DNA of 64,000 nucleotides from Acidimicrobiia bacterium (GTDB lineage: Bacteria > Actinomycetota > Acidimicrobiia > Spongiisociales > UBA5794). Location of the stretch: positions 25,656 through 89,655 of the forward strand of contig JAOZRW010000001.1 in assembly GCA_029939995.1 (NCBI GenBank), in the 5' to 3' direction. The position numbers and the translations under genes were made by a program. The notes beneath the pieces were generated by a model, which did not search any database, had not been told where the DNA came from, and saw only the letters and a list, made by a program, of their open reading frames with translations. Every line of letters starts with the position of its first letter. Position 1 is the first letter of the stretch. Below, piece by piece: positions 1-64,000 of this stretch.

Positions 1-3000
1 GGCCTCGGCGATCGCCTTGACCGCCTGCGTGTTGTTCGCCCCGATCGCGATGTGGGCCACGTACACGTTGCCGTACGACATGGCGATCTGGCCGAGGTCC
101 TTCTTGGCCGTCGCTTTTCCGCCGGCCGCGAACTTGGCCACGGCTGCTCGCGGTGTCGCCTTCGACGCCTGGCCCCCGGTGTTCGAGTACACCTCGGTAT
201 CGAGGACGAGGATGTTGATGTTCTTGCCGGAAGCGATCGCGTGATCGAGGCCTCCGAAGCCGATGTCGTAGGCCCAACCGTCCCCGCCCATGATCCACAC
301 GCTCCGGTCGACGAGTGCGCCGACGACGACCTCCAGCCTCCTCGCCTCCTCGCCGTCGATGTCGGCGAGCTTCGCGGTGAGTTCGGCTATGTGTGAACGC
401 TGCGCAGCGATCCCCGCAGGACCCGACTGGTCGGCTTCGAGGATCGACGTGACGAGATCCTCTCCGACGACGCCGGACATCCCCTCGAGAAGCCGCCGCG
501 CCTCTGCAGTCTCCATGTCGATGGCGAGCCGCATCCCGAGGCCGAACTCCGCGTTGTCCTCGAACAGCGAGTTGGACCACACCGGGCCGCGTCCTTCGTC
601 GTTCGTCCTCCAGGGCGTCGTCGGGAGGTTCCCGCCGTAGATCGACGAGCATCCCGTCGCGTTCGCCACGACCAGCCGGTCACCGAAGAGTTGGCTGACG
701 AGCTTCACATAGGGCGTCTCTCCGCAGCCGGCGCATGCCCCTGAGAACTCGAACAACGGTTCGAGCATCTGCGAGCCTTTCACCGTCGCGAGCTTGAACT
801 GGTCGCGCGGCGGTTCGGGGATCGTGGTGAAGAAGTCCCAGTTCGTTCGCTCGATGTCCAGATGGTCGAGCTTCGGCTCCATGTTGAGCGCCTTGTGCTT
901 GACCTCCGTCTTCGACTTGGCCGGGCAGACGTCCACGCAGACGCCGCAGCCGGTGCAGTCGTCGGGGGACACCTGGATCGACATGAGATGGTCCGGCAGT
1001 TCGCGGCTCCGGAATCCGCGGGTCTTGAAGGTGTCGGGCGCCCCTTCGAGCGCGCTCGGCTCGAACACCTTCATCCTGATCGCCGCGTGCGGGCACACGA
1101 GGGCGCACTTGGCGCACTCGATGCAGATCTCCGGATCGAAGATCGGGATGTCGACGGCGATGCTGCGCTTCTCGTACTGCGTCGTCCCCGTCATGAACGT
1201 CCCATCCACGGGGAGCGCCGAGACGGGCAGCTGGTCGCCGCGGTCTTCGAGCATCATCGCGGTCACCCGCTGCACGAAGTCCGGAGCATCCGCCGGCACC
1301 GTTCGCCGCATCGCGATCGTCGACGTGACCTCCGACGGGACCGCTACGCGATGCAGGTTCTCGACGGCGCCGTCGACCGCCGCGAAGTTCTTCTCGACGA
1401 CGACGTCGCCGAACTTCGAGTACGACTTCTTGATCGCCTTCTTGATGGAGCCGATGGCTTCGTCCTGCGGCATCAGCTCGGCCAAAGCGAAGAAACAGGT
1501 CTGGAGAACCGTGTTCGTGCGCTGGCCGAGCCCGGCGTCTCTGGCGACCGATGTCGCATCGACGACGTAGAACGCGAGTTCCTTGTCGATGATCTCCCGC
1601 TGGACGTCGGAGGGCAGCTCTCCCCAGACTTCGTCCGGGCCGTACGGGCTGTTCAGGAGGAACGTCGATCCCTTCCCGGCCTTCGCGAGAACGTCGACCT
1701 TGTGCACGAATTCGAACTGGTGGCACGCCACGAAGGTCGCGTCATCGATGAGGTACGTCGCTTCGATGGGCGACGGGTCGAATCGAACGTGCGACGTGGT
1801 CATCGAACCCGACTTGCGCGAGTCGTAGACGAAGTACCCCTGTGCGTAGAGAGCCGTCTCGTCCCCGACGATCTTGACGGTGTTCTTGTTGGCCCCGACG
1901 GTTCCGTCTGCACCGAGACCGTAGAACACCGCCCGCACCTGCGCCTCGCGCCCCGTCTCGAAATCGGCACGCGGCTCGATGGACAGGTGGGTGACGTCGT
2001 CGACGATGCCGACGGTGAATCGCCGTTTCGGATCTTCCTTGCGGGCCTCGTCGAAGACGCCGGCGGCCATCGCAGGCGTGAACTCCTTCGACGACAAGCC
2101 GTACCGACCGCCGATGACGCGCGGCGGGTTGGCCCATGAGGTGCGTCCGAGCTGCGTCTCTTCCGCTACGACCGTCAACACGTCCTGGAAGAGCGGCTCC
2201 CCGATCGCGCCGGGTTCCTTCGTTCGATCCAGCACCGCGATCGTCTCGACGGTCGAGGGCAGTGCGGCGATCAACGCCTCGGTGGAGAAGGGGCGGAAGA
2301 GGCGGACCTTCACCAATCCGACTTTCTCGCCCTGTTCGACGAGCGCCCGAACGGCCTCTTCGGCTGCTCCGACTCCGGAGCCCATCATCACCATCACCTC
2401 GGTGGCGTCGGGCGCTCCGACGTAGTCGAAGAGGTGGTAGGCGCGTCCGATCCGATCGGCGAATCGATCCATCGCCCTCTGGACGATGTCGGGTGTGGCC
2501 TCGTAGAAGCGGTTGCAGGCTTCACGGGCCTGGAAGAACACATCCGGGTTCTGGGCGGTGCCGCGAAGAACGGGCTTGTCCGGGTCCATCCGCCGTTCCC
2601 GGTGGGCGATCACTCCGTCGATCGGGATCAGAGACCGAAGGTCGTCGTCGGAGATCTCCTCGATCATGTTCACCTCGTGGGAGGTGCGGAACCCGTCGAA
2701 GAAGTGGAGGAACGGGATCCGGCTCTCGAGGGTCGCCATCTGGGCGATCGCCGCCATGTCGTGGGCTTCCTGGACCGAGTTCGAAGACAGCAGCGCCCAT
2801 CCCGTTCCGCGGGTCGCCATCACATCGCTGTGGTCCCCGAAGATGGACAGGGCGTGGGTCGCCACGGAGCGGGCCGCCACGTGGAAGACCGCAGGCGTCA
2901 ACTCACCGGCGATCTTGAACATGTTCGGGATCATCAGCAGAAGGCCCTGCGACGCCGTGAACGTTCCCGTCAGCGCGCCGCCCTGGATCGCTCCGTGAAC

Positions 3001-3228
3001 GGCGCCGGCGGCGCCGGCCTCGCTCTGCATCTCGATGACGTCGGGGATGTTCCCCCAGATGTTCGGCCGCCCCTGATTCGACCAGGCGTCGGCGTGCTCG
3101 CCCATCGGGGACGACGGGGTGATCGGGTAGATGGCGAGGACTTCATTCGTGCGGTATGCGACGGACGCGGCTGCTTCGTTGCCATCGACCGTGAGCACGG
3201 TCCGCGTCGGCGCTTCGATGATGGTCAT
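1..3228 (-). CDS. nifJ: pyruvate:ferredoxin/flavodoxin oxidoreductase (PFOR), C-terminal end cut by window edge
   Basis: Absent from ORF track because it runs off the left edge. Reverse-strand translation from ATG at 3228 reads MTIIEAPTRTVLTVDGNEAAASVAYRTNEVLAIYPITPSSPMGE..MQSEAGAAGAVHG..FFDGFRTSHE. It has two 4Fe-4S motifs (CIECAKCALVCPHA, CTGCGVCVDVCP) and a TPP motif GGDGWAYDIGFGGLDH. GGAGG lies about 10 nt upstream. Confidence 0.93.
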   Translation of the reverse strand, partial: MTIIEAPTRTVLTVDGNEAAASVAYRTNEVLAIYPITPSSPMGEHADAWSNQGRPNIWGNIPDVIEMQSEAGAAGAVHGAIQGGALTGTFTASQGLLLMIPNMFKIAGELTPAVFHVAARSVATHALSIFGDHSDVMATRGTGWALLSSNSVQEAHDMAAIAQMATLESRIPFLHFFDGFRTSHEVNMIEEISDDDLRSLIPIDGVIAHRERRMDPDKPVLRGTAQNPDVFFQAREACNRFYEATPDIVQRAMDRFADRIGRAYHLFDYVGAPDATEVMVMMGSGVGAAEEAVRALVEQGEKVGLVKVRLFRPFSTEALIAALPSTVETIAVLDRTKEPGAIGEPLFQDVLTVVAEETQLGRTSWANPPRVIGGRYGLSSKEFTPAMAAGVFDEARKEDPKRRFTVGIVDDVTHLSIEPRADFETGREAQVRAVFYGLGADGTVGANKNTVKIVGDETALYAQGYFVYDSRKSGSMTTSHVRFDPSPIEATYLIDDATFVACHQFEFVHKVDVLAKAGKGSTFLLNSPYGPDEVWGELPSDVQREIIDKELAFYVVDATSVARDAGLGQRTNTVLQTCFFALAELMPQDEAIGSIKKAIKKSYSKFGDVVVEKNFAAVDGAVENLHRVAVPSEVTSTIAMRRTVPADAPDFVQRVTAMMLEDRGDQLPVSALPVDGTFMTGTTQYEKRSIAVDIPIFDPEICIECAKCALVCPHAAIRMKVFEPSALEGAPDTFKTRGFRSRELPDHLMSIQVSPDDCTGCGVCVDVCPAKSKTEVKHKALNMEPKLDHLDIERTNWDFFTTIPEPPRDQFKLATVKGSQMLEPLFEFSGACAGCGETPYVKLVSQLFGDRLVVANATGCSSIYGGNLPTTPWRTNDEGRGPVWSNSLFEDNAEFGLGMRLAIDMETAEARRLLEGMSGVVGEDLVTSILEADQSGPAGIAAQRSHIAELTAKLADIDGEEARRLEVVVGALVDRSVWIMGGDGWAYDIGFGGLDHAIASGKNINILVLDTEVYSNTGGQASKATPRAAVAKFAAGGKATAKKDLGQIAMSYGNVYVAHIAIGANNTQAVKAIAEA

Positions 3229-3292
3229 GGGGAGAGACCCTCCGGCATCGCGAAGCCTCCATGATAGGAGGCGGCGATACCGGAGTTCTCCG

Positions 3293-4057
3293 TCACGCCT
3301 CGAGTTCGGTTGCCTCTCCGGTCTCTTCCGGCGCCGTCGCCTCGGTCGTCAGACCGAGTTCGGCTTTCAATTCCTCGAGCTTGGCGTCGGCTTGCGCTTC
3401 GTTCATCGCCTGACGCAGCTCGGCTTCCCCGCCTTCGGGGGTCGCTTCGAAGACCTCGGCCTTCGCCATCGCCTGTGCCTGACGCTTCTCGATCTTCTCC
3501 TCGACCGATTCGAGCGTCGGAATCTCGTCGTCGAGCGTCGCGGACATCGACTGAACTGCGGCGTTGACCGACTCCTGCATCTTCGCCTGCTCGAGAGCAC
3601 CGAGCAGTTCCATCTGCTTGGCCGTGAGCTCCTGGAGCTTGACGGCATTCGCCTGAACGGCGCTCTTGGCCTGATCTGCCTGGGTGATCGCGGTCTGGTA
3701 CTGCGCCTTGAGCGACGTGAGGTTGTTCTCCGACGCCTGGAGCTTCGCCGCCTGGGCCTGGGCGATGTTGGTCCACTTCGCGACGCCCGCAGTGTCCCCG
3801 GCGGCCTTCGCCTCTTCGGCCTTCAGGATCGCCTGCTTCGCCATCTCCCGGGATTCGCCGACCTGGTCCGCGGCCTTCTCGATCTTGGCTTCGAGCTGGG
3901 TCCGATGCGCCACGATGTTGGCGGCCTGATTCCGCAGTTCCTGGTTCTTCTTCTTCGCCTGATCGATCGCCATCTGGATCTCGATCTCAGGATCCATCAT
4001 CTTGTCGGAACTCTGCTTGAACCACGACTTGAAGTACTCCCACCATTTCTTGAACAT
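3293..4057 (-). CDS. pspA: PspA/IM30 family (phage shock protein A-like) coiled-coil protein
   Basis: 254 aa. N-terminus MFKKWWEYFKSWFKQ..DPEIEIQMAIDQAKKKNQELRNQAANIVA followed by long heptad-rich helices is typical of PspA/IM30. Confidence 0.88.
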   Translation of the reverse strand: MFKKWWEYFKSWFKQSSDKMMDPEIEIQMAIDQAKKKNQELRNQAANIVAHRTQLEAKIEKAADQVGESREMAKQAILKAEEAKAAGDTAGVAKWTNIAQAQAAKLQASENNLTSLKAQYQTAITQADQAKSAVQANAVKLQELTAKQMELLGALEQAKMQESVNAAVQSMSATLDDEIPTLESVEEKIEKRQAQAMAKAEVFEATPEGGEAELRQAMNEAQADAKLEELKAELGLTTEATAPEETGEATELEA

Positions 4058-4109
4058 CGCTGTGTCCCTCTCTTCTCGCCAAACTGATCCGTCGATTGTA
4101 GGAGCGCCT

Positions 4110-5192
4110 TCAACCGCGACGGCGACCGCCTCCGCGCATACGGCCGCTGCTCGACGATCGCGACCGGGTGGACGATCCCGACGACCGGGTGGACGAAGGC
4201 CGTGCCGAGCGGCGCCGTGACCCCATCGATCCCATGAGGAGCCCGGTCATCAAAGCCGTCGTGCCCGATGAACGGCTCCGGTTCGGGCGCCGGTACGTGG
4301 TCGGCGGGACGCGGGGCGGAGCCGTGAGAGGCGAACCTGCTGGAGGAGGCGCCGTCGGCTGCGGCTTCTCCGGCTTCGGCGGCATGGGCTGCCCGTCGAG
4401 AAGCGCCTCAACGCTGTCGAGACGCCAGATCGCCATGTCGAGATCTTCCGCCATGTCCAACAGTTCCTGGGGGACCGTCGCGTGCTCGTACGCGCCGAGC
4501 GCCTTCGCGTACTGCTCGGTCGCAGACGCGTAGAGAACGGGCACGGCCGGATCGTCGGACGCCGAAACCTCGTCCTCGAGATCGATGATGTCGTTCGCCA
4601 CCGCATCGAGCCGTCGCTTCACCTCGGAGCGGGCCTGATCGATCGACTTCTGCTTCGCTTCCTTCGACGAGCGCGATGCCCTCCAGAAGATGAAGACCCC
4701 GCCGAGAACGATCACACCGAGGATGATCCAGCCCCACGGGAGTCCCCCGCCCCCACCGGGCTCTGCACCTCCGACCGGTCGGTCGATCAGCGTCGACACG
4801 AACAGTTCGACCACCTCGGTGTCCGTTGCGCCGTCCAGCGAGGCGTCGGTCGCGGCGTCGAGTTGCTCCCTGCTGTAGACGTCTCCCTGCGATGCCCACG
4901 CGACCGTTTCCGGCGCAACCACGAACACGGTTCCGGTGCCGCCCATGGCATCGAGTGTGTTGTCGGCGAAGACCGGCGCTCCACCGGAGGGTTCGGTTGC
5001 GAGGACCGCGATGGAGAGGTCGCCGCCGGCGAACCGGGCCTCCGTGACGGCGTTCTCGACGGCCTCCGGATCCGCCCCCGAACCCGCCTCGACGAAGAAC
5101 CCCTGCGCCTCGAGCGTCGCCGCCACCTCGACGGGTTGGGCGGCGCCGACGAGCACCACGATCGCTGCAATGGAGAGGAGGATTCGCTTCAT
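4110..5192 (-). CDS. membrane protein, possible TPM-like extracytoplasmic domain, PspA-adjacent
   Basis: Start taken at MKRILLSIAAIVVLVGAA (signal/TM). It has a central TM WGWIILGVIVLGGVFIFW, a cytoplasmic helical part, a Pro-rich stretch and an Arg/Ser-rich tail. The domain assignment is tentative. Confidence 0.6.
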   Translation of the reverse strand: MKRILLSIAAIVVLVGAAQPVEVAATLEAQGFFVEAGSGADPEAVENAVTEARFAGGDLSIAVLATEPSGGAPVFADNTLDAMGGTGTVFVVAPETVAWASQGDVYSREQLDAATDASLDGATDTEVVELFVSTLIDRPVGGAEPGGGGGLPWGWIILGVIVLGGVFIFWRASRSSKEAKQKSIDQARSEVKRRLDAVANDIIDLEDEVSASDDPAVPVLYASATEQYAKALGAYEHATVPQELLDMAEDLDMAIWRLDSVEALLDGQPMPPKPEKPQPTAPPPAGSPLTAPPRVPPTTYRRPNRSRSSGTTALMTGLLMGSMGSRRRSARPSSTRSSGSSTRSRSSSSGRMRGGGRRRG

Positions 5193-5226
5193 CCCGTGAG
5201 CGTACCCAACCCGTCGCACGGTCCGG

Positions 5227-6138
5227 TCATCTCCCGACGGCCGCACGCAGGAAGAACGCCAGGTTCGCGGGCCGCTCGGCCATGCGCCGCGTCAGATACG
5301 GGTACCACGCCGTCCCGTACGGGACGTAGAGACGAAGCGGGTAGCCGTCGGCGATGAGCGACTTCTGGAGATTCCTCCGGATCCCGTACAGCATCTGGAA
5401 CTCCCACGGTTCGTCACGCCCGGCGGCGAGTTGTTTCGTGAGTTCGATCCTGGCGTCGTCGTGTGTGGCGATGGCCGGAGTGATTCCGGGTGTTGCCATC
5501 AGCCGACGCGTCAACGCATCGAACGCCGCATCGACGGCGGCCTTCTCCTGATGAGCGGTCGTCGAGGGCTCCGCGTAGGCGCCCTTGCAGAGGCGCACGA
5601 GGCCGCCGCGAGGCACGATCCGGTCGAGGTCCGCCGGTGTGCGATAGAGGTAGCTCTGCACCGCGATGCCGACGTTCCCGTACCGGCTCTGAACGTCCTC
5701 GAACGCGGTCACGATCTTCTCGACGTGCCGGGACTCCTCCATGTCGATCGTCACCGTCGTACCGCCCCGGGCGGCACGTTCGGCGAGCGCGTTCAGAGAC
5801 TCGAGTGCGAGATCGTCGTCGAATCCGAGCCCGAGTTGGGTGAGCTTGACCGAGATCTCGGCGTCCAGCCCCTCAGCGTCGATACGGTCGAGACAGTCGA
5901 GGTAGTCGTTTCTCGCCTCGATCGCAGCCGTTCCGTCGGCCACGTGTTCTCCGAGGTGATCGAGGGAGACTCGTGCCCCCATGCCGTTGATCGCCCGGGC
6001 TGCGACGACGGCGTCGTCGATCGTCTCTCCCGCGACGAATCTCAGCGAGAGCCGACGCCCCGCCGTCGACTCCGCGAAGACCTTGCGAACGGATGATCGG
6101 TTCGTGACGGCGAGAAGGCTCCGACCGATGACGTTCAT
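5227..6138 (-). CDS. proline dehydrogenase (monofunctional PutA-like)
   Basis: 303 aa. Motifs SLDHLGE, VKLTQLG, IAVQSYLYR, RLCKGAY and FQMLYGIR are characteristic of the PRODH family. Confidence 0.9.
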   Translation of the reverse strand: MNVIGRSLLAVTNRSSVRKVFAESTAGRRLSLRFVAGETIDDAVVAARAINGMGARVSLDHLGEHVADGTAAIEARNDYLDCLDRIDAEGLDAEISVKLTQLGLGFDDDLALESLNALAERAARGGTTVTIDMEESRHVEKIVTAFEDVQSRYGNVGIAVQSYLYRTPADLDRIVPRGGLVRLCKGAYAEPSTTAHQEKAAVDAAFDALTRRLMATPGITPAIATHDDARIELTKQLAAGRDEPWEFQMLYGIRRNLQKSLIADGYPLRLYVPYGTAWYPYLTRRMAERPANLAFFLRAAVGR

Positions 6139-6959
6139 GACCTGAATCGCTCGGTGGCGGCCTCACCGAGCTCATGCGACCGGCGGGTCGCCGCCTGGAT
6201 CGCGTCCTCCATGAGGGCCCGGAATCCGCCCTCCTCGAGCACGTGCATGGCGGCCGCCGTCGTCCCTCCCGGAGAGGTCACTTCACCCCGGAGCCGGAAC
6301 GCGCTCTTCTCCGATCCGGCGAGCAGCATCCCGGATCCCCGCAGGGTTTGATGCACGAGACGCTCGGCCGCGTGGTGAGGAAGCCCCTCGCGAATGGCCG
6401 CCTCGGTCATCGCTTCCGCGAGGAGGAACACGTATGCGGGTCCCGTACCGGACACGGCGGTGACGGCGTCGAGCAGGTCTTCCGAGAGACGGATCGTTTC
6501 CCCTACGGCACCGAGGACGGCCGCGGCGTCTTCCATCGCGGGCTCGTCTGCGTGGGCTCCGCCACAGTACGCCGTCATCCCTTCGTCGACCGACGCCGGC
6601 GTGTTCGGCATCGAACGGACGACGGGGATCCCGGGGAGGGCCTCTTCGTACAGGGCGAGTGTGATCCCCGCGGCGAGCGACACGACCACCTGATCGGCGG
6701 TGAGCGTCTCCGCGATCTGAGAGAGCAGCACGGGCACGTCTCTCGGCTTGACCGCGATGACCACGACGCGCTTACCTGCCGCTGCTTCAGCGGCGTCGAG
6801 CACGGTGGTGACGCCGGTGCGGAACTCGGCCTCCCTGGCCCGCTCCGGCCGCCGCGCGGCGAGAGTGAGGTCTTCGGGCGCCCACCCGGCCCGTACCAGG
6901 CCGCGAGCAACGATCTCCCCCATGGACCCGGCCCCGAGAATTCCAACCGAAGGTTTCAT
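6135..6959 (-). CDS. proC: pyrroline-5-carboxylate reductase
   Basis: Start set at MKPSVGILGAGSMGE (Rossmann GxGxxG). The C-terminal motif TSPGGTTAAAM is present. The upstream part of the track ORF (to 7112) is translation of a repeat element. The stop overlaps the PRODH start (ATGA). Confidence 0.9.
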   Translation of the reverse strand: MKPSVGILGAGSMGEIVARGLVRAGWAPEDLTLAARRPERAREAEFRTGVTTVLDAAEAAAGKRVVVIAVKPRDVPVLLSQIAETLTADQVVVSLAAGITLALYEEALPGIPVVRSMPNTPASVDEGMTAYCGGAHADEPAMEDAAAVLGAVGETIRLSEDLLDAVTAVSGTGPAYVFLLAEAMTEAAIREGLPHHAAERLVHQTLRGSGMLLAGSEKSAFRLRGEVTSPGGTTAAAMHVLEEGGFRALMEDAIQAATRRSHELGEAATERFRS

Positions 6960-6981
6960 CCCCCCGATCCTAGTTGCGCGC

Positions 6982-7033
6982 TGCGAACCCAGGGCTCGCA
7001 GGCGGAAATAGCCGCGTTTCCGGCCCACAGAAC
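6982..7033 (-). repeat. 52-nt hairpin-forming intergenic element, copy 1 (inverted relative to copies 2 and 3)
   Basis: The reverse complement gttctgtgggccggaaacgcggctatttccgcctgcgagccctgggttcgca matches copies at 8068 and 9936 with 3-5 mismatches. Confidence 0.85.
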
Positions 7034-7075
7034 AGACCCCTAGGAACCCGCCGACGGAGTCGGCATGATGCCCCC

Positions 7076-7990
7076 ATGAGCAACGAACGAAACGCCCTCG
7101 ACATCGCGTCACTCCAGGGTGGCGTGATCACTGCCGCGCAGGCCCGAGAGTGTGGGATCAATCGGCACGCGGTCCGGTACCGCCTGAGCACCGGCCGATG
7201 GACGAGGGTCTCCCGGTCGGTCTATCGGCTCGTTGATATGGATGAACCGGCCCAACTCCTTCGCGCCGCTATCACCGCACTCCCCAACTCGGTCGTCTCG
7301 CATGAGTCCGCAGCGGAATTGCACGACATCCCTCGCGTCCGGCGCGGTCTCGCGGTCATCAGCGTCCACACCCGAACCACGCACGTGTTCCCGGGTGTGA
7401 TCATCCGCCGGAACCACGATCTCCTGGAACACCACACGGAGTTGGTTGCCGGGTTGCCCGCCACGACGCTTCCCCGCACCGTCATGGACCTTGCGGCCCT
7501 CTTGCATCCCCGGCATATCGAACGAATCGTCGACGATCTCACCACTGAGAAACGTCTCAGCACGAAGACCCTGAGCGAGGTGCTCGACGATGTGGCCCGC
7601 CGCGGCAAGCCCGGATCGACCACGATCCGCACCATCCTGAGGAACCGTGGTTGGGGCCTCGACCGGGACGCCACCGTCCTCGAGCGTCGAGGCTTGGCGG
7701 TCCTCCGCGCCGGCGGCCTACCGGATCCCGTGCTCGAACTCCCGATCCCCTGGAACCCGACCCGTCGATTCGACGCCGCATACCCCGACTTCAGAATTGC
7801 GATCGAGTGGGACTCCCGGCGATGGCACCAGAGCGACGAAGCCTTCGAACAGGATCGGGAGCGGGACCGATCGGCGCTTCTCCACGGATGGTCGGTCTAC
7901 CGATTCACCTGGCGCGATGTGACTGAGCGACCCCAGCACGTCATTGCGACGATCCGAACGGCGATCGAGACGGCCGAGGCGGCCGAGTAG
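7076..7990 (+). CDS. AbiEi_4-like wHTH plus DUF559 (Vsr-fold endonuclease-like) domain protein
   Basis: N-terminus LQGGVITAAQARECGINRHAVRYRLSTGRWTRVSRSVYRL. C-terminus YPDFRIAIEWDSRRWHQSDEAFEQDRERDRSALLHGWSVYRFTWRDV is typical of DUF559. Start set at MSNERN; the upstream track extension is repeat-derived. Confidence 0.8.
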   Translation: MSNERNALDIASLQGGVITAAQARECGINRHAVRYRLSTGRWTRVSRSVYRLVDMDEPAQLLRAAITALPNSVVSHESAAELHDIPRVRRGLAVISVHTRTTHVFPGVIIRRNHDLLEHHTELVAGLPATTLPRTVMDLAALLHPRHIERIVDDLTTEKRLSTKTLSEVLDDVARRGKPGSTTIRTILRNRGWGLDRDATVLERRGLAVLRAGGLPDPVLELPIPWNPTRRFDAAYPDFRIAIEWDSRRWHQSDEAFEQDRERDRSALLHGWSVYRFTWRDVTERPQHVIATIRTAIETAEAAE

Positions 7991-8067
7991 AGAGGTCATG
8001 ACAACGAGCCGTGGTCGAAGGGGATGCCCATCTCCGCCCGGGAACGCCGGACTCGCCTGCCACTTCG

Positions 8068-8119
8068 GTTCTCTGGGCTGGAAACGCGCCTATGTCCGCC
8101 TACGAGCCCTGGGTTCGCA
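8068..8119 (+). repeat. 52-nt hairpin-forming intergenic element, copy 2
   Basis: gttctctgggctggaaacgcgcctatgtccgcctacgagccctgggttcgca. It overlaps the last codons and stop of the macro-domain gene. Confidence 0.85.
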
Positions 8120-8627
8120 GCGCGGTGCGGAAGGAGTCGGCGATGTCGCTGCCGAACGCGACGAGGCGGATCTCTTCGAGGGATCCGTTCGCGTCGAGCC
8201 ATCGCCGGACTTCGTCCGCGATGATCCGGCACGCGTCGGCCGGCGGATACCCGAAGATCCCGGCGGAGATGGCCGGCAACGCGACGGACCGCGCCCCGAG
8301 GTCCGCCGAGACGTCGAGTGCGGCGCGAACGGCGCTGCGGAGCATCCCCTCGTTGTCCTGCCCTGATCGATAGACGGGCCCGACGACGTGCACGACGTAC
8401 CGGGCCGGCATGGGACCCGCCGAGGTGACCGCCGCGCCTCCGGGCGGCACCGGCCCGTGCTCATCGATCCATGCCCGAGACTCCTCGTCGACCGCCGGAG
8501 CTCCCGCCGATGCGATCGCCGCCGCGACGCCTCCTCCGTGAGCGAGATGGGCGTTCGCCGCGTTGACGATCACGTCGACGTCCTGTTTCGTGATGTCACC
8601 GCGCACGACCGTGACTCGTCCCGTCAT
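8100..8627 (-). CDS. macro domain protein (ADP-ribose binding / O-acetyl-ADP-ribose deacetylase-like)
   Basis: 175 aa. Motifs GDITKQDVDVIVNAANAHLAHGGGVAAAI and ALPAISAGIFGYP are classic macro-domain signatures. Confidence 0.9.
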   Translation of the reverse strand: MTGRVTVVRGDITKQDVDVIVNAANAHLAHGGGVAAAIASAGAPAVDEESRAWIDEHGPVPPGGAAVTSAGPMPARYVVHVVGPVYRSGQDNEGMLRSAVRAALDVSADLGARSVALPAISAGIFGYPPADACRIIADEVRRWLDANGSLEEIRLVAFGSDIADSFRTALRTQGS

Positions 8628-8628
8628 G

Positions 8629-9408
8629 TCACGTTCCGATCGCGGCGCCGACGACGGGATGCCGGGTTCCGGTCAGTCGTTCGATCTGATCCTCGAACCG
8701 CCCGGTTCGTCCCGTGGTGATGTAGGTCGTCGATCCCGTGCCCTCTGCGTCCCGACCGTTCCGAACACGCTCGACCTGCCGTGCGACCGCCGGTGCGGGA
8801 TCGATGACGTGCACCCCGTCGCCGACGGCTTCGCGGATCCGGTCCGCGACGAACGAGTAGTGGGTGCATCCGAGGACGATCGTATCGGCCCCCTCGGCGA
8901 GAAGATCGGCCGAGTACCGGTCGATCAGATCACCGGGATCGGTCCCGTCTTCGATCGCCGCGGCCAGCCCCGGGCAGGCTCTCGGCACGACGACGACGCC
9001 GTTCGCGTGACGATCGACGACCGAGGCGAACAGGGCACCCTGGAAGGTGGCCTCCGTGGCGAGGACGCCGATCGTTCCCCGCCTGGTGGCGCCGACGGCC
9101 GGCTTCACCGCCGGTTCCATTCCTACGAACGGGATATCGGGGAATTGCTCCCGGAGCTCGTGAAGTGCGGCCGCCGAGGCGCTGTTGCACGCGACGACGA
9201 TGGTCGTCGCACCCACATCGAGGAGGTACGCCGTGATGGCGAACGCCCGCTCCCGGACCGAGGTCAGATCGCGCTCGCCGTACGGTGCGAACGCCTGATC
9301 GGCGACGTACACCAGGTCGGCCGCGGGGAGCCGCTCGCGCACTTCGCCGAGCACGCCGAGCCCTCCGACGCCCGAGTCGAAGATGCCGATCGAATCCGTG
9401 TTCACCAC
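8629..9408 (-). CDS. murI: glutamate racemase
   Basis: Motifs IGIFDSGVGGLGVL, VVACNSASA and LGCTHY are present. The GTG start overlaps the nitroreductase stop (GTGGTGA). The long N-terminal extension in the track is implausible. Confidence 0.9.
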   Translation of the reverse strand: MVNTDSIGIFDSGVGGLGVLGEVRERLPAADLVYVADQAFAPYGERDLTSVRERAFAITAYLLDVGATTIVVACNSASAAALHELREQFPDIPFVGMEPAVKPAVGATRRGTIGVLATEATFQGALFASVVDRHANGVVVVPRACPGLAAAIEDGTDPGDLIDRYSADLLAEGADTIVLGCTHYSFVADRIREAVGDGVHVIDPAPAVARQVERVRNGRDAEGTGSTTYITTGRTGRFEDQIERLTGTRHPVVGAAIGT

Positions 9409-9914
9409 GGTTCCCCGTGCCGGTTCCGGTACGCGACTTCGTCGAGCGGCTTGCGACCGCCGAATCGTCGCGGTTTGGCCCCGTCGTCCGGATATCCGAG
9501 AGCGATGGCGTACCGGCATCGCGCGCCGGCGGGCAGTTCCAGCACCTTCGCCGCGTCCTGCTCGCGATGCAGCGTGATCGGACATGAGGCGACACCGAGA
9601 GCGTCGGCGGCCAGCATCACGTTCTGTGCCAGCCGGCCGGTGTCGAATTCGTAGCCGTCCGGTTCCTGAACCAGCGCGAGTGCCATGGGTGCGTCACGGA
9701 TCGGATCGGTGAAGTCGCCGCACGCCGCGAGCCGTTCCTTCTGTTCGCCGTCGACGACGATGAACGACCAGTTCTGCCGGTTCTTGCTGCTCCCCGTCCA
9801 CCGGGCGGCCTCGAGGAGCCGTTCGATCACGGAATCCGGAAGCGGCTCGTCGCGGAACGAGCGGAGGGCGCGAAGACCGAGGATGGCGTCGTAGCGATCG
9901 TTGTCTGCAGTCAT
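9402..9914 (-). CDS. nitroreductase family protein
   Basis: Start at MTADNDRYDAILGLRALRSFRDEPLP. RWTGSSKNRQNWSFIVV is typical of the nitroreductase fold. The track extension MHRANPGLVGG is repeat-derived. Confidence 0.85.
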   Translation of the reverse strand: MTADNDRYDAILGLRALRSFRDEPLPDSVIERLLEAARWTGSSKNRQNWSFIVVDGEQKERLAACGDFTDPIRDAPMALALVQEPDGYEFDTGRLAQNVMLAADALGVASCPITLHREQDAAKVLELPAGARCRYAIALGYPDDGAKPRRFGGRKPLDEVAYRNRHGEPW

Positions 9915-9935
9915 GGAGCCAGCGTAGACCGCTAC

Positions 9936-9987
9936 GTTCTCTGGGCCGGAAACGCGGCTATGTCCGCCTACGAGCCCTGGGTTCGCA
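9936..9987 (+). repeat. 52-nt hairpin-forming intergenic element, copy 3
   Basis: gttctctgggccggaaacgcggctatgtccgcctacgagccctgggttcgca, 21 nt upstream of the nitroreductase ATG. Confidence 0.85.
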
Positions 9988-10000
9988 CGGTGCATGGGAA

Positions 10001-10026
10001 GAGGGACCGGGCGGACCCGGTCCCTC
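10001..10026 (-). terminator. GC-rich hairpin downstream of PLDc_N-SHOCT gene
   Basis: gagggaccggg-cgga-cccggtccctc: a perfect 11-bp stem with a 4-nt loop, just after the stop at 10051. Confidence 0.5.
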
Positions 10027-10050
10027 TCACCTTCAACGGCTTGTATCGGC

Positions 10051-10452
10051 TCAGCCGAGGAGTTTCGCCTTCTGAGCAGCGAACTCTTCGTCGGTCAGGA
10101 CGCCGGAGTCGTGGAGCTTGGCAAGCTTCTCCAACTCCTCTGCAGTGCCGCCACCGCCGGTGCCGGCGACCGACTTGATGTACTCCGCCTGGGCCGCCTG
10201 GGCCTCGGCAGCGGCCTTCATCGAGCGATGCTGCATGTCGCCACCGTGGACGATCAGATACACCAGGACGCCGAGCAGCGGCATGAAGACGATGAAGATC
10301 GTCCAACCGGCTTTCGCCCATCCCGAGATGTTGCTCCGGAAGATGTCGGAGAAGATCGAGATCAGGAGCCAGATCCAGATCACGAACAGGAAGAACATCA
10401 ACATCCACCAGAAGACGCTCAGGATCGGCCAGGAATCTGCAATAACGGGCAT
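10051..10452 (-). CDS. PLDc_N domain membrane protein with C-terminal SHOCT domain
   Basis: Two TM helices carry the motif FMPLLGVLVYLIVHG. The C-terminus LEKLAKLHDSGVLTDEEFAAQKAKLLG is a SHOCT signature. Confidence 0.8.
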   Translation of the reverse strand: MPVIADSWPILSVFWWMLMFFLFVIWIWLLISIFSDIFRSNISGWAKAGWTIFIVFMPLLGVLVYLIVHGGDMQHRSMKAAAEAQAAQAEYIKSVAGTGGGGTAEELEKLAKLHDSGVLTDEEFAAQKAKLLG

Positions 10453-10486
10453 AGGTCACCTTTCAACGGGTACGAAGCCGTCCAGA

Positions 10487-10505
10487 GCACTCCGGAGCGG
10501 AGTGC
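10487..10505. promoter_or_regulatory. CACTCC-N5-GGAGTG palindrome (second TetR-type site or fadE terminator)
   Basis: gcactcc-ggagc-ggagtgc. The 6-bp arms and 5-nt spacing are identical to the palindrome at 12453. Confidence 0.35.
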
Positions 10506-10560
10506 CCGAGACGACCGATTTCCCTATGAGAGTAGCGCCGAAACGCCGTCAATCTCAACC

Positions 10561-12363
10561 CTAGAAAGCCTCGGCCGGCAGGTTCATCAGGTCGCCGTCC
10601 TCCGTCTCCGCCAGTTCGCGGCGCAGTCGCGTCTTCGGGAGCACCGTCTTCGCGAAGTAGCGAGCCGAAGCGATCTTGCCCTCGTAGAAGGCCCGGTCCG
10701 CGTCACTCGCACCGTCGAGCGCTTCGAGCGCGACCTCGGCGTGGCGGATCATCAGCCAGCCCATGACGACTTCGGACAGGCTCTCGAGGAGCGTCGTGGT
10801 GTGCAACCCGGTCTTGTAGATCTCCGGCGGATTCTGCATCGCCGCCATCGAGTTCCCGACCATGGCGCCGACCTGCGCCTGGATGTCGGCCAACGCTGCG
10901 CCGAGCAGTTCGCGCTCGACGGCCATCTCCTCGGAACCGCCATTGACCGTCTCGAGGATGTCCTGGCCGAGGCGCATCAGCGTCGCACCCTGGTCCCTGG
11001 CGATCTTGCGGAAGAACAGGTCGAGGCCCTGGATCGCCGTCGTCCCTTCGTAGATCGTGTCGATCTTGGCGTCCCGGATGTACTGCTCGATCGGGTAGTC
11101 CCTGGTGTAGCCGGAGCCTCCGAACACCTGCAGCGACTGTGAGAGCAACTCGTACGCCTTCTCGGACGAGTAGCCCTTCACCAAGGGGAGGAACAGGTCG
11201 TTGAGCTTCGCCCAGTACTCGTCCTCCGGGTGCAGATGCGCCATGTCCAGCAGCCACGCGGCGTATATGACCATGGCCCGCATCCCCTCGGCGTGGACCT
11301 TCTGGATCATGAGGAGCCGCCGCACGTCGGGATGGTGGATGATCGTGACCCGGGGAGCGGTCTTGTCCCGGCTCTGCGTCAGGTCGGCGGACTGGACACG
11401 CTCCTGTGCGTACTCGAGCGCGTTGAGATAGCCGGTCGAGATCGTGGCGGCCGCTTTGACGCCGATCGACATGCGGGCGTCCTCGATGACGAGGAACATC
11501 TGACGGATGCCGTCGTGGACGTCGCCGACGAGGTAGCCGACGGCGGGCTCGTCCAGACCGAAGGTCAACTCGCAGGTCGTCGATCCGCGGATGCCCATCT
11601 TGTCCTCGAGGTTCGTCGTCACGACGCCGTTGCGCTTGCCGAGCGATCCGTCTTCGTTGACCATGAACTTCGGAACGATGAACATCGAGAGGCCCTTCGT
11701 TCCGGGGGGAGCGTCGGGGCGGCGTGCGAGAACGAGGTGGATGATGTTCTCGTAGTAATCGTTGTCGCCCGAGGTGATGAACCGCTTCACGCCCTCGATG
11801 TGCCACACGTCGCCCTCGACGTGTGTCGCCTTCGTGATCCCGGCGCCCACATCCGAACCGGCGTCCGGCTCGGTGAGCACCATGGTGGATCCCCAGTTCC
11901 GCTCCACCATCGGCTTCGCGAAGCGCTCGATCTGCTCGGGCGTCCCGACCGCTTCGATGACCCTGGCCATCAACCCGCCGATCGGATAGAGGAAGATCGC
12001 GGCGTTCGCACCGGCGAACAGCTCACCCGTCGCCCATCGGAGCGTCTCGGGTGCCCCGAACCCTCCGAGACTCTTGGGCACACCGATGAGGTGCCAGCCG
12101 CCGTCGTGCATCGCGTCGAGGCTCTTCTTGACGCCGGGCGGCAGCTCGACGTTCCCGTCGACGAGTTTGAGCTTGGTGCGGTCGGCCTCGACGAAGCTCT
12201 CGGCGAAGTCCTCGGTGGCGAGACGATCGACCTCGCGCAGGATGTCCATCGCCGTGTCGTGGTCGATGTCTTCGAACGGCTCGGTTCCGAGGTACTCGTC
12301 GATCCCGTACGCTTCGAACAGGTTGAACTGCAGATCTCGGAGGTTGCTCTTGTAGTGGCTCAT
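10561..12363 (-). CDS. long-type acyl-CoA dehydrogenase (FadE5-like, with extra N- and C-terminal domains)
   Basis: Start at MSHYKSNLRDLQFNLFEAYG. Motifs MVLTEPDAGSD, ITSGDND, GGSGYTRDYPIEQYIRDAKIDTIYEGTTAIQ are present. About 600 aa. Confidence 0.9.
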   Translation of the reverse strand: MSHYKSNLRDLQFNLFEAYGIDEYLGTEPFEDIDHDTAMDILREVDRLATEDFAESFVEADRTKLKLVDGNVELPPGVKKSLDAMHDGGWHLIGVPKSLGGFGAPETLRWATGELFAGANAAIFLYPIGGLMARVIEAVGTPEQIERFAKPMVERNWGSTMVLTEPDAGSDVGAGITKATHVEGDVWHIEGVKRFITSGDNDYYENIIHLVLARRPDAPPGTKGLSMFIVPKFMVNEDGSLGKRNGVVTTNLEDKMGIRGSTTCELTFGLDEPAVGYLVGDVHDGIRQMFLVIEDARMSIGVKAAATISTGYLNALEYAQERVQSADLTQSRDKTAPRVTIIHHPDVRRLLMIQKVHAEGMRAMVIYAAWLLDMAHLHPEDEYWAKLNDLFLPLVKGYSSEKAYELLSQSLQVFGGSGYTRDYPIEQYIRDAKIDTIYEGTTAIQGLDLFFRKIARDQGATLMRLGQDILETVNGGSEEMAVERELLGAALADIQAQVGAMVGNSMAAMQNPPEIYKTGLHTTTLLESLSEVVMGWLMIRHAEVALEALDGASDADRAFYEGKIASARYFAKTVLPKTRLRRELAETEDGDLMNLPAEAF

Positions 12364-12452
12364 CGATCGCTCCCGGGTTGTCGTCGCCGTCGTGACTCTG
12401 GTGACGAACGAATCCGGGGAACGAACCGCCGGCCGTTCGACTTTTTGAGTAT

Positions 12453-12471
12453 ACACTCCATTTTGGAGTGT
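12453..12471. promoter_or_regulatory. candidate TetR operator in fadE/tetR divergent region
   Basis: Perfect inverted repeat acactcc-atttt-ggagtgt in an AT-richer stretch between the divergent genes. Confidence 0.5.
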
Positions 12472-12514
12472 CCGCTCAAGATCGGGGTATGCTCGATCCG
12501 GAGGAGGCCCGGGA

Positions 12515-13069
12515 TTGGCCAGGTATCAAGTCGGTATCAGAACTCAGAGCAAGATCCTCGAGGCGACGCGTGAGCTGCTCGCCGAAGGCGGGCTCGATGC
12601 TGCGACCCTCAAGGCGATCTGCGAGCGCGCGGGCGTGCAGGCCGGTTCGTTCTACAACATCTTCCCCTCGAAGGAACAGGCCGTCATGCAGGTCGCCGGG
12701 GAGGCGATCCAGGCCGTCGATCCCGATCCCGAGCTGTCCGGCACCGAGACCCTCAACGACCTCGTGGACGCCTACATCCGGTTCGTCGTCGAGCAGCCCG
12801 ACCTGGCGCGCGTGTACCTCCAGGTCGCGGTCACCGTCGGCAACGACGACTCGGTGACCCGCCGGTTCCTCCGGCACCACGTTCGACGGGTGGAGCGGTT
12901 CGCACAGGCGATGCTGCGCGAGTCGCTCGTCGCCACGCAGGCAGAGGCGGTCACGAAGGCGGAGGTCCTCCTGGGCGCACTAGACGGCCTCGCGTTCCGC
13001 TGGGTCCTCGACCGTTCGTTCGACTTCACGAAGCACGCCCGGTACGCCGTCGCCCAGTGCGGCCGCTAG
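12515..13069 (+). CDS. TetR family transcriptional regulator
   Basis: TTG start 6 nt after GGAGGAGG. HTH region ILEATRELLAEGGLDAATLKAICERAGVQAGSFYNIFPSKEQ. Confidence 0.9.
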   Translation: MARYQVGIRTQSKILEATRELLAEGGLDAATLKAICERAGVQAGSFYNIFPSKEQAVMQVAGEAIQAVDPDPELSGTETLNDLVDAYIRFVVEQPDLARVYLQVAVTVGNDDSVTRRFLRHHVRRVERFAQAMLRESLVATQAEAVTKAEVLLGALDGLAFRWVLDRSFDFTKHARYAVAQCGR

Positions 13070-13155
13070 AACTCGACGGTCGCTTCGCCTGAGGCCCCTG
13101 CAGCCGACCCTCCGACCGTACCATCGGCGTGAGAGACCGAGAGGAGCAGGGTTCC

Positions 13156-13365
13156 GTGGAGTTCGCGATTCAAACACATGGCCGTTACGAGGACGTTCTC
13201 GAAGTGGCGCGGTTCTCCGAACGACGCGGCCTTCCGGCCATCGCCCTCCCCGACCACTACCTGATGGCGCTCGACGAGGAGGCGGCCGGTGTCACCCGCT
13301 TCTACATCCAGGGCGGGTACGACCCGGACCGCACGCCGGAGCTCCTCGATGCCATCGACGTCTGA
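13156..13365 (+). pseudogene. possible 5' remnant of an LLM-class (luciferase-like, F420-type) oxidoreductase gene
   Basis: GTG after GAGAGGAG. VEFAIQTHGRYEDVLEVARFSERRGLPAIALPDHYL resembles LLM N-termini, but the ORF stops after about 69 codons. No continuation is visible in other frames. Confidence 0.35.
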
Positions 13366-13396
13366 AACGGGTAGCGTTGTAGGCGTGAACGACACG

Positions 13397-14254
13397 ATGA
13401 TCGACATCGGTGGTCCGGTTCGGATCACGGACTTCGGCGGTGACGGCCCGCTCATCCTCCTCGTCCACGGCATCGGCGGCTCGACGGAGAACTGGGCGGT
13501 CGCGGGTCCGGCGCTCACTCCTCTCGGGCATGTCGTTGCGCTCGACCTCATCGGCTTCGGAGAATCCGAGCCGCGCGGCCGTCGTGCCAGCGTCGAGGAC
13601 AACGCTCTCCTTCTCGCCGAAGTGACCCACCTGCTCGGCTACGCGACTGCGACGCTGGTCGGGAACTCGATGGGCGGGCTGATCTCCATGATCGCAGCCG
13701 TCGAGCACGCCGATCGTGTCGACCGGATCGTTCTCGTGAATCCTGCGCTCCCCGTCAGCCGGCGCCATCCGCCGGACCTCGAAGTCCTGACGAAGCTGCT
13801 CGGCCCGCTCATTCCCGGGCTCGGTGTGCCGGCGTTCAAGGCCTACCGTGCCTCCCACTCGCCCGAGGAGGAGACCGCCGAGACGCTCCGGATGGTCACG
13901 GCCGACCCGGATACGGTCCCCGCGTGGGTCAAGGACGAACTCACGGAGGCCAACCGGCGACGGCGCGACAAGGAGTGGGCGATCCCTGCGTTCCTCGAGG
14001 CCGATCGATCGATCGCTCGCTACGTGATGCGTCCGCAACGGTTCAGGAAGCTGATCCACCGGATCGGCGCCCCGACCCTCTTGATCCACGGATCGGAAGA
14101 TCGTCTCGTATCTGTGGACTCGGCGCGGTGGGTGGCATCCGAACGCCCCTGCTGGACGTTCGCGGAGATGGAAGGCGTGGGGCACGTGCCCATGCTGGAG
14201 GCGCCGGAACCGTTCGTGTCGACCGTCGCCGGGTGGCTCGAAGACGCCCGATGA
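13397..14254 (+). CDS. alpha/beta hydrolase
   Basis: MIDIGGPVRITDFGGDGPLILLVHGIGGS and the nucleophile elbow GNSMGG are present. The start could be GTG 13385. Confidence 0.85.
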   Translation: MIDIGGPVRITDFGGDGPLILLVHGIGGSTENWAVAGPALTPLGHVVALDLIGFGESEPRGRRASVEDNALLLAEVTHLLGYATATLVGNSMGGLISMIAAVEHADRVDRIVLVNPALPVSRRHPPDLEVLTKLLGPLIPGLGVPAFKAYRASHSPEEETAETLRMVTADPDTVPAWVKDELTEANRRRRDKEWAIPAFLEADRSIARYVMRPQRFRKLIHRIGAPTLLIHGSEDRLVSVDSARWVASERPCWTFAEMEGVGHVPMLEAPEPFVSTVAGWLEDAR

Positions 14255-14266
14255 CACGGGCGGTGC

Positions 14267-14680
14267 CTACTGCTCGACGGGGAAGCCCTGCTCGTACCAG
14301 TTGACGATGCCGCCGTCGATCTCGTAGACCTCGGTGAATCCCAGGCTCTTCATCGTCTTGACGGCGTCGGACGAGCGATTCCCGGTTCGGCAGTAGAGCA
14401 CGTAGGGAACGTCCTTGTCCAGACGGTCGAGTTGATCGGCGAAGTCGGAGGCGTAGTAGTCGACCATGATCGCATCTGCGAGACGGGCTTCGGCGAACTC
14501 CTCCGGGGTCCGGATGTCGAGCACCACGAGGCCGTCGGGCTGCTCTGCGATCACCTCGGCGGCTTTCGCCGGCGAGACCAGTTCGATGACCTGTGTGGCG
14601 CTCCCGGACGAACACGCCGCCGCGAACACCGATATGGCCGCCACGAGGGCGAGCAGGGTTCCCGTCAATCCACGTCTCAC
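14267..14680 (-). CDS. rhodanese-domain lipoprotein (sulfurtransferase-like)
   Basis: Lipobox VFAAAC. Rhodanese core VLDIRTPEEFAEARL..YVLYCRTGNRSSDA with active-site loop CRTGNRS. Confidence 0.85.
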   Translation of the reverse strand: MRRGLTGTLLALVAAISVFAAACSSGSATQVIELVSPAKAAEVIAEQPDGLVVLDIRTPEEFAEARLADAIMVDYYASDFADQLDRLDKDVPYVLYCRTGNRSSDAVKTMKSLGFTEVYEIDGGIVNWYEQGFPVEQ

Positions 14681-14694
14681 GTTGGTCCCTCTCG

Positions 14695-14964
14695 TCAGGT
14701 CAGCTGCATGAACAGCTTCTCGAGCCGTTCCTGGTCGTAGCCCTCATGGGCGGCCTGCTCGGGGTCTAGAGCACACATCGCCATCGTCGCGGCGAAGAAC
14801 TTGTAGCCGGCCTGCTCGAGCGCACTCATCGAGGCCGAGAACTGCGTGATCACGTCGGAGCAATCGCGTCCGTCCTCGAGCATCCCCTGGATGCCGCGGA
14901 TCTGGCCCTCGACGCGGCGGAGCCTCGTGAGGATGTCGTGTGCGTCGTTCTCCTGGAGCCGCAT
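14695..14964 (-). CDS. CsoR/RcnR family metal- or persulfide-sensing repressor (CstR-like C-x-C signature)
   Basis: 89 aa. DUF156-type [17 protein letters not shown]. Cys35 and Cys64 are present, but Thr60 sits where copper-sensing CsoR has His. Confidence 0.85.
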
Positions 14965-14974
14965 GGGGCAAGAA

Positions 14975-14993
14975 TATACCCCCGAGGGGTATA
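14975..14993. promoter_or_regulatory. candidate CsoR/CstR operator
   Basis: tatacccc-cga-ggggtata: 8-bp perfect arms, 11 nt upstream of the repressor ATG. Confidence 0.55.
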
Positions 14994-15029
14994 CGGCGAC
15001 GGATCGCCGGGTTTCGCGCGAAATTAGGA

Positions 15030-15059
15030 ATTGATATGAGTCAACTCAAGTTATAGTGT
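15030..15059 (+). promoter_or_regulatory. candidate dnaK promoter with HAIR-like HspR operator
   Basis: AT-rich island: TTGATA (15031) - 17 nt - TAGTGT (15054). The embedded attgata-N7-ACTCAAG resembles HAIR CTTGAGT-N7-ACTCAAG with a degenerate left arm. Inner palindrome TGAGTcaACTCA. Confidence 0.45.
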
Positions 15060-15093
15060 ATATACCGACTCAGCTACGAAGGAGCATGAACGC

Positions 15094-16915
<1,822 letters not shown>

Positions 16916-16929
<14 letters not shown>

Positions 16930-17524
16930 TTCCACACCGGAAGTCACCGGCGATACTGAGGCCGTACCCGTCGAGGATCTCGCGATCCTCGACGGGGAGG
17001 CCGGGCCGACGGCACATGATCTCGGGCTGGAACTTCCCGACGATCCGGACGAGGCCATCGCTCTCCTTCTTCGGGAGTTGAGCGAAGCCCGCCAGGAGGC
17101 CGGGGAGCATCTCGAGATGCTCCAGCGCGTCGCCGCCGACTTCGACAACTTCCGCAGGAGGGTCGAGCGCGATCAGATCGAGAACGTGGAACGGGCATCC
17201 CAACGCGTGATCGAACGGCTCCTGCCGACACTCGACGCGTTCGACGCCGCCCTCAGCTTCGAACCGCAGAGCCCGTCCGAAGAGAAGATCAGAGAGGGCA
17301 TGGAGTCCACGCGAGCCCAGTTGCTCGAGGCACTCGAGCGAGAGGGTTTCGAACCGATCCCGGCGGTCGGACGGCCCTTCGATCCGAAGGTCCACGAGGC
17401 GGTCTCCGGACCCGGAGAGGGCGCCGGCGACGGCGACCTCATGGTCGGCGCGGAGCTGCGCCGCGGATACGTCATGCACGGCCGGGTGATCCGCCCGAGC
17501 CTCGTCACGGTTGAACATGCGTAA
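16916..17524 (+). CDS. grpE: nucleotide exchange factor GrpE
   Basis: [39 protein letters not shown]. It overlaps the dnaK end. Confidence 0.95.
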
Positions 17525-18446
17525 GGAATGGTTGGAGAAGGACTACTACGCCACGCTCGGCGTTTCCAAGGACGCCTCCGAGAAGGAGATCAAGAAGGCG
17601 TTCCGCAAGCTCGCGCGCGAGTTCCATCCCGACAACAACCCGAACGACGCCGTCGCCGAGGCACGCTTCAAGGAGCTCAACGAGGCGTACGAGACGCTCT
17701 CCGATCCTGAGGAGCGCAAGGAGTACGACCACGTACGCGAAGTCGGATACTTCGTCGGCGACCCGGGGGGACATCAACAGTACGTACGGGTCGAGGATCT
17801 CTTCGGCGGCGCCGGCGGAGCAGGACCCGCCACCGGCGGATTCCAGGATCTCTTCGGCGGACTCGGCGACCTGTTCGGCCAGGGCGCCCGCCGTCAGCAG
17901 CCACGGCCGCGGGCCGGGAGGGATCTCCAGACCGACCTGTCGCTCACGTTCCACGAGGCCCTCGCGGGGGTGACCAAGACCGTCAACGTCAACGGCCGGA
18001 AGGTCAAGGTGAAGGTGCCGCAGGGCATCACCGACGGAGCGAAGGTCAGGGTCGCCGGGAAGGGAGAACCGGGGGCCAACGGCGGTCCGCCGGGTGACCT
18101 CTACGCACGGATCCACGTTGCCCCCCATCCGATCTTCGGACGCTCGGGGAAGCGCGACCTGACGCTCACGGTCCCCGTCACGTTCACCGAGGCTGCCCTC
18201 GGAGCCGTGATCGAGGTGCCGACACTCGACGGGACCACGAAGATCCGCATCCCTGCGGGCACTCAGAGCGGCACGACGATGCGCGTCCGGGGGAAGGGCG
18301 TCACGACGTCGAAGGGGACCGGTGATCTGCTCGTGACGATCCAGGTGACCGTGCCGAAGGATCTCTCGCCGGAGCAGCGCAAGGCGCTCGAAGACTTCAA
18401 GAAGACACGTCCCGACGACAACCCACGCGAACACCTGGGGGTATGA
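17517..18446 (+). CDS. dnaJ: J-domain co-chaperone lacking the zinc-finger domain (CbpA/class II DnaJ-like)
   Basis: The J domain DYYATLGVSKDASEKEIKKAFRKLAREFHPDNNP, a G/F region and C-terminal beta domains are present. There is no CxxCxGxG repeat and no Cys at all. Confidence 0.9.
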   Translation: MRKEWLEKDYYATLGVSKDASEKEIKKAFRKLAREFHPDNNPNDAVAEARFKELNEAYETLSDPEERKEYDHVREVGYFVGDPGGHQQYVRVEDLFGGAGGAGPATGGFQDLFGGLGDLFGQGARRQQPRPRAGRDLQTDLSLTFHEALAGVTKTVNVNGRKVKVKVPQGITDGAKVRVAGKGEPGANGGPPGDLYARIHVAPHPIFGRSGKRDLTLTVPVTFTEAALGAVIEVPTLDGTTKIRIPAGTQSGTTMRVRGKGVTTSKGTGDLLVTIQVTVPKDLSPEQRKALEDFKKTRPDDNPREHLGV

Positions 18447-18447
18447 A

Positions 18448-18846
18448 TTGAACAGGCAGAACGACGCCGTCTACATCATCTCCGTTGCAGCCGAGAAGTC
18501 GGGGATGCATCCTCAGACGCTGAGGATCTACGAACGCCGTGGCCTCATCGAGCCGTACCGAACCCCGGGCGGAACTCGCCGCTACTCCGAAGCCGACATC
18601 GAGCGCCTCCTCATGATCCAGGAGTTGACGACGAGCGGTGTCAACCTCGAGGGGGTACGCCGCATCCTGGCCCTCGAGAGCGAGAACCGCCGGCTCCGCA
18701 ACCAGGTGAACCGGCTTCGCCGCCTCCTCGAGGAGTCCGATGCACGGTTCACCGGCGGACGCGATCGGCGCACGATCTTCAACGTCGGAGTCGTGACCCG
18801 GAGGAACCTCCCCGACATCCGGCGGCCCAAGCCCTTCGGCTCGTAG
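18448..18846 (+). CDS. hspR: MerR-family heat shock repressor HspR
   Basis: YIISVAAEKSGMHPQTLRIYERRGLIEPYRTPGGTRRYSEADIERL. TTG start. Last gene of the dnaK operon. Confidence 0.9.
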   Translation: MNRQNDAVYIISVAAEKSGMHPQTLRIYERRGLIEPYRTPGGTRRYSEADIERLLMIQELTTSGVNLEGVRRILALESENRRLRNQVNRLRRLLEESDARFTGGRDRRTIFNVGVVTRRNLPDIRRPKPFGS

Positions 18847-18883
18847 ACGCTCGACATCCCGGGCTCAGATCGACCAGAGGAAC

Positions 18884-18905
18884 GGGACGGCCGGCCGGCC
18901 GTCCC
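18884..18905 (+). terminator. GC hairpin after hspR
   Basis: gggacggcc-ggcc-ggccgtccc perfect palindrome. Confidence 0.5.
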
Positions 18906-18943
18906 GCGCGGCGGGTAGTCTCGACGTCGATCAGGAGGATGTC

Positions 18944-20167
18944 ATGAGTCTCGACGTTGCAGCGATCCGATCGCAGTTCCCCGCACTGACCCGAACCGTC
19001 GGCGGCAGGACTGCCGCGTATCTCGACGGACCCGGAGGGACACAAGCCCCGGAATCCGTCATCGATGCGATGGCCGGCTACATGCGGGCCGGCGGCAGCA
19101 ACCACGGAGGCCCGTTCGTCACGTCCCGGGAGACCGACGCGATCACCGAGTCGGCCCGCGCAGCGATCGCCGACCTGTTCGGAGCGACGCCCGGCGAGAT
19201 CGCGTTCGGCCAGAACATGACGTCGCTCACCCTGTCGGTCAGCCGTGCCCTCGGAGCGACGTGGGGGGCGGGAGACAACGTCGTCGTGTCGCGCCTCGAC
19301 CACGACGCCGACGTCTGGCCGTGGGTGATCGCCGCCCGCGACGTCGGAGCGGAGGTTCGATGGATCGATTTCGATCCGGAAGACGGATGCCGTCTCCGCA
19401 CGGACCTGCTGGGGGAGCTCATCGACGATCGTACGCGGCTCGTCGCCGTCACCCATGCTTCGAACGCGGTCGGCACGATCCCCGACGTTCGGGCCGTGAT
19501 CGAAGCCGCCCACGCCGTCGGTGCGCTCACGTACGTCGACGCCGTCCACTACTCCCCTCACGGCCTCGTCGACGTGGCCGCCCTCGACACCGACTTCCTC
19601 GTGGCCTCTGCGTACAAGTTCTTCGGTCCGCACACCGGCTGCCTCTACGGCAAGCGACGGATCCTGGAGACGGTGGATGCCTACAAGATCCGGCCCGCTC
19701 CGGACGAGCCGCCGGACAAGTGGGAGACCGGGACCCAGAGCTTCGAGAGCCTCGCCGGCGTCGCCGCCGCCGTCGACTACATCGCCTCACTCGGCTCGGG
19801 AGAGACCAGGAGAGATCGGATCCGCTCGGCGTTCACGGCCATCGGAGCCCACGAGCGCGACCTGGCGCAACGCTTCCTCGACGGAATCGCCCGCCTCCCC
19901 CACATCACCCTGTTCGGGCGCGACGTGACCGACGGGCGGACTCCAACGTTCGCCGTGTCGATCGACGGCACCCACCCGGATGCCGTCGCCGAGACCCTCG
20001 GGGATCGAGGGATCTTCGTCTGGTCGGGCGACTACTACGCCGTCGAGGTGATGCGTCGCCTCGGTGTCGCCGACGAAGGAGGTCTCGTTCGCATCGGGTT
20101 CGCCCACTACAACACCGTCGAGGAAGTCGACCGGGTGGTCGCGGCCCTCGCTGCTCTCGCCCGTTGA
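18944..20167 (+). CDS. class V aminotransferase, cysteine desulfurase-like protein
   Basis: 407 aa. IRSQFPAL..YLDGPGGTQAP..HASNAVGT..SAYKFFGPH (PLP Lys). AGGAGG RBS. Confidence 0.85.
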   Translation: MSLDVAAIRSQFPALTRTVGGRTAAYLDGPGGTQAPESVIDAMAGYMRAGGSNHGGPFVTSRETDAITESARAAIADLFGATPGEIAFGQNMTSLTLSVSRALGATWGAGDNVVVSRLDHDADVWPWVIAARDVGAEVRWIDFDPEDGCRLRTDLLGELIDDRTRLVAVTHASNAVGTIPDVRAVIEAAHAVGALTYVDAVHYSPHGLVDVAALDTDFLVASAYKFFGPHTGCLYGKRRILETVDAYKIRPAPDEPPDKWETGTQSFESLAGVAAAVDYIASLGSGETRRDRIRSAFTAIGAHERDLAQRFLDGIARLPHITLFGRDVTDGRTPTFAVSIDGTHPDAVAETLGDRGIFVWSGDYYAVEVMRRLGVADEGGLVRIGFAHYNTVEEVDRVVAALAALAR

Positions 20168-20171
20168 GCGC

Positions 20172-21530
20172 ATGAGGAGATTCCCGGACGACTTCGTGTT
20201 CGGCGTCGCCGCCAGTGCGTATCAGATCGAGGGCGCGTGGGACGAGGATGGGAAAGGTGAATCGATCTGGGATCGATTCGTCGAGCAACCCGGCAGGATC
20301 CTCGGCGGCGAGACCGGCAGGGTCGCATGCGACCACTACCACCGTTACCGGGAGGACGTCGCCCTCATGGCCGACGCCGGGATCCCCGCCTACAGCTTGA
20401 CGACGGCGTGGACGCGCGTCGTACCGAGTGGGACCGGACCGATCGAGCCGCGCGGGATCGCGTTCTACGACCGTCTCGTCGACGAACTCCTCGAACACGG
20501 CATCACGCCGTACGTCACGCTGTACCACTGGGATCTGCCGCAGGGTCTGCAGGACCGCGGCGGGTGGGCGAATCGGGACACCGTCGACGCCTTCGTCCGG
20601 TATGCCGAGATCATGAGCGCCGTCCTGGGCGACCGGGTCAAGCACTGGAAGACGCACAACGAACCGTGGGTGGCGGCGTTCGTCGGGCACCGGGACGGCG
20701 TCTTCGCCCCGGGACACACCGACTTTTCCGAGGCCCTCACCGTTGCCCACCACATCCTGCTCTCCCACGGACGGGCCGTCCCCGTCATCCGCTCCAACGT
20801 CCCGGATGCGGAGGTCGGGGTCGTCCTCGACTGCCGCCCCTCCACTCCGGCAAGCGACTCGCCCCGAGACGTCGACGCCCGACGACACTTCGACGGGTTC
20901 CGCAACCGGTGGTTCTTCGATCCCATCTTCGGGAAGGGCTATCCGCGGGACATGATCGACGACTACCGGAGCCGGGGACGGTTCGACACGGAGGAGCCGC
21001 CGTTCGTTCGATCCGGCGACCTCGACGAGATCGCGGCACCGATCGACTTCATCGGCGTCAACTACTACACGGCGCTCACCGTGGCCGCCGGTGAAGACGA
21101 GACGGAGGACACGGGCGTCGAGCCCGGGCCGAACCCCCCGGACGGATACACCGAGATGGGGTGGCCGATCGTCCCGGCGGCGCTCACCGGCTTCCTGGAA
21201 CGTCTCCACCACGACTACGGGGCCACCGACATCCGGATCACCGAGAACGGCGCCTCGTACTCGGATGGTCCCGGACCGGACGGGCGGATCCACGACCACC
21301 GCCGCATCGACTATCTCCACGAGCATCTCGACGCGGTCGCCGACGCCATCGACCTCGGCGTGCCGGTGACCGGCTACTTCGTATGGTCCATCCTCGACAA
21401 CTTCGAATGGGCGCTCGGCTACTCGCAGCGCTTCGGCCTCGTCTGGGTCGACCACGAGACCGGCGAGCGCATCCCGAAAGACAGCCTGGCCTGGTACTCC
21501 GACGTGATCGCGTCGCTAACGCTCTCCTGA
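20172..21530 (+). CDS. GH1 beta-glucosidase
   Basis: FPDDFVFGVAASAYQIEGA, TLYHWDLPQ, THNEP and ITENGA catalytic motifs are present. Confidence 0.93.
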   Translation: MRRFPDDFVFGVAASAYQIEGAWDEDGKGESIWDRFVEQPGRILGGETGRVACDHYHRYREDVALMADAGIPAYSLTTAWTRVVPSGTGPIEPRGIAFYDRLVDELLEHGITPYVTLYHWDLPQGLQDRGGWANRDTVDAFVRYAEIMSAVLGDRVKHWKTHNEPWVAAFVGHRDGVFAPGHTDFSEALTVAHHILLSHGRAVPVIRSNVPDAEVGVVLDCRPSTPASDSPRDVDARRHFDGFRNRWFFDPIFGKGYPRDMIDDYRSRGRFDTEEPPFVRSGDLDEIAAPIDFIGVNYYTALTVAAGEDETEDTGVEPGPNPPDGYTEMGWPIVPAALTGFLERLHHDYGATDIRITENGASYSDGPGPDGRIHDHRRIDYLHEHLDAVADAIDLGVPVTGYFVWSILDNFEWALGYSQRFGLVWVDHETGERIPKDSLAWYSDVIASLTLS

Positions 21531-21586
21531 AGCACGCGACCCGTATCATCACGGAATCAATCGAGACGACCGAGGTTCACCATCCC

Positions 21587-22099
21587 ATGGACGCACAGGC
21601 ACTCCTCGAATATCGCGCAGCGAAGGACGACTTCTTCAAGAACAGCCCCCAGTCACCGATCCCACCGGATCGCCGGGCGTCGTTCACCGGATTGAGCTAC
21701 TACGACCCCGACCCGGATCTCGTCTTCACCGTCCCGGTCGACGTCATCGACCCGGAACCCGTCACCGTCGGGACGACGACCGGCGAGGAGCGGGTGTATC
21801 ACAAGATCGGCACCGCCACCGTCACGATCGACGGTGAGGACGTGACGCTGGCGCTCTACTCGACCGGCCACCCCGGCTTGTTCCTGCCGTTCCGCGACGC
21901 CACGTCGGGCAAGGAGACCTACGGAGCCGGGCGTTATCTCGACGTCGAGCCGAACGGGGATGGAACCGTCACCATCGACTTCAACCAGGCGTACGCGCCG
22001 TTCTGCGCATACAGCGAGGCCTACTCGTGCGCCTTGCCGCCGTATGAGAACTGGCTGGACGTGCCGATCCGGGCCGGTGAGCGCAACCCCGCCGACTGA
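21587..22099 (+). CDS. DUF1684 domain protein
   Basis: YRAAKDDFFKNSPQSPIP..GAGRYLDVEP..DFNQAYAPFCAYS is typical of DUF1684. Confidence 0.8.
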   Translation: MDAQALLEYRAAKDDFFKNSPQSPIPPDRRASFTGLSYYDPDPDLVFTVPVDVIDPEPVTVGTTTGEERVYHKIGTATVTIDGEDVTLALYSTGHPGLFLPFRDATSGKETYGAGRYLDVEPNGDGTVTIDFNQAYAPFCAYSEAYSCALPPYENWLDVPIRAGERNPAD

Positions 22100-22116
22100 C
22101 GGGATACGCTGGGGCC

Positions 22117-23205
22117 ATGCGCACCCTGATCACCGTTCGCGAGCCCGGTAGCGATCCGTTCCCACTCGTCGTCGACGGCGACCGGTTCTCCGATCCCGAC
22201 GACGGCCCCATCGACGACGAAATCGCCACCGGCCGCCTGTTCGCCCTGTCCGGCCTCGCAGACTCTCACGCCCATCTGGGACTCACCGGCATCGGCGAGA
22301 TGGCGGGGATCTCCGAGGACGAGATCCGGGAGAACAGCGTCCGGAACGCGTGGATGCAGGTCGAGGGCGGTGTCCTCCTCATCATCGACAAGGGCTCGTC
22401 GAGCGACGTGTCCCTCGAAATCCTCGATGCGCCTCCGACGGAACGACCCGAAGCGAGCATGGCGGGGAGGATCATCGCCCCGCCGGGCGGCTACTACCCC
22501 GGCTACGGACACGAGGTCGACGAAGCAGGTCTCGTCGAAGCCGTCCGGCATGCAGCGGGTGGCCGGGCCGAGTGGGTGAAGATCATCGGCGACTGGCCTC
22601 GCAAGGGCATCGGACCGCAAGCGAACTACGGAGCGGACGCGCTGACGAAAGCGGTCGAGATCGCCCACGCTGCGGGCCGACGGGTCGCCGTCCACACGAT
22701 GGCACCGCAGGGCATCGAGCCTGCGATCTCGGCCGGCGTCGACTCGATCGAGCACGGCCTGTTCCTGTCCGGAGACGACCTGCCCGGCCTTGCAGCGCGC
22801 GGCGGCGCGTGGGTGCCGACCGTCCTCGGCGCCGAGGCCATCATCGAGATGCTCGGCGCCGACAGCACCGGCGGGCGCCTCCTCCGTCGCGGTGTCGACA
22901 ACGTCCGGAACCTCCTCCCCGAAGCGGAACGCCTGGGCATCACCGTCCTGGCCGGAACCGACCTCGCCGTGCCGCACGGGAAGGTCGCCCTCGAAGCGAT
23001 CCGACTCCACGAACTCGGGCTGACCGCCGGAGGAGCGCTGCACGCCGTGACGACCGCAGCCCACGACTACCTCGGCATCGAGCACGGCTTCTCACAGGGG
23101 AAGCCGGCGAACGCCGTGTTCGTCGAAGCCGATCCACGGGAGCACCTCCCGACGCTGCTCAACCCTCGGATCGTGATCCGGGCGGGCCGCATCGTCGGAA
23201 GGTGA
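22117..23205 (+). CDS. amidohydrolase family protein
   Basis: Metal motif ADSHAHLG, later VAVHT and SIEHG. Length 362 aa. Confidence 0.8.
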   Translation: MRTLITVREPGSDPFPLVVDGDRFSDPDDGPIDDEIATGRLFALSGLADSHAHLGLTGIGEMAGISEDEIRENSVRNAWMQVEGGVLLIIDKGSSSDVSLEILDAPPTERPEASMAGRIIAPPGGYYPGYGHEVDEAGLVEAVRHAAGGRAEWVKIIGDWPRKGIGPQANYGADALTKAVEIAHAAGRRVAVHTMAPQGIEPAISAGVDSIEHGLFLSGDDLPGLAARGGAWVPTVLGAEAIIEMLGADSTGGRLLRRGVDNVRNLLPEAERLGITVLAGTDLAVPHGKVALEAIRLHELGLTAGGALHAVTTAAHDYLGIEHGFSQGKPANAVFVEADPREHLPTLLNPRIVIRAGRIVGR

Positions 23206-23223
23206 CGGTGTTCCGCTCGACGG

Positions 23224-23682
23224 TCAGCCGACGATGTAGGTGCCGGTGCCGACGGCGATGAGCGTCCCCTCGTCGTTGTGGAACTCCATGCGGGTGACGG
23301 CCACGCGCGAGCCGGTGCGCAGCACGACCGCCGACGCGTCGAACCATTCGCCGACACCCGGGCGGAGGTAGTCGACGCGCATGTCGATCGTTCCGATCTT
23401 CGAGAAGATGCGTGCCGCTTCTTCCTGAGTCTCGGGAAGGTCCCTCCCGACGACCCCCATCATCGCGGCGATCCCGCCGACGACGTCGAGCGTCGACGAG
23501 ATGACGCCTCCGTGGAGATACCCGCGGGCGAAGTTGCCGACGAGCTCGTCACGGCGATCGACGCGGATGTGGACCGTCCCGTCGTCACCGATCCGGCAGT
23601 CGCGAAGCCCGAGCTTCCGGTTGAACGGGATGAGATTCTCGGCCACCTCGACGAGGGCGGCCAGCGTGTCGAAACCGGGCAT
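23224..23682 (-). CDS. PaaI/hotdog-fold thioesterase
   Basis: IPFNRKLGL..GYLHGGVISSTLDVVGG is characteristic of PaaI-type thioesterases. Confidence 0.8.
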   Translation of the reverse strand: MPGFDTLAALVEVAENLIPFNRKLGLRDCRIGDDGTVHIRVDRRDELVGNFARGYLHGGVISSTLDVVGGIAAMMGVVGRDLPETQEEAARIFSKIGTIDMRVDYLRPGVGEWFDASAVVLRTGSRVAVTRMEFHNDEGTLIAVGTGTYIVG

Positions 23683-23729
23683 GGGGCGAGTCTACGACTC
23701 CCCGATTTCCCCCGATCCGAGATTGGGGC

Positions 23730-23758
23730 TTGTAATCCGATCGGATCTGTGTCATATT
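23730..23758 (+). promoter_or_regulatory. candidate promoter of the sigma factor gene, with a 12-bp palindrome in the spacer
   Basis: TTGTAA-17 nt-CATATT. The spacer contains the perfect palindrome atccgatcggat (23735-23746). The local region is AT-richer than its surroundings. Confidence 0.3.
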
Positions 23759-23953
23759 GACGTTTCGAACGAGCCGGTTGGCGCTCGGGAACCCCTCCGT
23801 CGTTGAGAGCGTTGTTCCATGTACGAAACCGATCAACCGGGAACCAAACGCTGTGGTCGAAGCGTCTAAGAACAGACGCTGGAATCGATGGGGCCGAATC
23901 TCCAAGACCCGCAGCATTCAAACGCGAACCTACAAGTGAAGGATTTCACAAAC

Positions 23954-24898
23954 ATGAAAACTGCAGAGAAGATGCGATGGGTCGGGCAACCGCTCGAGAT
24001 GGGCGACAGCTTGACCCGGTACCTCCAGGAAATCTCATACCACGAGCTGCTCACGGCAGACGAGGAAGTCGAACTCGCCCAGGCCATCGAAGCCGGGCGT
24101 GAGGCAGAAGAGCAGCTCGCCGCCGTCTCGGTGCGGGGCGCCCAGAAGGTACGCCTCGAGCGGACCGCCCGCAAGGGTCGTGAAGCCCGGGAACGGTTCA
24201 CGCAGGCCAACCTCCGCCTCGTCGTGAGCCAGGCGAAGCGTTACCGCAGCCAGTTCGGCATCGAGTTCATCGACCTCATCCAGGAGGGCAACCTCGGGCT
24301 CATCCGTGCGGTCGAGAAGTTCGATTGGCGCAAGGGCTTCAAGTTCTCCACGTACGCAACCTGGTGGATCCGCCAGTCGATGCAGCGGGCGGTCGCCGAG
24401 AAGTCGCGCACGGTGCGGCTCCCGAACTCGCTCCACGACACGCTCGTGACGCTCAACAGCACCCGTAACCGCCTCCTCTCCGAGCTCGGCCGCGAGCCGA
24501 CGCCGGAGGAGCTCGCCGAGGAGTCGGGCCTCTCCCTCAACGCCGTCGTCGAGGCGCAGCTCGTCAACGACTCCGTTTCTCTCGAAGCGCCCGTCGGCGA
24601 AGATGGTGCGGTCCTCGGAGACTTCGTCGCTCATCACGACGAGGAAGACCCGGTGCGTGAGACCGAGAAGGCGACCGCCATCGAGGCGCTCCGCGAGGCG
24701 ATCAATCGCCTCCCGGAACGAGAGGCGTACATCCTCTCGATGCGGGTCGGTTTCGAAGACGGCCTCCCCCGTACGCACGAGGAGATCGGCGGGAACCTCG
24801 GACTCGGACCGACGCGGGTTCGCTCGATCGAGAAGCTCGCTCTCTCCAAGCTCCGTCACCCGGCGTTCGGTCTCCGGGAAGACGCGATGGACTTCTAG
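23954..24898 (+). CDS. group 2 (SigB-like) sigma-70 family RNA polymerase sigma factor
   Basis: Regions 1.2 to 4.2 are recognisable: [62 protein letters not shown]. The start is uncertain (23888 or 23954). Confidence 0.88.
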
Positions 24899-24920
24899 TC
24901 CGAACCGACTCCGTCAAGAA

Positions 24921-24952
24921 CGAGGGCCGTCTCCGCAGGGAGGCGGCCCTCG
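24921..24952 (+). terminator. hairpin after sigma factor gene
   Basis: cgagggccgtctcc-gcag-ggaggcggccctcg: a 14-bp stem with one G-U pair. Confidence 0.5.
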
Positions 24953-25026
24953 TCGATGACGGATCCCGTCCGCGCACCCCCCGCCATGCGCGACAATGGG
25001 CTCCCAACCGACACGAAGGAGTGACC

Positions 25027-26334
25027 ATGGCCGCGAAGCATCCCGGCGTCGTATACGGACGCCGCGTCGCGATCGTCGACGGTCTTCGCACGCCGTTCGC
25101 GAAGTCCGGCACGGTGTTCAAGGACCTCACCGCCCTCGATCTCGCATCCGGCGTCGTCAAAGAGCTTCTCCAACGGTCCGGCGTCTCCGGAAGCCGGGTC
25201 GATCAGGTCGTCTTCGGCTCGGTCATCGCCGATCCGAACGCGCCGAACATCGCCCGCGAGATCGTCCTCGCCGGCGACTTCCCGCAGACCGTCGAGGCCT
25301 TCTCCGTGAGCCGGGCCTGCGCCACCTCGACCCAGTCCGTCGTCTCGGGAACCCAGTCGATCCTCCTCGGCGACGCCGACATCGTGATCGCCGGCGGCGC
25401 CGACTCGCTGTCGAGACCTCCGGTGCTCTACTCCGATCGTTTCGTCGATGTGCTCATGGACGCCAACGCGGCCAAGGACATCGGGGCCAAGGTCAAGGCG
25501 TTCTCCGGTCTCCGCCCGAAGGACCTCGCTCCCAACCCGCCGGCGATCGCCGAACGTTCCACCGGACTCACGATGGGCGACTCCGCCGAGATCATGGCGA
25601 AGGAGAACGGCATCACACGCGAGGCCCAGGACGAGTACGCGCTGCGATCGCATCAGAAGTCCGTCGCAGCGTGGGAGAACGGCGTCTTCGACGACGAGGT
25701 CATGCCGTTCCCCGTCGGGCCCGACTACCGGACGACGGTGACCCGGGACAACATCCCGCGAGCCGACTCGACGCTCGAGCAGCTCGCACAGCTCCGCCCC
25801 GTCTTCGACAGGAAGTACGGCACGATCACCGCCGCGAGTTCATCGCCGCTCACGGACGGAGCGTCGGCGGTGGTCCTGATGGAGGCGAAGACGGCAGAAC
25901 GGCTCGGGTATGAACCGCGGGCGTTCATCCGCTCCTGGGCGTTCGCCGGCCTCGATCCCAACTGGCAGCTCCTGATGGGTCCGTCCTTCGCGACGCCGAA
26001 GGCCCTCGACAAGGCCGGGTTGACGCTCGACGACATCGACGTGATCGACATGCACGAGGCGTTCGCCGCGCAGGTGCTCTCGAACCTCCAGGCGTTCGCA
26101 TCGACCGAGTGGGCGAAGCGGTGGCTCGGAAGGGATGAGGCGATCGGCGAGATACCGGACGACAAACTCAACCTCTACGGCGGTTCGATCAGCCTCGGAC
26201 ACCCGTTCGGGGCGACCGGAACCCGACAGATCCTGACGATGGCCAACGAACTCGTCCGACGCGGGGAGGGCACGGCCCTCGTCACCCAATGTGCCGCCGG
26301 TGGCCTCGGCGCAGCCGTCGTACTCGAGCGGTAG
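25027..26334 (+). CDS. fadA: acetyl-CoA C-acyltransferase (thiolase)
   Basis: VSRACATSTQ (active Cys), GGSISLGHPFGATG and the terminal CAAGG are present. GAAGGAG lies 7 nt before the ATG. Confidence 0.93.
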   Translation: MAAKHPGVVYGRRVAIVDGLRTPFAKSGTVFKDLTALDLASGVVKELLQRSGVSGSRVDQVVFGSVIADPNAPNIAREIVLAGDFPQTVEAFSVSRACATSTQSVVSGTQSILLGDADIVIAGGADSLSRPPVLYSDRFVDVLMDANAAKDIGAKVKAFSGLRPKDLAPNPPAIAERSTGLTMGDSAEIMAKENGITREAQDEYALRSHQKSVAAWENGVFDDEVMPFPVGPDYRTTVTRDNIPRADSTLEQLAQLRPVFDRKYGTITAASSSPLTDGASAVVLMEAKTAERLGYEPRAFIRSWAFAGLDPNWQLLMGPSFATPKALDKAGLTLDDIDVIDMHEAFAAQVLSNLQAFASTEWAKRWLGRDEAIGEIPDDKLNLYGGSISLGHPFGATGTRQILTMANELVRRGEGTALVTQCAAGGLGAAVVLER

Positions 26335-26344
26335 GGAGAGAGCA

Positions 26345-28507
26345 ATGGAACTCACACACTTCTCGTTCAGCGTCGAAGACGGCATCGCCGTCGTTCTCCT
26401 GGATCGTGCCGGCGAGCCCGTCAACACGATCGGGCCGGCGATCTTCGACGACTTCAACACTGTGGTCGAACGGATCGAGACCGATCCGTCGATCAAGGCC
26501 GCCGTCTTCGGCTCGGCGAAGCGCAACAACTTCCTCGCGGGCGCCGACATCCGGTTCTTCGACACGATCACCGAGGCGGAGGAAGGGGCCGCCGTGATCC
26601 GGCAGCTCCACGCCCTCTTCACCCGCATCGAGGCGCTCCACGCGGTCCACGACAAGCCCGTCGTGATGGCGATCGACGGAGCGTGCCTCGGCGGAGGACT
26701 CGAGTTCGCGCTGACCGGCTCGATGCGGATCGCCACGGACAGCAAGAAGACGCAGCTCGGCCAGCCCGAGGTGCAACTCGGCATCCTGCCCGCCGGCGGC
26801 GCGACGCAGCGTCTCCCGAAACTCGTCGGCATCGCGACCGCCCTCGACATGATCCTCACCGGCCGCCCGGTCCGGCCGCACAAAGCCCGGAAGATCGGAT
26901 TGGTCGATGAGGTCGTGCCCCGCGAGGTGCTCTACGACGTGGCGAAGCGCCGTGCGTCGGAGGCGATCGGTCACCTCGGCGAGGGCGGCGGCTCCTCGTT
27001 CAAGTCGTTCCTCGCCCCGACGCATCTCCAGGATCTCGCTCTCGAACAGAACCCGGTCGGCCGCAGGGTCCTGTTCAAGAAGGCCGAGGAGGCGATGCTC
27101 GAGAAGACGAAGGGTCTCTACCCCGCACCGAAGCGCGCGCTCGAAGCCGTGAAGATCGGCATCGAGCAGGGCAACGCCGCGGGCTACGAAGCGGAAGCGA
27201 CCTTCTTCGGCGAACTCATCATCTCCCCGGAGTCGAAGGCGCTGCGCGGAATCTTCTTCGCCACGCAGATGATGAAACATGCAACCGGCATCGGCGGCAA
27301 CGCAGAACCGAAGCAGGTCTCCAAAGTCGGGGTCCTCGGCGGCGGTCTCATGGGAGCGGGAATCGCCACGGTTTCCGTCCTGAAGGCCGGAGCGACGGTG
27401 AGGATCAAGGAAGTCGACACCGACGGCGTCGCGCACGCCCTCCGCCACGTCTCACAGCAGATCTCGAAACAGGTGACCCGCCGCAAGATGACCCCCTTCG
27501 AAGGGGAGCAGGCGATGAACAAGGTCACCGCGACGACGGACTGGAGCGGGTTCGAGAACACCGATCTCGTGATCGAGGCGGTCTTCGAGTCGCTCGAGTT
27601 GAAGCAGGACCTGCTCGAGCAAGTCGAGGGCCTGGTCGGCGACGACGTCGTGTTCGCCTCGAACACGTCCTCCCTCCCGATCGGCCAGATCGCCGCTCGC
27701 GCCGCACGCCCCGAGGCGGTGCTCGGCATGCACTACTTCTCCCCCGTCGAGAAGATGCCGCTGCTCGAGGTCATCGTCACCGAGGACACCGCCGACTGGG
27801 CGACCGCCACCGCCGTCGAGTTCGGCAAGCGCCAGGGCAAGACCGTCATCGTCGTCAAGGACGGACCGGGCTTCTACACGACGAGGATCCTCGTTCCCTA
27901 CCTGAACGAAGCCTTCTTCCTGCTCGCCGACGGCGCTTCCGTCGAGGCGATCGACGATGCGATGGTGAACTGGGGATTCCCGGTGGGGCCGTTGCTCCTC
28001 ACCGATGAGGTCGGCATCGACGTCGGCGCTCACATCGTGAAGATCATGGGCGATGCCTTCGGCGATCGGATCGCCGGACCCGACATGATGGCCGGCCTCG
28101 TCGAGGACGAACGCAAGGGCCGCAAGAACGGCCGCGGCTTCTACCTCTACAACGACAAGGGCGAGCGGGGCACCGTGGACGACACCGTCTACAAGGCGCT
28201 CGGTCTCGGACCGCGCCGCGTCCTCACCGAGGCGGAGATCAGCGGAAGGATCGTGTCGGCCATGGTCAACGAGGCCGCCCGATGCCTGGAAGAGGGGATC
28301 CTGCGGTCCTCCCTCGACGGTGACATCGGTGCCGTCATGGGTCTCGGGTTCCCGCCGTTCCGCGGCGGCCCGTTCTGGTGGATGGACCAGGTCGGCGCCG
28401 GCGAGATCGCCGCGAAACTCGAGTCGCTCGCCGCCGAGCACGGCGAACGCTTCGAACCGGCGTCCATCATCCGGTCCCGTGCGGAAGAGGGCCGGACCTT
28501 CCGCTGA
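26345..28507 (+). CDS. fadB: bifunctional enoyl-CoA hydratase / 3-hydroxyacyl-CoA dehydrogenase
   Basis: N-terminal crotonase fold (FLAGADI, GGGLEFAL). NAD site VGVLGGGLMGAGIA. HAD C-terminal domains. Confidence 0.93.
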   Translation: MELTHFSFSVEDGIAVVLLDRAGEPVNTIGPAIFDDFNTVVERIETDPSIKAAVFGSAKRNNFLAGADIRFFDTITEAEEGAAVIRQLHALFTRIEALHAVHDKPVVMAIDGACLGGGLEFALTGSMRIATDSKKTQLGQPEVQLGILPAGGATQRLPKLVGIATALDMILTGRPVRPHKARKIGLVDEVVPREVLYDVAKRRASEAIGHLGEGGGSSFKSFLAPTHLQDLALEQNPVGRRVLFKKAEEAMLEKTKGLYPAPKRALEAVKIGIEQGNAAGYEAEATFFGELIISPESKALRGIFFATQMMKHATGIGGNAEPKQVSKVGVLGGGLMGAGIATVSVLKAGATVRIKEVDTDGVAHALRHVSQQISKQVTRRKMTPFEGEQAMNKVTATTDWSGFENTDLVIEAVFESLELKQDLLEQVEGLVGDDVVFASNTSSLPIGQIAARAARPEAVLGMHYFSPVEKMPLLEVIVTEDTADWATATAVEFGKRQGKTVIVVKDGPGFYTTRILVPYLNEAFFLLADGASVEAIDDAMVNWGFPVGPLLLTDEVGIDVGAHIVKIMGDAFGDRIAGPDMMAGLVEDERKGRKNGRGFYLYNDKGERGTVDDTVYKALGLGPRRVLTEAEISGRIVSAMVNEAARCLEEGILRSSLDGDIGAVMGLGFPPFRGGPFWWMDQVGAGEIAAKLESLAAEHGERFEPASIIRSRAEEGRTFR

Positions 28508-28597
28508 CAAGCCGGCCGTGCGGAGGAGCACCACCCCGTCCGGGGTCGGCGCCCCGGATCGCGCCCGCCTCTGCAGGAGTACGCTTCCGCAGCGAAC

Positions 28598-29824
28598 ATG
28601 ACCGAACACACATCCCCCGGACCGGAGAACGTCCAGAAGGTCGGAATCATCGGAGGCGGCCCGATCGCTGCGGGGATCGCCGCGGTCTCCGCCGTCCGGA
28701 CCGGAGCGACCGTCCGGGTGAAGGAGAACGACGATGCCGGCGCCCAACGGCTCCTCGCTCGCGTGTCGAACGAACTCGCGAGACGGATCGAACTCGGCGA
28801 GATGACGGAGACCGAAGCCGGACGAGTAGCGGACCGGGTCTCGGTGACCACCGACTGGTCGGGGTTCGACGACGCGGACCTGATCATCGAGTCCGGCTAC
28901 GAGTCCCTCGACCACAAACGTGCCCTCCTCGCCGAAGCCGGAGCCGCTGCGGGAGAGCACACGGTCCTGGCGTCGAACACCTCGTTCCTGCCGATCGGCG
29001 AGATCGCGGCCGGCGCCGACCGGCCCGAGGCGGTTCTCGGCATGCACTACTTCGCCCCGGCCGAGGTGATGCCGCTGCTCGAGGTCGTCGTGACGGACCG
29101 GACCTCCGACCGGGCAACGGCAACCGCCGTCGCGTTCGGGGAGCGCCAGGGGAAAGCGGTGATCGTCGTCGCGGACACCCCCGGCTTCTACACGACCCGG
29201 CTCCTCGTCACGTACCTCAACGAGGCGTTCTTCCTCCTGAGCGAGGGGGCGTCGGTCGAAGCGATCGACGGGGCCATGGTGCGGTGGGGCTTCTCCGCCG
29301 GGCCGTTCCTGCTGGTCGACGAACTCGGACTCGGCTTCGTCACGCACATCATGCAGACCGCGGTCGACGGATTCGGCGACCGGATCGTCGGACCTCCCGA
29401 CGTGATCGATCGCCTCATCGACGACGATCGGTTGGGACGGGCGAACGGCCGGGGCTTCTACCGGTACGACGAGACGGGGCGGCGCACCGGCTTCGACGAG
29501 GGCATCTACGAAGCCATCGGACTGGGCCCGCGGATCGAACTCGACGAGTCGCTGATGCACTCCCGCACGGCACTGTCGATAATCGACGAGGCGGCCCGGT
29601 GCCTCGAGGAGGGGGTCCTCCGATCGGCGCTCGACGGTGACGTCGGAGCGGTGGCCGGACTCGGCTTCCCGGCATCCAAGGGAGGTCCGTTCTGGTGGGC
29701 CGACCAGGTGAGCGCCGGCGGCATCGTGGAACGGCTCGAGATCTACGCCGCCCTGTACGGTGAACGGTTCGAGCCGGCGCAGATCCTGCGCGACCACGCA
29801 GCGTCGGGCAAGAACCTGAGGTAG
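28598..29824 (+). CDS. 3-hydroxyacyl-CoA dehydrogenase (dehydrogenase-only paralog of the FadB C-terminal part)
   Basis: 408 aa, colinear with FadB residues from VGVLGGG onward: VGIIGGGPIAAGIA, LGMHYFAPAEVMPLLEVV, DTPGFYTTRLL. Confidence 0.85.
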   Translation: MTEHTSPGPENVQKVGIIGGGPIAAGIAAVSAVRTGATVRVKENDDAGAQRLLARVSNELARRIELGEMTETEAGRVADRVSVTTDWSGFDDADLIIESGYESLDHKRALLAEAGAAAGEHTVLASNTSFLPIGEIAAGADRPEAVLGMHYFAPAEVMPLLEVVVTDRTSDRATATAVAFGERQGKAVIVVADTPGFYTTRLLVTYLNEAFFLLSEGASVEAIDGAMVRWGFSAGPFLLVDELGLGFVTHIMQTAVDGFGDRIVGPPDVIDRLIDDDRLGRANGRGFYRYDETGRRTGFDEGIYEAIGLGPRIELDESLMHSRTALSIIDEAARCLEEGVLRSALDGDVGAVAGLGFPASKGGPFWWADQVSAGGIVERLEIYAALYGERFEPAQILRDHAASGKNLR

Positions 29825-29871
29825 CGGGACCGACGATTCCGACCCCCTCCGCCCCCCCCCTGCGGGCGGCA

Positions 29872-30187
29872 CCTCCCCCTGAGCCTCAATCCACGGTTTG
29901 TGGGTGATAGTTTGGTGAGTGTCCCTTGTGGTGTCTGGGATTCCCGAGATTCGGGTTCTTCACGATCCGGGTGAAGTCGCTGAGGGCTCACTTGGACATT
30001 CTCCCCCGGCGACGAAGGAGGTGGGGGAGATGGCCCGAAGGGCCAGAGAGGGCGTCCTCGAACCGCAGGTGACGCCGCTGTGCCCCCCTGCGGCGCGGGG
30101 CGCCGCGTCCCCCCGTCCTTCGGCCGAGGGGACATGTGGAGAGACGCCGATCTCTCCAGAGCCCGTGGATTGAGGCTCAGGGGGAGG
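29872..30187 (+). other. 316-bp hairpin-dense element closed by a perfect 25-bp inverted repeat (MITE-like or structured RNA; class unknown)
   Basis: cctccccctgagcctcaatccacgg (29872-29896) is the exact reverse complement of 30163-30187. At least 7 internal stems of 5-8 bp. It sits between two convergent gene ends. Confidence 0.6.
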
Positions 30188-30215
30188 AAGTGGACCCACC
30201 GGCGGAGCCGCGAAC

Positions 30216-30887
30216 CTACTGGTGGCCTTCGACGAAGCGGCGGACGGACTCGGGGACCTCGATGTCGTCGGCAAGGCGCTGATCCGGCTGCGGGTCGCCG
30301 GCCGCCGTTCTCAGCGGGATCGCCCCCGCCCAGACCGGGAGATCGTAATCGTCGTCCTCGTCGTCGACCTCGCTGCCGCGCACCTTCGCCGAATACTCCT
30401 CGATCGGAACGGCGACGACGAGCGTTCCCTTGTCCTCGTTGCGCTTCATCTCACGGGCCTCGTCCCAACGTCCGGGCAGAACGGCGTTCGTGATCGCCGC
30501 CAGTGCAAGCTCCCGCTCCTCCGGATCGTCGACGACCCGGGCCTCCCCGATCACGAGCGCGGACCGGAATCCGAGCGAACTGTTGAAAGCGGATCTCGCT
30601 ACGACGATCGAGTCGACGAGTGTCACCGCGACGGACACCTCCGCGCCCTTCTTCATGAGTCGCAGCATGCGACTCGCCGGCGAGCCGTGGAAGTAGAGCG
30701 TGTCGCCGACGCGGGCGTGGATCGACGGGATGACGAACGGAGTGCCGTCGTGGACGAAGCCGACGTGACACACGAACGTCCCATCGAGGATCGCGTCGAG
30801 CGTCTCCCGGTCGTAGTCGGCCCGGTCGGGGGACCGCTTCACCGTCGTCCGCTCGGAAGGTCCCTGTGGATAGTTCGTCTTGCCCAT
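30216..30887 (-). CDS. pyridoxamine 5'-phosphate oxidase family (FMN-binding split barrel) protein
   Basis: Start at MGKTNYPQGPSERTTV. ILDGTFVCHVGFVHDGTPFVIPSIHARVGDTLYFHGS is typical of the family. The track ORF to 31916 is an artefactual extension. Confidence 0.8.
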   Translation of the reverse strand: MGKTNYPQGPSERTTVKRSPDRADYDRETLDAILDGTFVCHVGFVHDGTPFVIPSIHARVGDTLYFHGSPASRMLRLMKKGAEVSVAVTLVDSIVVARSAFNSSLGFRSALVIGEARVVDDPEERELALAAITNAVLPGRWDEAREMKRNEDKGTLVVAVPIEEYSAKVRGSEVDDEDDDYDLPVWAGAIPLRTAAGDPQPDQRLADDIEVPESVRRFVEGHQ

Positions 30888-31001
30888 GATGCTCGTCGCC
30901 TCTCTCGAAATTCGTGGACAGCGTAGAACGATTGGATCGGTCAACAGGCATTCGCCGCCGCTCACGATCTGCGTCGACGGTGAGGCCGATAATCTGGCTC
31001 G

Positions 31002-32189
31002 GTGCAGGAACGTCTCTTCACCCGCCCGTTCGTACTCGTGTCGGTGGCCAACTTCTCGAGCGGGATGGCGTACGCCCTGTTCCTCCACTTCTCCGGCTAT
31101 CTGGCCGGCCTCGGGGCGAGCGACACACAGATCGGCTTCATCTACGGGGCGACGGCTGTGGCGTCCATCGCGATGCGCCCACTGCTCGGGACGGTGATGG
31201 ATCGCCACGGCCGCCGGCCCGTGATCCTCATCGGGAACGCCCTCAACGTGGTGTTCATCCTCCTGTACCTGACCGTGTCGGCGATCGGCCCGTGGGTCTA
31301 CGTCGTCAGGATCGGACACGGCGTCGCGGAAGCGATGCTCTTCAGCGCGCTGTTCACCTACGGCACGGACGTGATCCCTGCGTCCCGTCGCACCGAGGGG
31401 ATCGCCCTGTTCGGGGTGTCCGGCCTGCTCCCGATCGGAGTGGCGGGGATCGTCGGCGACGTGGTCCTCTCCATCGCCGGGTTCCGCGAGCTCTTCCTCA
31501 CCGCTGCCGGCTTCGCCTTCGTAACGCTCGCCCTCTCGCTTCCGCTGCCGGAGCGGCGCCCCGAACTGAAGCCCGGCGACTCGCCGCAAGGCTTCTGGAA
31601 GATCGTCGCGACACGCAACCTTCTTCCGGTCTGGTGGATGATCGGCTCGTTCTCGACGGTCCTCACCGCCTACTTCGTCTTCATCCGGCGCTACGTCGAC
31701 GACACCGGGATCGGCAGCGTCGGATTGTTCTTCTCGACGTACGTCGCCGTCGCCATCCTCGAACGGATCTTCCTCGGATGGCTCCCCGACCGGGTCGGTC
31801 GGATGCGGGTGCTCTACCCGTCGTTGGCCGCGCTCGTGGCCGGATTCCTGGTTCTCGCCGGCGCCGGATCCTGGGTGGGTGTCGCGATCGCCGGAGCCCT
31901 GTGCGGGGCCGGCCACGGCTTCACGCTCCCGATCCTCACGGCGATGCTCGTCGATCGTGCCCCCGACACCGATCGGGGATCCGCCATGTCGTTCTTCACG
32001 GCACTGTTCGACGTGGGAACCCTGATCGGCGGCCCGATCCTCGGTGTGATCATCGACAAGGGTGGGTGGGGCCCGATGTACGTGACGGCAGGCGTCGCTC
32101 TCGGCTTCGCCACCGTCATCTTCTGGCGGTGGGACCGGTGGGCGATGCAGGGTGAGAGCGCCGAGCCCGTCCCTAACGCTGCGGCGTGA
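31002..32189 (+). CDS. MFS transporter
   Basis: About 12 predicted TM helices. MFS loop motif MDRHGRRPVILIG. GTG start. Confidence 0.85.
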   Translation: MQERLFTRPFVLVSVANFSSGMAYALFLHFSGYLAGLGASDTQIGFIYGATAVASIAMRPLLGTVMDRHGRRPVILIGNALNVVFILLYLTVSAIGPWVYVVRIGHGVAEAMLFSALFTYGTDVIPASRRTEGIALFGVSGLLPIGVAGIVGDVVLSIAGFRELFLTAAGFAFVTLALSLPLPERRPELKPGDSPQGFWKIVATRNLLPVWWMIGSFSTVLTAYFVFIRRYVDDTGIGSVGLFFSTYVAVAILERIFLGWLPDRVGRMRVLYPSLAALVAGFLVLAGAGSWVGVAIAGALCGAGHGFTLPILTAMLVDRAPDTDRGSAMSFFTALFDVGTLIGGPILGVIIDKGGWGPMYVTAGVALGFATVIFWRWDRWAMQGESAEPVPNAAA

Positions 32190-32647
32190 ATCCGATCATC
32201 GGGATCTTCTCCATCATCGCCGTCCACGACACCTCGGTCTCGTCGTGCGAGACCCCCATCATCTCCTCGAGTTTGGCGGCGGCCTTCGGGTGCTCCCGCT
32301 CGTACGCCTTCATCCGCTCGACGGCCTCGGCCGTGGGAAGGAACCGTTGTGTGACGGGATACCGGTGGCTCCCCAGCCAGATCGCGACGGCGGGGTTCGC
32401 ACGGATGTTCTGATACCAGTCGGCCTTGACGCCCGTTCCCGACGTGACGATGTACTCGTCGTTGTCGCGATCACGGCTCGCGACCTCGAGCGGGGTCTGG
32501 TAGATCTTCCCCGACTTCCGTCCGACGTGCTCGAGCAGGAGGAACCGCGATCCGAAGATGAACCCGAGACGGGCCCGGAAGATCCACTTCGGCAGCTGCA
32601 GGAACCACTTGAAGATCCCCTTCGGCTTCGTGCGAAAGGAGAACGCT

Positions 32648-32655
<8 letters not shown>
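32173..32655 (-). CDS. deazaflavin (F420)-dependent nitroreductase (DDN) family protein
   Basis: [35 protein letters not shown] is typical of the DDN family. The ATG overlaps the gcvP stop by 8 nt. Confidence 0.8.
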
Positions 32656-35566
<2,911 letters not shown>

Positions 35567-35595
35567 CAGTTACTCCTCGGTCGGGCGCGACGGTT

Positions 35596-35776
35596 CGGTC
35601 GCCCCGTCTGTCGGATGACCTGAGAGATTCACCGCGTCGGCGGCTTTCCCCTTCGGTGAGGACCGGGGTCCTGCTCTCCAGAGGTGCCTCGCCCCGCGGT
35701 CCTGGTGCCTGCGAGTTTGCCGGGGTGGTTGCTCCTTCGGCGCGACCTGCGTCGCTCTCCCGCGAGGGTCGGTGGC
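35596..35776 (-). promoter_or_regulatory. tandem glycine riboswitch in gcvP leader
   Basis: The minus-strand RNA shows aptamer 1 GGGAGAGCGACGCAGGUCGCGCCGAAGGAGCAACC and aptamer 2 CUCUGGAGAGCAGGACCCCGGUCCUCACCGAAGGGGAAAGCC..UCUCUCAGGU. A hairpin and GAGGAG precede the ATG. Confidence 0.9.
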
Positions 35777-35865
35777 GGTTCCATGGTACCAGTCGACCAT
35801 CGACTTCGAGAGGCCCTGGTCAGATCCGACGCGAGATGCGACACTTGGGGAAAAGGAGGATCACC

Positions 35866-36312
35866 ATGGTATCCAACGTCCTCGTGGCGGTCGATGGATC
35901 GGACCACTCTGATCGTGCCGTCGCCTTCGCAGCGGAGTTCGCCGTCAAGTACGGCGCCTCGTTGACGATCCTCAACGTCGTGTCGTACGCGTCGACGGTC
36001 CCGCTGTCGCTCGGGGCGTATGCGGAGCTCGAAGGCCTGTACACGGAGTCGCGATCGATCCTCGAGTCCGCCGGTCGGGAGATCGTGGAGCAGGCGGCCG
36101 AGGAGGCGAGGGCGGCCGGTGTCACCAACGTGACCACGCTCGTCGAACTCGGCTCTCCGGCGAAGACGATCTGCGACACGGCCGAGAAGATCTCTGCCGA
36201 CGTCGTCGTGATGGGGCGGCGAGGTCTCGGGGACCTCTCCGGCTTCTTCCTCGGCAGCGTCTCGCACCGGGTCGCGCACACGGCGGACTGCACCGTCATC
36301 ACCGTCAAGTGA
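35866..36312 (+). CDS. universal stress protein (UspA family)
   Basis: VLVAVDGSDHSDRAV..VVMGRRGLGDLSGFFLGSVSHRV. AAAAGGAGGA RBS. Confidence 0.9.
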   Translation: MVSNVLVAVDGSDHSDRAVAFAAEFAVKYGASLTILNVVSYASTVPLSLGAYAELEGLYTESRSILESAGREIVEQAAEEARAAGVTNVTTLVELGSPAKTICDTAEKISADVVVMGRRGLGDLSGFFLGSVSHRVAHTADCTVITVK

Positions 36313-36322
36313 GGAGACACCG

Positions 36323-36511
36323 ATGAGCCCGCTCGCGAATCAGATCGTCTGCATCGAATGCGGCGGCCCGGCCTACCTGCTGACGACCTTCCCACCGGAT
36401 GAGCCCCCGATCGTCGGCGACATAGTCGCCTACCGGTGCGCGGAGTGCGTGGACCGCTTCGATCTGGTCGTCGAGGAGGCGGATCTGGAAGACGACGATC
36501 CCCGTCAGTGA
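36323..36511 (+). CDS. small zinc-ribbon-like protein
   Basis: 62 aa with CIEC..CAEC pairs and an acidic tail. High GC3. GAGGAG RBS 10 nt after the usp stop. Confidence 0.6.
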   Translation: MSPLANQIVCIECGGPAYLLTTFPPDEPPIVGDIVAYRCAECVDRFDLVVEEADLEDDDPRQ

Positions 36512-37959
36512 AGATCGCGGGGCGGGTGAGGGTCGTGAGGAAGATCGAGTCGGCCGATCCGGTAGGTCGCGTACGGGCCCGGGTACAGCAGGTTCGAGAC
36601 CCGTGACGTGTAGATGTCTGCGTACCGCTCGACCTGCCGGGCAAGGAGGCTCTTGTCGGCTCCGGCCCGCATCATCAGCCCCCACGCCTCGTTTCGGAGC
36701 TTCCCCGCCTCGATCGCGAGCGGTGCGATCTGGTCGTCGAGCGCGACGAGCAGGCTCCTCGTCTCGGCGATCGCGGTGTCCGGGTCGTCGACTTCGAACA
36801 TCGGATCGGCGTAGGCGTCCCGGGAACGCAGCGCCGCGAGCCGGAGCGCACTGAGCTGTGCCTCGAGGTGCTCCTTCTGCTTCATGAGAGCTGCAAGACG
36901 CTCCTGGGTGGGGAGGAAGTCCGTCAAGACCCGGATCTCGGACTCGAGTTCCTGCAGGATGAGCGCCGTCCTCCATCGGAGCAACGCCTTCGAGTAGTGC
37001 ACGTCGCCGTACAGGTGGTCTCCCACGTAGAGGATCTCGTCTCCGGAGACGCCCAGGTACTGCTCGACGAGGCGTGCGTTCCCACCGAAGAAGACGCCGC
37101 CGGCTTCGATCGACCCGTGGTGGGGTTGGAGCAGTCCTCGTTCCTCGTCGACGACCTTGTAGAGCGGGTTCGACGAGGTGAAGAACCCGGGTTTCGCCGA
37201 CGAGACGATCACGGTCCCGAAGAGATCCCTCCAGGTCTGCCCCTCCGGCAGATACCGGTCGAACGTGTAGGTCATGATCTGGCTCGCGAAGCTCCATTCG
37301 GAGTTCGTGATCAGCATCAGCCGCTTCCCGGCGTGGCGCTGATCGAGCAGACTCGCGACGATGTCCTCGTCGAGGACGATGAACCGTTCGGGGTCGGCGA
37401 GCACGTCGGCTTTGAGCGAGCCATCGCGATGTGCGGAGTCGATGGCGTCGCGAACCGCTCCGAAGAGCTCCCGGTAACCGATCCCGCTCGGCAGGAGCCC
37501 CTCGTCGAGCAGTTCGACACACTGTATGTAGAGGCTCGCCTCGCTGAGTGAGAACAGGGTGTTCAGGAAGACGTACCGTTCCTCGGCGAGGTCGATGATC
37601 GTCCCCGAATAGGCCCGTCGCAGCTGCCGGTACTCCAGGATGCGGGTCCCGTGGGCGGCGCGAACGATCCAGCCGAATCGACTCGCTTTGACGAGGTTCC
37701 CCAGTTCGAGATCGATCACGAGTCCCCGGCTCACCATCCCGGCGTCGAAGACCAGCTCCTTCACGGGCCACCCCAGCGCTTCGAGCCGGGCTCTGGCGTG
37801 TCCGAACGCGCACTCTTCCCACGCCTCGGCGTTGTACTGGGTCAGCGTGTAGTCCATGTCGTACCCGATCGCCTTGATCTTGCGCATGTTCAGGGTGCGG
37901 TTGGTGAACACCCTTCGCTCGGGGCTCGGGTCGGGGATCGGGATCGGATGGACCGGCAT
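36505..37959 (-). CDS. HAD-IG family (cytosolic 5'-nucleotidase II-like) hydrolase
   Basis: 484 aa. VFTNRTLNMRKIKAIGYDMDYTL (DxDxT), LITNSEW, YVGDHLYGDV and a helical C-terminus match the 5_nucleotid (PF05761-type) architecture. Confidence 0.85.
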   Translation of the reverse strand: MPVHPIPIPDPSPERRVFTNRTLNMRKIKAIGYDMDYTLTQYNAEAWEECAFGHARARLEALGWPVKELVFDAGMVSRGLVIDLELGNLVKASRFGWIVRAAHGTRILEYRQLRRAYSGTIIDLAEERYVFLNTLFSLSEASLYIQCVELLDEGLLPSGIGYRELFGAVRDAIDSAHRDGSLKADVLADPERFIVLDEDIVASLLDQRHAGKRLMLITNSEWSFASQIMTYTFDRYLPEGQTWRDLFGTVIVSSAKPGFFTSSNPLYKVVDEERGLLQPHHGSIEAGGVFFGGNARLVEQYLGVSGDEILYVGDHLYGDVHYSKALLRWRTALILQELESEIRVLTDFLPTQERLAALMKQKEHLEAQLSALRLAALRSRDAYADPMFEVDDPDTAIAETRSLLVALDDQIAPLAIEAGKLRNEAWGLMMRAGADKSLLARQVERYADIYTSRVSNLLYPGPYATYRIGRLDLPHDPHPPRDLH

Positions 37960-38106
37960 GTGCGCAGTCTACGAGAGAGCGCGGTTCCCGACGTTGAGCC
38001 GCGAAAGATTCCCAACTCTGGACCGCTCAGACGTCTCGACGCGTTCGCTGTGATGTGATATTTAACGAACAGAACGATCGGGCACGTTCGAGATCGGGGG
38101 GAGTGC

Positions 38107-38406
38107 ATGGATCCTTTTGGACATCCGGATCTGGTCCGGCTCGGACGCTCCCTCCGTAACCGTCTCGACGACACCCTGGATGCCGAGCAGAGTGCCGCTC
38201 GCGCGGCGGCTCTGCGGCGACGCACCCTCCGGGATCGTCTGCTGGACTCCGAGGATCGCACGGAGTTGCTCGTGCTCTCGACCGCAGACGGGCAGATCCA
38301 CCGGGGAGTCGTCGAGGCCGTCGGCGTCGACCACGTCGTCCTCATCGACGGAGACGTCGAACGGTTCGTCGCGATCGCCCACATCGTGACGATGGAGGTC
38401 CGCTGA
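38107..38406 (+). CDS. hypothetical 99-aa protein, first gene of the Tad operon
   Basis: GGGGGGAG RBS and high GC3. The stop overlaps the cpaB ATG (TGATG). No family recognised. Confidence 0.6.
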   Translation: MDPFGHPDLVRLGRSLRNRLDDTLDAEQSAARAAALRRRTLRDRLLDSEDRTELLVLSTADGQIHRGVVEAVGVDHVVLIDGDVERFVAIAHIVTMEVR

Positions 38407-39020
38407 TGGCGGTCGGAGTGCAGGTCCGGGGCTTGTCGATCCCGCGGCCGGATACGCGGACCCTGCTCGGAATCGGCCTCGCCGCCCTGGCCGCCCTCCT
38501 CGTGTTGTGGATGACGCGCCCCGCGCCCACGGTCCCCGTTCTCGTCGCCGGCTCCGATCTTCCCGCCGGCACACCTCTCTCCGCCCTCGACCTCACCGTC
38601 CGCCACACGTCCGATCCCGACGGCCTGGTGGTCGGGGACGAACCCGGCGAGTTGTCCGACTGGGTTCTCGTCGCGCCGATCGCTTCGGGAGAGCCGCTCC
38701 TGCCGAGCCTTCTCCGCCCTCCGGAGGTGCAATCCGCACCCGATCTCCTTGCGCTGGAAGTCGACGAGTCGCACGCCGTTCTCGGCCGGATCGATCCCGG
38801 GGATCGGGTCGACGTATACGCCTCGACCTCCCGACCGGGCGAACCGGCTGTGACCCGTCTCGTGGCATCGTCCGTCTTCGTCGTCGACTCGACCGTCTCC
38901 GAGTCGTCGGTGAACGGCGGGCAGGTCCAGCTCCTCCTCGCGGTCGACGACGCGCTCGCCGCAGCGCTCACGACGGCGATGAACGAAGGGGATCTCGATC
39001 TCGTGAGGGTCGGAGAGTGA
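38406..39020 (+). CDS. cpaB: Flp pilus assembly protein CpaB/RcpC-like (SAF domain)
   Basis: N-terminal TM LLGIGLAALAALLVLW followed by SAF-like VLVAGSDLPAGTPLSALDL. The operon context fits. Confidence 0.8.
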   Translation: MAVGVQVRGLSIPRPDTRTLLGIGLAALAALLVLWMTRPAPTVPVLVAGSDLPAGTPLSALDLTVRHTSDPDGLVVGDEPGELSDWVLVAPIASGEPLLPSLLRPPEVQSAPDLLALEVDESHAVLGRIDPGDRVDVYASTSRPGEPAVTRLVASSVFVVDSTVSESSVNGGQVQLLLAVDDALAAALTTAMNEGDLDLVRVGE

Positions 39021-40060
39021 GCGTGCGCGTCGCCACCGTTCTCTCGGCGAGGGATTGGGAACCGGGCCTGGTCTCGTACGCCAGGGAGACGGCCGAGTTG
39101 AGGATCGTGTTGCGGGCGTTCCAGCCGCACGAGATCGAGGAGCATGCCCCGGACATCGACGTGGTCGTGGCCGGCGGCGAGGTCTCCTGGGTGACGCCCG
39201 TGCAGATCGCGGCCTGGCAACGAGCCGGTCTGGGCATCCTCGGCATCCATCCTGCGGAGGACGAACCGGCCGCAGCCATGTTCCGCTCGTCGGGAGTCGA
39301 CGAGATCCTTCCCGATACGGCGGACGTGCGCACGATCGTCACGGCCATCCGTTTCATCTCCCCATCGGTATCCCCGGTCGACCGCGAGGGGGCCGGGTCG
39401 GTGACCGCGGTCATCGGCCCCAGAGGAGCACCGGGCACGACGGAGGTCGCCCTGGGACTCGCATGGGAATCGGGCCGCACGTCGTCGACCGTTCTCATCG
39501 ACCTCGACCTGGATGCCCCGTCGGTCGCCATCCGCCTCGGCCTGCCGCCGAGACCCGACATCACCGATGCCGCCGACCAGGTGAGGATGACCGGATCGAT
39601 CAGCGCAGACGTGGAGCATCGAGCCGGGCCGATCACGGTGATCACGGGATCGCACCGCGTCGGCGAGGGACCGACCAGACCCGCCATGATCGACGACCTG
39701 ATCGACGCCGCCACGGTCCGGTTCGATCGGGTCATCGTGGATCTCGGAGCGACGGAGCCCGACGGACCGGTTCTCAAGCGAGCCGATACCGCGATCCTCG
39801 TCGTGGACGCGAGCGCCGTCGGCGTCGTCCGTGCCGCCCATCTCGTCGCCGCGTGGGCCGGACCTCCGCCGATCATCGTCCTCAACCGTGCAGCGGCGAA
39901 GAGTCAGCGCGACGTCGTCGCCGCCACGAAGGAATGGACCGGGATCGAACCGGCAGCCGTCGTTCCCGACCGGGCGGCCATCCGCGCCGCCTCGCTCGCT
40001 GCGAGAGGACCGGACGGCCGCCTGCGACGGTCACTTGCCACGATCGGTCCCCTCCTGTGA
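39017..40060 (+). CDS. TadZ/CpaE-like ParA/MinD-superfamily protein with degenerate Walker A
   Basis: GTG overlaps the cpaB stop (GTGA). A receiver-like N-domain is followed by VTAVIGPRGAPGTTEVALGLA (no P-loop Lys) and DRVIVDLG. Confidence 0.75.
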   Translation: MSVRVATVLSARDWEPGLVSYARETAELRIVLRAFQPHEIEEHAPDIDVVVAGGEVSWVTPVQIAAWQRAGLGILGIHPAEDEPAAAMFRSSGVDEILPDTADVRTIVTAIRFISPSVSPVDREGAGSVTAVIGPRGAPGTTEVALGLAWESGRTSSTVLIDLDLDAPSVAIRLGLPPRPDITDAADQVRMTGSISADVEHRAGPITVITGSHRVGEGPTRPAMIDDLIDAATVRFDRVIVDLGATEPDGPVLKRADTAILVVDASAVGVVRAAHLVAAWAGPPPIIVLNRAAAKSQRDVVAATKEWTGIEPAAVVPDRAAIRAASLAARGPDGRLRRSLATIGPLL

Positions 40061-41079
40061 CGGTGACGACGCGGCCCCATCGACTCGGCTTCCTCGGAGA
40101 GCTTCTCGACGACGCGTCGGTCGAGGAAGTCATCGTGATCGGAGGGCATCGCACGTTCGTCGTTCGCGACGGCATCAAGGAGCTCGTGCCGATGGTCGCG
40201 GACACTGCGACGCTCCGGCGTTTCGCCGATCAGCTCCTGGCTGGGACCGGTCGAAGGCTCGATCTGGCTTCACCGATCGTCTCGGCGCAACTCCCCGACG
40301 GGTCCCGGGTTCACATCACCGGCCCGCCCGTGACGCACCCGGATCGGCTCAACATCCAGATCAGGAAGTTCGTCGTGACCGCCACGGGTCTCGACGAGAT
40401 CGTCGACCGGGGAACCTTGTCGGCGCCCGCCGCCGATCTGCTGCGCGTTGCGATGCAACGCGATCTCTCCGTACTGGTTGCCGGCGCCCCCGGGGCGGGC
40501 AAGACCACGCTCGTCAACTGTCTGCTGCGTGAGGTGCCGCCGGACCGGCGTGTCGTGACATGCGAGGAAGTGTTCGAGATCGATGCCGACCTGCCGGACA
40601 TGACGCAGATGCAGACACGCGACGCCGGTCTCGACGGTGGCGCCGAGATCACGCTTCGCGATCTCGTCCGGGAGGCGCTGCGCCAGCGACCCGACCGGAT
40701 CGTCGTCGGTGAAGTGCGCGGCCCCGAAGCGCTCGACATGCTCATGGCGTTGAACGCCGGCTGTTCGGGGATCGCGACGCTGCATGCCAACTCGGCGCGC
40801 GATGCGCTGGAGAAGCTCGTCTCGTACAGCGTGCTTGCCGGTCAGAACGTCGCGATTCCGTTCGTCCGCCGCACCGTCGCGTCGGTCGTCGACCTCGTCG
40901 TGTTCCTCCGTCGAACCGGCAGATCCCGCGTCGTCGAGGAGATCGCGTTCGTCCCCGAGCAGATCTCGGGAGAGGTGTTCACCCTTCAACCGATCTTCGA
41001 ATCCGGCCCCACCGGTCTCCACTGGACCGGGAGCGTTCCCGACGATCCGCGTTTCGAGTCGACGGAGTGGCGTCCATGA
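40057..41079 (+). CDS. tadA: CpaF/TadA secretion ATPase
   Basis: Walker A VAGAPGAGKTTLVNCLL, Asp box, Walker B RPDRIVVGEVRG and His box ATLHANSA. GTGA overlap with the upstream gene. Confidence 0.92.
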   Translation: MTVTTRPHRLGFLGELLDDASVEEVIVIGGHRTFVVRDGIKELVPMVADTATLRRFADQLLAGTGRRLDLASPIVSAQLPDGSRVHITGPPVTHPDRLNIQIRKFVVTATGLDEIVDRGTLSAPAADLLRVAMQRDLSVLVAGAPGAGKTTLVNCLLREVPPDRRVVTCEEVFEIDADLPDMTQMQTRDAGLDGGAEITLRDLVREALRQRPDRIVVGEVRGPEALDMLMALNAGCSGIATLHANSARDALEKLVSYSVLAGQNVAIPFVRRTVASVVDLVVFLRRTGRSRVVEEIAFVPEQISGEVFTLQPIFESGPTGLHWTGSVPDDPRFESTEWRP

Positions 41080-41882
41080 GGGGACTCGCCGCCGTGCTCG
41101 CCGGAGCGGCCGCGTGGATCGCCGTCTCCGGATGGGCTCCCCCGGTGAGGCTCCCGAGATACGACCTTCCGTCACCGTGGGTGGCGCCCGCGGCGGTCGT
41201 CGCCGGGGCCGCGGCGGGCCTCGTTGCGCTCGGATTCCTGGCCGTCCCGTTCGCCGCTCTGGCGATCGCCCTGTTCGCCGCGGCCGTCCCCGTGACGATC
41301 GACGCCGGCCGCCGCAGACACGAGCGCGAGTCGATCGCCGACGCGTGGCCCGACTTCATCGCCCTCATGAAGGGACGCATCGCGGCAGGTGCGACGCTCC
41401 CCGACTCGTTCGTCGCCGCCGCACGGCGCGCTCCGGAGCCGCTCGCCGGGGCGTGCCGGCCCGTCGAGGAGGCGATCACCTTCGGCGATGGCTTCGTCCG
41501 CGCGCTCGACCGTCTCCGTGACACGCTCGACGACCCGACCAGCGACCGGGTTCTGACGACGCTCTCCTACGCCCACCGATCGGGCGGGCATCACGTCGGT
41601 GCGGTGATCGGATCGCTCGGCGCTTCGATCTCGGACGAGCTCCGGTTGAGAAGGGCGCACACGGCGGCGCTCACCGAGCAACGGATGACGGCCGTCGTCG
41701 CGTTGACCGCGCCGTGGGCGCTCCTGGCCCTCACGATCTCTACGAACCCGCAGGCTGCCGCGGCGTATCGAACGAGAACGGGGTCGATCGTGATCGGCAT
41801 CGGGTTCCTCTCGACCAGCCTCGGGTTCGTCGCGGCGAGACGCTCGGCTCGCCTCTCTCACGCTCCGAGGGTGTTGCGATGA
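41076..41882 (+). CDS. tadB: TadB-like T2SSF-domain membrane protein
   Basis: ATGA overlap with tadA. TM-helical-TM layout with WPDFIALMKGRIAAGATL is typical of T2SSF. Confidence 0.8.
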   Translation: MRGLAAVLAGAAAWIAVSGWAPPVRLPRYDLPSPWVAPAAVVAGAAAGLVALGFLAVPFAALAIALFAAAVPVTIDAGRRRHERESIADAWPDFIALMKGRIAAGATLPDSFVAAARRAPEPLAGACRPVEEAITFGDGFVRALDRLRDTLDDPTSDRVLTTLSYAHRSGGHHVGAVIGSLGASISDELRLRRAHTAALTEQRMTAVVALTAPWALLALTISTNPQAAAAYRTRTGSIVIGIGFLSTSLGFVAARRSARLSHAPRVLR

Positions 41883-42700
41883 GTCTCCTCGCAGCGCTCC
41901 TGATGGCGACAAGCATCGTCCTCGTCGTCGGGGCGCACCGGTCCCGCCCGCTGTCCGAACGAGTCGCCCGCTATCTCCGCCCGGAGCCCCCATCCACGGC
42001 ACCGGACGGCTCGGCCCCCCACCGACTCCCGTTCGCCGATGCCGGGCTCCATTGGTCGAGAAGTGAGATGCTCGTGCGGAGGGTCGCAGCGGCCGCCGCC
42101 GGCGGTATCGGAGGTGCGCTCATCGCCCAGGGGGACCTCTTCGTGCAAGGACCGGGCCGGTCGCTTCCGTCGCTCGTAGCGCTCGGTTCGATCGCCGGCT
42201 GGCTCGTGTTCGGCGTGTGGATCTCGACGAGACGGGATCGGCGGTCTCGAAGTCTTCGATTCGAACTCCCGATCGTCACCGATGCGTTGTCGCTCCGTGT
42301 CATCGCCGGAGAGTCGGTCGCGACGGCCATCCAGAGCTACGTCGACGAATCGAGCGGTGTGGCCGCGGAGGAACTCGGTGCCGCCCTGGCGGATGTCTCC
42401 GCCGGGCGTGGGATCGCTGAGGCACTGCAGCGGAACGTCCACAGGACCGCCGATCCGGAGGCGGCACGACTCTATACGCTCCTCGCTCACGCCCACGACA
42501 CCGGTGGTCGCCTCGCCGACGCACTCGGTGATCTCGGCACCGACTACCGGGCCGCTCTTGCCAGGGACCTCACGGCAGAGGGTGGGAGGAGAGCCCTCAC
42601 GACCTACGGACCGGTCCTCGCTCTGATGGTTCCGGTCACGCTGCTCTTTCTGTTGTATCCGACCCTCGCCGGTCTCCGCAGCCTGGCGGGGGGTCCGTAA
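41879..42700 (+). CDS. tadC: TadC-like T2SSF-domain membrane protein
   Basis: ATGA overlap with tadB. ELPIVTDALSLRVIAGESVATAI and C-terminal TM helices. Confidence 0.8.
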   Translation: MSLLAALLMATSIVLVVGAHRSRPLSERVARYLRPEPPSTAPDGSAPHRLPFADAGLHWSRSEMLVRRVAAAAAGGIGGALIAQGDLFVQGPGRSLPSLVALGSIAGWLVFGVWISTRRDRRSRSLRFELPIVTDALSLRVIAGESVATAIQSYVDESSGVAAEELGAALADVSAGRGIAEALQRNVHRTADPEAARLYTLLAHAHDTGGRLADALGDLGTDYRAALARDLTAEGGRRALTTYGPVLALMVPVTLLFLLYPTLAGLRSLAGGP

Positions 42701-42718
42701 GAGAGAGAGGGGGTGAAC

Positions 42719-42874
42719 ATGTGGAACGAAGAACGAGGCGCGGCCACCGTCGAGTGGCTGGGTCTGGCAACGATCGCGGTGCTGGTCATCGCGATGCTGC
42801 TGCCCCAGGTTCGAAGCGCCGCCGCCGACGTATGGGCGAGCGTTGCGGCGCAGATGACGGGATTCTTCTCGTAG
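42719..42874 (+). CDS. flp: Flp family type IVb pilin precursor (51 aa)
   Basis: Below the ORF-track size cut-off. MWNEERG/AATVEWLGLATIAVLVIAMLL has the Flp G/xxxxE(Y/W) processing motif plus a hydrophobic helix. GGGGG RBS. Confidence 0.75.
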   Translation: MWNEERGAATVEWLGLATIAVLVIAMLLPQVRSAAADVWASVAAQMTGFFS

Positions 42875-43230
42875 AGCGAGGATCGGTGATCATCGAGTCG
42901 CTCGTCGCTACGGCGGTCGTCTTCCTCCTCATCGTCATCATCACGCAGGTCGCGTTCGTCGTCGTGGCTCAGAGCACGGCGCGAACGGCGGTGTCGGCCG
43001 CTGCGCGGCGTGCCGGGAGGCCGGGGAGCGCGTCCGCCGTCGAACAGCAGCGCCTGGCCGAGGAGTTGGGCAGCGTCGTCCCCGGGGCATCGGACATCGT
43101 CGCCACGGTCGAGTACGACGAGGCGGGTGTGGCCGCGAGCGCCGTCATCCGCTGGGTGCCGCCCGGGCCCGATCTCATCCCGATCACCTTGCGGGTGACC
43201 GCCCACGCTCCCCTGGTGGTTCCACCGTGA
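42832..43230 (+). CDS. TadE-like pseudopilin
   Basis: LLVERG/SVIIESLVATAVVFLLIVI has the TadE N-terminal motif. ATG 42832 is the only canonical start that keeps the ERG leader, and it overlaps flp by 43 nt. An alternative GTG at 42886 would delete the leader. Confidence 0.62.
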   Translation: MGERCGADDGILLVERGSVIIESLVATAVVFLLIVIITQVAFVVVAQSTARTAVSAAARRAGRPGSASAVEQQRLAEELGSVVPGASDIVATVEYDEAGVAASAVIRWVPPGPDLIPITLRVTAHAPLVVPP

Positions 43231-43586
43231 GCGGCGAGCGGGGTGCCGCCCTCATCGGCACGCTCGTGATCGGGTTCGCCGTCGTCCTCGTCGTCGGACA
43301 GTCCCTGCTCGCTCTCGGAAGACTCGGTGCAGCGTCCGCGGAGGCCGCCGAAGTCGCCGCGTATGCAGCGCAGCAGGGCGCGCGGTATGGAGGGTCCAAC
43401 GAGGCCGCCGCCGTCGCCCGCCGGCTCCTCCCCGAAGCCGAAGTCGAGGTGCACGACGATGGAGTCACGCTCACCGTCCGGGTGCGCCTCACCGTTTCGC
43501 TGATCGGTCCCGGAAGCGCACCGTTGACCCGCACGGTGACGGGGCGAGCCGTATCGGCCATCAGCCCGTACCGGAGCCGGCCGTGA
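43227..43586 (+). CDS. TadE/TadF-like pseudopilin
   Basis: MSGERG/AALIGTLVIGFAVVLVV. GTGA overlap with the upstream gene. Confidence 0.6.
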   Translation: MSGERGAALIGTLVIGFAVVLVVGQSLLALGRLGAASAEAAEVAAYAAQQGARYGGSNEAAAVARRLLPEAEVEVHDDGVTLTVRVRLTVSLIGPGSAPLTRTVTGRAVSAISPYRSRP

Positions 43587-43981
43587 ACGACCGCGGTTCG
43601 ATGCTCCCGTACCTCGGTGCGCTGATCTTCGTGGGACTCGCCGTTCTCGGTCTCGCCCTCGACGTCACGCTCCTCGCCGCCGTCTACCGGGAAGCCTCCT
43701 ACGCGGCGGATGTGGGCGCCGAAGCGGGAGCGGCCCGGTTGGATGCAGCGAGCGCATATGGGGGTGTGACGCGGCTCGACCGGCGTTCGGCCATCCACGC
43801 GGCACGATCGGCGGCCGAGGCGGCACGGCCGCGTGAGAACCGGACGGCAACCGCGTCGGTCGACGGAACGACCGTGTGCGTCGTCGTCACGGACTCCTAC
43901 CAGCCGAAGATCCTCGGCGGAATCGGTGTCGGGGCCCGCACGGTCTCCGTTCGCGCGTGCGCCGCACCGGGAAAGGGCTGA
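43583..43981 (+). CDS. TadG-like pilus assembly protein
   Basis: MNDRGSMLPYLGALIFVGLAVLGLALD is a Tad-like N-terminus. GTGA overlap. Confidence 0.6.
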   Translation: MNDRGSMLPYLGALIFVGLAVLGLALDVTLLAAVYREASYAADVGAEAGAARLDAASAYGGVTRLDRRSAIHAARSAAEAARPRENRTATASVDGTTVCVVVTDSYQPKILGGIGVGARTVSVRACAAPGKG

Positions 43982-43984
43982 CGG

Positions 43985-45034
43985 TCAGGAGACGGCGGGC
44001 AGGTCGGACGGCTTCCCGTACTTCCGACGGAACAGCACGTACGCCACCATGCCCGCGGGGATCGGGAGCCAGAACTGGAAGAGCCGGTAGGCGAGCGTGG
44101 CGAGGAGGGCGTCGCCTGCGGGGATACCGGCGATCGTCAGCATGCCGACGAGACCCGCCTCGACGAACCCGAGACCGCCCGGTGTGATCGGGATCATGCC
44201 GAGGACGGCGGCGCCGGCGAACGCCAGCAAGATGAGGCTCGGCCTCGGCTGTGCCCCGACGGCGATGAGCGCCACGACGAGCGTCGCATAGTCGAGGAGC
44301 CAGTTGGCGACGGCGACGGCCAACGCCTTGTGCCACCGCTCCCCGAGCGACGAGACGACTTCGTTCCGTCGATCGATGAGTTCCTGTGCGGGGAACGACC
44401 ATTGGCGCTTGAAGAGTTTCGCCACCCAGCCGACCACATGTTCGACGATCCAGCCGACCCATTCGAGCGGCCGGTCGAACCGAACGACGACGACCGCTCC
44501 GGCGAACATGACGACGAAGAGGATCGTCCCGGCGATCGCGACGGGGAGCATCCCGTCGGGTATCGGAGCGGAGGCGATGGCGATCACGACGGCGACGGTT
44601 GGGAGTGCGAGGAGCACGAGATTCGAGAGCACGCCCACGGCGGCCAGGGCGGCGAACGCCGTTCCCATCGGGACCCCGGAGACGGCCAGCATGCGGAAGT
44701 AGAACGCCCCGCCTGCGACGACGCCCCCGGGGATCAGCTTCACGGCCGCGTTCGACGTGAGCTGCGACGTCGCGGCGACGAACCATGAGACACCGGGAGC
44801 GGCGATCCGGGTGAGCGCCCACTGTGACACGAACGCGCCGGTCATCAACAGCGCCATCAGGGCGAACCAACGCCACTTCAGATGTCCCAGTTGCGGAGCG
44901 CTCTCCGCGAGGCTCAGCAGCGTCGGAAGGAAGAAGTAGATCGACACCATGCCGAGGAGAAGCAGAGATCCACGCAGCGCCAGCCTCCCCCACGGGATGC
45001 CGGCCCCCTTCTGTTGTTCTGGCTGCTCAGGCAT
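43985..45034 (-). CDS. LPG_synthase_TM / flippase-like (UPF0104) membrane protein
   Basis: 349 aa polytopic protein. The C-terminal motif ITPGGLGFVEAGLVGML is typical of this family. Confidence 0.8.
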   Translation of the reverse strand: MPEQPEQQKGAGIPWGRLALRGSLLLLGMVSIYFFLPTLLSLAESAPQLGHLKWRWFALMALLMTGAFVSQWALTRIAAPGVSWFVAATSQLTSNAAVKLIPGGVVAGGAFYFRMLAVSGVPMGTAFAALAAVGVLSNLVLLALPTVAVVIAIASAPIPDGMLPVAIAGTILFVVMFAGAVVVVRFDRPLEWVGWIVEHVVGWVAKLFKRQWSFPAQELIDRRNEVVSSLGERWHKALAVAVANWLLDYATLVVALIAVGAQPRPSLILLAFAGAAVLGMIPITPGGLGFVEAGLVGMLTIAGIPAGDALLATLAYRLFQFWLPIPAGMVAYVLFRRKYGKPSDLPAVS

Positions 45035-45135
45035 GAGATGACCCCCCGACGACGGCCAAATCTAGCGGCGGAACCGGAACATCTACCGCTCCTCCGGGCA
45101 GAGTCCCGCCGCCTCCGGTCTCAACCGGCGGGATC

Positions 45136-46326
45136 TCAGGTCATGATCCCGAGGTCGCGGCCCACCGCGGCGAAGGCTTCGGCGCCTCGCACGAGGTCCT
45201 CGTCCGAGTGCGCCGCGGAGATCATGACACGGATCCGGGCCCGGCCGCGCGCGACGGTCGGGAACGCGATCGCCTGGGCGAACACGGCGTGATCGTCGAG
45301 CAGCCTGCGGGAGAACTCGCGAGCGACGTGCTCGTCCCCCAGCATGACCGGCGTGATCGGAGTCTCACTCGATCCGATGTCGAACCCCGCGTCGGTCATC
45401 ATCGCCTTGAACGTCGCTGCGTTCGCCCAGAGACGGTCCACGAGCTCCGTCGACGCGTCCAGGATCTCGACCGACGCGATGCACGCGGCAACGTCCGGTG
45501 GCGTCACCGCCGACGAGAACAGGAACGGACGCCCCCGCTGCCGCAGCCACTCGATCAGTTCCGTCGATCCGGCGACGTATCCTCCGACGGCGCCGAATGC
45601 TTTCGACATCGTGCCGACTTCGACGTCGACACGCCCGTGCAGGTCGAAGTGGTCGACGATCCCCCTTCCTCCGCGTCCGACGACGCCTTCGCCGTGGGCG
45701 TCATCGACCATCACCATCGCACCGAAGTCGTCGGCGGCGTCGACGATCCGGTCGAGCGGGGCGAGGTCGCCGTCCATCGAGAACACACCGTCGGTGATCA
45801 CGAGGATCTGATTCGCCCCTTCCGAACGGGCCTCGGAGAGACGTTCCCTCAGCGCGTCCACGTCGTTGTGCGCGTAGATCTTCCTGCCCGCCTTCGCGAG
45901 GCGGACACCGTCGACGATCGACGCGTGGTTCAACTCGTCCGAGATGATCACGTCGCCTGCGCCGACGAGCGCCGGGATGACGGCCAGGTTGGCGGTGAAA
46001 CCCGACTGGAAGCTGATCGTCGCTTCGACCCCCTTGAACCGGGCGAGCGCCTCTTCGAGTTGCGTGTGGATCGTCATCGTCCCGGCGATGGTCCGCACGG
46101 CTCCCGGCCCCACGCCGTACCGGTCGAGGGCGTCCTTGGCTGCGTCGATCAGCCGCGGGTCGTTTGCGAGACCCAGGTAGTTGTTCGAGCAGAAGTTCAG
46201 GACCTCGCGCCCGCCGACCGTGAGGTGCGCTCCCTGCGGGCTCTCGATGGTCGAGATCGTGTTGTAGAGACCTTGATCCTTGAGCGATTGCAGTTCGTCT
46301 CGGATGAATGCGGTCTTGTCGGTCAT
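45136..46326 (-). CDS. kbl: glycine C-acetyltransferase (2-amino-3-ketobutyrate CoA ligase)
   Basis: [19 protein letters not shown] and the PLP Lys in GTMSKAFG are present. Confidence 0.93.
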
Positions 46327-46336
46327 CGTGCCTCCC

Positions 46337-47395
46337 TCAGCTCAACGGTCCATCGGCATGGGCGGGATCGGGGAACATCACGACTTTGCCGCACTCCCCC
46401 GACTGCATGAGTTTGAACGCCTTCTCGTAGTCGGCGAGGGCGAACCGGTGCGTGATGACGGGTTCCAGATCGACCGCGCCGGAACGGATCAGCCCCCGCA
46501 TCTCGTACCAGGTCTGCCAGAGACGGCGCCCGACGATCCCGTATACGGTGGCTCCCTTGAAGATGATGTTGTCGTCGATGTCGAACGGGAACTTCTGTGC
46601 GGTGAGTCCGAGCAGCGCCGCCTCGCCTCCCGGCTTCAGGGCGGCGAATCCGGCCTCCAGGGCGGACGGCGCCCCGGACATCTCGAGCAGCACGTCGACG
46701 CCCTCGCCGCTCGTGGCCTCGGCGACGCCGGCGGCGATGTCCTCGCGAAGCGGGTTGAACACGGCGTCGGCGCCCATCTTCTCCGCGAGTCCGAGCCGGT
46801 AGTCGGAGATGTCTGTGGCATAAACGGCTCGCGCGCCGAGCGCCTTCGCCACCGCGATCGCCATGACGCCCACCGGGCCGGTGCCCGTGACGAGGACCTT
46901 GCGGCCGGCCACGCTCGGTGTCGTCGCCGTGTGGACCGAGTTCCCGAAGTTCTCCTGGAGCGAAGCGACCGACAGGGCCATGTCCGGCGGGTCCGGCCAG
47001 GCGTTCTGGGCGGGCACGACCACGTAGTCGGCGTAGGCGCCGTCCCGGTGGACTCCGAGGATCTGCGTGTTCGGGCAGAGATGCCCCTGACCGGTGCGGC
47101 ACCAGGCGCACGTGTTGCAGACGACGTGCGACTCGGCGGAGACGAGTTGCCCGATCGCGGGTTCTTTGACGTTCGCTCCGCGGTCGACGACGACACCGGT
47201 CAGTTCGTGGCCGACGGTGATCGGCGGCGAGACATGGTCTGCGGCCCACTGGTTCCACTCGTAGATGTGGACGTCGGTGCCACAGATCGAGGTCGCCCGA
47301 ACTTCGATCAGCACCTCGTCGGGACCGACTTCGGGGATCGGGATGTCGACGAGTTGGAAACCGACTTCCGGGCCGAGTTTTCGTAGTGCACGCAT
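46337..47395 (-). CDS. tdh: L-threonine 3-dehydrogenase
   Basis: Start at [25 protein letters not shown] and GHELTG zinc-ADH motifs. Lies upstream of kbl. Confidence 0.93.
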
Positions 47396-47451
47396 AGGCC
47401 AGAGGTTATTACATCGAGACACGGCCGGATGCGGCATGTTCGAACCGGTTC

Positions 47452-47643
47452 GTGCGTTGTCCTCGTGTGCTCGATCTCCTCCTGCCTTCGACCGATGCCG
47501 GCGTCGCGTTTCAGTTCGCCGTCGTCTTCACCGTCGGCTCGGTCGCGATCGTGACGACCCGCTCGAATCGCGACCTGCGGCTGCTGGCCGTGGGGTTGAC
47601 CGTCCTGACGGTCGCGCTGATGACGCTGCGCGCGGTCCACTGA
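47452..47643 (+). CDS. possible small two-TM membrane protein
   Basis: 63 codons with very high GC3 and two hydrophobic segments. GTG start (47452 or 47467). No family recognised. Confidence 0.4.
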   Translation: MRCPRVLDLLLPSTDAGVAFQFAVVFTVGSVAIVTTRSNRDLRLLAVGLTVLTVALMTLRAVH

Positions 47644-47657
47644 TCTCGACCGGTCCG

Positions 47658-48344
47658 CTACACGGCTCCCGATTCGAGCGGCTCGGTCAGCAGAGGGGAG
47701 TCGTTGCCGACCCGGTTGACGAGCGTAGAGACCGGGTGTTCGGCCAGGTCGGGCACCGGAAGACGTTCGACGAGGTGCCTCACCTCCTCCGGATCGCTGA
47801 CCTCGGGATCGAGCCAGGCGTCCCATGTGGATCGCGGCAGTATCACCGGCATCCGGTCGTGGATGGGTGCCACGACGTCCGACGGTTCACCGGTGATGAT
47901 CGTGCACGTGCGCAGGGTCTCCCCGGAGTCCGGATCCTTCCACGACGACCAGAGGCCGGCGAGCGCGAGAGGCCGCCGGTCGGGTGCGTAGATGTAGTGC
48001 GGAAGTTTCCCCCCGGGCCTCGGCTCCCATTCGTAGAAGCCGTCGGCCGGGATGATGCACCGTCGGGTGCGGAACGAGTCGCGGAAGGCGGGTTTCTCCG
48101 CGAGGGTCTCCACGCGGGCGTTGATCATCCCGGCGCCGATCTTCCGGTCCTTCGCCCAGAACGGGACGAGTCCCCACTCGAACGTACCGAGGAGACGCTC
48201 CCCTTCATGCTCGGCCACCGCGTAGACCTGTTTCGTCGGCGCCACGTTCCACGACCGCAGCACGGCGTCGGTCTTGATGACGTCGACCGCGAAGTAGGCG
48301 CCGTAGTCCTCGGCTTCCCGGCTCTGGACGAATCTCCCGCACAT
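47658..48344 (-). CDS. SOS response-associated peptidase (SRAP/YedK, abasic-site processing)
   Basis: N-terminal MCGRF catalytic Cys2. WNVAPT, FEWGLVPFWAK and PADGFYEW motifs. Confidence 0.9.
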   Translation of the reverse strand: MCGRFVQSREAEDYGAYFAVDVIKTDAVLRSWNVAPTKQVYAVAEHEGERLLGTFEWGLVPFWAKDRKIGAGMINARVETLAEKPAFRDSFRTRRCIIPADGFYEWEPRPGGKLPHYIYAPDRRPLALAGLWSSWKDPDSGETLRTCTIITGEPSDVVAPIHDRMPVILPRSTWDAWLDPEVSDPEEVRHLVERLPVPDLAEHPVSTLVNRVGNDSPLLTEPLESGAV

Positions 48345-48471
48345 GCCCCAATCCTACGCCGTCCCAAACCCAGGGTTCTCTGCGCCCCATATGCCGTCTC
48401 GGGCCCGCGGTTCACGAACGGATCGGAAGCGATCATCCCGTATGCATTCAGGTTCGGTAGCGTCCGAGCCG

Positions 48472-49404
48472 ATGACATCTCGGATGGAACAGGCGATCCA
48501 TTTCGGCTCGGTCTCGAAGGCCTTCGGCAGCGTGCACGCCGTCGAAGCTCTCGACTTCGACGCGCCCGCCGGCGCGGTCACGGTCCTGCTCGGCCCGAAC
48601 GGGGCGGGTAAGACGACGACGGTGCGTCTCACAACCGGGGCGCTCGTCGCCGATCGGGGAGACATCGAGGTGCTCGGCCTTCACCCGAAGGTCGATGGAG
48701 ACGAGGTGCGAAGCCGGGTCGGCATCGTGCCGCCGAAGCCCGCTTTCTACGACCAGCTAACCGGATGGGAGAATCTGCGTTTCGCCGCCCGCATCTTCGG
48801 TGCCGATGAGCACGCCGCCCTCGACGCGGCTGAGCGGTTCGTGATCGCTGACGCGCTCGGCCAGGAGGTCGGCGGCTATTCGACGGGCATGCGGACCCGT
48901 CTCGCCCTCGCGAGAGCGGTGATCCACGATCCGGAAGTGCTTCTCCTCGACGAGCCGACCGCCGGCCTGGACCCGGAGTCGGCCAGGAACGTCCTCGAAC
49001 TCATCCGGGAGATGGCCGGGAGGGGCCGGACGATCGTGCTGTGCACCCACCTCCTCCATGAAGCCGAAGGCATCGCCGACCACATCGTCCTGATGAACAA
49101 GGGGCATGCGCAGGCCTCGGGAGCGCCGGCCGATCTCGCGAACCGGTATCTCGCCGATCCCGTGGTCGTCTTCGACGCTGAGGATCGGACGCGGCTCCAC
49201 GATCTCGTAGAACGCAACGGAGTGCTGTCCGTGGTCGAGAACGGCTCCGTTCACGCCACGCTCGAGGATCTCGACCGTCTCCCGGATCTCGTGGCCGAAC
49301 TCGTTCGCGACGGTGTGCGGTTGACGAGAGTCGAACCGATCGAGCCGACGCTCGAAGAGCTCTACTTCGAGATGCAGCGCACCCACAGGGAGGGCGCGGA
49401 ATGA
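48472..49404 (+). CDS. ABC transporter ATP-binding protein
   Basis: GPNGAGKTT, YSTGMRTRLALA and LLLDEPTAGLD motifs. The start is uncertain (48442, 48472 or 48484). Confidence 0.9.
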   Translation: MTSRMEQAIHFGSVSKAFGSVHAVEALDFDAPAGAVTVLLGPNGAGKTTTVRLTTGALVADRGDIEVLGLHPKVDGDEVRSRVGIVPPKPAFYDQLTGWENLRFAARIFGADEHAALDAAERFVIADALGQEVGGYSTGMRTRLALARAVIHDPEVLLLDEPTAGLDPESARNVLELIREMAGRGRTIVLCTHLLHEAEGIADHIVLMNKGHAQASGAPADLANRYLADPVVVFDAEDRTRLHDLVERNGVLSVVENGSVHATLEDLDRLPDLVAELVRDGVRLTRVEPIEPTLEELYFEMQRTHREGAE

Positions 49405-50225
49405 ACTGGAACCACGTCCGCATCGTCGCCGGAACCGATCTCCGTCGGCTGTTCAAGAGCAAGGACTACTGGATCCCCCTGGTCATCATGGCTGGGCTCT
49501 TCTTCGTCGTCATCCCCCTCCTCGTGCTGACGATGCTCGGCCGGCTGGAGCAGACCGGTTTCGTCGCGCAGGTAACCGACATCGTCGGAAGGCTCCCAGC
49601 GCAGGTCACTGATGTCGCCCGTGGAGACACGCCGACCGCACGCGCCGGATACATCGCCGCGGTGTTCCTCCTGGCCCCGATCGCCATCATCGTTCCGGTG
49701 ACGATCTCTGCCGCCGTCGGGTCGAACGTCATCGTGGGCGAGCGGGAACGCGGCACAGGCGAATTCCTCGCTCACAGCCCCATCACCATGAGAGAGCTCT
49801 ACGTCGGCAAGCTCCTCGCCAGTCTCGTCCCCGGCTTCCTCGCGACGATCGTCGGGTTCTCCGCGTACTCCCTCGTCGTGAACCTGACCGTGGGAGCCAG
49901 CATCGGAACGTGGTTCTTCCCCACCGCCGGATGGCTGGTGCTCATCCTCTGGGTCATCCCGCCGTTCATCGCTGCGGCACTCGCTGTGATCCTCCGGATC
50001 TCGGCCCGCGTCAGGTCGGCGGCTGCGGCCCAGCAGGCATCCAGCCTCGTCACGCTCCCCGTCATCATCCTGTCATACGGCGTGTCGGCGACCGTCGTCG
50101 TTGCTCCGGGTCGGACGGCGTTCTTCATCGGCGCTGTCGCCTGGATCGTCGCGATCGCTCTCGCGGCCCGCGGGGCCTCGAAGATGAAACGGGAGCGGCT
50201 GCTCGGCGTCGCGTCGGAGACCTGA
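49401..50225 (+). CDS. ABC-2 type transporter permease
   Basis: ATGA overlap with the ATPase gene. 274 aa with about 6 TM helices. Confidence 0.8.
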   Translation: MNWNHVRIVAGTDLRRLFKSKDYWIPLVIMAGLFFVVIPLLVLTMLGRLEQTGFVAQVTDIVGRLPAQVTDVARGDTPTARAGYIAAVFLLAPIAIIVPVTISAAVGSNVIVGERERGTGEFLAHSPITMRELYVGKLLASLVPGFLATIVGFSAYSLVVNLTVGASIGTWFFPTAGWLVLILWVIPPFIAAALAVILRISARVRSAAAAQQASSLVTLPVIILSYGVSATVVVAPGRTAFFIGAVAWIVAIALAARGASKMKRERLLGVASET

Positions 50226-50230
50226 TCGGG

Positions 50231-51055
50231 TCACTCGGACGCGGCCGACGCCCTCCGGGACCGCCGGCCCCCACCGCCGGTGGGCGGCTCCCATCGGAAC
50301 CAGCGGATCGCCAGGATCAGGGACACGACTCCCCACAAGGCGAGGTAGGCGAGATCGAGCCACGAGAACGAAGCCCTCGTCGCGGCTGGGCTGAAGGCCG
50401 CGACGAACGGCTCCACAAAGTGCTTGAGCGGGAAGAAGCTCGCGACGGCGTTGAGCCAGGTCGGCATCTTCTCTGCCGGAACGATGAAGACTCCCGATAC
50501 GAACGCCAGGGGCAACAACGTGGCGTTCGCGATCGCCGTGGCACCCGGGCCCGACGGCGCGAGCGCGGCCACCAACAGGCCCAGGGCCGCGAACGCCGCC
50601 ACCCCGACGAAGAACACAACGAGAAGCGTGGGGATCGTCTCCGGATACACCTGGAGACCGAAGAAGGCGAGACCGGCACCGAGCATGATGAGGGCACCGA
50701 TCACGGCGATCGCTATCGAGGAGAGGATCTTGCCGGCGAAGTAGATCCACGCCGGCAGCGGCGTCCCCCTGACCCGTTTGAGGATCCCCTCGTCTCGCTG
50801 ATAGGCGGTGTTGATCGAGATGTTCGTGTACGTGGCCGACACTGCCGAGAACACGGCGAGCGACGGGGCATAGAACTGAGCGGTCGTGATCCCGAGGTAG
50901 TCGATCCGTTCGTTCCCGAAGACGAGGGAGAACACGACGAAGATCAACAGCGGGAACAAGACCGTGAAGAACGCGGAGATCGGCGTCCTCCAGAAGATCC
51001 GCCACTCGTACCGGGTCTGATTGGCCACGAGTGCGAACGCGGATGGGCGTTTCAT
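50231..51055 (-). CDS. ABC-2 type transporter permease
   Basis: Start at MKRPSAFALVANQTRYEWRIFWR. Six TM helices. Start overlaps the ATPase stop (ATGA). Confidence 0.8.
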   Translation of the reverse strand: MKRPSAFALVANQTRYEWRIFWRTPISAFFTVLFPLLIFVVFSLVFGNERIDYLGITTAQFYAPSLAVFSAVSATYTNISINTAYQRDEGILKRVRGTPLPAWIYFAGKILSSIAIAVIGALIMLGAGLAFFGLQVYPETIPTLLVVFFVGVAAFAALGLLVAALAPSGPGATAIANATLLPLAFVSGVFIVPAEKMPTWLNAVASFFPLKHFVEPFVAAFSPAATRASFSWLDLAYLALWGVVSLILAIRWFRWEPPTGGGGRRSRRASAASE

Positions 51056-51948
51056 CGCTCTTCCCCGTCGGTGAGTTCGAGGTAGACGTCTTCGAGCGAC
51101 GGACGGGTCACGGTGAGGCCGTCGAGAGCGACGTGGCGCCCAACGGCCCACCCGGTCAACGTGTGGAGCACGGCCGTCGGGTCGTCGGTGCGATACTCGA
51201 CGATCGTCCCGTCCACGAGCGTCGGATCGACCGGCAGTTCGCCGGCGAGGGCAGCCTCCAGCGAGAAACGGATCGTCGTGTGGGCCGTTTCTCTTCCACC
51301 GAGGGTGTCCGGGGTTCCTTCGGCAACGATCAGCCCGTTGTTGATCACCGCCACGCGATCGGCAAGGTTCTGGGCTTCGTCCATGTAGTGGGTCGTGAGA
51401 AGGATCGTCTTGCCGAGGGTCGAAAGGTTGGCGATCATCTCCCAGGCGTGTCTCCTCGCCGAAGGATCGAAGCCGGTCGTTGGTTCGTCGAGGAAGATCA
51501 GGTCCGGATCGCCGACGATCCCGAGTGCCACTTCGAGGCGGCGCTTCTGACCACCCGAGAGCGTCTTCACCCTCGCGTCCGCTTTCTCACCCAGGCCGAC
51601 GATGTCGATGAGGTCGCCGGTGACGAGGCGTTTCGGATAGACACGGCCGTAGGTGTCGATGGCCTCGCGGACGGTGAGGTCCCGCTCCACCGAAGATTCC
51701 TGGAGCACGATCCCGATCCGCTCCTTGAACGCCCGCTCGTTGTCTGCCGGGTCGTACCCGAGCACATCGACGTGGCCGCCGGTGCGATCGCGGTAGCCCT
51801 CGAGGATCTCCACGGTGGTCGTCTTCCCGGCGCCGTTGGGACCGAGCAGGGCGAACACCTCCCCCTCCTCGATCGTGAAGTCGATACCGGCGACCGCGTC
51901 GCTGTCGCCGTAGCGCTTCGTCAGATTCGTAACCGTCACGACCGCCAC
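51052..51948 (-). CDS. ABC transporter ATP-binding protein (DrrA-like)
   Basis: GTG after GAGGGGAGGG. GPNGAGKTTT, LSGGQKRRLEVA and IFLDEPTTGFD motifs. The rest of the 613-aa track ORF is artefact. Confidence 0.9.
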   Translation of the reverse strand: MAVVTVTNLTKRYGDSDAVAGIDFTIEEGEVFALLGPNGAGKTTTVEILEGYRDRTGGHVDVLGYDPADNERAFKERIGIVLQESSVERDLTVREAIDTYGRVYPKRLVTGDLIDIVGLGEKADARVKTLSGGQKRRLEVALGIVGDPDLIFLDEPTTGFDPSARRHAWEMIANLSTLGKTILLTTHYMDEAQNLADRVAVINNGLIVAEGTPDTLGGRETAHTTIRFSLEAALAGELPVDPTLVDGTIVEYRTDDPTAVLHTLTGWAVGRHVALDGLTVTRPSLEDVYLELTDGEER

Positions 51949-52050
51949 AGGACCCTCCCCTCGGCGGCGTACAGACTGGCACAGTTCGCCGTGCTCTGCC
52001 GGAGCGAAAGTCCCGGGAACCCGGTAGCCCGGCAGTAACGTCTCACCACC

Positions 52051-52824
52051 ATGATCATACGACTGGTCCTGCTCGCCCTGCCCTTCGCTCTCGTTGCAAC
52101 CGCCTGCAGTTCGGGGGACGGAGCCGTGCCGACGGACAACGCCTGGCAACTGGCCCAGATCGGCGGACCTGACGGGACGATGACGCCCCTCACCACCGGG
52201 CCGGCACCGACGCTCGTCTTCCAAGACGGCACGGCGGCCGGGAACGCCTCGTGCAACCAGTACTCCGGGTCGTACGAGCTCGACGGATCGTCGCTCGCCT
52301 TCGGGCCGTTCATCTCCACCGAGATGTTCTGCGGCGATGAGGGTGTGATGGAGCAGGAGGCCGCCTACCTCTCCGCGCTGGCGTCCGTCGACGGCTGGAG
52401 CATCGACGGCGAAACCCTGACGCTGTCGTCGGGCGGCGAGCCGGTGCTCGTGTACGAGGCCATCTCGCAGGATCTGGCCGGCACCTCCTGGGATCTGCTC
52501 TTCTACAACAACGGAACGGGCGGGTTCCAGTCGGCGTGGGGCGACGAGCCCGTCACTGCGGTGTTCGGCGACGACGGGACCTTGGCAGGATCGGCCGGCT
52601 GCAACAGCTACACGACGTCGTGGGCGACGGACGGCGAGTCCATCGAGATCGGACCGGCCGCCTCGACGAAGATGATGTGCCCGGATGAGCAGGTCATGAA
52701 CCAGGAGGCCCGGTATCTGGAGCTCCTCGGTCTCGCCGACACCTATCGCGTCGACGCCGGAACACTCGACATGTTCGATGCGGACGGCATGCGCATCCTT
52801 CAGTTCGCCGTATCTACCGGTTGA
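52051..52824 (+). CDS. lipoprotein with two META (HslJ-like) domains
   Basis: Lipobox LVATAC. The repeat NxCNxYxGSY..TxMxC occurs twice (ASCNQYSGSYE..TEMFC and AGCNSYTTSWA..TKMMC). Confidence 0.8.
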   Translation: MIIRLVLLALPFALVATACSSGDGAVPTDNAWQLAQIGGPDGTMTPLTTGPAPTLVFQDGTAAGNASCNQYSGSYELDGSSLAFGPFISTEMFCGDEGVMEQEAAYLSALASVDGWSIDGETLTLSSGGEPVLVYEAISQDLAGTSWDLLFYNNGTGGFQSAWGDEPVTAVFGDDGTLAGSAGCNSYTTSWATDGESIEIGPAASTKMMCPDEQVMNQEARYLELLGLADTYRVDAGTLDMFDADGMRILQFAVSTG

Positions 52825-52878
52825 CGAACGGACCGGCGATCGGCCCCCTTGACGTCGACCGCTCCATCGCAGACAATC

Positions 52879-52895
52879 ACATGTGCCCCACATGT
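52879..52895. promoter_or_regulatory. candidate VapB operator: two ACATGT palindromes 11 bp apart
   Basis: acatgt-gcccc-acatgt lies just upstream of vapB, downstream of TTGACG-17 nt-GACAAT. Confidence 0.35.
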
Positions 52896-52909
52896 TCTAG
52901 TCTGAAGGC

Positions 52910-53152
52910 ATGGTGATGATCCAGATCCGCAACGTCCCGCCCGATCTCCACGAACGGCTCAAGCAGCGTGCCGCGTCCGAGGGCATGAACCTCTCCGACT
53001 ACCTGAAGCGTGAGCTCGAGCGAATCGTCTCGGTCCCGACCAACGCCGAGATCTTCGCGGAGATCGAGGCGGATAGGAAGGCCGGCCGGCTCCTCGGAAT
53101 CCACTCCGACGAGATCGTTCGCGGAATCCGCGAGGACCGGGAGTCTCGTTGA
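52910..53152 (+). CDS. vapB: ribbon-helix-helix antitoxin (VapB/FitA-like)
   Basis: MIQIRNVPPDLHERLKQRAASEGMNLSDYLKREL is a typical RHH antitoxin N-terminus. Confidence 0.8.
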   Translation: MVMIQIRNVPPDLHERLKQRAASEGMNLSDYLKRELERIVSVPTNAEIFAEIEADRKAGRLLGIHSDEIVRGIREDRESR

Positions 53153-53532
53153 CCGCCGTCGTAGACGCTTCGGTCCTGGTCACGGCCCTCGCGGATCACG
53201 GCGAGCGCGGATCGGTCGCAAGCTCCGCACTGTCGGAGACGGCTCTCCTCGCGCCTCACGTCATCGACCTCGAGGTCGTGCAAAGCCTGCGGCGCCACGA
53301 GCGGGGCGGGCACGACCGCGCTGCTACCGCGCTCCGCCGATTCCGGCTCATCCCGATCACGCGATTCGACCACACGCCGTTCCTGTCGCGCATATGGGAG
53401 CTGCGCGACAACCTGTCTGCGTACGACGCCGCCTACATCGCCCTGTCAGAAGCGACGAGGGTGCCGCTCCTCACCCTCGACCGGAAGATCGCGAATGCTC
53501 CCGGCCACCACGCCGAGGTCATCGTTCTCTGA
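53149..53532 (+). CDS. vapC: PIN-domain ribonuclease toxin VapC
   Basis: TTGA overlap with vapB. VVDASVLV..AYDAAYIALSEA..LLTLD are the conserved PIN acidic residues. Confidence 0.85.
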   Translation: MTAVVDASVLVTALADHGERGSVASSALSETALLAPHVIDLEVVQSLRRHERGGHDRAATALRRFRLIPITRFDHTPFLSRIWELRDNLSAYDAAYIALSEATRVPLLTLDRKIANAPGHHAEVIVL

Positions 53533-54405
53533 TCACTCGATCCAGCGGGTCGGCCGCTCTTTGAGCCGGGCGAAGCCGAGTTCCTCGCAGAACGCTTCGT
53601 AGCGTCCCCGGGGGACGCCCTTCCATTCGAGGTCGCCGAACGACTCGGGGAGGGGGACGTCCGTGCGTAACTGAGCGAGGAACCGGTACAGCAACGCGTC
53701 GCCCATCCGTCGTCGGAGCGTCGCCGCGAGCTTGTCGGCGCTGCGGATCTTGACGTCCCACAACGACGCGTCGAGCGGGATGTCTTCGAGATGGCCGTAT
53801 CGGGCCAGGATCGTCGCCGACGACTTGGCTCCCCACCCGGGAAGACCGGGCAACCCGTCGGCGGCGTCGCCGACCAGTGCCAGCCAGTCCGGGATCGATA
53901 CCGGTTCGACCCCGAACTTCTCCACGACGGCGTCGCGATCGATGAAGGCACCCTTCCGGCGGTCGTAGCCGACGATCCGCGGATCGCCGTAGAGCTGTGC
54001 CATGTCCTTGTCGGGAGACATGATGACGACCTGTTCGACATCGTCGACCCAGCGGCGAGCGCCGGTGGCGAGACCGTCGTCGGCTTCGTAGTCGAACATC
54101 GACCAGACGGTGACCCCGATGGCCCGCATCGCTCGCTCGGCGAGCGGGAACTGGTCGAGAAGGCTCTGGTCGATGCCTTCTCCCGTCTTGTACTCGGAGA
54201 AGACCTCGTTGCGGAATGACTCGACGACGGAGTCGAACGATGCAGCGACGTGCGTGATCCCCGGTTCGGCGAGCAGCGACAACGTCGAGGCGATGATCCC
54301 GTACGTCGCCTTCACGTCACGACCGTCGGGCGCCGTGCGGTCCGGTCCACCCCCGAAGTGGTTGCGGAACAGTTCGTAGGTTCCGTCGATGAGATACAGC
54401 TTCAT
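53533..54405 (-). CDS. 5'-3' exonuclease (FEN-like, Pol I N-terminal domain homolog)
   Basis: MKLYLIDGTYELFRNHF, YEADDGLAT and H3TH GDAADGLPGLPGWGAKSSATIL motifs. Confidence 0.9.
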   Translation of the reverse strand: MKLYLIDGTYELFRNHFGGGPDRTAPDGRDVKATYGIIASTLSLLAEPGITHVAASFDSVVESFRNEVFSEYKTGEGIDQSLLDQFPLAERAMRAIGVTVWSMFDYEADDGLATGARRWVDDVEQVVIMSPDKDMAQLYGDPRIVGYDRRKGAFIDRDAVVEKFGVEPVSIPDWLALVGDAADGLPGLPGWGAKSSATILARYGHLEDIPLDASLWDVKIRSADKLAATLRRRMGDALLYRFLAQLRTDVPLPESFGDLEWKGVPRGRYEAFCEELGFARLKERPTRWIE

Positions 54406-54489
54406 GCCCCGACGGTACCAACGTCGCCGGGAACGGGCACCCTCGATCGGCCGCCATCGAAGCCTCGGCTCCGGGTATCCTGACGCCGA

Positions 54490-54562
54490 GGGCCTGTAGC
54501 TCCAATGGCAGAGCAGCGGACTTTTAATCCGAAGCGTGTGGGTTCGAGTCCCACCGGGCCCA
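54490..54562 (+). tRNA. tRNA-Lys (anticodon UUU)
   Basis: Cloverleaf by hand: acceptor GGGCCTG/CGGGCCC, D arm GCTC..GAGC, anticodon loop CTTTTAA, T arm GTGGG-TTCGAGT-CCCAC, discriminator A. No encoded CCA. Confidence 0.92.
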
Positions 54563-54566
54563 CTCA

Positions 54567-54618
54567 GGTGTCTGGCGTTGATCCAGACGGTATCTCGTAT
54601 GGATCAACGCCAGACACC
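54567..54618 (+). terminator. 19-bp perfect hairpin immediately after tRNA-Lys
   Basis: ggtgtctggcgttgatcca - 14 nt loop - tggatcaacgccagacacc. No U-tract. Confidence 0.55.
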
Positions 54619-54643
54619 CGGGACATATTCGGAAGGAGCCATT

Positions 54644-54916
54644 GTGGGGACCATCATCGGGACGATCATCGGCGGACTCATCATGGGACTCATCCTGGGC
54701 CCGATCGGACGGCTGCTCAGGCCCGGCAAGCAGGACATCTCGCTGATCGGCACGATCCTCGTCGGTGCAGGTGCAGCGATCCTCGGCGGTTTCGTCGCCT
54801 CGCTCCTCGGCGTCGGAAACACCGCCGGCATCGACTGGATCAAGCTCATGATCCAAATCGTCTTCGCCGTGATCGGCATCGGGCTCTTCGCCGGCGCCAG
54901 CGGAAATCGGAGGTAG
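54644..54916 (+). CDS. GlsB/YeaQ/YmgE family stress membrane protein
   Basis: GTG after GGAAGGAG. Gly-rich TM repeats GTIIGTIIGGLIMGLILGPIG..ILGGFVASLLG. Confidence 0.8.
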   Translation: MGTIIGTIIGGLIMGLILGPIGRLLRPGKQDISLIGTILVGAGAAILGGFVASLLGVGNTAGIDWIKLMIQIVFAVIGIGLFAGASGNRR

Positions 54917-54918
54917 TC

Positions 54919-55926
54919 ATGGACACCGCATCGTTCGTCCGCTCGCTTCCGAAAGCCGAACTCCACCTCCACATCGAGGGAACCCTCGAACCGGAGATGA
55001 TGTTCGAACTCGCCGCCCGCAACGGCATCGACCTGCCGTTCGCCACCGTCGACGAGGTGCGTGCCGCGTACGAGTTCTCCGATCTGCAGACGTTCCTCGA
55101 CATCTACTACCAGGGTGCGGCCGTGCTCGTCACCGAGGAGGACTTCTACGACCTGATGGTGGCCTATCTCGGCCGGGCCGCCCGCGATGGCGTCCGCCGC
55201 GCCGAGATCTTCTTCGATCCGCAGACGCACACGGAGCGCGGGATCGAGTTCCCCGTGTTCATGCACGGGTTCAAGCGAGCCATCACCTATGCCGCGGATC
55301 GGTGGGGGATCTCGGCCGCTTTGATCATGTCGTTCCTCCGCCACCTCCCCGGTGATGCGGCGCTGGGTACGTGGCATGAAGCCGAGCCATTCCTCGACGA
55401 CATCATCGGGGTCGGTCTCGATTCGGCGGAGGTCGGCAACCCGCCGGAGTGGTTCTTCGAGGCCTATGCGCTCGCGAGAGCCGCCGGACTCCACGCCGTC
55501 GCTCACGCCGGCGAGGAGGGGCCCCCTTCCTATATCACGGGTGCCCTGGACACGCTCCACGCCGAGCGCATCGACCACGGTGTCCGGTGCGAGGAGGATC
55601 CCGCGTTGGTCGAGCGTCTCATCAGCGAGCGCATCCCGTTGACGATGTGCCCGCTCTCGAACGTGAAGCTGCGCGTCTTCGATCGTCTCGAAGATCACAA
55701 CTTGAAGCGCCTCCTCGATCGCGGCGTTCGGGTGACGATCAACTCCGACGACCCCGCCTATTTCGGCGGCTATGTGTTGGACAACTACGTGAACGCTGCC
55801 GAGGCGCTGGACCTGAGTCGCGATGATCTCGTGACGCTGGCTCGCAATTCGATCGAGGCGACGTTCCTCCCCGATGAGCACAAGCGGGCGCTGCTCGACG
55901 AGCTGGATGCTGTGGCCGCCGGCTGA
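54919..55926 (+). CDS. adenosine/adenine deaminase family protein
   Basis: LPKAELHLHIEGTL, HAGEEGP and INSDDPAYFGG metal and catalytic motifs. Confidence 0.9.
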   Translation: MDTASFVRSLPKAELHLHIEGTLEPEMMFELAARNGIDLPFATVDEVRAAYEFSDLQTFLDIYYQGAAVLVTEEDFYDLMVAYLGRAARDGVRRAEIFFDPQTHTERGIEFPVFMHGFKRAITYAADRWGISAALIMSFLRHLPGDAALGTWHEAEPFLDDIIGVGLDSAEVGNPPEWFFEAYALARAAGLHAVAHAGEEGPPSYITGALDTLHAERIDHGVRCEEDPALVERLISERIPLTMCPLSNVKLRVFDRLEDHNLKRLLDRGVRVTINSDDPAYFGGYVLDNYVNAAEALDLSRDDLVTLARNSIEATFLPDEHKRALLDELDAVAAG

Positions 55927-55929
55927 CCT

Positions 55930-56871
55930 TCACTCCCGTTCGAACACGGTCCCCATGGCGGCGGGAGCCTCGCTTCCGAGCAAGTTCCGCATCTTCGGGA
56001 ATCGGTCCCCGATCCGGCGGAACCAGTCGGAGTAGACGAAGACGAGCGCGAGGATCATCAGCGGGAACGGGGCGATCGGGAGGACCTGTGCGACACCGGG
56101 GAACACGTTCTGGAGCTGGAACGCAAGCACCTGAAGCGCTCCGAACAGGTAGGCGCCGAACGCGACGCGAAGCGGGTGCCATCCTCCGAAGATCACGATC
56201 GCGAGTGCGATCCACCCGAGGTTCAGCGTCAGCGTCTCCCGCCATCCGAGCTTGACGTCCAGCGAGTAGGCGGCGCCGGCGATGCCGACCATCGCCCCAC
56301 CGAGGACGGTGTACCAGAAGCGGAGCATGTTCACCGGGATGCCGCGAGCGAACGCGGCCTCGGGGCGCTCGCCGATTCCCTGGAGGTTGAGGCCGGGCCG
56401 CGTCCGGTAGAAGTACCACCAGGTTGCGAAGATCGCCACGTAGCTGAAGTAGACGACGAGATCGTGGTCGAAGAACACCTTTCCAACGAACGGGATGTCC
56501 GAGAGGAACGGGATCGGCAGCGGCGGGACTCTCGGTCCCCGCTCTCCGACGAACGAGTCTCCGAGGAAGGATGCCAGTTCGATGGCGAGGAGCGTCAGGA
56601 CGAATCCGACGGCGATCTGATTGAGCTTCAACCGGATGCTCGAGAAGGCGATGATCGCGGCGATCGCGGCGCCGACCGCGGCGGCCGCGGCGAACCCCAC
56701 GAGAGCGTTCCCGACCCAGAACGCGATGGCGAACGCGGTCATCGCCGACAGGCGAAGGCTGCCCTCCAACGACATGTTGATGACCCCCGACTTCTCGGTG
56801 ATCGTCTCACCCATCGTGGCGATGATGAGCGGCGCCGCTGCGGCGATGATCGAATTGAACGTCGCTTCCAC
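55930..56871 (-). CDS. ABC transporter permease (BMP/nucleoside-type, NupQ-like)
   Basis: GTG start 2 nt after the upstream stop. ATMGETITEKSGVINMSLEG is typical of this permease family. Confidence 0.85.
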   Translation of the reverse strand: MEATFNSIIAAAAPLIIATMGETITEKSGVINMSLEGSLRLSAMTAFAIAFWVGNALVGFAAAAAVGAAIAAIIAFSSIRLKLNQIAVGFVLTLLAIELASFLGDSFVGERGPRVPPLPIPFLSDIPFVGKVFFDHDLVVYFSYVAIFATWWYFYRTRPGLNLQGIGERPEAAFARGIPVNMLRFWYTVLGGAMVGIAGAAYSLDVKLGWRETLTLNLGWIALAIVIFGGWHPLRVAFGAYLFGALQVLAFQLQNVFPGVAQVLPIAPFPLMILALVFVYSDWFRRIGDRFPKMRNLLGSEAPAAMGTVFERE

Positions 56872-56873
56872 GG

Positions 56874-57923
56874 TCAGGGCTCCTCTTGAGGTGTCAGCCG
56901 GTTGCTCGCTCGGCGGACGCTCCAGGCACCACCGAACATCACGAACAGGACGATGATGCCCTGGAGGACGCCGCCGAAGGCGGAGTCCAGACCGAGTTGC
57001 AGATCGAGTTGGGTGCTCCCTACGGAGATCCCGACGAAGAACAGGGCGATCGGAGCGATCCACACGGCGCTGAAGCCTGCGAGCAGCACGACGAGGATGC
57101 CGAGGAACCCGTAGCCGCCCGAGATCGCCGGCACGAGCTTGTGGTGGAACGCAGCCACCTGAACCGTCCCCGCGATCCCCGCGAGCGCTCCGCCGATGGC
57201 GAACGCCCCGAGCATGTAGCGGTTGGTGGGGATCCCGAGCAGGAACGAGCTGTACGGGTTACTTCCCACGGCCTTGAGTCGCAGGCCGAACAGGGTGCCG
57301 CGCAGGAGCATCCACACGATGAGGACGGATAGGAGACCGAGGATCACGGGGATCACCGGCCACCCGACGCCGAACGCCTGAAGCTCGGGCATCCAGGCTT
57401 CCGGTCGGAAGATGTCGGTTCCACTCGTCGATGCGACGCCCGCCCGCTTCCACGGACCGATCACGAGGTATGTGGCGAGTCCCGCCGCGACGAAATCGAG
57501 TCCGAGGCCGCCGAAGATCTCATGGACGTTGCCGTGGGTCTTGAGTACGCCGGCGAGCACGGCCCAGAGGAGCCCTCCGACCGCGCCGGCGAGGACCATC
57601 AGTGGGAGGAGCACCCAACCGGGGCCGGGCACCGTCCTGGCAACCCACGTCGCGGCGATGCCCCCCATGATGACCTGGCCTTCGACTCCGATGTTCCAGA
57701 GCCCTGCGGCGAAGGTGATCACGAGCCCCGCCGACGCCAGGAGGAGCGGCGACCAGGCGAGCAGCGTCGCCGAGATCTTCGACGCCGATCCGAACGATCC
57801 TTCGACGAGCAGACGGAACGTCTCGATCGGCGGCGCCCCGACGACGAGGAGGAGGGCGACGCCGACGGTGAGAGCGAGGGCAAGAGCGACGAGCGTCGGG
57901 ATCGCCGCCTGCGTCCGCGTCAC
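56874..57923 (-). CDS. ABC transporter permease (NupP-like)
   Basis: 349 aa. FAAGLWNIGVEGQVIMGG motif, about 9 TM helices. Overlaps the ATPase stop. Confidence 0.85.
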   Translation of the reverse strand: MTRTQAAIPTLVALALALTVGVALLLVVGAPPIETFRLLVEGSFGSASKISATLLAWSPLLLASAGLVITFAAGLWNIGVEGQVIMGGIAATWVARTVPGPGWVLLPLMVLAGAVGGLLWAVLAGVLKTHGNVHEIFGGLGLDFVAAGLATYLVIGPWKRAGVASTSGTDIFRPEAWMPELQAFGVGWPVIPVILGLLSVLIVWMLLRGTLFGLRLKAVGSNPYSSFLLGIPTNRYMLGAFAIGGALAGIAGTVQVAAFHHKLVPAISGGYGFLGILVVLLAGFSAVWIAPIALFFVGISVGSTQLDLQLGLDSAFGGVLQGIIVLFVMFGGAWSVRRASNRLTPQEEP

Positions 57924-59386
57924 GTGCGCACCTTCCCGCCGATGAGGTAGCCGAGTTCCTCTCCGTCGATCTCTGCAGCGTTACGGATCGCGAACACGCT
58001 CCCGGCGAAGAACACGATGATCCGGTCGCTGTAGTTCAGCAATTCGTCGAGATCCGCCGATGCGAACACGGTCGCGGTGCCGTGTTCCCGGCGCTCGAGC
58101 AGGCGGGCCCATACGAAGGCCGTCGACTCGACGTCGAGGCCGCGGGTCGGATGTTCGAGCAGGAGCAGCCGCACTTCGTCCGGGATCATGGCGAGAAGGA
58201 GCCGCTGCTGGTTCCCTCCCGACAGTTCCTCGGCCACCGACGACGGACGGCCCTTGATCGAGTACTCGTCGATCTCCGCTCCGGCGCGGGTATCCGCAGC
58301 CTTCCAGTCCACGAAGAACGCCTTCTCGTCGGAGGCCAGCACGAGGTGCTCGGCGATCGAGATTCCCTGGACGAGCCCCTCTTCGAGACGCCCGGCGGGG
58401 AGGTAGTGGACACCGGCCGCCAGATGCTCCCGATACGACGCATGGGTGAGATCCACGCCGTCGACGGTGAATGACCCCGATTCCGGCTGGACGAGTCCGG
58501 CGCATGCACGCAACAGGGTTCGCTGCCCGCTGCCTTCGAGACCGGCCAGGCCGACGACCTCGGACCGGGCGACCTCCAGATCGAGACCCTCGATGCGGGT
58601 CGTGCCTTCGCTGAGGGTGGCTCCCTCGATGCGAAGCATCACGTCGCCGAGCGGCACCGCGGTCCTCTCCTCTTCGACGAAGACGTTCCCGAACATCTTC
58701 TCGACGAGTGTCTCGGATGTCACCGGCATCTCCGCCTCGTAGACGACTTTCCCCCGACGGATCACGGTCACCGAGTCGCAGAGCGCCTCGACCTCTTCGA
58801 GCTTGTGCGACACGAACAGGACGATCATCCCACCGGCGGCGAGCGTCCGGAGGGTGTCGAACAGTTGGATCCGTTGCGACGCGGAGATGCCGGTCGTCGG
58901 CTCGTCGAAGATGAGGACCCGTGCCCCGAGCCAGAGAAGCCGGGTGATCGAGAGTTGCTGCCGCTCCCCGACCGTGAGATCTCGAACCAGTCGCTCGGGG
59001 TCGAATTCGAATCCGAGTTCCCCGCTGACCCGTTTCAGCTCCGCTTCGGCGGCGCTGCGGTCGAGTCGCACCGACCCGGGGCTTCCGAGGGCGAAGTTGT
59101 CCAGCACCGTGAACGGCAGAAACACGAGCGGGTCCTGGTGCAGCATGCCGATTCCGGCATCGATCGCGTCGGCGGGGGATCGGAGACGGAGCACCTCTCC
59201 GTCGAGGACGACCGCACCGGAGTCGGCTTCGTAGAACCCGGAGAGGATCTTCATCAGCGTCGACTTGCCGGCGCCGTTCTCACCGAGGATGCCGTGCAGC
59301 GAACCCTCGTCGACGGTGAACGTGACGCCGTCGCTGGCCCGGACGGGACCGAAGCGCTTGTGAATGTCGCGGATCTCCAACGCCAT
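57920..59386 (-). CDS. ABC transporter ATP-binding protein with duplicated ATPase domains
   Basis: Start at MALEIRDIHKRFG. GENGAGKST, FDEPT and a second LSGGNQQR..LEHPTRGLD cassette. Confidence 0.92.
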   Translation of the reverse strand: MALEIRDIHKRFGPVRASDGVTFTVDEGSLHGILGENGAGKSTLMKILSGFYEADSGAVVLDGEVLRLRSPADAIDAGIGMLHQDPLVFLPFTVLDNFALGSPGSVRLDRSAAEAELKRVSGELGFEFDPERLVRDLTVGERQQLSITRLLWLGARVLIFDEPTTGISASQRIQLFDTLRTLAAGGMIVLFVSHKLEEVEALCDSVTVIRRGKVVYEAEMPVTSETLVEKMFGNVFVEEERTAVPLGDVMLRIEGATLSEGTTRIEGLDLEVARSEVVGLAGLEGSGQRTLLRACAGLVQPESGSFTVDGVDLTHASYREHLAAGVHYLPAGRLEEGLVQGISIAEHLVLASDEKAFFVDWKAADTRAGAEIDEYSIKGRPSSVAEELSGGNQQRLLLAMIPDEVRLLLLEHPTRGLDVESTAFVWARLLERREHGTATVFASADLDELLNYSDRIIVFFAGSVFAIRNAAEIDGEELGYLIGGKVRT

Positions 59387-59426
59387 GTCAGCCGAGGTTA
59401 CTCGACACGAACCGTCCGGATACTCC

Positions 59427-59457
59427 GATGGGGGAGACCACAACGGTCTCCCCCATC
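59427..59457 (-). other. 13-bp perfect intercistronic hairpin between SBP and ATPase genes
   Basis: gatgggggagacc-acaac-ggtctcccccatc, located after the SBP stop. Confidence 0.5.
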
Positions 59458-59473
59458 GATGTCGACGTTGTCG

Positions 59474-60733
59474 TTATCCGGCGGAGCTCGCCCCTTCCAT
59501 GCCTTCGAGGAGTTGCTCCATGTACCAGATCTGCGGATCCGTCGCCGTCTCGCCGTCGGCGAGGAACGGGGATCCGTCCTGGTAGTTCAACGGGCCGACG
59601 AACGGGTTGATGGACCCGTCGCCGAGACCCTTGATGAACGTGTCGAGCGTTGCCGCGGCGTCGCTCGAGAGCGCATCGCCGTCGACCCACCCGATCATGC
59701 TCGTGTCCGGGTTGTTCATGTCGGTCCAGTCGGGTCCGATCCACTGGAACTGGGCCGTGTAGCTGCCGTCGAGCACCGAATTCAGCACGTCGAGGTACGC
59801 CGGGCCCCAGTTGAAGTAGGGAACACCGAGACAGACCTCGGGAGCTTCGCTGCACGCGCCCACGAAGTCGTACGGGATCGCCCACACGTTCTCGCCGGCC
59901 GCGGCCCGCTGGCCTGCAACGACGAGGGCCTCGGTGGTGTCGATTCCCGAGATCACGACGTCGGCGCCGCCGTCGTAGAAGGCGTTCGTGACCTCGGTCG
60001 GATCGAGCGTCACACCGGGGATGTTGAACCAGAACCCGATCCAGTTGACTTCCACGTTGAGCATCGCCGGGTCGTTGCCCGCATCTTCCCAACACTGCTG
60101 GGCGCCGAGGTAGACCGAGCTCGCAAGCCGGCGCGTCTCGTCGTTGATGAGCGGACCGAGGTAGGCGATCTTGCCGGTCTCCGAGGTCAGAGCCGCGGCG
60201 CATCCGGCGATCATCTTGCCGTAGATCATCTTGCCCATGATGTTGCCGAGTCGCTGCAGGTCGGGTTTGTAGTCCTGACCGTCGGCCCATGCGCTGTCAC
60301 CCGACGACCAGATCATCGGGACGTCGGGATGGGCTGCCGCGGCCGCTTCGATCCCGTCCTTCATGTCATCCGACGTCGCGAAGATCAGCTTGGCGCCCTG
60401 GTCGATCATGTCGTCGACGACCTGCTCGACGGATGTCTCAGGCCGGTCCGCGGGGTTGACGGAATCCAGCGAGATCATCTTGGCGCCGGTCTTCTCCTCG
60501 AGGTACTTTCCGGCTTCGAAGTGTGCCTGGGACCAGCCGTGGTCGTTCTCCGGCCCGACGAGGATCATTCCGAAAGTGAATCCTTCTCCCGCGGGAGCAG
60601 CCACCGTGGTCGTCGACTCGGCGGGTGCCGCCGTGGTCGTCGTCTCCTCGCTGGAACTGCTGCATGCCGCAGCGATCAGCGCGAGAACGGCCAGCAACGC
60701 CAGCAGTCCGAATGCCCGTCTCGGTCGTTTCAT
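59474..60733 (-). CDS. BMP family (PnrA-like) ABC substrate-binding lipoprotein
   Basis: Lipobox LIAAAC and a Ser/Thr-rich linker. FGMILVGPENDHGWSQAH is typical of BMP nucleoside-binding proteins. Confidence 0.9.
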   Translation of the reverse strand: MKRPRRAFGLLALLAVLALIAAACSSSSEETTTTAAPAESTTTVAAPAGEGFTFGMILVGPENDHGWSQAHFEAGKYLEEKTGAKMISLDSVNPADRPETSVEQVVDDMIDQGAKLIFATSDDMKDGIEAAAAAHPDVPMIWSSGDSAWADGQDYKPDLQRLGNIMGKMIYGKMIAGCAAALTSETGKIAYLGPLINDETRRLASSVYLGAQQCWEDAGNDPAMLNVEVNWIGFWFNIPGVTLDPTEVTNAFYDGGADVVISGIDTTEALVVAGQRAAAGENVWAIPYDFVGACSEAPEVCLGVPYFNWGPAYLDVLNSVLDGSYTAQFQWIGPDWTDMNNPDTSMIGWVDGDALSSDAAATLDTFIKGLGDGSINPFVGPLNYQDGSPFLADGETATDPQIWYMEQLLEGMEGASSAG

Positions 60734-60879
60734 CCGTGCCTCCAGTCGTTTCGGTCACGTAACGGAATCTGCGGCACGCCCGTACGGCGACCGCAGGGTT
60801 CCGCCATCCACTCTAGGCCGAAGGGATCGCGGTGAGATGCACCGGACTTGCGCTCCGCGCTCCGGTGCTCGAAACTCCG

Positions 60880-62322
60880 ATGATGGAACGTTTCGCACAG
60901 CGCCGGGCCCAGTTCATGGAGCGGATCGGGGATGGGATCGCCGTCGTTCCCGCCGCCACCGAGACCGTTCGGAACGACGATGTCCATCACGAGTTCCGCC
61001 AGGCATCGAACTTCTTCTTCCTGACCGGATTCGACGAGCCGGATGCGGTGGCGCTCTTCGATCCTTCCCACGACCGGCCCTATGTCCTGTTCGTCCGGCC
61101 CAGGGATCCCGAGATGGAGTCCTGGAACGGCAAGAGAGCCGGCGTCGACGGGGCGAAGGAGCGATTCGGGGCGGACGATGCCCATCCGATCGCAGACCTC
61201 GGCAAGGTGCTGCGCGACCGGTTCCGCGGCCGCGAGGCGCTCTGGTACGGCCTCGGCTCGACGGTCGACGCCGAAGTTCTCGCAGCGTTGCGGCAGGCGC
61301 GATCCATGCGGATCAGAACTGGGGAGGTCGTTCCTTCCTCCGTCGTCGACCCGGCCGTCGTGCTCAGCGAACTGCGGTTGATCAAGTCGGATCACGAGAT
61401 CGACGCGCTCCGCGAGGCATGTCGGATCTCCTCCGAGGGGCATGCCGAGGCGATCCGTTTCGCCCGCCCCGGCCGATCCGAACATGACGTCGAAGCGGCT
61501 ATGGAGTACGTGTTCCGCGGGTCGGGCGCCGTTCGGGAGGGATACCCGTCGATCGTCGCGTCGGGGGACAACGCATGCATCCTCCACTACGTCGAGAACG
61601 ACAGCGTTCTGACGGACGGCGATCTCCTCCTCATCGATGCCGCCGCGGAGATCGGATACCTGTCCTCCGACATCACCCGGACGTTCCCGGTCAACGGCCG
61701 TTTCAGTGAGGCGCAGCGTGCCGTGTACGACGTGGTCCTCGCCGCGCAGGAGGCCGTGATCGAAGCGTGTGCGCCGGGTCTGCGGTACACCGACATGCAC
61801 GACATCGCGGTCCGCGTGCTGACGGGCGGCATGGTCGATCTCGGCCTCATTCCCGGACCGGTCGATGAGGCGATCCGGTACGGGTGGTATCGGGAGTTCT
61901 ACTTCCACGGGACCGGGCACTGGCTCGGCATGGACGTCCACGACGCGGGGGCCTACAAGATCGACGGCGAGGGTCGTCCGCTCGTGCCCGGCATGACGTT
62001 CACGGTCGAACCGGGGATCTACGTCGCACGGGAGAAATCGTCGATCGATCTCTACGAGGTGCCTTTCGATGCCGACGCCGAACGGGATCTGGCGTATCGC
62101 GAAGGCGCGAGCGAAGCGAAACGCATCATCGCCGAGCGAAAGGACGGGGCGGAGAAGATCACGCATCGGGTCCCCGACCGCTTTCTCGGTATCGGCATCC
62201 GGATCGAGGACGATCTGCTGGTCACGCCGTCCGGCTGCGAGAACCTCACACGCGGTGTTCCGGTCGATCCCGACGAGATCGAGGCACTGTGGAACGAGGC
62301 TCCGACCGTTCCCGTGATCTGA
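60880..62322 (+). CDS. pepP: Xaa-Pro aminopeptidase (M24B)
   Basis: FRQASNFFFLTGFDEP, DLLLIDAAAE, HGTGHWLGMDVHD, EPGIY and IRIEDD metal ligands. Confidence 0.9.
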   Translation: MMERFAQRRAQFMERIGDGIAVVPAATETVRNDDVHHEFRQASNFFFLTGFDEPDAVALFDPSHDRPYVLFVRPRDPEMESWNGKRAGVDGAKERFGADDAHPIADLGKVLRDRFRGREALWYGLGSTVDAEVLAALRQARSMRIRTGEVVPSSVVDPAVVLSELRLIKSDHEIDALREACRISSEGHAEAIRFARPGRSEHDVEAAMEYVFRGSGAVREGYPSIVASGDNACILHYVENDSVLTDGDLLLIDAAAEIGYLSSDITRTFPVNGRFSEAQRAVYDVVLAAQEAVIEACAPGLRYTDMHDIAVRVLTGGMVDLGLIPGPVDEAIRYGWYREFYFHGTGHWLGMDVHDAGAYKIDGEGRPLVPGMTFTVEPGIYVAREKSSIDLYEVPFDADAERDLAYREGASEAKRIIAERKDGAEKITHRVPDRFLGIGIRIEDDLLVTPSGCENLTRGVPVDPDEIEALWNEAPTVPVI

Positions 62323-62343
62323 CGGCCGTGGAACCGTCTCCCG

Positions 62344-64000
62344 TCACGATCCCCGCAGTGACTTCCTGAACGACTCGAGCGATCGGACGACACCCGAAGC
62401 ATCTTCGCCGATTCGCGGGAGCTTCGCCGACTGGCGCTCGTAGCGGCTGCGCGAGGAACGCTCCGGCGACGGCGCCTCTTCGGCCGTCTCCGTGGGAGCC
62501 GGCTCCGCCGCCTCCCACTCTGCACGCGCTACCGGCGGCTCGTCGTGCGATTCACGGACGACCGGCTCGGAGTCTGCCGCAACGACTTCGTCGCGAAGCC
62601 GGGTGGCTTCCTCTTCGGCCTCTGCGAGACGCCTCTCCGCACGGGCCCGGATGCTCTCAGCCGATTCCCGCGCCTCGGCGAGGATCCGCTCGGCCTGCGC
62701 CTCGGCCTGATCGGCGAGTTCCTTCGCCCTCGATTCGGCGACGCGGAGCGCCTCCTCGGCGGCTTCGGCGGCTGCGTTCGCCTTGGCGCTCGTATCATCG
62801 ATCGTGTCGGCAGCTGCGGACCGTTCGTCGAGCTCGCGTTCGCGCCGCTCGATCTCGGCGATGCGGACCCGGAGCTCGTCTTTCTCGGCCTCGTGCTCTG
62901 CAGCCCGGCGATTCAGTTCGTCCCGCCGGCCCGCCAGGTCGGCTTTCTCCCGCTCGATCTCCTCCGCGAGGGCTGCATGCTCCGATCGGAGCTGCTCGAG
63001 CTCGCGAACTTCGGCCTGAAGCCGCTCGAGTTCCGCCTCCGCAGCGGTGGCTTCTCCTTCAGCGGAGGCGCGGATCCCGACGGCTTCGCGCTGTGCCTGC
63101 TCCACGATCTCGAAGGCCCGACGCTCGGCGTCGGCGAGATCGGCCGCCTGCATCCGAGCCGCCGTCAAGACGCGATCGGCCTCGTCCCGGAGGGCGTTCG
63201 CCGCGAGGCGGATCTCTTCGGCTTCGACCTTCGCCGCATCGAGCGTCTCGGCTGCGTTGCGCGCCTCGTTCTCGGCTTCTTCGAAGATGCGCGACGCTTC
63301 GCTCTCCTTGGCGGCGATCTGCTCGGCTTGCTCCGCCGCCTCTGCATGGATCCTTTCGACCTCGGCCGTTGCTTCGGCGATCTTCCCCGCTGCAGCGGCT
63401 TCCGCTTCGCCCACGATCTCCGCCGCCCGGTCCTCGGCCGTCTGGAGCACCTGGAGCTGCTCCTCGTACTCCTGACGGACCGATGCTGCCTTTTCACGCA
63501 TGCGGGCCACGTCGTCCCTGGCCGCGGCGGTCATCTGCTCGACCGAATCGCGGGCTTCGGCGAGAAGCGCCTCCGCTTCGGATCTGAGCCTGGCGGACTG
63601 CTCGTCGGCCGATGCGGCCCACTGCTGTGCGTCCGCACGGATCGATTCTGCGGCCTCTCCGGCATCGGCCTGTATCACTGCCGCCGCCTCCTCGGCGGCG
63701 CGGATCAGCTCGGCGGCGCGATCCTCGGCGGCGACCCGCTCCCGCTCGGCATCCTCGATCGACGCGAGACGCACGCGTTCGGCCTCCTCGTACGCCTCGA
63801 GCACCGCCCCCTCCGCCTGAAGGGCGATCTCTTCGACGGATGCGATCCGTTCCTCGGCACGCGCCTCCGCTGCGAGGAGCATGCGATGCTGCTCGTCGGC
63901 CGCTTCCCACGAAGTTTCGGCGTCGACGAGAAGGCTGAGGGCGCGTTCTTCCTCCTCGGCGGCCTCCGCGAACCTGGCCTCGATCTTTCGATACGCCTGG
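62344..64000 (-). CDS. Ala/Glu-rich long coiled-coil protein (DivIVA/Scy-like?), N-terminus beyond the window
   Basis: The reading frame stays open to the window edge (..QAYRKIEARFAEAAEEEERALSLL.. precedes the track start). Repetitive A-x-x-A-E-x-I helical modules. Basic tail SRSRYERQSAKLPRIGEDASGVV. Confidence 0.7.
   Translation of the reverse strand, partial: QAYRKIEARFAEAAEEEERALSLLVDAETSWEAADEQHRMLLAAEARAEERIASVEEIALQAEGAVLEAYEEAERVRLASIEDAERERVAAEDRAAELIRAAEEAAAVIQADAGEAAESIRADAQQWAASADEQSARLRSEAEALLAEARDSVEQMTAAARDDVARMREKAASVRQEYEEQLQVLQTAEDRAAEIVGEAEAAAAGKIAEATAEVERIHAEAAEQAEQIAAKESEASRIFEEAENEARNAAETLDAAKVEAEEIRLAANALRDEADRVLTAARMQAADLADAERRAFEIVEQAQREAVGIRASAEGEATAAEAELERLQAEVRELEQLRSEHAALAEEIEREKADLAGRRDELNRRAAEHEAEKDELRVRIAEIERRERELDERSAAADTIDDTSAKANAAAEAAEEALRVAESRAKELADQAEAQAERILAEARESAESIRARAERRLAEAEEEATRLRDEVVAADSEPVVRESHDEPPVARAEWEAAEPAPTETAEEAPSPERSSRSRYERQSAKLPRIGEDASGVVRSLESFRKSLRGS

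Follow-up and report, generated by a model that had tools for sequence, protein, structure and literature searches.

REP sequences are among the most abundant bacterial repeats, and REP-associated tyrosine transposases (RAYTs, TnpA-REP) are the only protein class known to be tied to them. In REP/REPIN–RAYT systems a chromosomal, mostly vertically inherited gene is flanked by inverted copies of a short extragenic palindromic repeat that is also dispersed as solo copies; the repeat is genome- or lineage-specific, paralogs in one genome each have their own repeat family, and the gene is absent from plasmids (PMC5581495). The RAYT protein is a HUH/Y1 (IS200/IS605 TnpA-like) transposase. Two further described systems bear on the locus examined here. 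AbiEi, the antitoxin of type IV AbiE toxin–antitoxin systems, is an autoregulator that binds inverted repeats at its operator and is encoded with the nucleotidyltransferase AbiEii. I-Bth0305I, an EDxHD/Vsr-fold homing endonuclease, is a dimeric, sequence-tolerant double-strand DNA cutter with a separate DNA-binding domain (PMC3239194).

A conserved repeat-flanked locus between proC and a macro-domain gene

We analysed a 64,000-nt stretch of an Acidimicrobiia bacterium (hereafter the window). An earlier note had described a gene for an AbiEi-type wHTH–DUF559 protein bracketed by inverted copies of a 52-nt hairpin element, a layout that it compared to REP–RAYT, and had proposed, should the protein act on the hairpins, a new REP-associated or homing-type mobile cassette. 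The observation itself was confirmed: a repeat search identified inverted arms of 60 nt, 90% complementary and 1,028 nt apart, whose outer ends read TGCGAACCCAGGG...CCCTGGGTTCGCA and which enclose a single open reading frame (ORF). The proposed reading was only partly supported, as described below. The features of the locus are as follows.

6977–7036 (+): repeat copy 1, upstream of the gene in the divergent proC/gene intergenic region; outer palindromic core CTGCGAACCCAGGGCTCGCAG at 6981–7001 (family-invariant CCC-N-GGG at 6988–6994), variable centre at 7002–7021 and conserved inner motif GGCCCACAGAAC at 7022–7033; the inner end is 43 nt from the ATG.
7034–7075 (+): leader between the element and the start codon, containing AGACCCCTAGGAAC (7034–7047), which is conserved in orthologs and paralogs; a promoter −10 (TAGRAW) here is inferred only.
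7076–7990 (+): gene for a 304-aa protein, with an AbiEi-like module (wHTH plus AbiEi C-terminal domain) at residues ~7–199 and a predicted Vsr/EDxHD/DUF559-fold nuclease at residues ~200–300.
8065–8124 (−): repeat copy 2, downstream of the gene and inverted; inner motif at 8068–8079 and outer core at 8100–8120.
8100–8120 (−): last six codons and TAG stop (LRTQGS*) of the convergent macro-domain gene (8100–8627), encoded by the outer core of copy 2.
9933–9994 (−): repeat copy 3, between the SHOCT/PLDc_N gene terminator hairpin and the start of the nitroreductase–murI–macro operon.

The 17-nt outer end occurs three times exactly in the window (five matches at up to three mismatches, one of them a self-overlap on copy 1), against 0.51 matches at up to three mismatches expected from shuffled sequence, and the 20-nt inner end occurs three times against 0.01 expected. 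The third copy, which the earlier note had missed, is 96% identical to copy 2 and lies 1.8 kb away without flanking the gene; it is present at the same site in most relatives, doubled in one (locus L005) and absent in another (L009). A weak fourth core-like match at 62862 lies inside a 512-aa ORF and lacks the rest of the element, and is a chance hit. The three window copies did not fold better than shuffled sequence (z −1.06 to +0.83), such that the term hairpin is justified only at the level of the family, by covariation. No Rfam family matched the element at gathering thresholds or at E ≤ 10, and the only RNA hits in the window lie elsewhere, which led us to reject tRNA-like and riboswitch readings. 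No sigma-70 consensus promoter or intrinsic terminator was found in or near the elements.

To examine the protein, we first searched Pfam, which returned AbiEi_4 (residues 8–53, E 2e-11), REase_MTES_1575 (residues 238–297, E 4e-8; 33.6 bits, below the 38.2 cut-off) and a weak DUF559 hit only. PADLOC AbiEi models covered residues 7–199 at E 1e-27. An AlphaFold2 model built on 43 homologs was confident (pLDDT 92, pTM 0.81), and in Foldseek searches its first ~200 residues matched the whole AbiEi antitoxin (6y8q, probability 1.0), whereas its last ~100 matched the catalytic domain of I-Bth0305I (3r3p, TMt 0.78) and a DUF559-type protein (3hrl, TMt 0.75), both with probabilities of ~1.0. Sequence searches of the PDB with the family profile or with the C-terminal domain alone returned nothing. 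Residues D233, E244, D246, H251 and D260 are invariant in 43 close homologs and in 7 distant sequences only 25–30% identical. We infer, from motif resemblance (IEWDSRRWH against the Vsr FxHGCFWH region) and the description in PMC3239194 rather than from structural superposition, that these residues correspond to the Vsr/EDxHD catalytic set, with Vsr positions D51, F62, H64, H69 and D97. As the earlier note had stated, the protein is not a Y1/HUH transposase.

The neighbouring genes are proC (6135–6959, −), the macro-domain gene, a murI-like glutamate racemase gene, a nitroreductase gene and a SHOCT/PLDc_N gene. No AbiEii nucleotidyltransferase gene is adjacent here or in any syntenic relative, so this is not an AbiE toxin–antitoxin pair. 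A dyad-symmetric DNA element lies upstream of the gene, like the AbiEi operator; compared with AbiEi, however, a nuclease-fold domain is fused to the protein instead, and the repeats also lie downstream of the gene and are dispersed. Compared with I-Bth0305I, the DNA-binding module is AbiEi-like rather than NUMOD, and the gene is free-standing and intergenic rather than inside an intron, an intein or a host gene.

To test whether the unit inserted recently, we compared the locus across relatives; all close relatives come from metagenome-assembled genomes (MAGs) or metagenomes. The exact protein occurs only in MAG and metagenome contigs with the same locus. Homologs of 79, 70, 69, 68, 68, 66, 59, 58 and 54% identity all sit between proC and the macro gene, one of them with a rhodanese gene inserted, with the element at the same intergenic positions. 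All 25 fetched loci that contain both proC and macro also contain the gene, although this sample is biased because loci were fetched through the gene or the repeat. The earlier note had taken the overlap of copy 2 with the 3′ end of macro as a sign of past mobility. The same overlap is present in all syntenic relatives in which macro abuts the element, and all copies at this site (IG2) keep TCGTAG, which provides the stop; where the rhodanese gene separates the two (L077), macro instead ends ...ALGEDAE. The overlap is therefore ancient and not a fresh insertion scar.

These data do not support a recently mobile insertion sequence or homing-endonuclease cassette in this genome, a reading that we consider very unlikely. 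In its favour, the layout resembles terminal inverted repeats around a single nuclease-like ORF, the nuclease domain resembles that of a homing endonuclease, and the unit occurs in many contexts across the family. However, we found one unit per locus set, syntenic among relatives, no empty proC–macro allele among the fetched loci, and no resolvable target-site duplication or clean empty site when the L009 locus lacking copy 3 was compared with the others (IG3). No relatives were detected on plasmids at E ≤ 1e-8, or on phages or viral contigs, and each flank is itself a complete element that also exists solo, unlike IS ends. An inverton, in which the gene flips between the repeats, was also rejected, as the orientation of the gene relative to proC and macro is constant in all loci.

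A dispersed, REP-like extragenic element

We next asked whether the element occurs elsewhere. A scan of a representative genome collection, which evidently lacks the source MAG and that of L005, returned no hits with a pattern of 21 specified bases. A looser core motif returned at least about 50 full-length elements; about half of all hits were chance matches inside genes of unrelated phyla and were discarded. The elements lie on many different contigs of the same Acidimicrobiia MAGs, with at least 11 copies on 9 contigs of CSMAG_619 and at least 7–8 copies each in MAG194 and bin30015. About 45 of these loci have no homolog of the gene within the fetched stretch. By crude gene calls, copies are extragenic, with 3 of 58 lying deep in coding-like frames compared to 49% of random windows.

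An alignment of 81 elements shows an invariant CCC-N-GGG inside a dyad-symmetric core, a variable centre, and an invariant GCCC within a conserved inner motif. Although only 24% of elements fold with z < −2, and a central hairpin is thus not a universal feature, column-wise covariation supports an extended stem (columns 24–38 with 44–58): 76.5% of cells pair, against 67% when shuffled and 34–48% when slid, and the covariation score is 0.354 against 0.212 shuffled (0 of 500 shuffles reach it) and 0.08–0.15 slid. The core palindrome is an alternative, mutually exclusive pairing. The variable centre is genome-specific, with a median identity of 0.78 within genomes, including solo copies on other contigs, and 0.57 between them, a pattern that indicates spreading or homogenization within each genome. 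Tandem doublets, 17-nt internal duplications and a longer sub-family also occur. Some solo copies are ancient and orthologous across genomes, so these data do not demonstrate ongoing mobility.

The covarying stem raised the possibility that the elements act as structured RNA motifs in 5′ and 3′ untranslated regions, with the Vsr-fold domain serving as an RNA-binding or processing module as RAP/FASTK domains do. The stem has one-sided, wobble-compatible changes on one strand (U.G or C-G at 27–55, and U-A or U.G at 28–54), and 22 of 31 solo copies are co-oriented with the gene reading into them, again by crude gene calls. Weaker Foldseek matches (E 4e-3 to 6e-2) hit unidentified chains of apicomplexan and ciliate mitoribosome structures, and a Vsr-like RNA-binding protein, FASTKD4, has been described (PMC11879112). 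However, the two flanking copies are inverted, so only one could be in the functional sense on the gene's own transcript, the N-terminal module is a dsDNA-binding wHTH, the best match of the nuclease domain is a DNA homing endonuclease, and no Rfam family matches. We therefore regard an RNA-level function as improbable.

Association of gene and repeat across the protein family

The earlier note had itself named conditions that would overturn its reading, and none of them held: other family members are repeat-flanked, and relatives at the identical locus carry the gene with the repeats. Homologs in two other contexts, L120 (sigma70-CBS, gene, HerA) and L121 (sulfotransferase, gene, P-type ATPase), are bracketed by inverted copies of related elements. 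We then surveyed 80 further metagenomic loci together with the earlier ones, yielding 88 complete genes in 67 clusters at 90% identity, of which 57 representatives (44–100% identity) had both flanks available. The best local alignment between the upstream flank and the reverse complement of the downstream flank scored ≥20 in 45 of these and ≥15 in 51, whereas 1,323 control window pairs of the same spacing elsewhere in the same loci never exceeded 19, although these statistics involve related sequences. Of the 57, 12 scored below 20, and some members have direct rather than inverted flanking copies (L169, L186 and L211). The genes occupy at least 15 upstream and 18 downstream contexts, and the inner end of the upstream element lies at a fixed distance from the ATG, 43 nt in the proC group and 54–55 nt in the sigma70-CBS group. 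In all, roughly 60 gene–element pairs were collected.

One MAG has two paralogs at different loci, each flanked by its own variant of the element. Members only 25–26% identical, from cultured Mycobacteriales, are flanked by unrelated palindromes. Of two Tsukamurella tyrosinosolvens DUF559 genes, one is flanked by a 42-nt palindrome with 93% complementary arms, which also has solo copies elsewhere in the strain, and the other by a different 60-nt palindromic element; a Gordonia gene is flanked by a third palindrome. Tsukamurella proteins of the family include WP_068740572.1 and WP_139286304.1, from a cultured strain. In contrast, a Pseudonocardiaceae member and a genuine AbiEi–AbiEii pair are not flanked. 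The family is large, with 3,450 clusters (50% identity) at E ≤ 1e-30 across Actinomycetota. In the literature we could search, no paper links DUF559 or MTES_1575 with REP-like repeats, AbiEi or flanking repeats.

These results strongly disfavour the possibility that the gene is a bystander around which repeats mobilized by some other enzyme accumulate. Although the third window copy does not flank the gene and most copies are solo, the flanking recurs at fixed geometry in at least 15 contexts, with cognate variants for paralogs in one genome and with unrelated repeat sequences in distant members, and control pairs never reach the observed scores.

A possible analogue of REP–RAYT systems

Taken at the level of genomic association, the locus parallels REP–RAYT systems in having a chromosomal gene flanked by inverted extragenic palindromes, dispersed solo copies, genome-specific repeat populations and paralogs with their own repeat variants. 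Synteny is conserved from 100% to 54% identity among MAG and metagenome contigs, no relatives were detected on plasmids at E ≤ 1e-8, and two paralogs in one MAG each have their own repeat. The locus differs in that the protein is unrelated, an AbiEi-like wHTH module plus a Vsr-fold, predicted hydrolytic nuclease, so the chemistry (no covalent intermediate) and any spreading mechanism must differ; the repeats are mostly singlets or direct tandem doublets rather than inverted REPIN doublets; and copy numbers seen so far, three in the window and at least 11 in one MAG, are modest, tens and not shown to reach REP-like hundreds. The protein lacks the defining RAYT feature and is thus an analogue, not a member.

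We favour, with moderate confidence, a model in which the 52–60-nt repeats belong to a REP-like family of extragenic elements in Acidimicrobiia, each with a conserved outer palindrome (GCG-W-ACCC-N-GGGT-W-CGC), a covarying imperfect hairpin and a conserved inner motif (RGCCCRCRGWWY), and in which the enclosed gene encodes the cognate protein. Element, leader, gene and inverted element would form one conserved unit, in this lineage a vertically inherited chromosomal resident between proC and macro. Our analysis establishes the specific, family-wide, cognate association of gene and flanking repeats, the dispersed solo copies, the genome-specific homogeneity of the repeats and the conservation of nuclease-type residues. 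The functional steps, by contrast, are inferred, without biochemical evidence that the protein binds or cuts the element: that the wHTH dimer binds the palindromic core, that the upstream copy mediates autoregulation as AbiEi does at its operator, and that the nuclease nicks or cuts at or near the elements. A PD-(D/E)xK-type hydrolase has no known way to transpose DNA alone; because a hydrolytic nuclease cannot transfer strands itself, the breaks would be repaired by host recombination using other copies, which would homogenize the copies by gene conversion and occasionally seed or duplicate them.

The main alternative, which we consider possible but unlikely, is that the protein is an AbiEi-like transcription factor or nucleoid protein and that the flanking and solo elements are simply its binding sites, serving autoregulation and a regulon. 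The match to a known autoregulator type, the fixed distance of the upstream element from the ATG, the dyad-symmetric core suited to a dimer and the conserved orthologous intergenic sites of some solo copies are consistent with this reading. However, the elements are 55–60 nt and alike over their whole length, including non-palindromic parts, with genome-specific centres, internal duplications and tandem doublets, which is the behaviour of repeats related by descent rather than of independently evolved operators. In addition, the nuclease-type residues are invariant across the family, and a downstream copy abutting the stop codon is not expected for a promoter operator.

A broader reading, which we consider about as likely as not, is that AbiEi-wHTH–DUF559/MTES_1575 proteins, currently annotated as orphan 'AbiEi antitoxin domain' or 'DUF559' proteins, form a second, non-homologous class of repeat-associated domesticated nucleases. 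Each gene would be the cognate partner of a genome-specific family of palindromic extragenic repeats, which it binds, cuts and thereby maintains, homogenizes or disseminates through host recombination, a new route to REP-like repeat populations. The repeat-plus-keeper arrangement would then have evolved convergently and could run on hydrolytic nuclease chemistry plus host repair. It would also supply natural pairs of a sequence-specific nuclease and its probable ~55-nt target, amenable to direct tests in vitro. Finally, it would give a function to a very large family of actinobacterial 'DUF559/orphan AbiEi antitoxin' genes and explain the origin of intergenic palindromes in Acidimicrobiia, Tsukamurella and Gordonia.

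Other repeats and structured RNAs in the window

Beyond the repeat-flanked gene, the window contains several further repeated or structured sequences.

9998-10035: a strong GC-rich hairpin (GGGAAGAGGGACCGGGCGGACCCGGTCCCTCTCACC) just 3' of the SHOCT gene
27523-29790: two stretches repeated at ~1315-nt spacing with 72-73% identity
29872-29903 and 30156-30187: a 32-nt inverted repeat pair, 91% complementary, 252 nt apart
35602-35772 (-): tandem glycine riboswitch aptamers
54490-54562 (+): a tRNA gene

The hairpin at 9998-10035 is present at the same place in relatives and is probably the terminator of the SHOCT gene, with the third copy of the repeat inserted next to it. The repetition within 27523-29790 suggests adjacent paralogous genes. 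The 32-nt inverted repeat pair lies inside a gap of ~390 nt between convergent ORFs and could be a small mobile element or a structured RNA. The riboswitch aptamers and the tRNA gene were the only Rfam hits in the window.

Arrangement of the element around family genes

Although flanking copies are mostly inverted, in a minority of family members (loci L169, L186, L170, L171 and L211) the two copies match better in direct than in inverted orientation. Downstream of the ortholog in MAG CAZCBO (locus L077, positions 2880-3070), there appears to be a tandem array of core-like units, in which a spurious ORF translates as RGCEPWVRDRA repeated about three times.

Contigs carrying the Acidimicrobiia-type element were also found filed in MAGs of unrelated phyla, namely a 'Saprospiraceae' bin (L028, L036 and L114), 'Kiloniellales' bins (L040, L056 and L080) and 'Acidobacteria' bins (L031, L042 and L086). 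These are probably binning errors; L040 also has the full proC-side synteny.

Sequence variation among element copies

In the alignment of elements (A2, columns 20-26), the invariant centre CC-N-GG of the core, mostly CCWGG, coincides with the Dcm/Vsr recognition sequence, which is curious given the predicted Vsr-fold nuclease encoded by the associated gene. However, C or G also occur at the centre (L189, L201 and L206), such that this may be coincidence. At one orthologous intergenic site the element is carried by three different MAGs (loci L081, L045 and L030), two of which have a 17-nt internal duplication of the centre. Finally, in MAG CSMAG_619, several solo copies (L023, L024, L076, L078 and L106) share extra conserved flanks on both sides (5' ...GGTGCCCGGACCGNCCGCCAAGTNCT, 3' GATTCCCCGCCTATCCGCTGATC...), suggesting a longer composite sub-family of ~110-120 nt.

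Follow-up and report, generated by a model that had tools for sequence, protein, structure and literature searches.

A probable MITE related to IS1380-family insertion sequences in the loop of a hairpin between convergent genes of an Acidimicrobiia bacterium

Bacterial MITEs can be moved in trans by a cognate insertion sequence (IS), as in RUP with IS630-Spn1 in the pneumococcus, Chunjie in Geobacter, and MITEAba12 (PMC10969869). The IS1380 family is unmentioned in that 2024 review of bacterial MITEs (PMC10969869), and it is known for the use of surrogate ends and for mobilizing adjacent DNA (PMC9330008). REP-type repeats and the BOX, RUP, and SPRITE repeats form mosaics or clusters, and copies insert into one another (PMC10969869). 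Ms1, a structured and abundant actinobacterial RNA of about 230 to 300 nt, binds the RNA polymerase (RNAP) core; its gene is single copy and has a HAD hydrolase or oxidoreductase gene as its neighbor (PMC9130861). Recognition of Ms1 genes relies on conserved synteny with two genes, one for a HAD hydrolase/phosphoserine phosphatase and one for an oxidoreductase, and they have been found in orders of the class Actinomycetes, with Acidimicrobiia not among the orders listed (PMC9130861). In the literature, we found no description of IS1380-derived MITEs, of Acidimicrobiia repeats of the kind reported here, or of this MITE family; a MITE family with candidate IS1380 partners in these poorly studied, uncultured Acidimicrobiia is apparently undescribed.

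The DNA that we analyzed is a 64-kb stretch from an Acidimicrobiia bacterium (here called the window). At 29872-30187, it carries a 316-nt element that a preliminary description had presented as densely folded, closed by a perfect 25-bp inverted repeat, and placed between convergent genes. The inverted repeat is indeed perfect, with 25/25 Watson-Crick pairs between 29872-29896 (CCTCCCCCTGAGCCTCAATCCACGG) and 30163-30187, and the 25-mer arm forms just one pair in the 64-kb window, even when three mismatches are allowed (0 expected in shuffles). All seven local stems described between the arms are also present where they had been placed, with lengths of 5, 8 (two G-U), 8, 5, 6, 7, and 8 bp. RNAfold gave −190.3 kcal/mol for the plus strand (z, −7.9 versus dinucleotide shuffles) and −178.0 kcal/mol for the minus strand (z, −8.3), and neither value was reached by any shuffle. 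The lower GC content and G+T richness described for the first 100 nt were borne out at 29900-29999 (GC, 0.55; GC skew, +0.31; AT skew, −0.38).

The flanking genes are convergent, as described, with stops ending at 29824 (+) and beginning at 30216 (−). To the left lies a 3-hydroxyacyl-CoA dehydrogenase (3HCDH) paralog on the plus strand (stop, 29822-29824), for which an exact-protein look-up gave no match. To the right lies a Pyridox_ox_2 (PNPOx-family) flavoprotein gene on the minus strand (stop, 30216-30218), whose homologs were found only in uncultured Actinomycetota and Acidimicrobiia. The left side of the locus (23888-29824) holds a sigma-70 family gene, then fadA (thiolase), a full-length fadB, and a second fadB paralog with 3-hydroxyacyl-CoA dehydrogenase domains only, and this arrangement is conserved in L001, one of the loci that we fetched (numbered with the prefix L). 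Elsewhere in the window, a tandem glycine riboswitch (35602-35772, minus strand; two RF00504 aptamers with 48 and 52 bits) lies upstream of gcvP (glycine dehydrogenase; 32648-35566, minus strand), and there is a tRNA at 54490-54562.

When the junction is read with a 13-bp TIR and a 5-bp target-site duplication (TSD), the 25-bp arm of the window divides into target stem (7 bp), TSD (5 bp), and TIR (13 bp). We conclude that 29884-30175 is very probably a MITE with kinship to IS1380-family elements of Acidimicrobiia; the hairpin whose loop it occupies is REP-like and lies between the 3' ends of two convergent genes. The features of the element and its flanks, with the evidence for each, are as follows.

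29841..29871, no strand: flank of the target repeat unit ("A/X" unit), made up of GACCCCCTCC, a small hairpin CCGCCC...GGGCGG, and CAC
29872..29878, no strand: left stem of the pre-existing target hairpin, CCTCCCC (unoccupied hairpins elsewhere)
29879..29883, no strand: left copy of the 5-bp TSD, CTGAG (junction table; L001 and IS copies)
29884..29896, plus strand: left TIR, CCTCAATCCACGG (likeness to the ends of IS1380-family ISs)
29884..30175, plus strand: MITE body, 292 bp from TIR to TIR (nhmmer profile; copy alignment)
about 29897-29999, plus strand: left "U" domain of the MITE body, G/T-rich
30000-30030, plus strand: central hairpin of the MITE body, TCTCCCCC...GGGGGAGA, target-like
30031-45, 30051-76, 30090-106, 30107-33, and 30137-58, plus strand: hairpins of the right "V" domain of the MITE body
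30163..30175, minus strand: right TIR, reading CCGTGGATTGAGG on the plus strand (junction comparison)
30176..30180, no strand: right TSD copy, CTCAG, whose center base differs from that of the left copy
30181..30187, no strand: right stem of the target hairpin, GGGGAGG (unoccupied hairpins elsewhere)
30188..30195, no strand: conserved, purine-rich outer flank of the target unit, AAGTGGAC, of the AAGAAGAC type at other loci (flank comparison of copies)

The TIRs (CCTCAATCCACGG and CCGTGGATTGAGG) are complementary at 13/13 positions in the window and are conserved in all copies. Between them, the MITE has no coding capacity, as its internal 84-aa ORF has no Pfam match and L001 differs by a frame-breaking 32-nt indel. 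The element is thus small and non-coding, its 292 bp lying under the limit of about 600 bp used for MITEs, and indels vary among copies. A tblastn search found no transposase gene in the 64-kb window, in agreement with the earlier statement that none is adjacent, and blastn of a plasmid collection gave no match.

The element belongs to a dispersed, multicopy family. A profile hidden Markov model (nhmmer) made from an alignment of 13 full-length copies matched the window at 29873-30187 (E, 9.7e-69), with one copy in 64 kb, and it also recognized the interior in 48 of the other fetched loci, with 15 of these matches being full length. One genome per species was scanned with an exact 19-nt end pattern, CCTSRATCCACGGTTTGTG, which gave 21 loci. 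Eleven of these were real and represent at least 11 contigs of four Acidimicrobiia/Actinomycetes MAGs: Acidimicrobiia GMC2.metabat2.12 (five contigs), Acidimicrobiia CSMAG_2834 (two contigs), Actinomycetes H2.bin.94 (three contigs), and Actinomycetes H2.bin.33 (one contig). The other 10/21 lacked the family flanking context and were probably chance matches. Several matches to CCTSRATCCACGGTTTGTG sit at contig ends, as is typical where assemblies break at repeats. The junction of the window copy itself was absent from the genome contigs scanned. A metagenome scan with CCCTSAGCCTSRATCCACGG yielded 61 loci, most of them with the family context.

The copies fall into size classes of about 165, 217 to 246, and 289 to 335 bp, and 15 full-length copies, taken from different organisms and from loci that are unrelated, have the 290- to 330-bp interior in conserved form. 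Based on crude gene calls, the full-length copies and most others are intergenic; the short variants in L061 and L075 overlap a predicted ORF. Copies between convergent gene ends include those in the window, L001, L035, L040, L050, L053b, and L076. In L011 and L018, a copy lies between menB and menA, which are co-directional, so not all copies are found between convergent ends.

In the orthologous menB-menA spacer, the MITE (L011, 6677-6965; L018, 1199-1522) is still 72 to 80% identical; the adjacent non-repeat spacer is unalignable, and MenA is roughly 85% identical by eye. This preserved similarity suggests that the MITE here is constrained, evolves in concert, or was inserted more than once into one hairpin. 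Short tandem heptamer/octamer repeats adjoin MITE copies in L011 (6604-6632), L018 (1100-1117), and L006 (800-850). These repeats occur upstream of menA in two MAGs and take the form of GTACTGA/GTACTCA, as a palindrome, and of CTGATCTA.

Four contigs with the same 3HCDH-PNPOx synteny as the window (L001 to L004) were compared, labeled by PNPOx identity. L001 (99%) carries the element, with an intergenic region that is 89.5% identical, three arm mismatches, and 32 nt deleted internally. A shorter version of 246 bp is found in L003 (86%), where the ends are conserved and most of the interior differs. The element is absent from L002 (92%), where a DUF1622 gene is found instead (10695-11294), and from L004 (85%), whose 120-nt intergenic region holds an empty short hairpin, CCTCCCCTTCAGGGGGAGG. 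This comparison indicates that the element is present in some close relatives and absent from others and that its ends are far better conserved than its interior. Among the fetched loci, we found no strictly orthologous pair in the same orientation for a comparison of filled and empty sites. The 3HCDH-PNPOx intergenic region is a hot spot in relatives (L002 and L003); in L003 (6833-9053), a DUF222+HNH (13E12-like) gene and a PhdYeFM/PIN toxin-antitoxin pair lie around the element.

Identical 5-bp repeats flank eight MITE copies (L001, L011, L026, L040, L047, L050, L053b, and L076), and in L053b the pair CTTCA/CTTCA lies at a non-palindromic, non-hairpin site. According to the preliminary description, the element had no obvious TSD; the 5-bp duplication sits within the 25-bp arms, with its center base altered. 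The window TSD is therefore imperfect (CTGAG versus CTCAG; 4/5 identical, center swapped), and such center-swapped 5-mers (CTGAG...CTCAG) occur in six of about 16 MITE copies, the window included. A center swap is also what a plain palindrome would give. L001, the closest relative of the window copy, has unmodified identical 5-mers on both sides. We read the window arms as fully complementary because one center base of the duplication would have changed later, a change for which gene conversion or the correction of a mismatch in the hairpin may be responsible. The junction was also considered as a longer TIR beside a 3-bp TNA duplication, a reading that was dropped in favor of a 5-bp CTNAG duplication with a 13-bp TIR after full ISs had been seen.

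These full ISs have ends that match those of the MITE. On a metagenome contig (L054), a 1,724-bp element with MITE-type ends encloses a 493-aa ORF and is flanked by CTGAG/CTGAG; the ORF scored 304.2 bits against the IS1380 equivalog model NF033539 (cutoff, 180). Three further ISs (L087 to L089), which were fetched by protein homology only (74 to 85% identity), have the ends CCTGGATCCACCGG and the perfect 5-bp direct repeats CTTAG, CTCAG, and CTTAG. A tblastn search of all fetched loci identified a second, distant IS1380 transposase in L063 (NF033539, 284.8 bits; cutoff, 180). The L063 IS is 1,494 bp long, with the ends CCTGAATCCACGAGGT and CCTCAATCCACGAGGT and the near-identical repeats ATCAG/CTCAG; it occupies the same hairpin and flank context as the MITEs, and a MITE end lies 146 nt downstream on the same contig. 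A 75%-identical relative of this IS (L090; 1,489 bp) was found on a 2.73-Mb contig of an Acidimicrobiia MAG. Its left end is CCTGAATCCGCGGTTTGG, and its perfect repeats, TTTCA/TTTCA, lie in the loop of a C-run/G-run hairpin, CCCTTCCCCC...GGGGGGAGGGG. No MITE copies were found within 10 kb of the Acidimicrobiia IS in L090 to L094.

Overall, the 5-bp direct repeats flanking the ISs are perfect in 5/6 cases (CTGAG, CTTAG, CTCAG, and TTTCA). The MITE ends agree with the IS ends at 11 to 12/13 nt for L063 and L054 and at 9 to 12/13 nt for L090 (10 to 11/13 for the left TIR of the window), and over 20 nt the agreement is up to 15 to 16/20 (window versus L090, 15/20). Beyond about 20 nt, the similarity between MITE and IS interiors is weak, with only the G/T-rich character of the left end in common, and the MITE interior has no detectable similarity to transposase coding sequence. 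The MITE thus has its TIRs in common with transposase-bearing IS1380-family elements of Acidimicrobiia and other Actinomycetota. Of the possibilities raised in the preliminary description, it is the MITE that is supported, given a dispersed multicopy family, 5-bp TSDs, and TIRs matching those of IS1380-family ISs.

The target hairpin also occurs without an insertion. In 564 kb of fetched DNA, we counted 13 unoccupied hairpins, CCTCCCC-CTSAG-GGGGAGG, at L004, L008, L018, L032, L037, L045, L056, and L076, with asymmetric flanks like those of the occupied ones. These flanks are GTCTTCTT on one side and TGCCGAC...GGCGGAGGGGGTC on the other, often followed by an X module of ~85 nt. At other loci, a conserved module, TGCCGAC...GGCGGAGGGGGTC, adjoins the target hairpin, and positions 29841-29871 of the window are its reverse complement. 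By blastn, the region 29837-29906 was matched by the modules of L011, L018, L008, and L032, and the module is found beside unoccupied hairpins as well. Hairpin units cluster in alternating orientation in L032 and L056, in a BIME-like manner. The orientation of the MITE interior relative to the asymmetric flanks is opposite in the window and in L011; the occurrence of both orientations is expected of insertion into a palindromic target and not of an RNA gene. Nearly all MITE copies lie in very similar hairpin flanks, so the mobile unit could exceed the TIR-to-TIR segment, or a second repeat family could be involved.

The outer hairpin unit is a second repeat family, which serves as the target of the MITE. 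In the window, it comprises 29841-29871 and 30188-30195, and other copies lie at L032 2382-2607, L056 245-524, L008 3043-3150, and L018 1530-1650. The X module is inverted between the orthologous loci L011 and L018, and it may have short terminal repeats of its own, GGGGAGGTGSC.

The many internal stems of the element are family features, and one of them mimics the target hairpin: the internal hairpin TCTCCMCC...TGGGGGAGA (30000-30030). In L006, L008, L021, and L055, a second left half begins directly after ...CTCCACCA[CGCAG], and the joints lie within the loop of this same internal hairpin. The 130-nt left half of the MITE forms tandem arrays at L006 161-727 (reverse strand), L008 3160-3400, L021 5951-6135, and L055 1-301. 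The tandem left halves suggest self-nesting followed by deletion or else one-ended (surrogate-end) transposition. The surrogate-end use known for IS1380 members could explain how two ends came to enclose unrelated DNA and how left-half arrays that are tandem or one-ended arose.

The preliminary description had leaned toward a plus-strand RNA and named a 6S/Ms1-like ncRNA among its options. A gene for a structured ncRNA of this or another large kind, with a plus-strand transcript that acts by its fold, would account for the very stable predicted fold given above, and both the size and the closed-rod predicted shape resemble Ms1 (PMC9130861). The plus strand also folds better than the minus strand in 12/13 copies (mean difference, −17.5 kcal/mol). 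In addition, 93.9% of the consensus pairs are kept across copies, with double changes in 12 pairs versus 6 to 7 in slid controls, although the consensus structure was derived from the same alignment as the pairing count and the copies are related. The folding advantage of the plus strand is concentrated in the G/T-rich left domain, and we attribute this asymmetry to a G/T composition that is common to IS left ends. That domain, on whose G+U richness the RNA lean had been based, is no more stable than shuffles (six copies; z, −1.0 to +1.6), and its MFE folds are discordant. Moreover, the family is multicopy, has TSDs, and is found in both orientations relative to its flanks, and the copy at menB-menA runs antisense to the operon. 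The preliminary description had itself named many dispersed copies with TSDs as an observation that would count against an RNA gene, and such copies are present in related MAGs and metagenomes. Covariance-model searches agreed with the earlier impression that no known RNA family is represented: Rfam gave no relevant match in 29000-31000 at an E value of ≤10 or in six other MITE copies at an E value of ≤1, and at the gathering score it returned only the tRNA and the tandem glycine riboswitch across the whole window, with no match at the element. Scans with sigma-70-type promoter and intrinsic-terminator consensus sequences found neither. An identity with Ms1 or 6S does not fit the flanking genes (3HCDH and Pyridox_ox_2 are not the Ms1 synteny genes), the host lineage, or the lack of an Rfam match, and the element belongs to a multicopy family. 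We found no positive evidence for a dedicated RNA, and we regard an ncRNA gene as highly improbable. The interior hairpins do keep their pairing with more double substitutions than the slid controls, and thus some structural constraint on the GC-rich interior hairpins is possible.

It is also conceivable that the locus is a mosaic of the REP/BIME type, whose palindromic units were spread by recombination or by an enzyme like RAYT, the transposase associated with REP units, with the likeness to IS ends being secondary. The hairpin unit with its conserved asymmetric flanks and X module, the alternating clusters of units, the tandem left halves in L006, L008, and L021, and the inversion of the X module between L011 and L018 would all fit such a mosaic. 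However, the 13-nt ends of transposase-bearing IS1380 elements mark the exact limits of the 292-bp interior, the 5-bp repeats that flank it have the same length and consensus as those of the ISs, one copy lies outside any hairpin, and the outer units do occur without the interior (the 13 empty units). A REP/BIME origin is therefore very unlikely for the element as a whole and probably fits the outer hairpin unit that serves as its target. Even less credible is that the element is the decayed, internally deleted remnant of a single IS1380 insertion and not a member of an amplifying MITE family. Its ends and G/T-rich left subterminal sequence do resemble IS left ends, but an interior of 290 to 330 bp recurs in the 15 full-length copies, whose loci are unrelated and whose hosts differ, and this interior shows no detectable trace of transposase coding sequence.

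A MITE of the IS1380 group in a REP-like hairpin loop remains the reading that we prefer, and it is based on family membership, multicopy dispersal, TIR identity, TSDs of family copies, unoccupied targets, and absence from the corresponding spacer of some relatives, all of which we observed. We infer mobilization in trans by a transposase of the IS1380 group. In the mechanism that we propose, a DDE transposase of the matching group would bind the 13-bp TIRs (CCTSRATCCACGG) and insert the MITE by a 5-bp staggered cut. The MITE would thereby have entered the loop (CTSAG) of a pre-existing GC-rich hairpin, CCTCCCC-CTSAG-GGGGAGG, between the convergent genes, and one center base of the duplicated target would have changed afterwards to give the perfect arms. 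If transcribed from either convergent gene, the element would fold into an RNA hairpin of high stability, with the potential to stop read-through or 3' exonucleases in the manner of REP, ERIC, and Correia elements. A joint reading goes further and holds that the IS1380 group and the MITE home to REP-like 3'-end hairpin loops and that the interior hairpins are selected, making the element a domesticated structured-RNA cassette and not junk; we consider this doubtful. Under the domesticated-cassette reading, the target copy borne by the MITE may permit self-nesting and the tandem left-half arrays, and the inserted element may act as a bidirectional terminator, an mRNA stabilizer, or an sRNA.

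The element is very probably an ordinary kind of mobile DNA and not a single-copy regulatory RNA gene, and with this a false lead toward a new large ncRNA is removed. It is important to note that MITE repeats of this type break MAG assemblies, with many copies at contig ends, and can be mistaken for RNA genes. Of more specialist note are the strong bias of insertions toward one GC-rich hairpin loop at the 3' ends of genes, the target-like hairpin inside the MITE with its nested and tandem arrays, and the frequent apparent "perfecting" of the arms by a change in the center base of the TSD.

Compared with Ms1/6S RNA of Actinobacteria, the element has a similar length (about 300 nt), a closed, rod-like predicted fold, and a high-GC actinobacterial host genome, but it belongs to a multicopy, probably mobile family, lies in another gene context, and matches no Rfam model. 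With REP/BIME, ERIC, and Correia elements and the pneumococcal BOX/RUP/SPRITE repeats, it has in common that these are highly folded intergenic repeats at gene 3' ends, and like the REP-type repeats, the MITE is likely co-transcribed as a 3'-UTR hairpin. It differs from REP-type repeats in that no sequence relation was found and that the REP-like part here is the outer hairpin unit, not the 292-bp interior.

The candidate partner ISs resemble the IS1380 family (ISEcp1 and ISPme1) in having one DDE transposase ORF, a length of about 1.5 to 1.7 kb, ends starting with CC, 5-bp duplications, and a match to the IS1380 equivalog model. The window element differs from these ISs in having no transposase and in sharing only about 13 to 20 nt per end with them. 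Its family is closest to other bacterial MITEs, which likewise are <600 bp and non-coding, have IS-matching TIRs and a TSD, occur in many dispersed and mostly intergenic copies, form size subfamilies, and insert into one another. What sets the present family apart from them is its putative IS1380-family parent, the concentration of its insertions in the loop of one GC-rich hairpin, and its uncultured Acidimicrobiia hosts.
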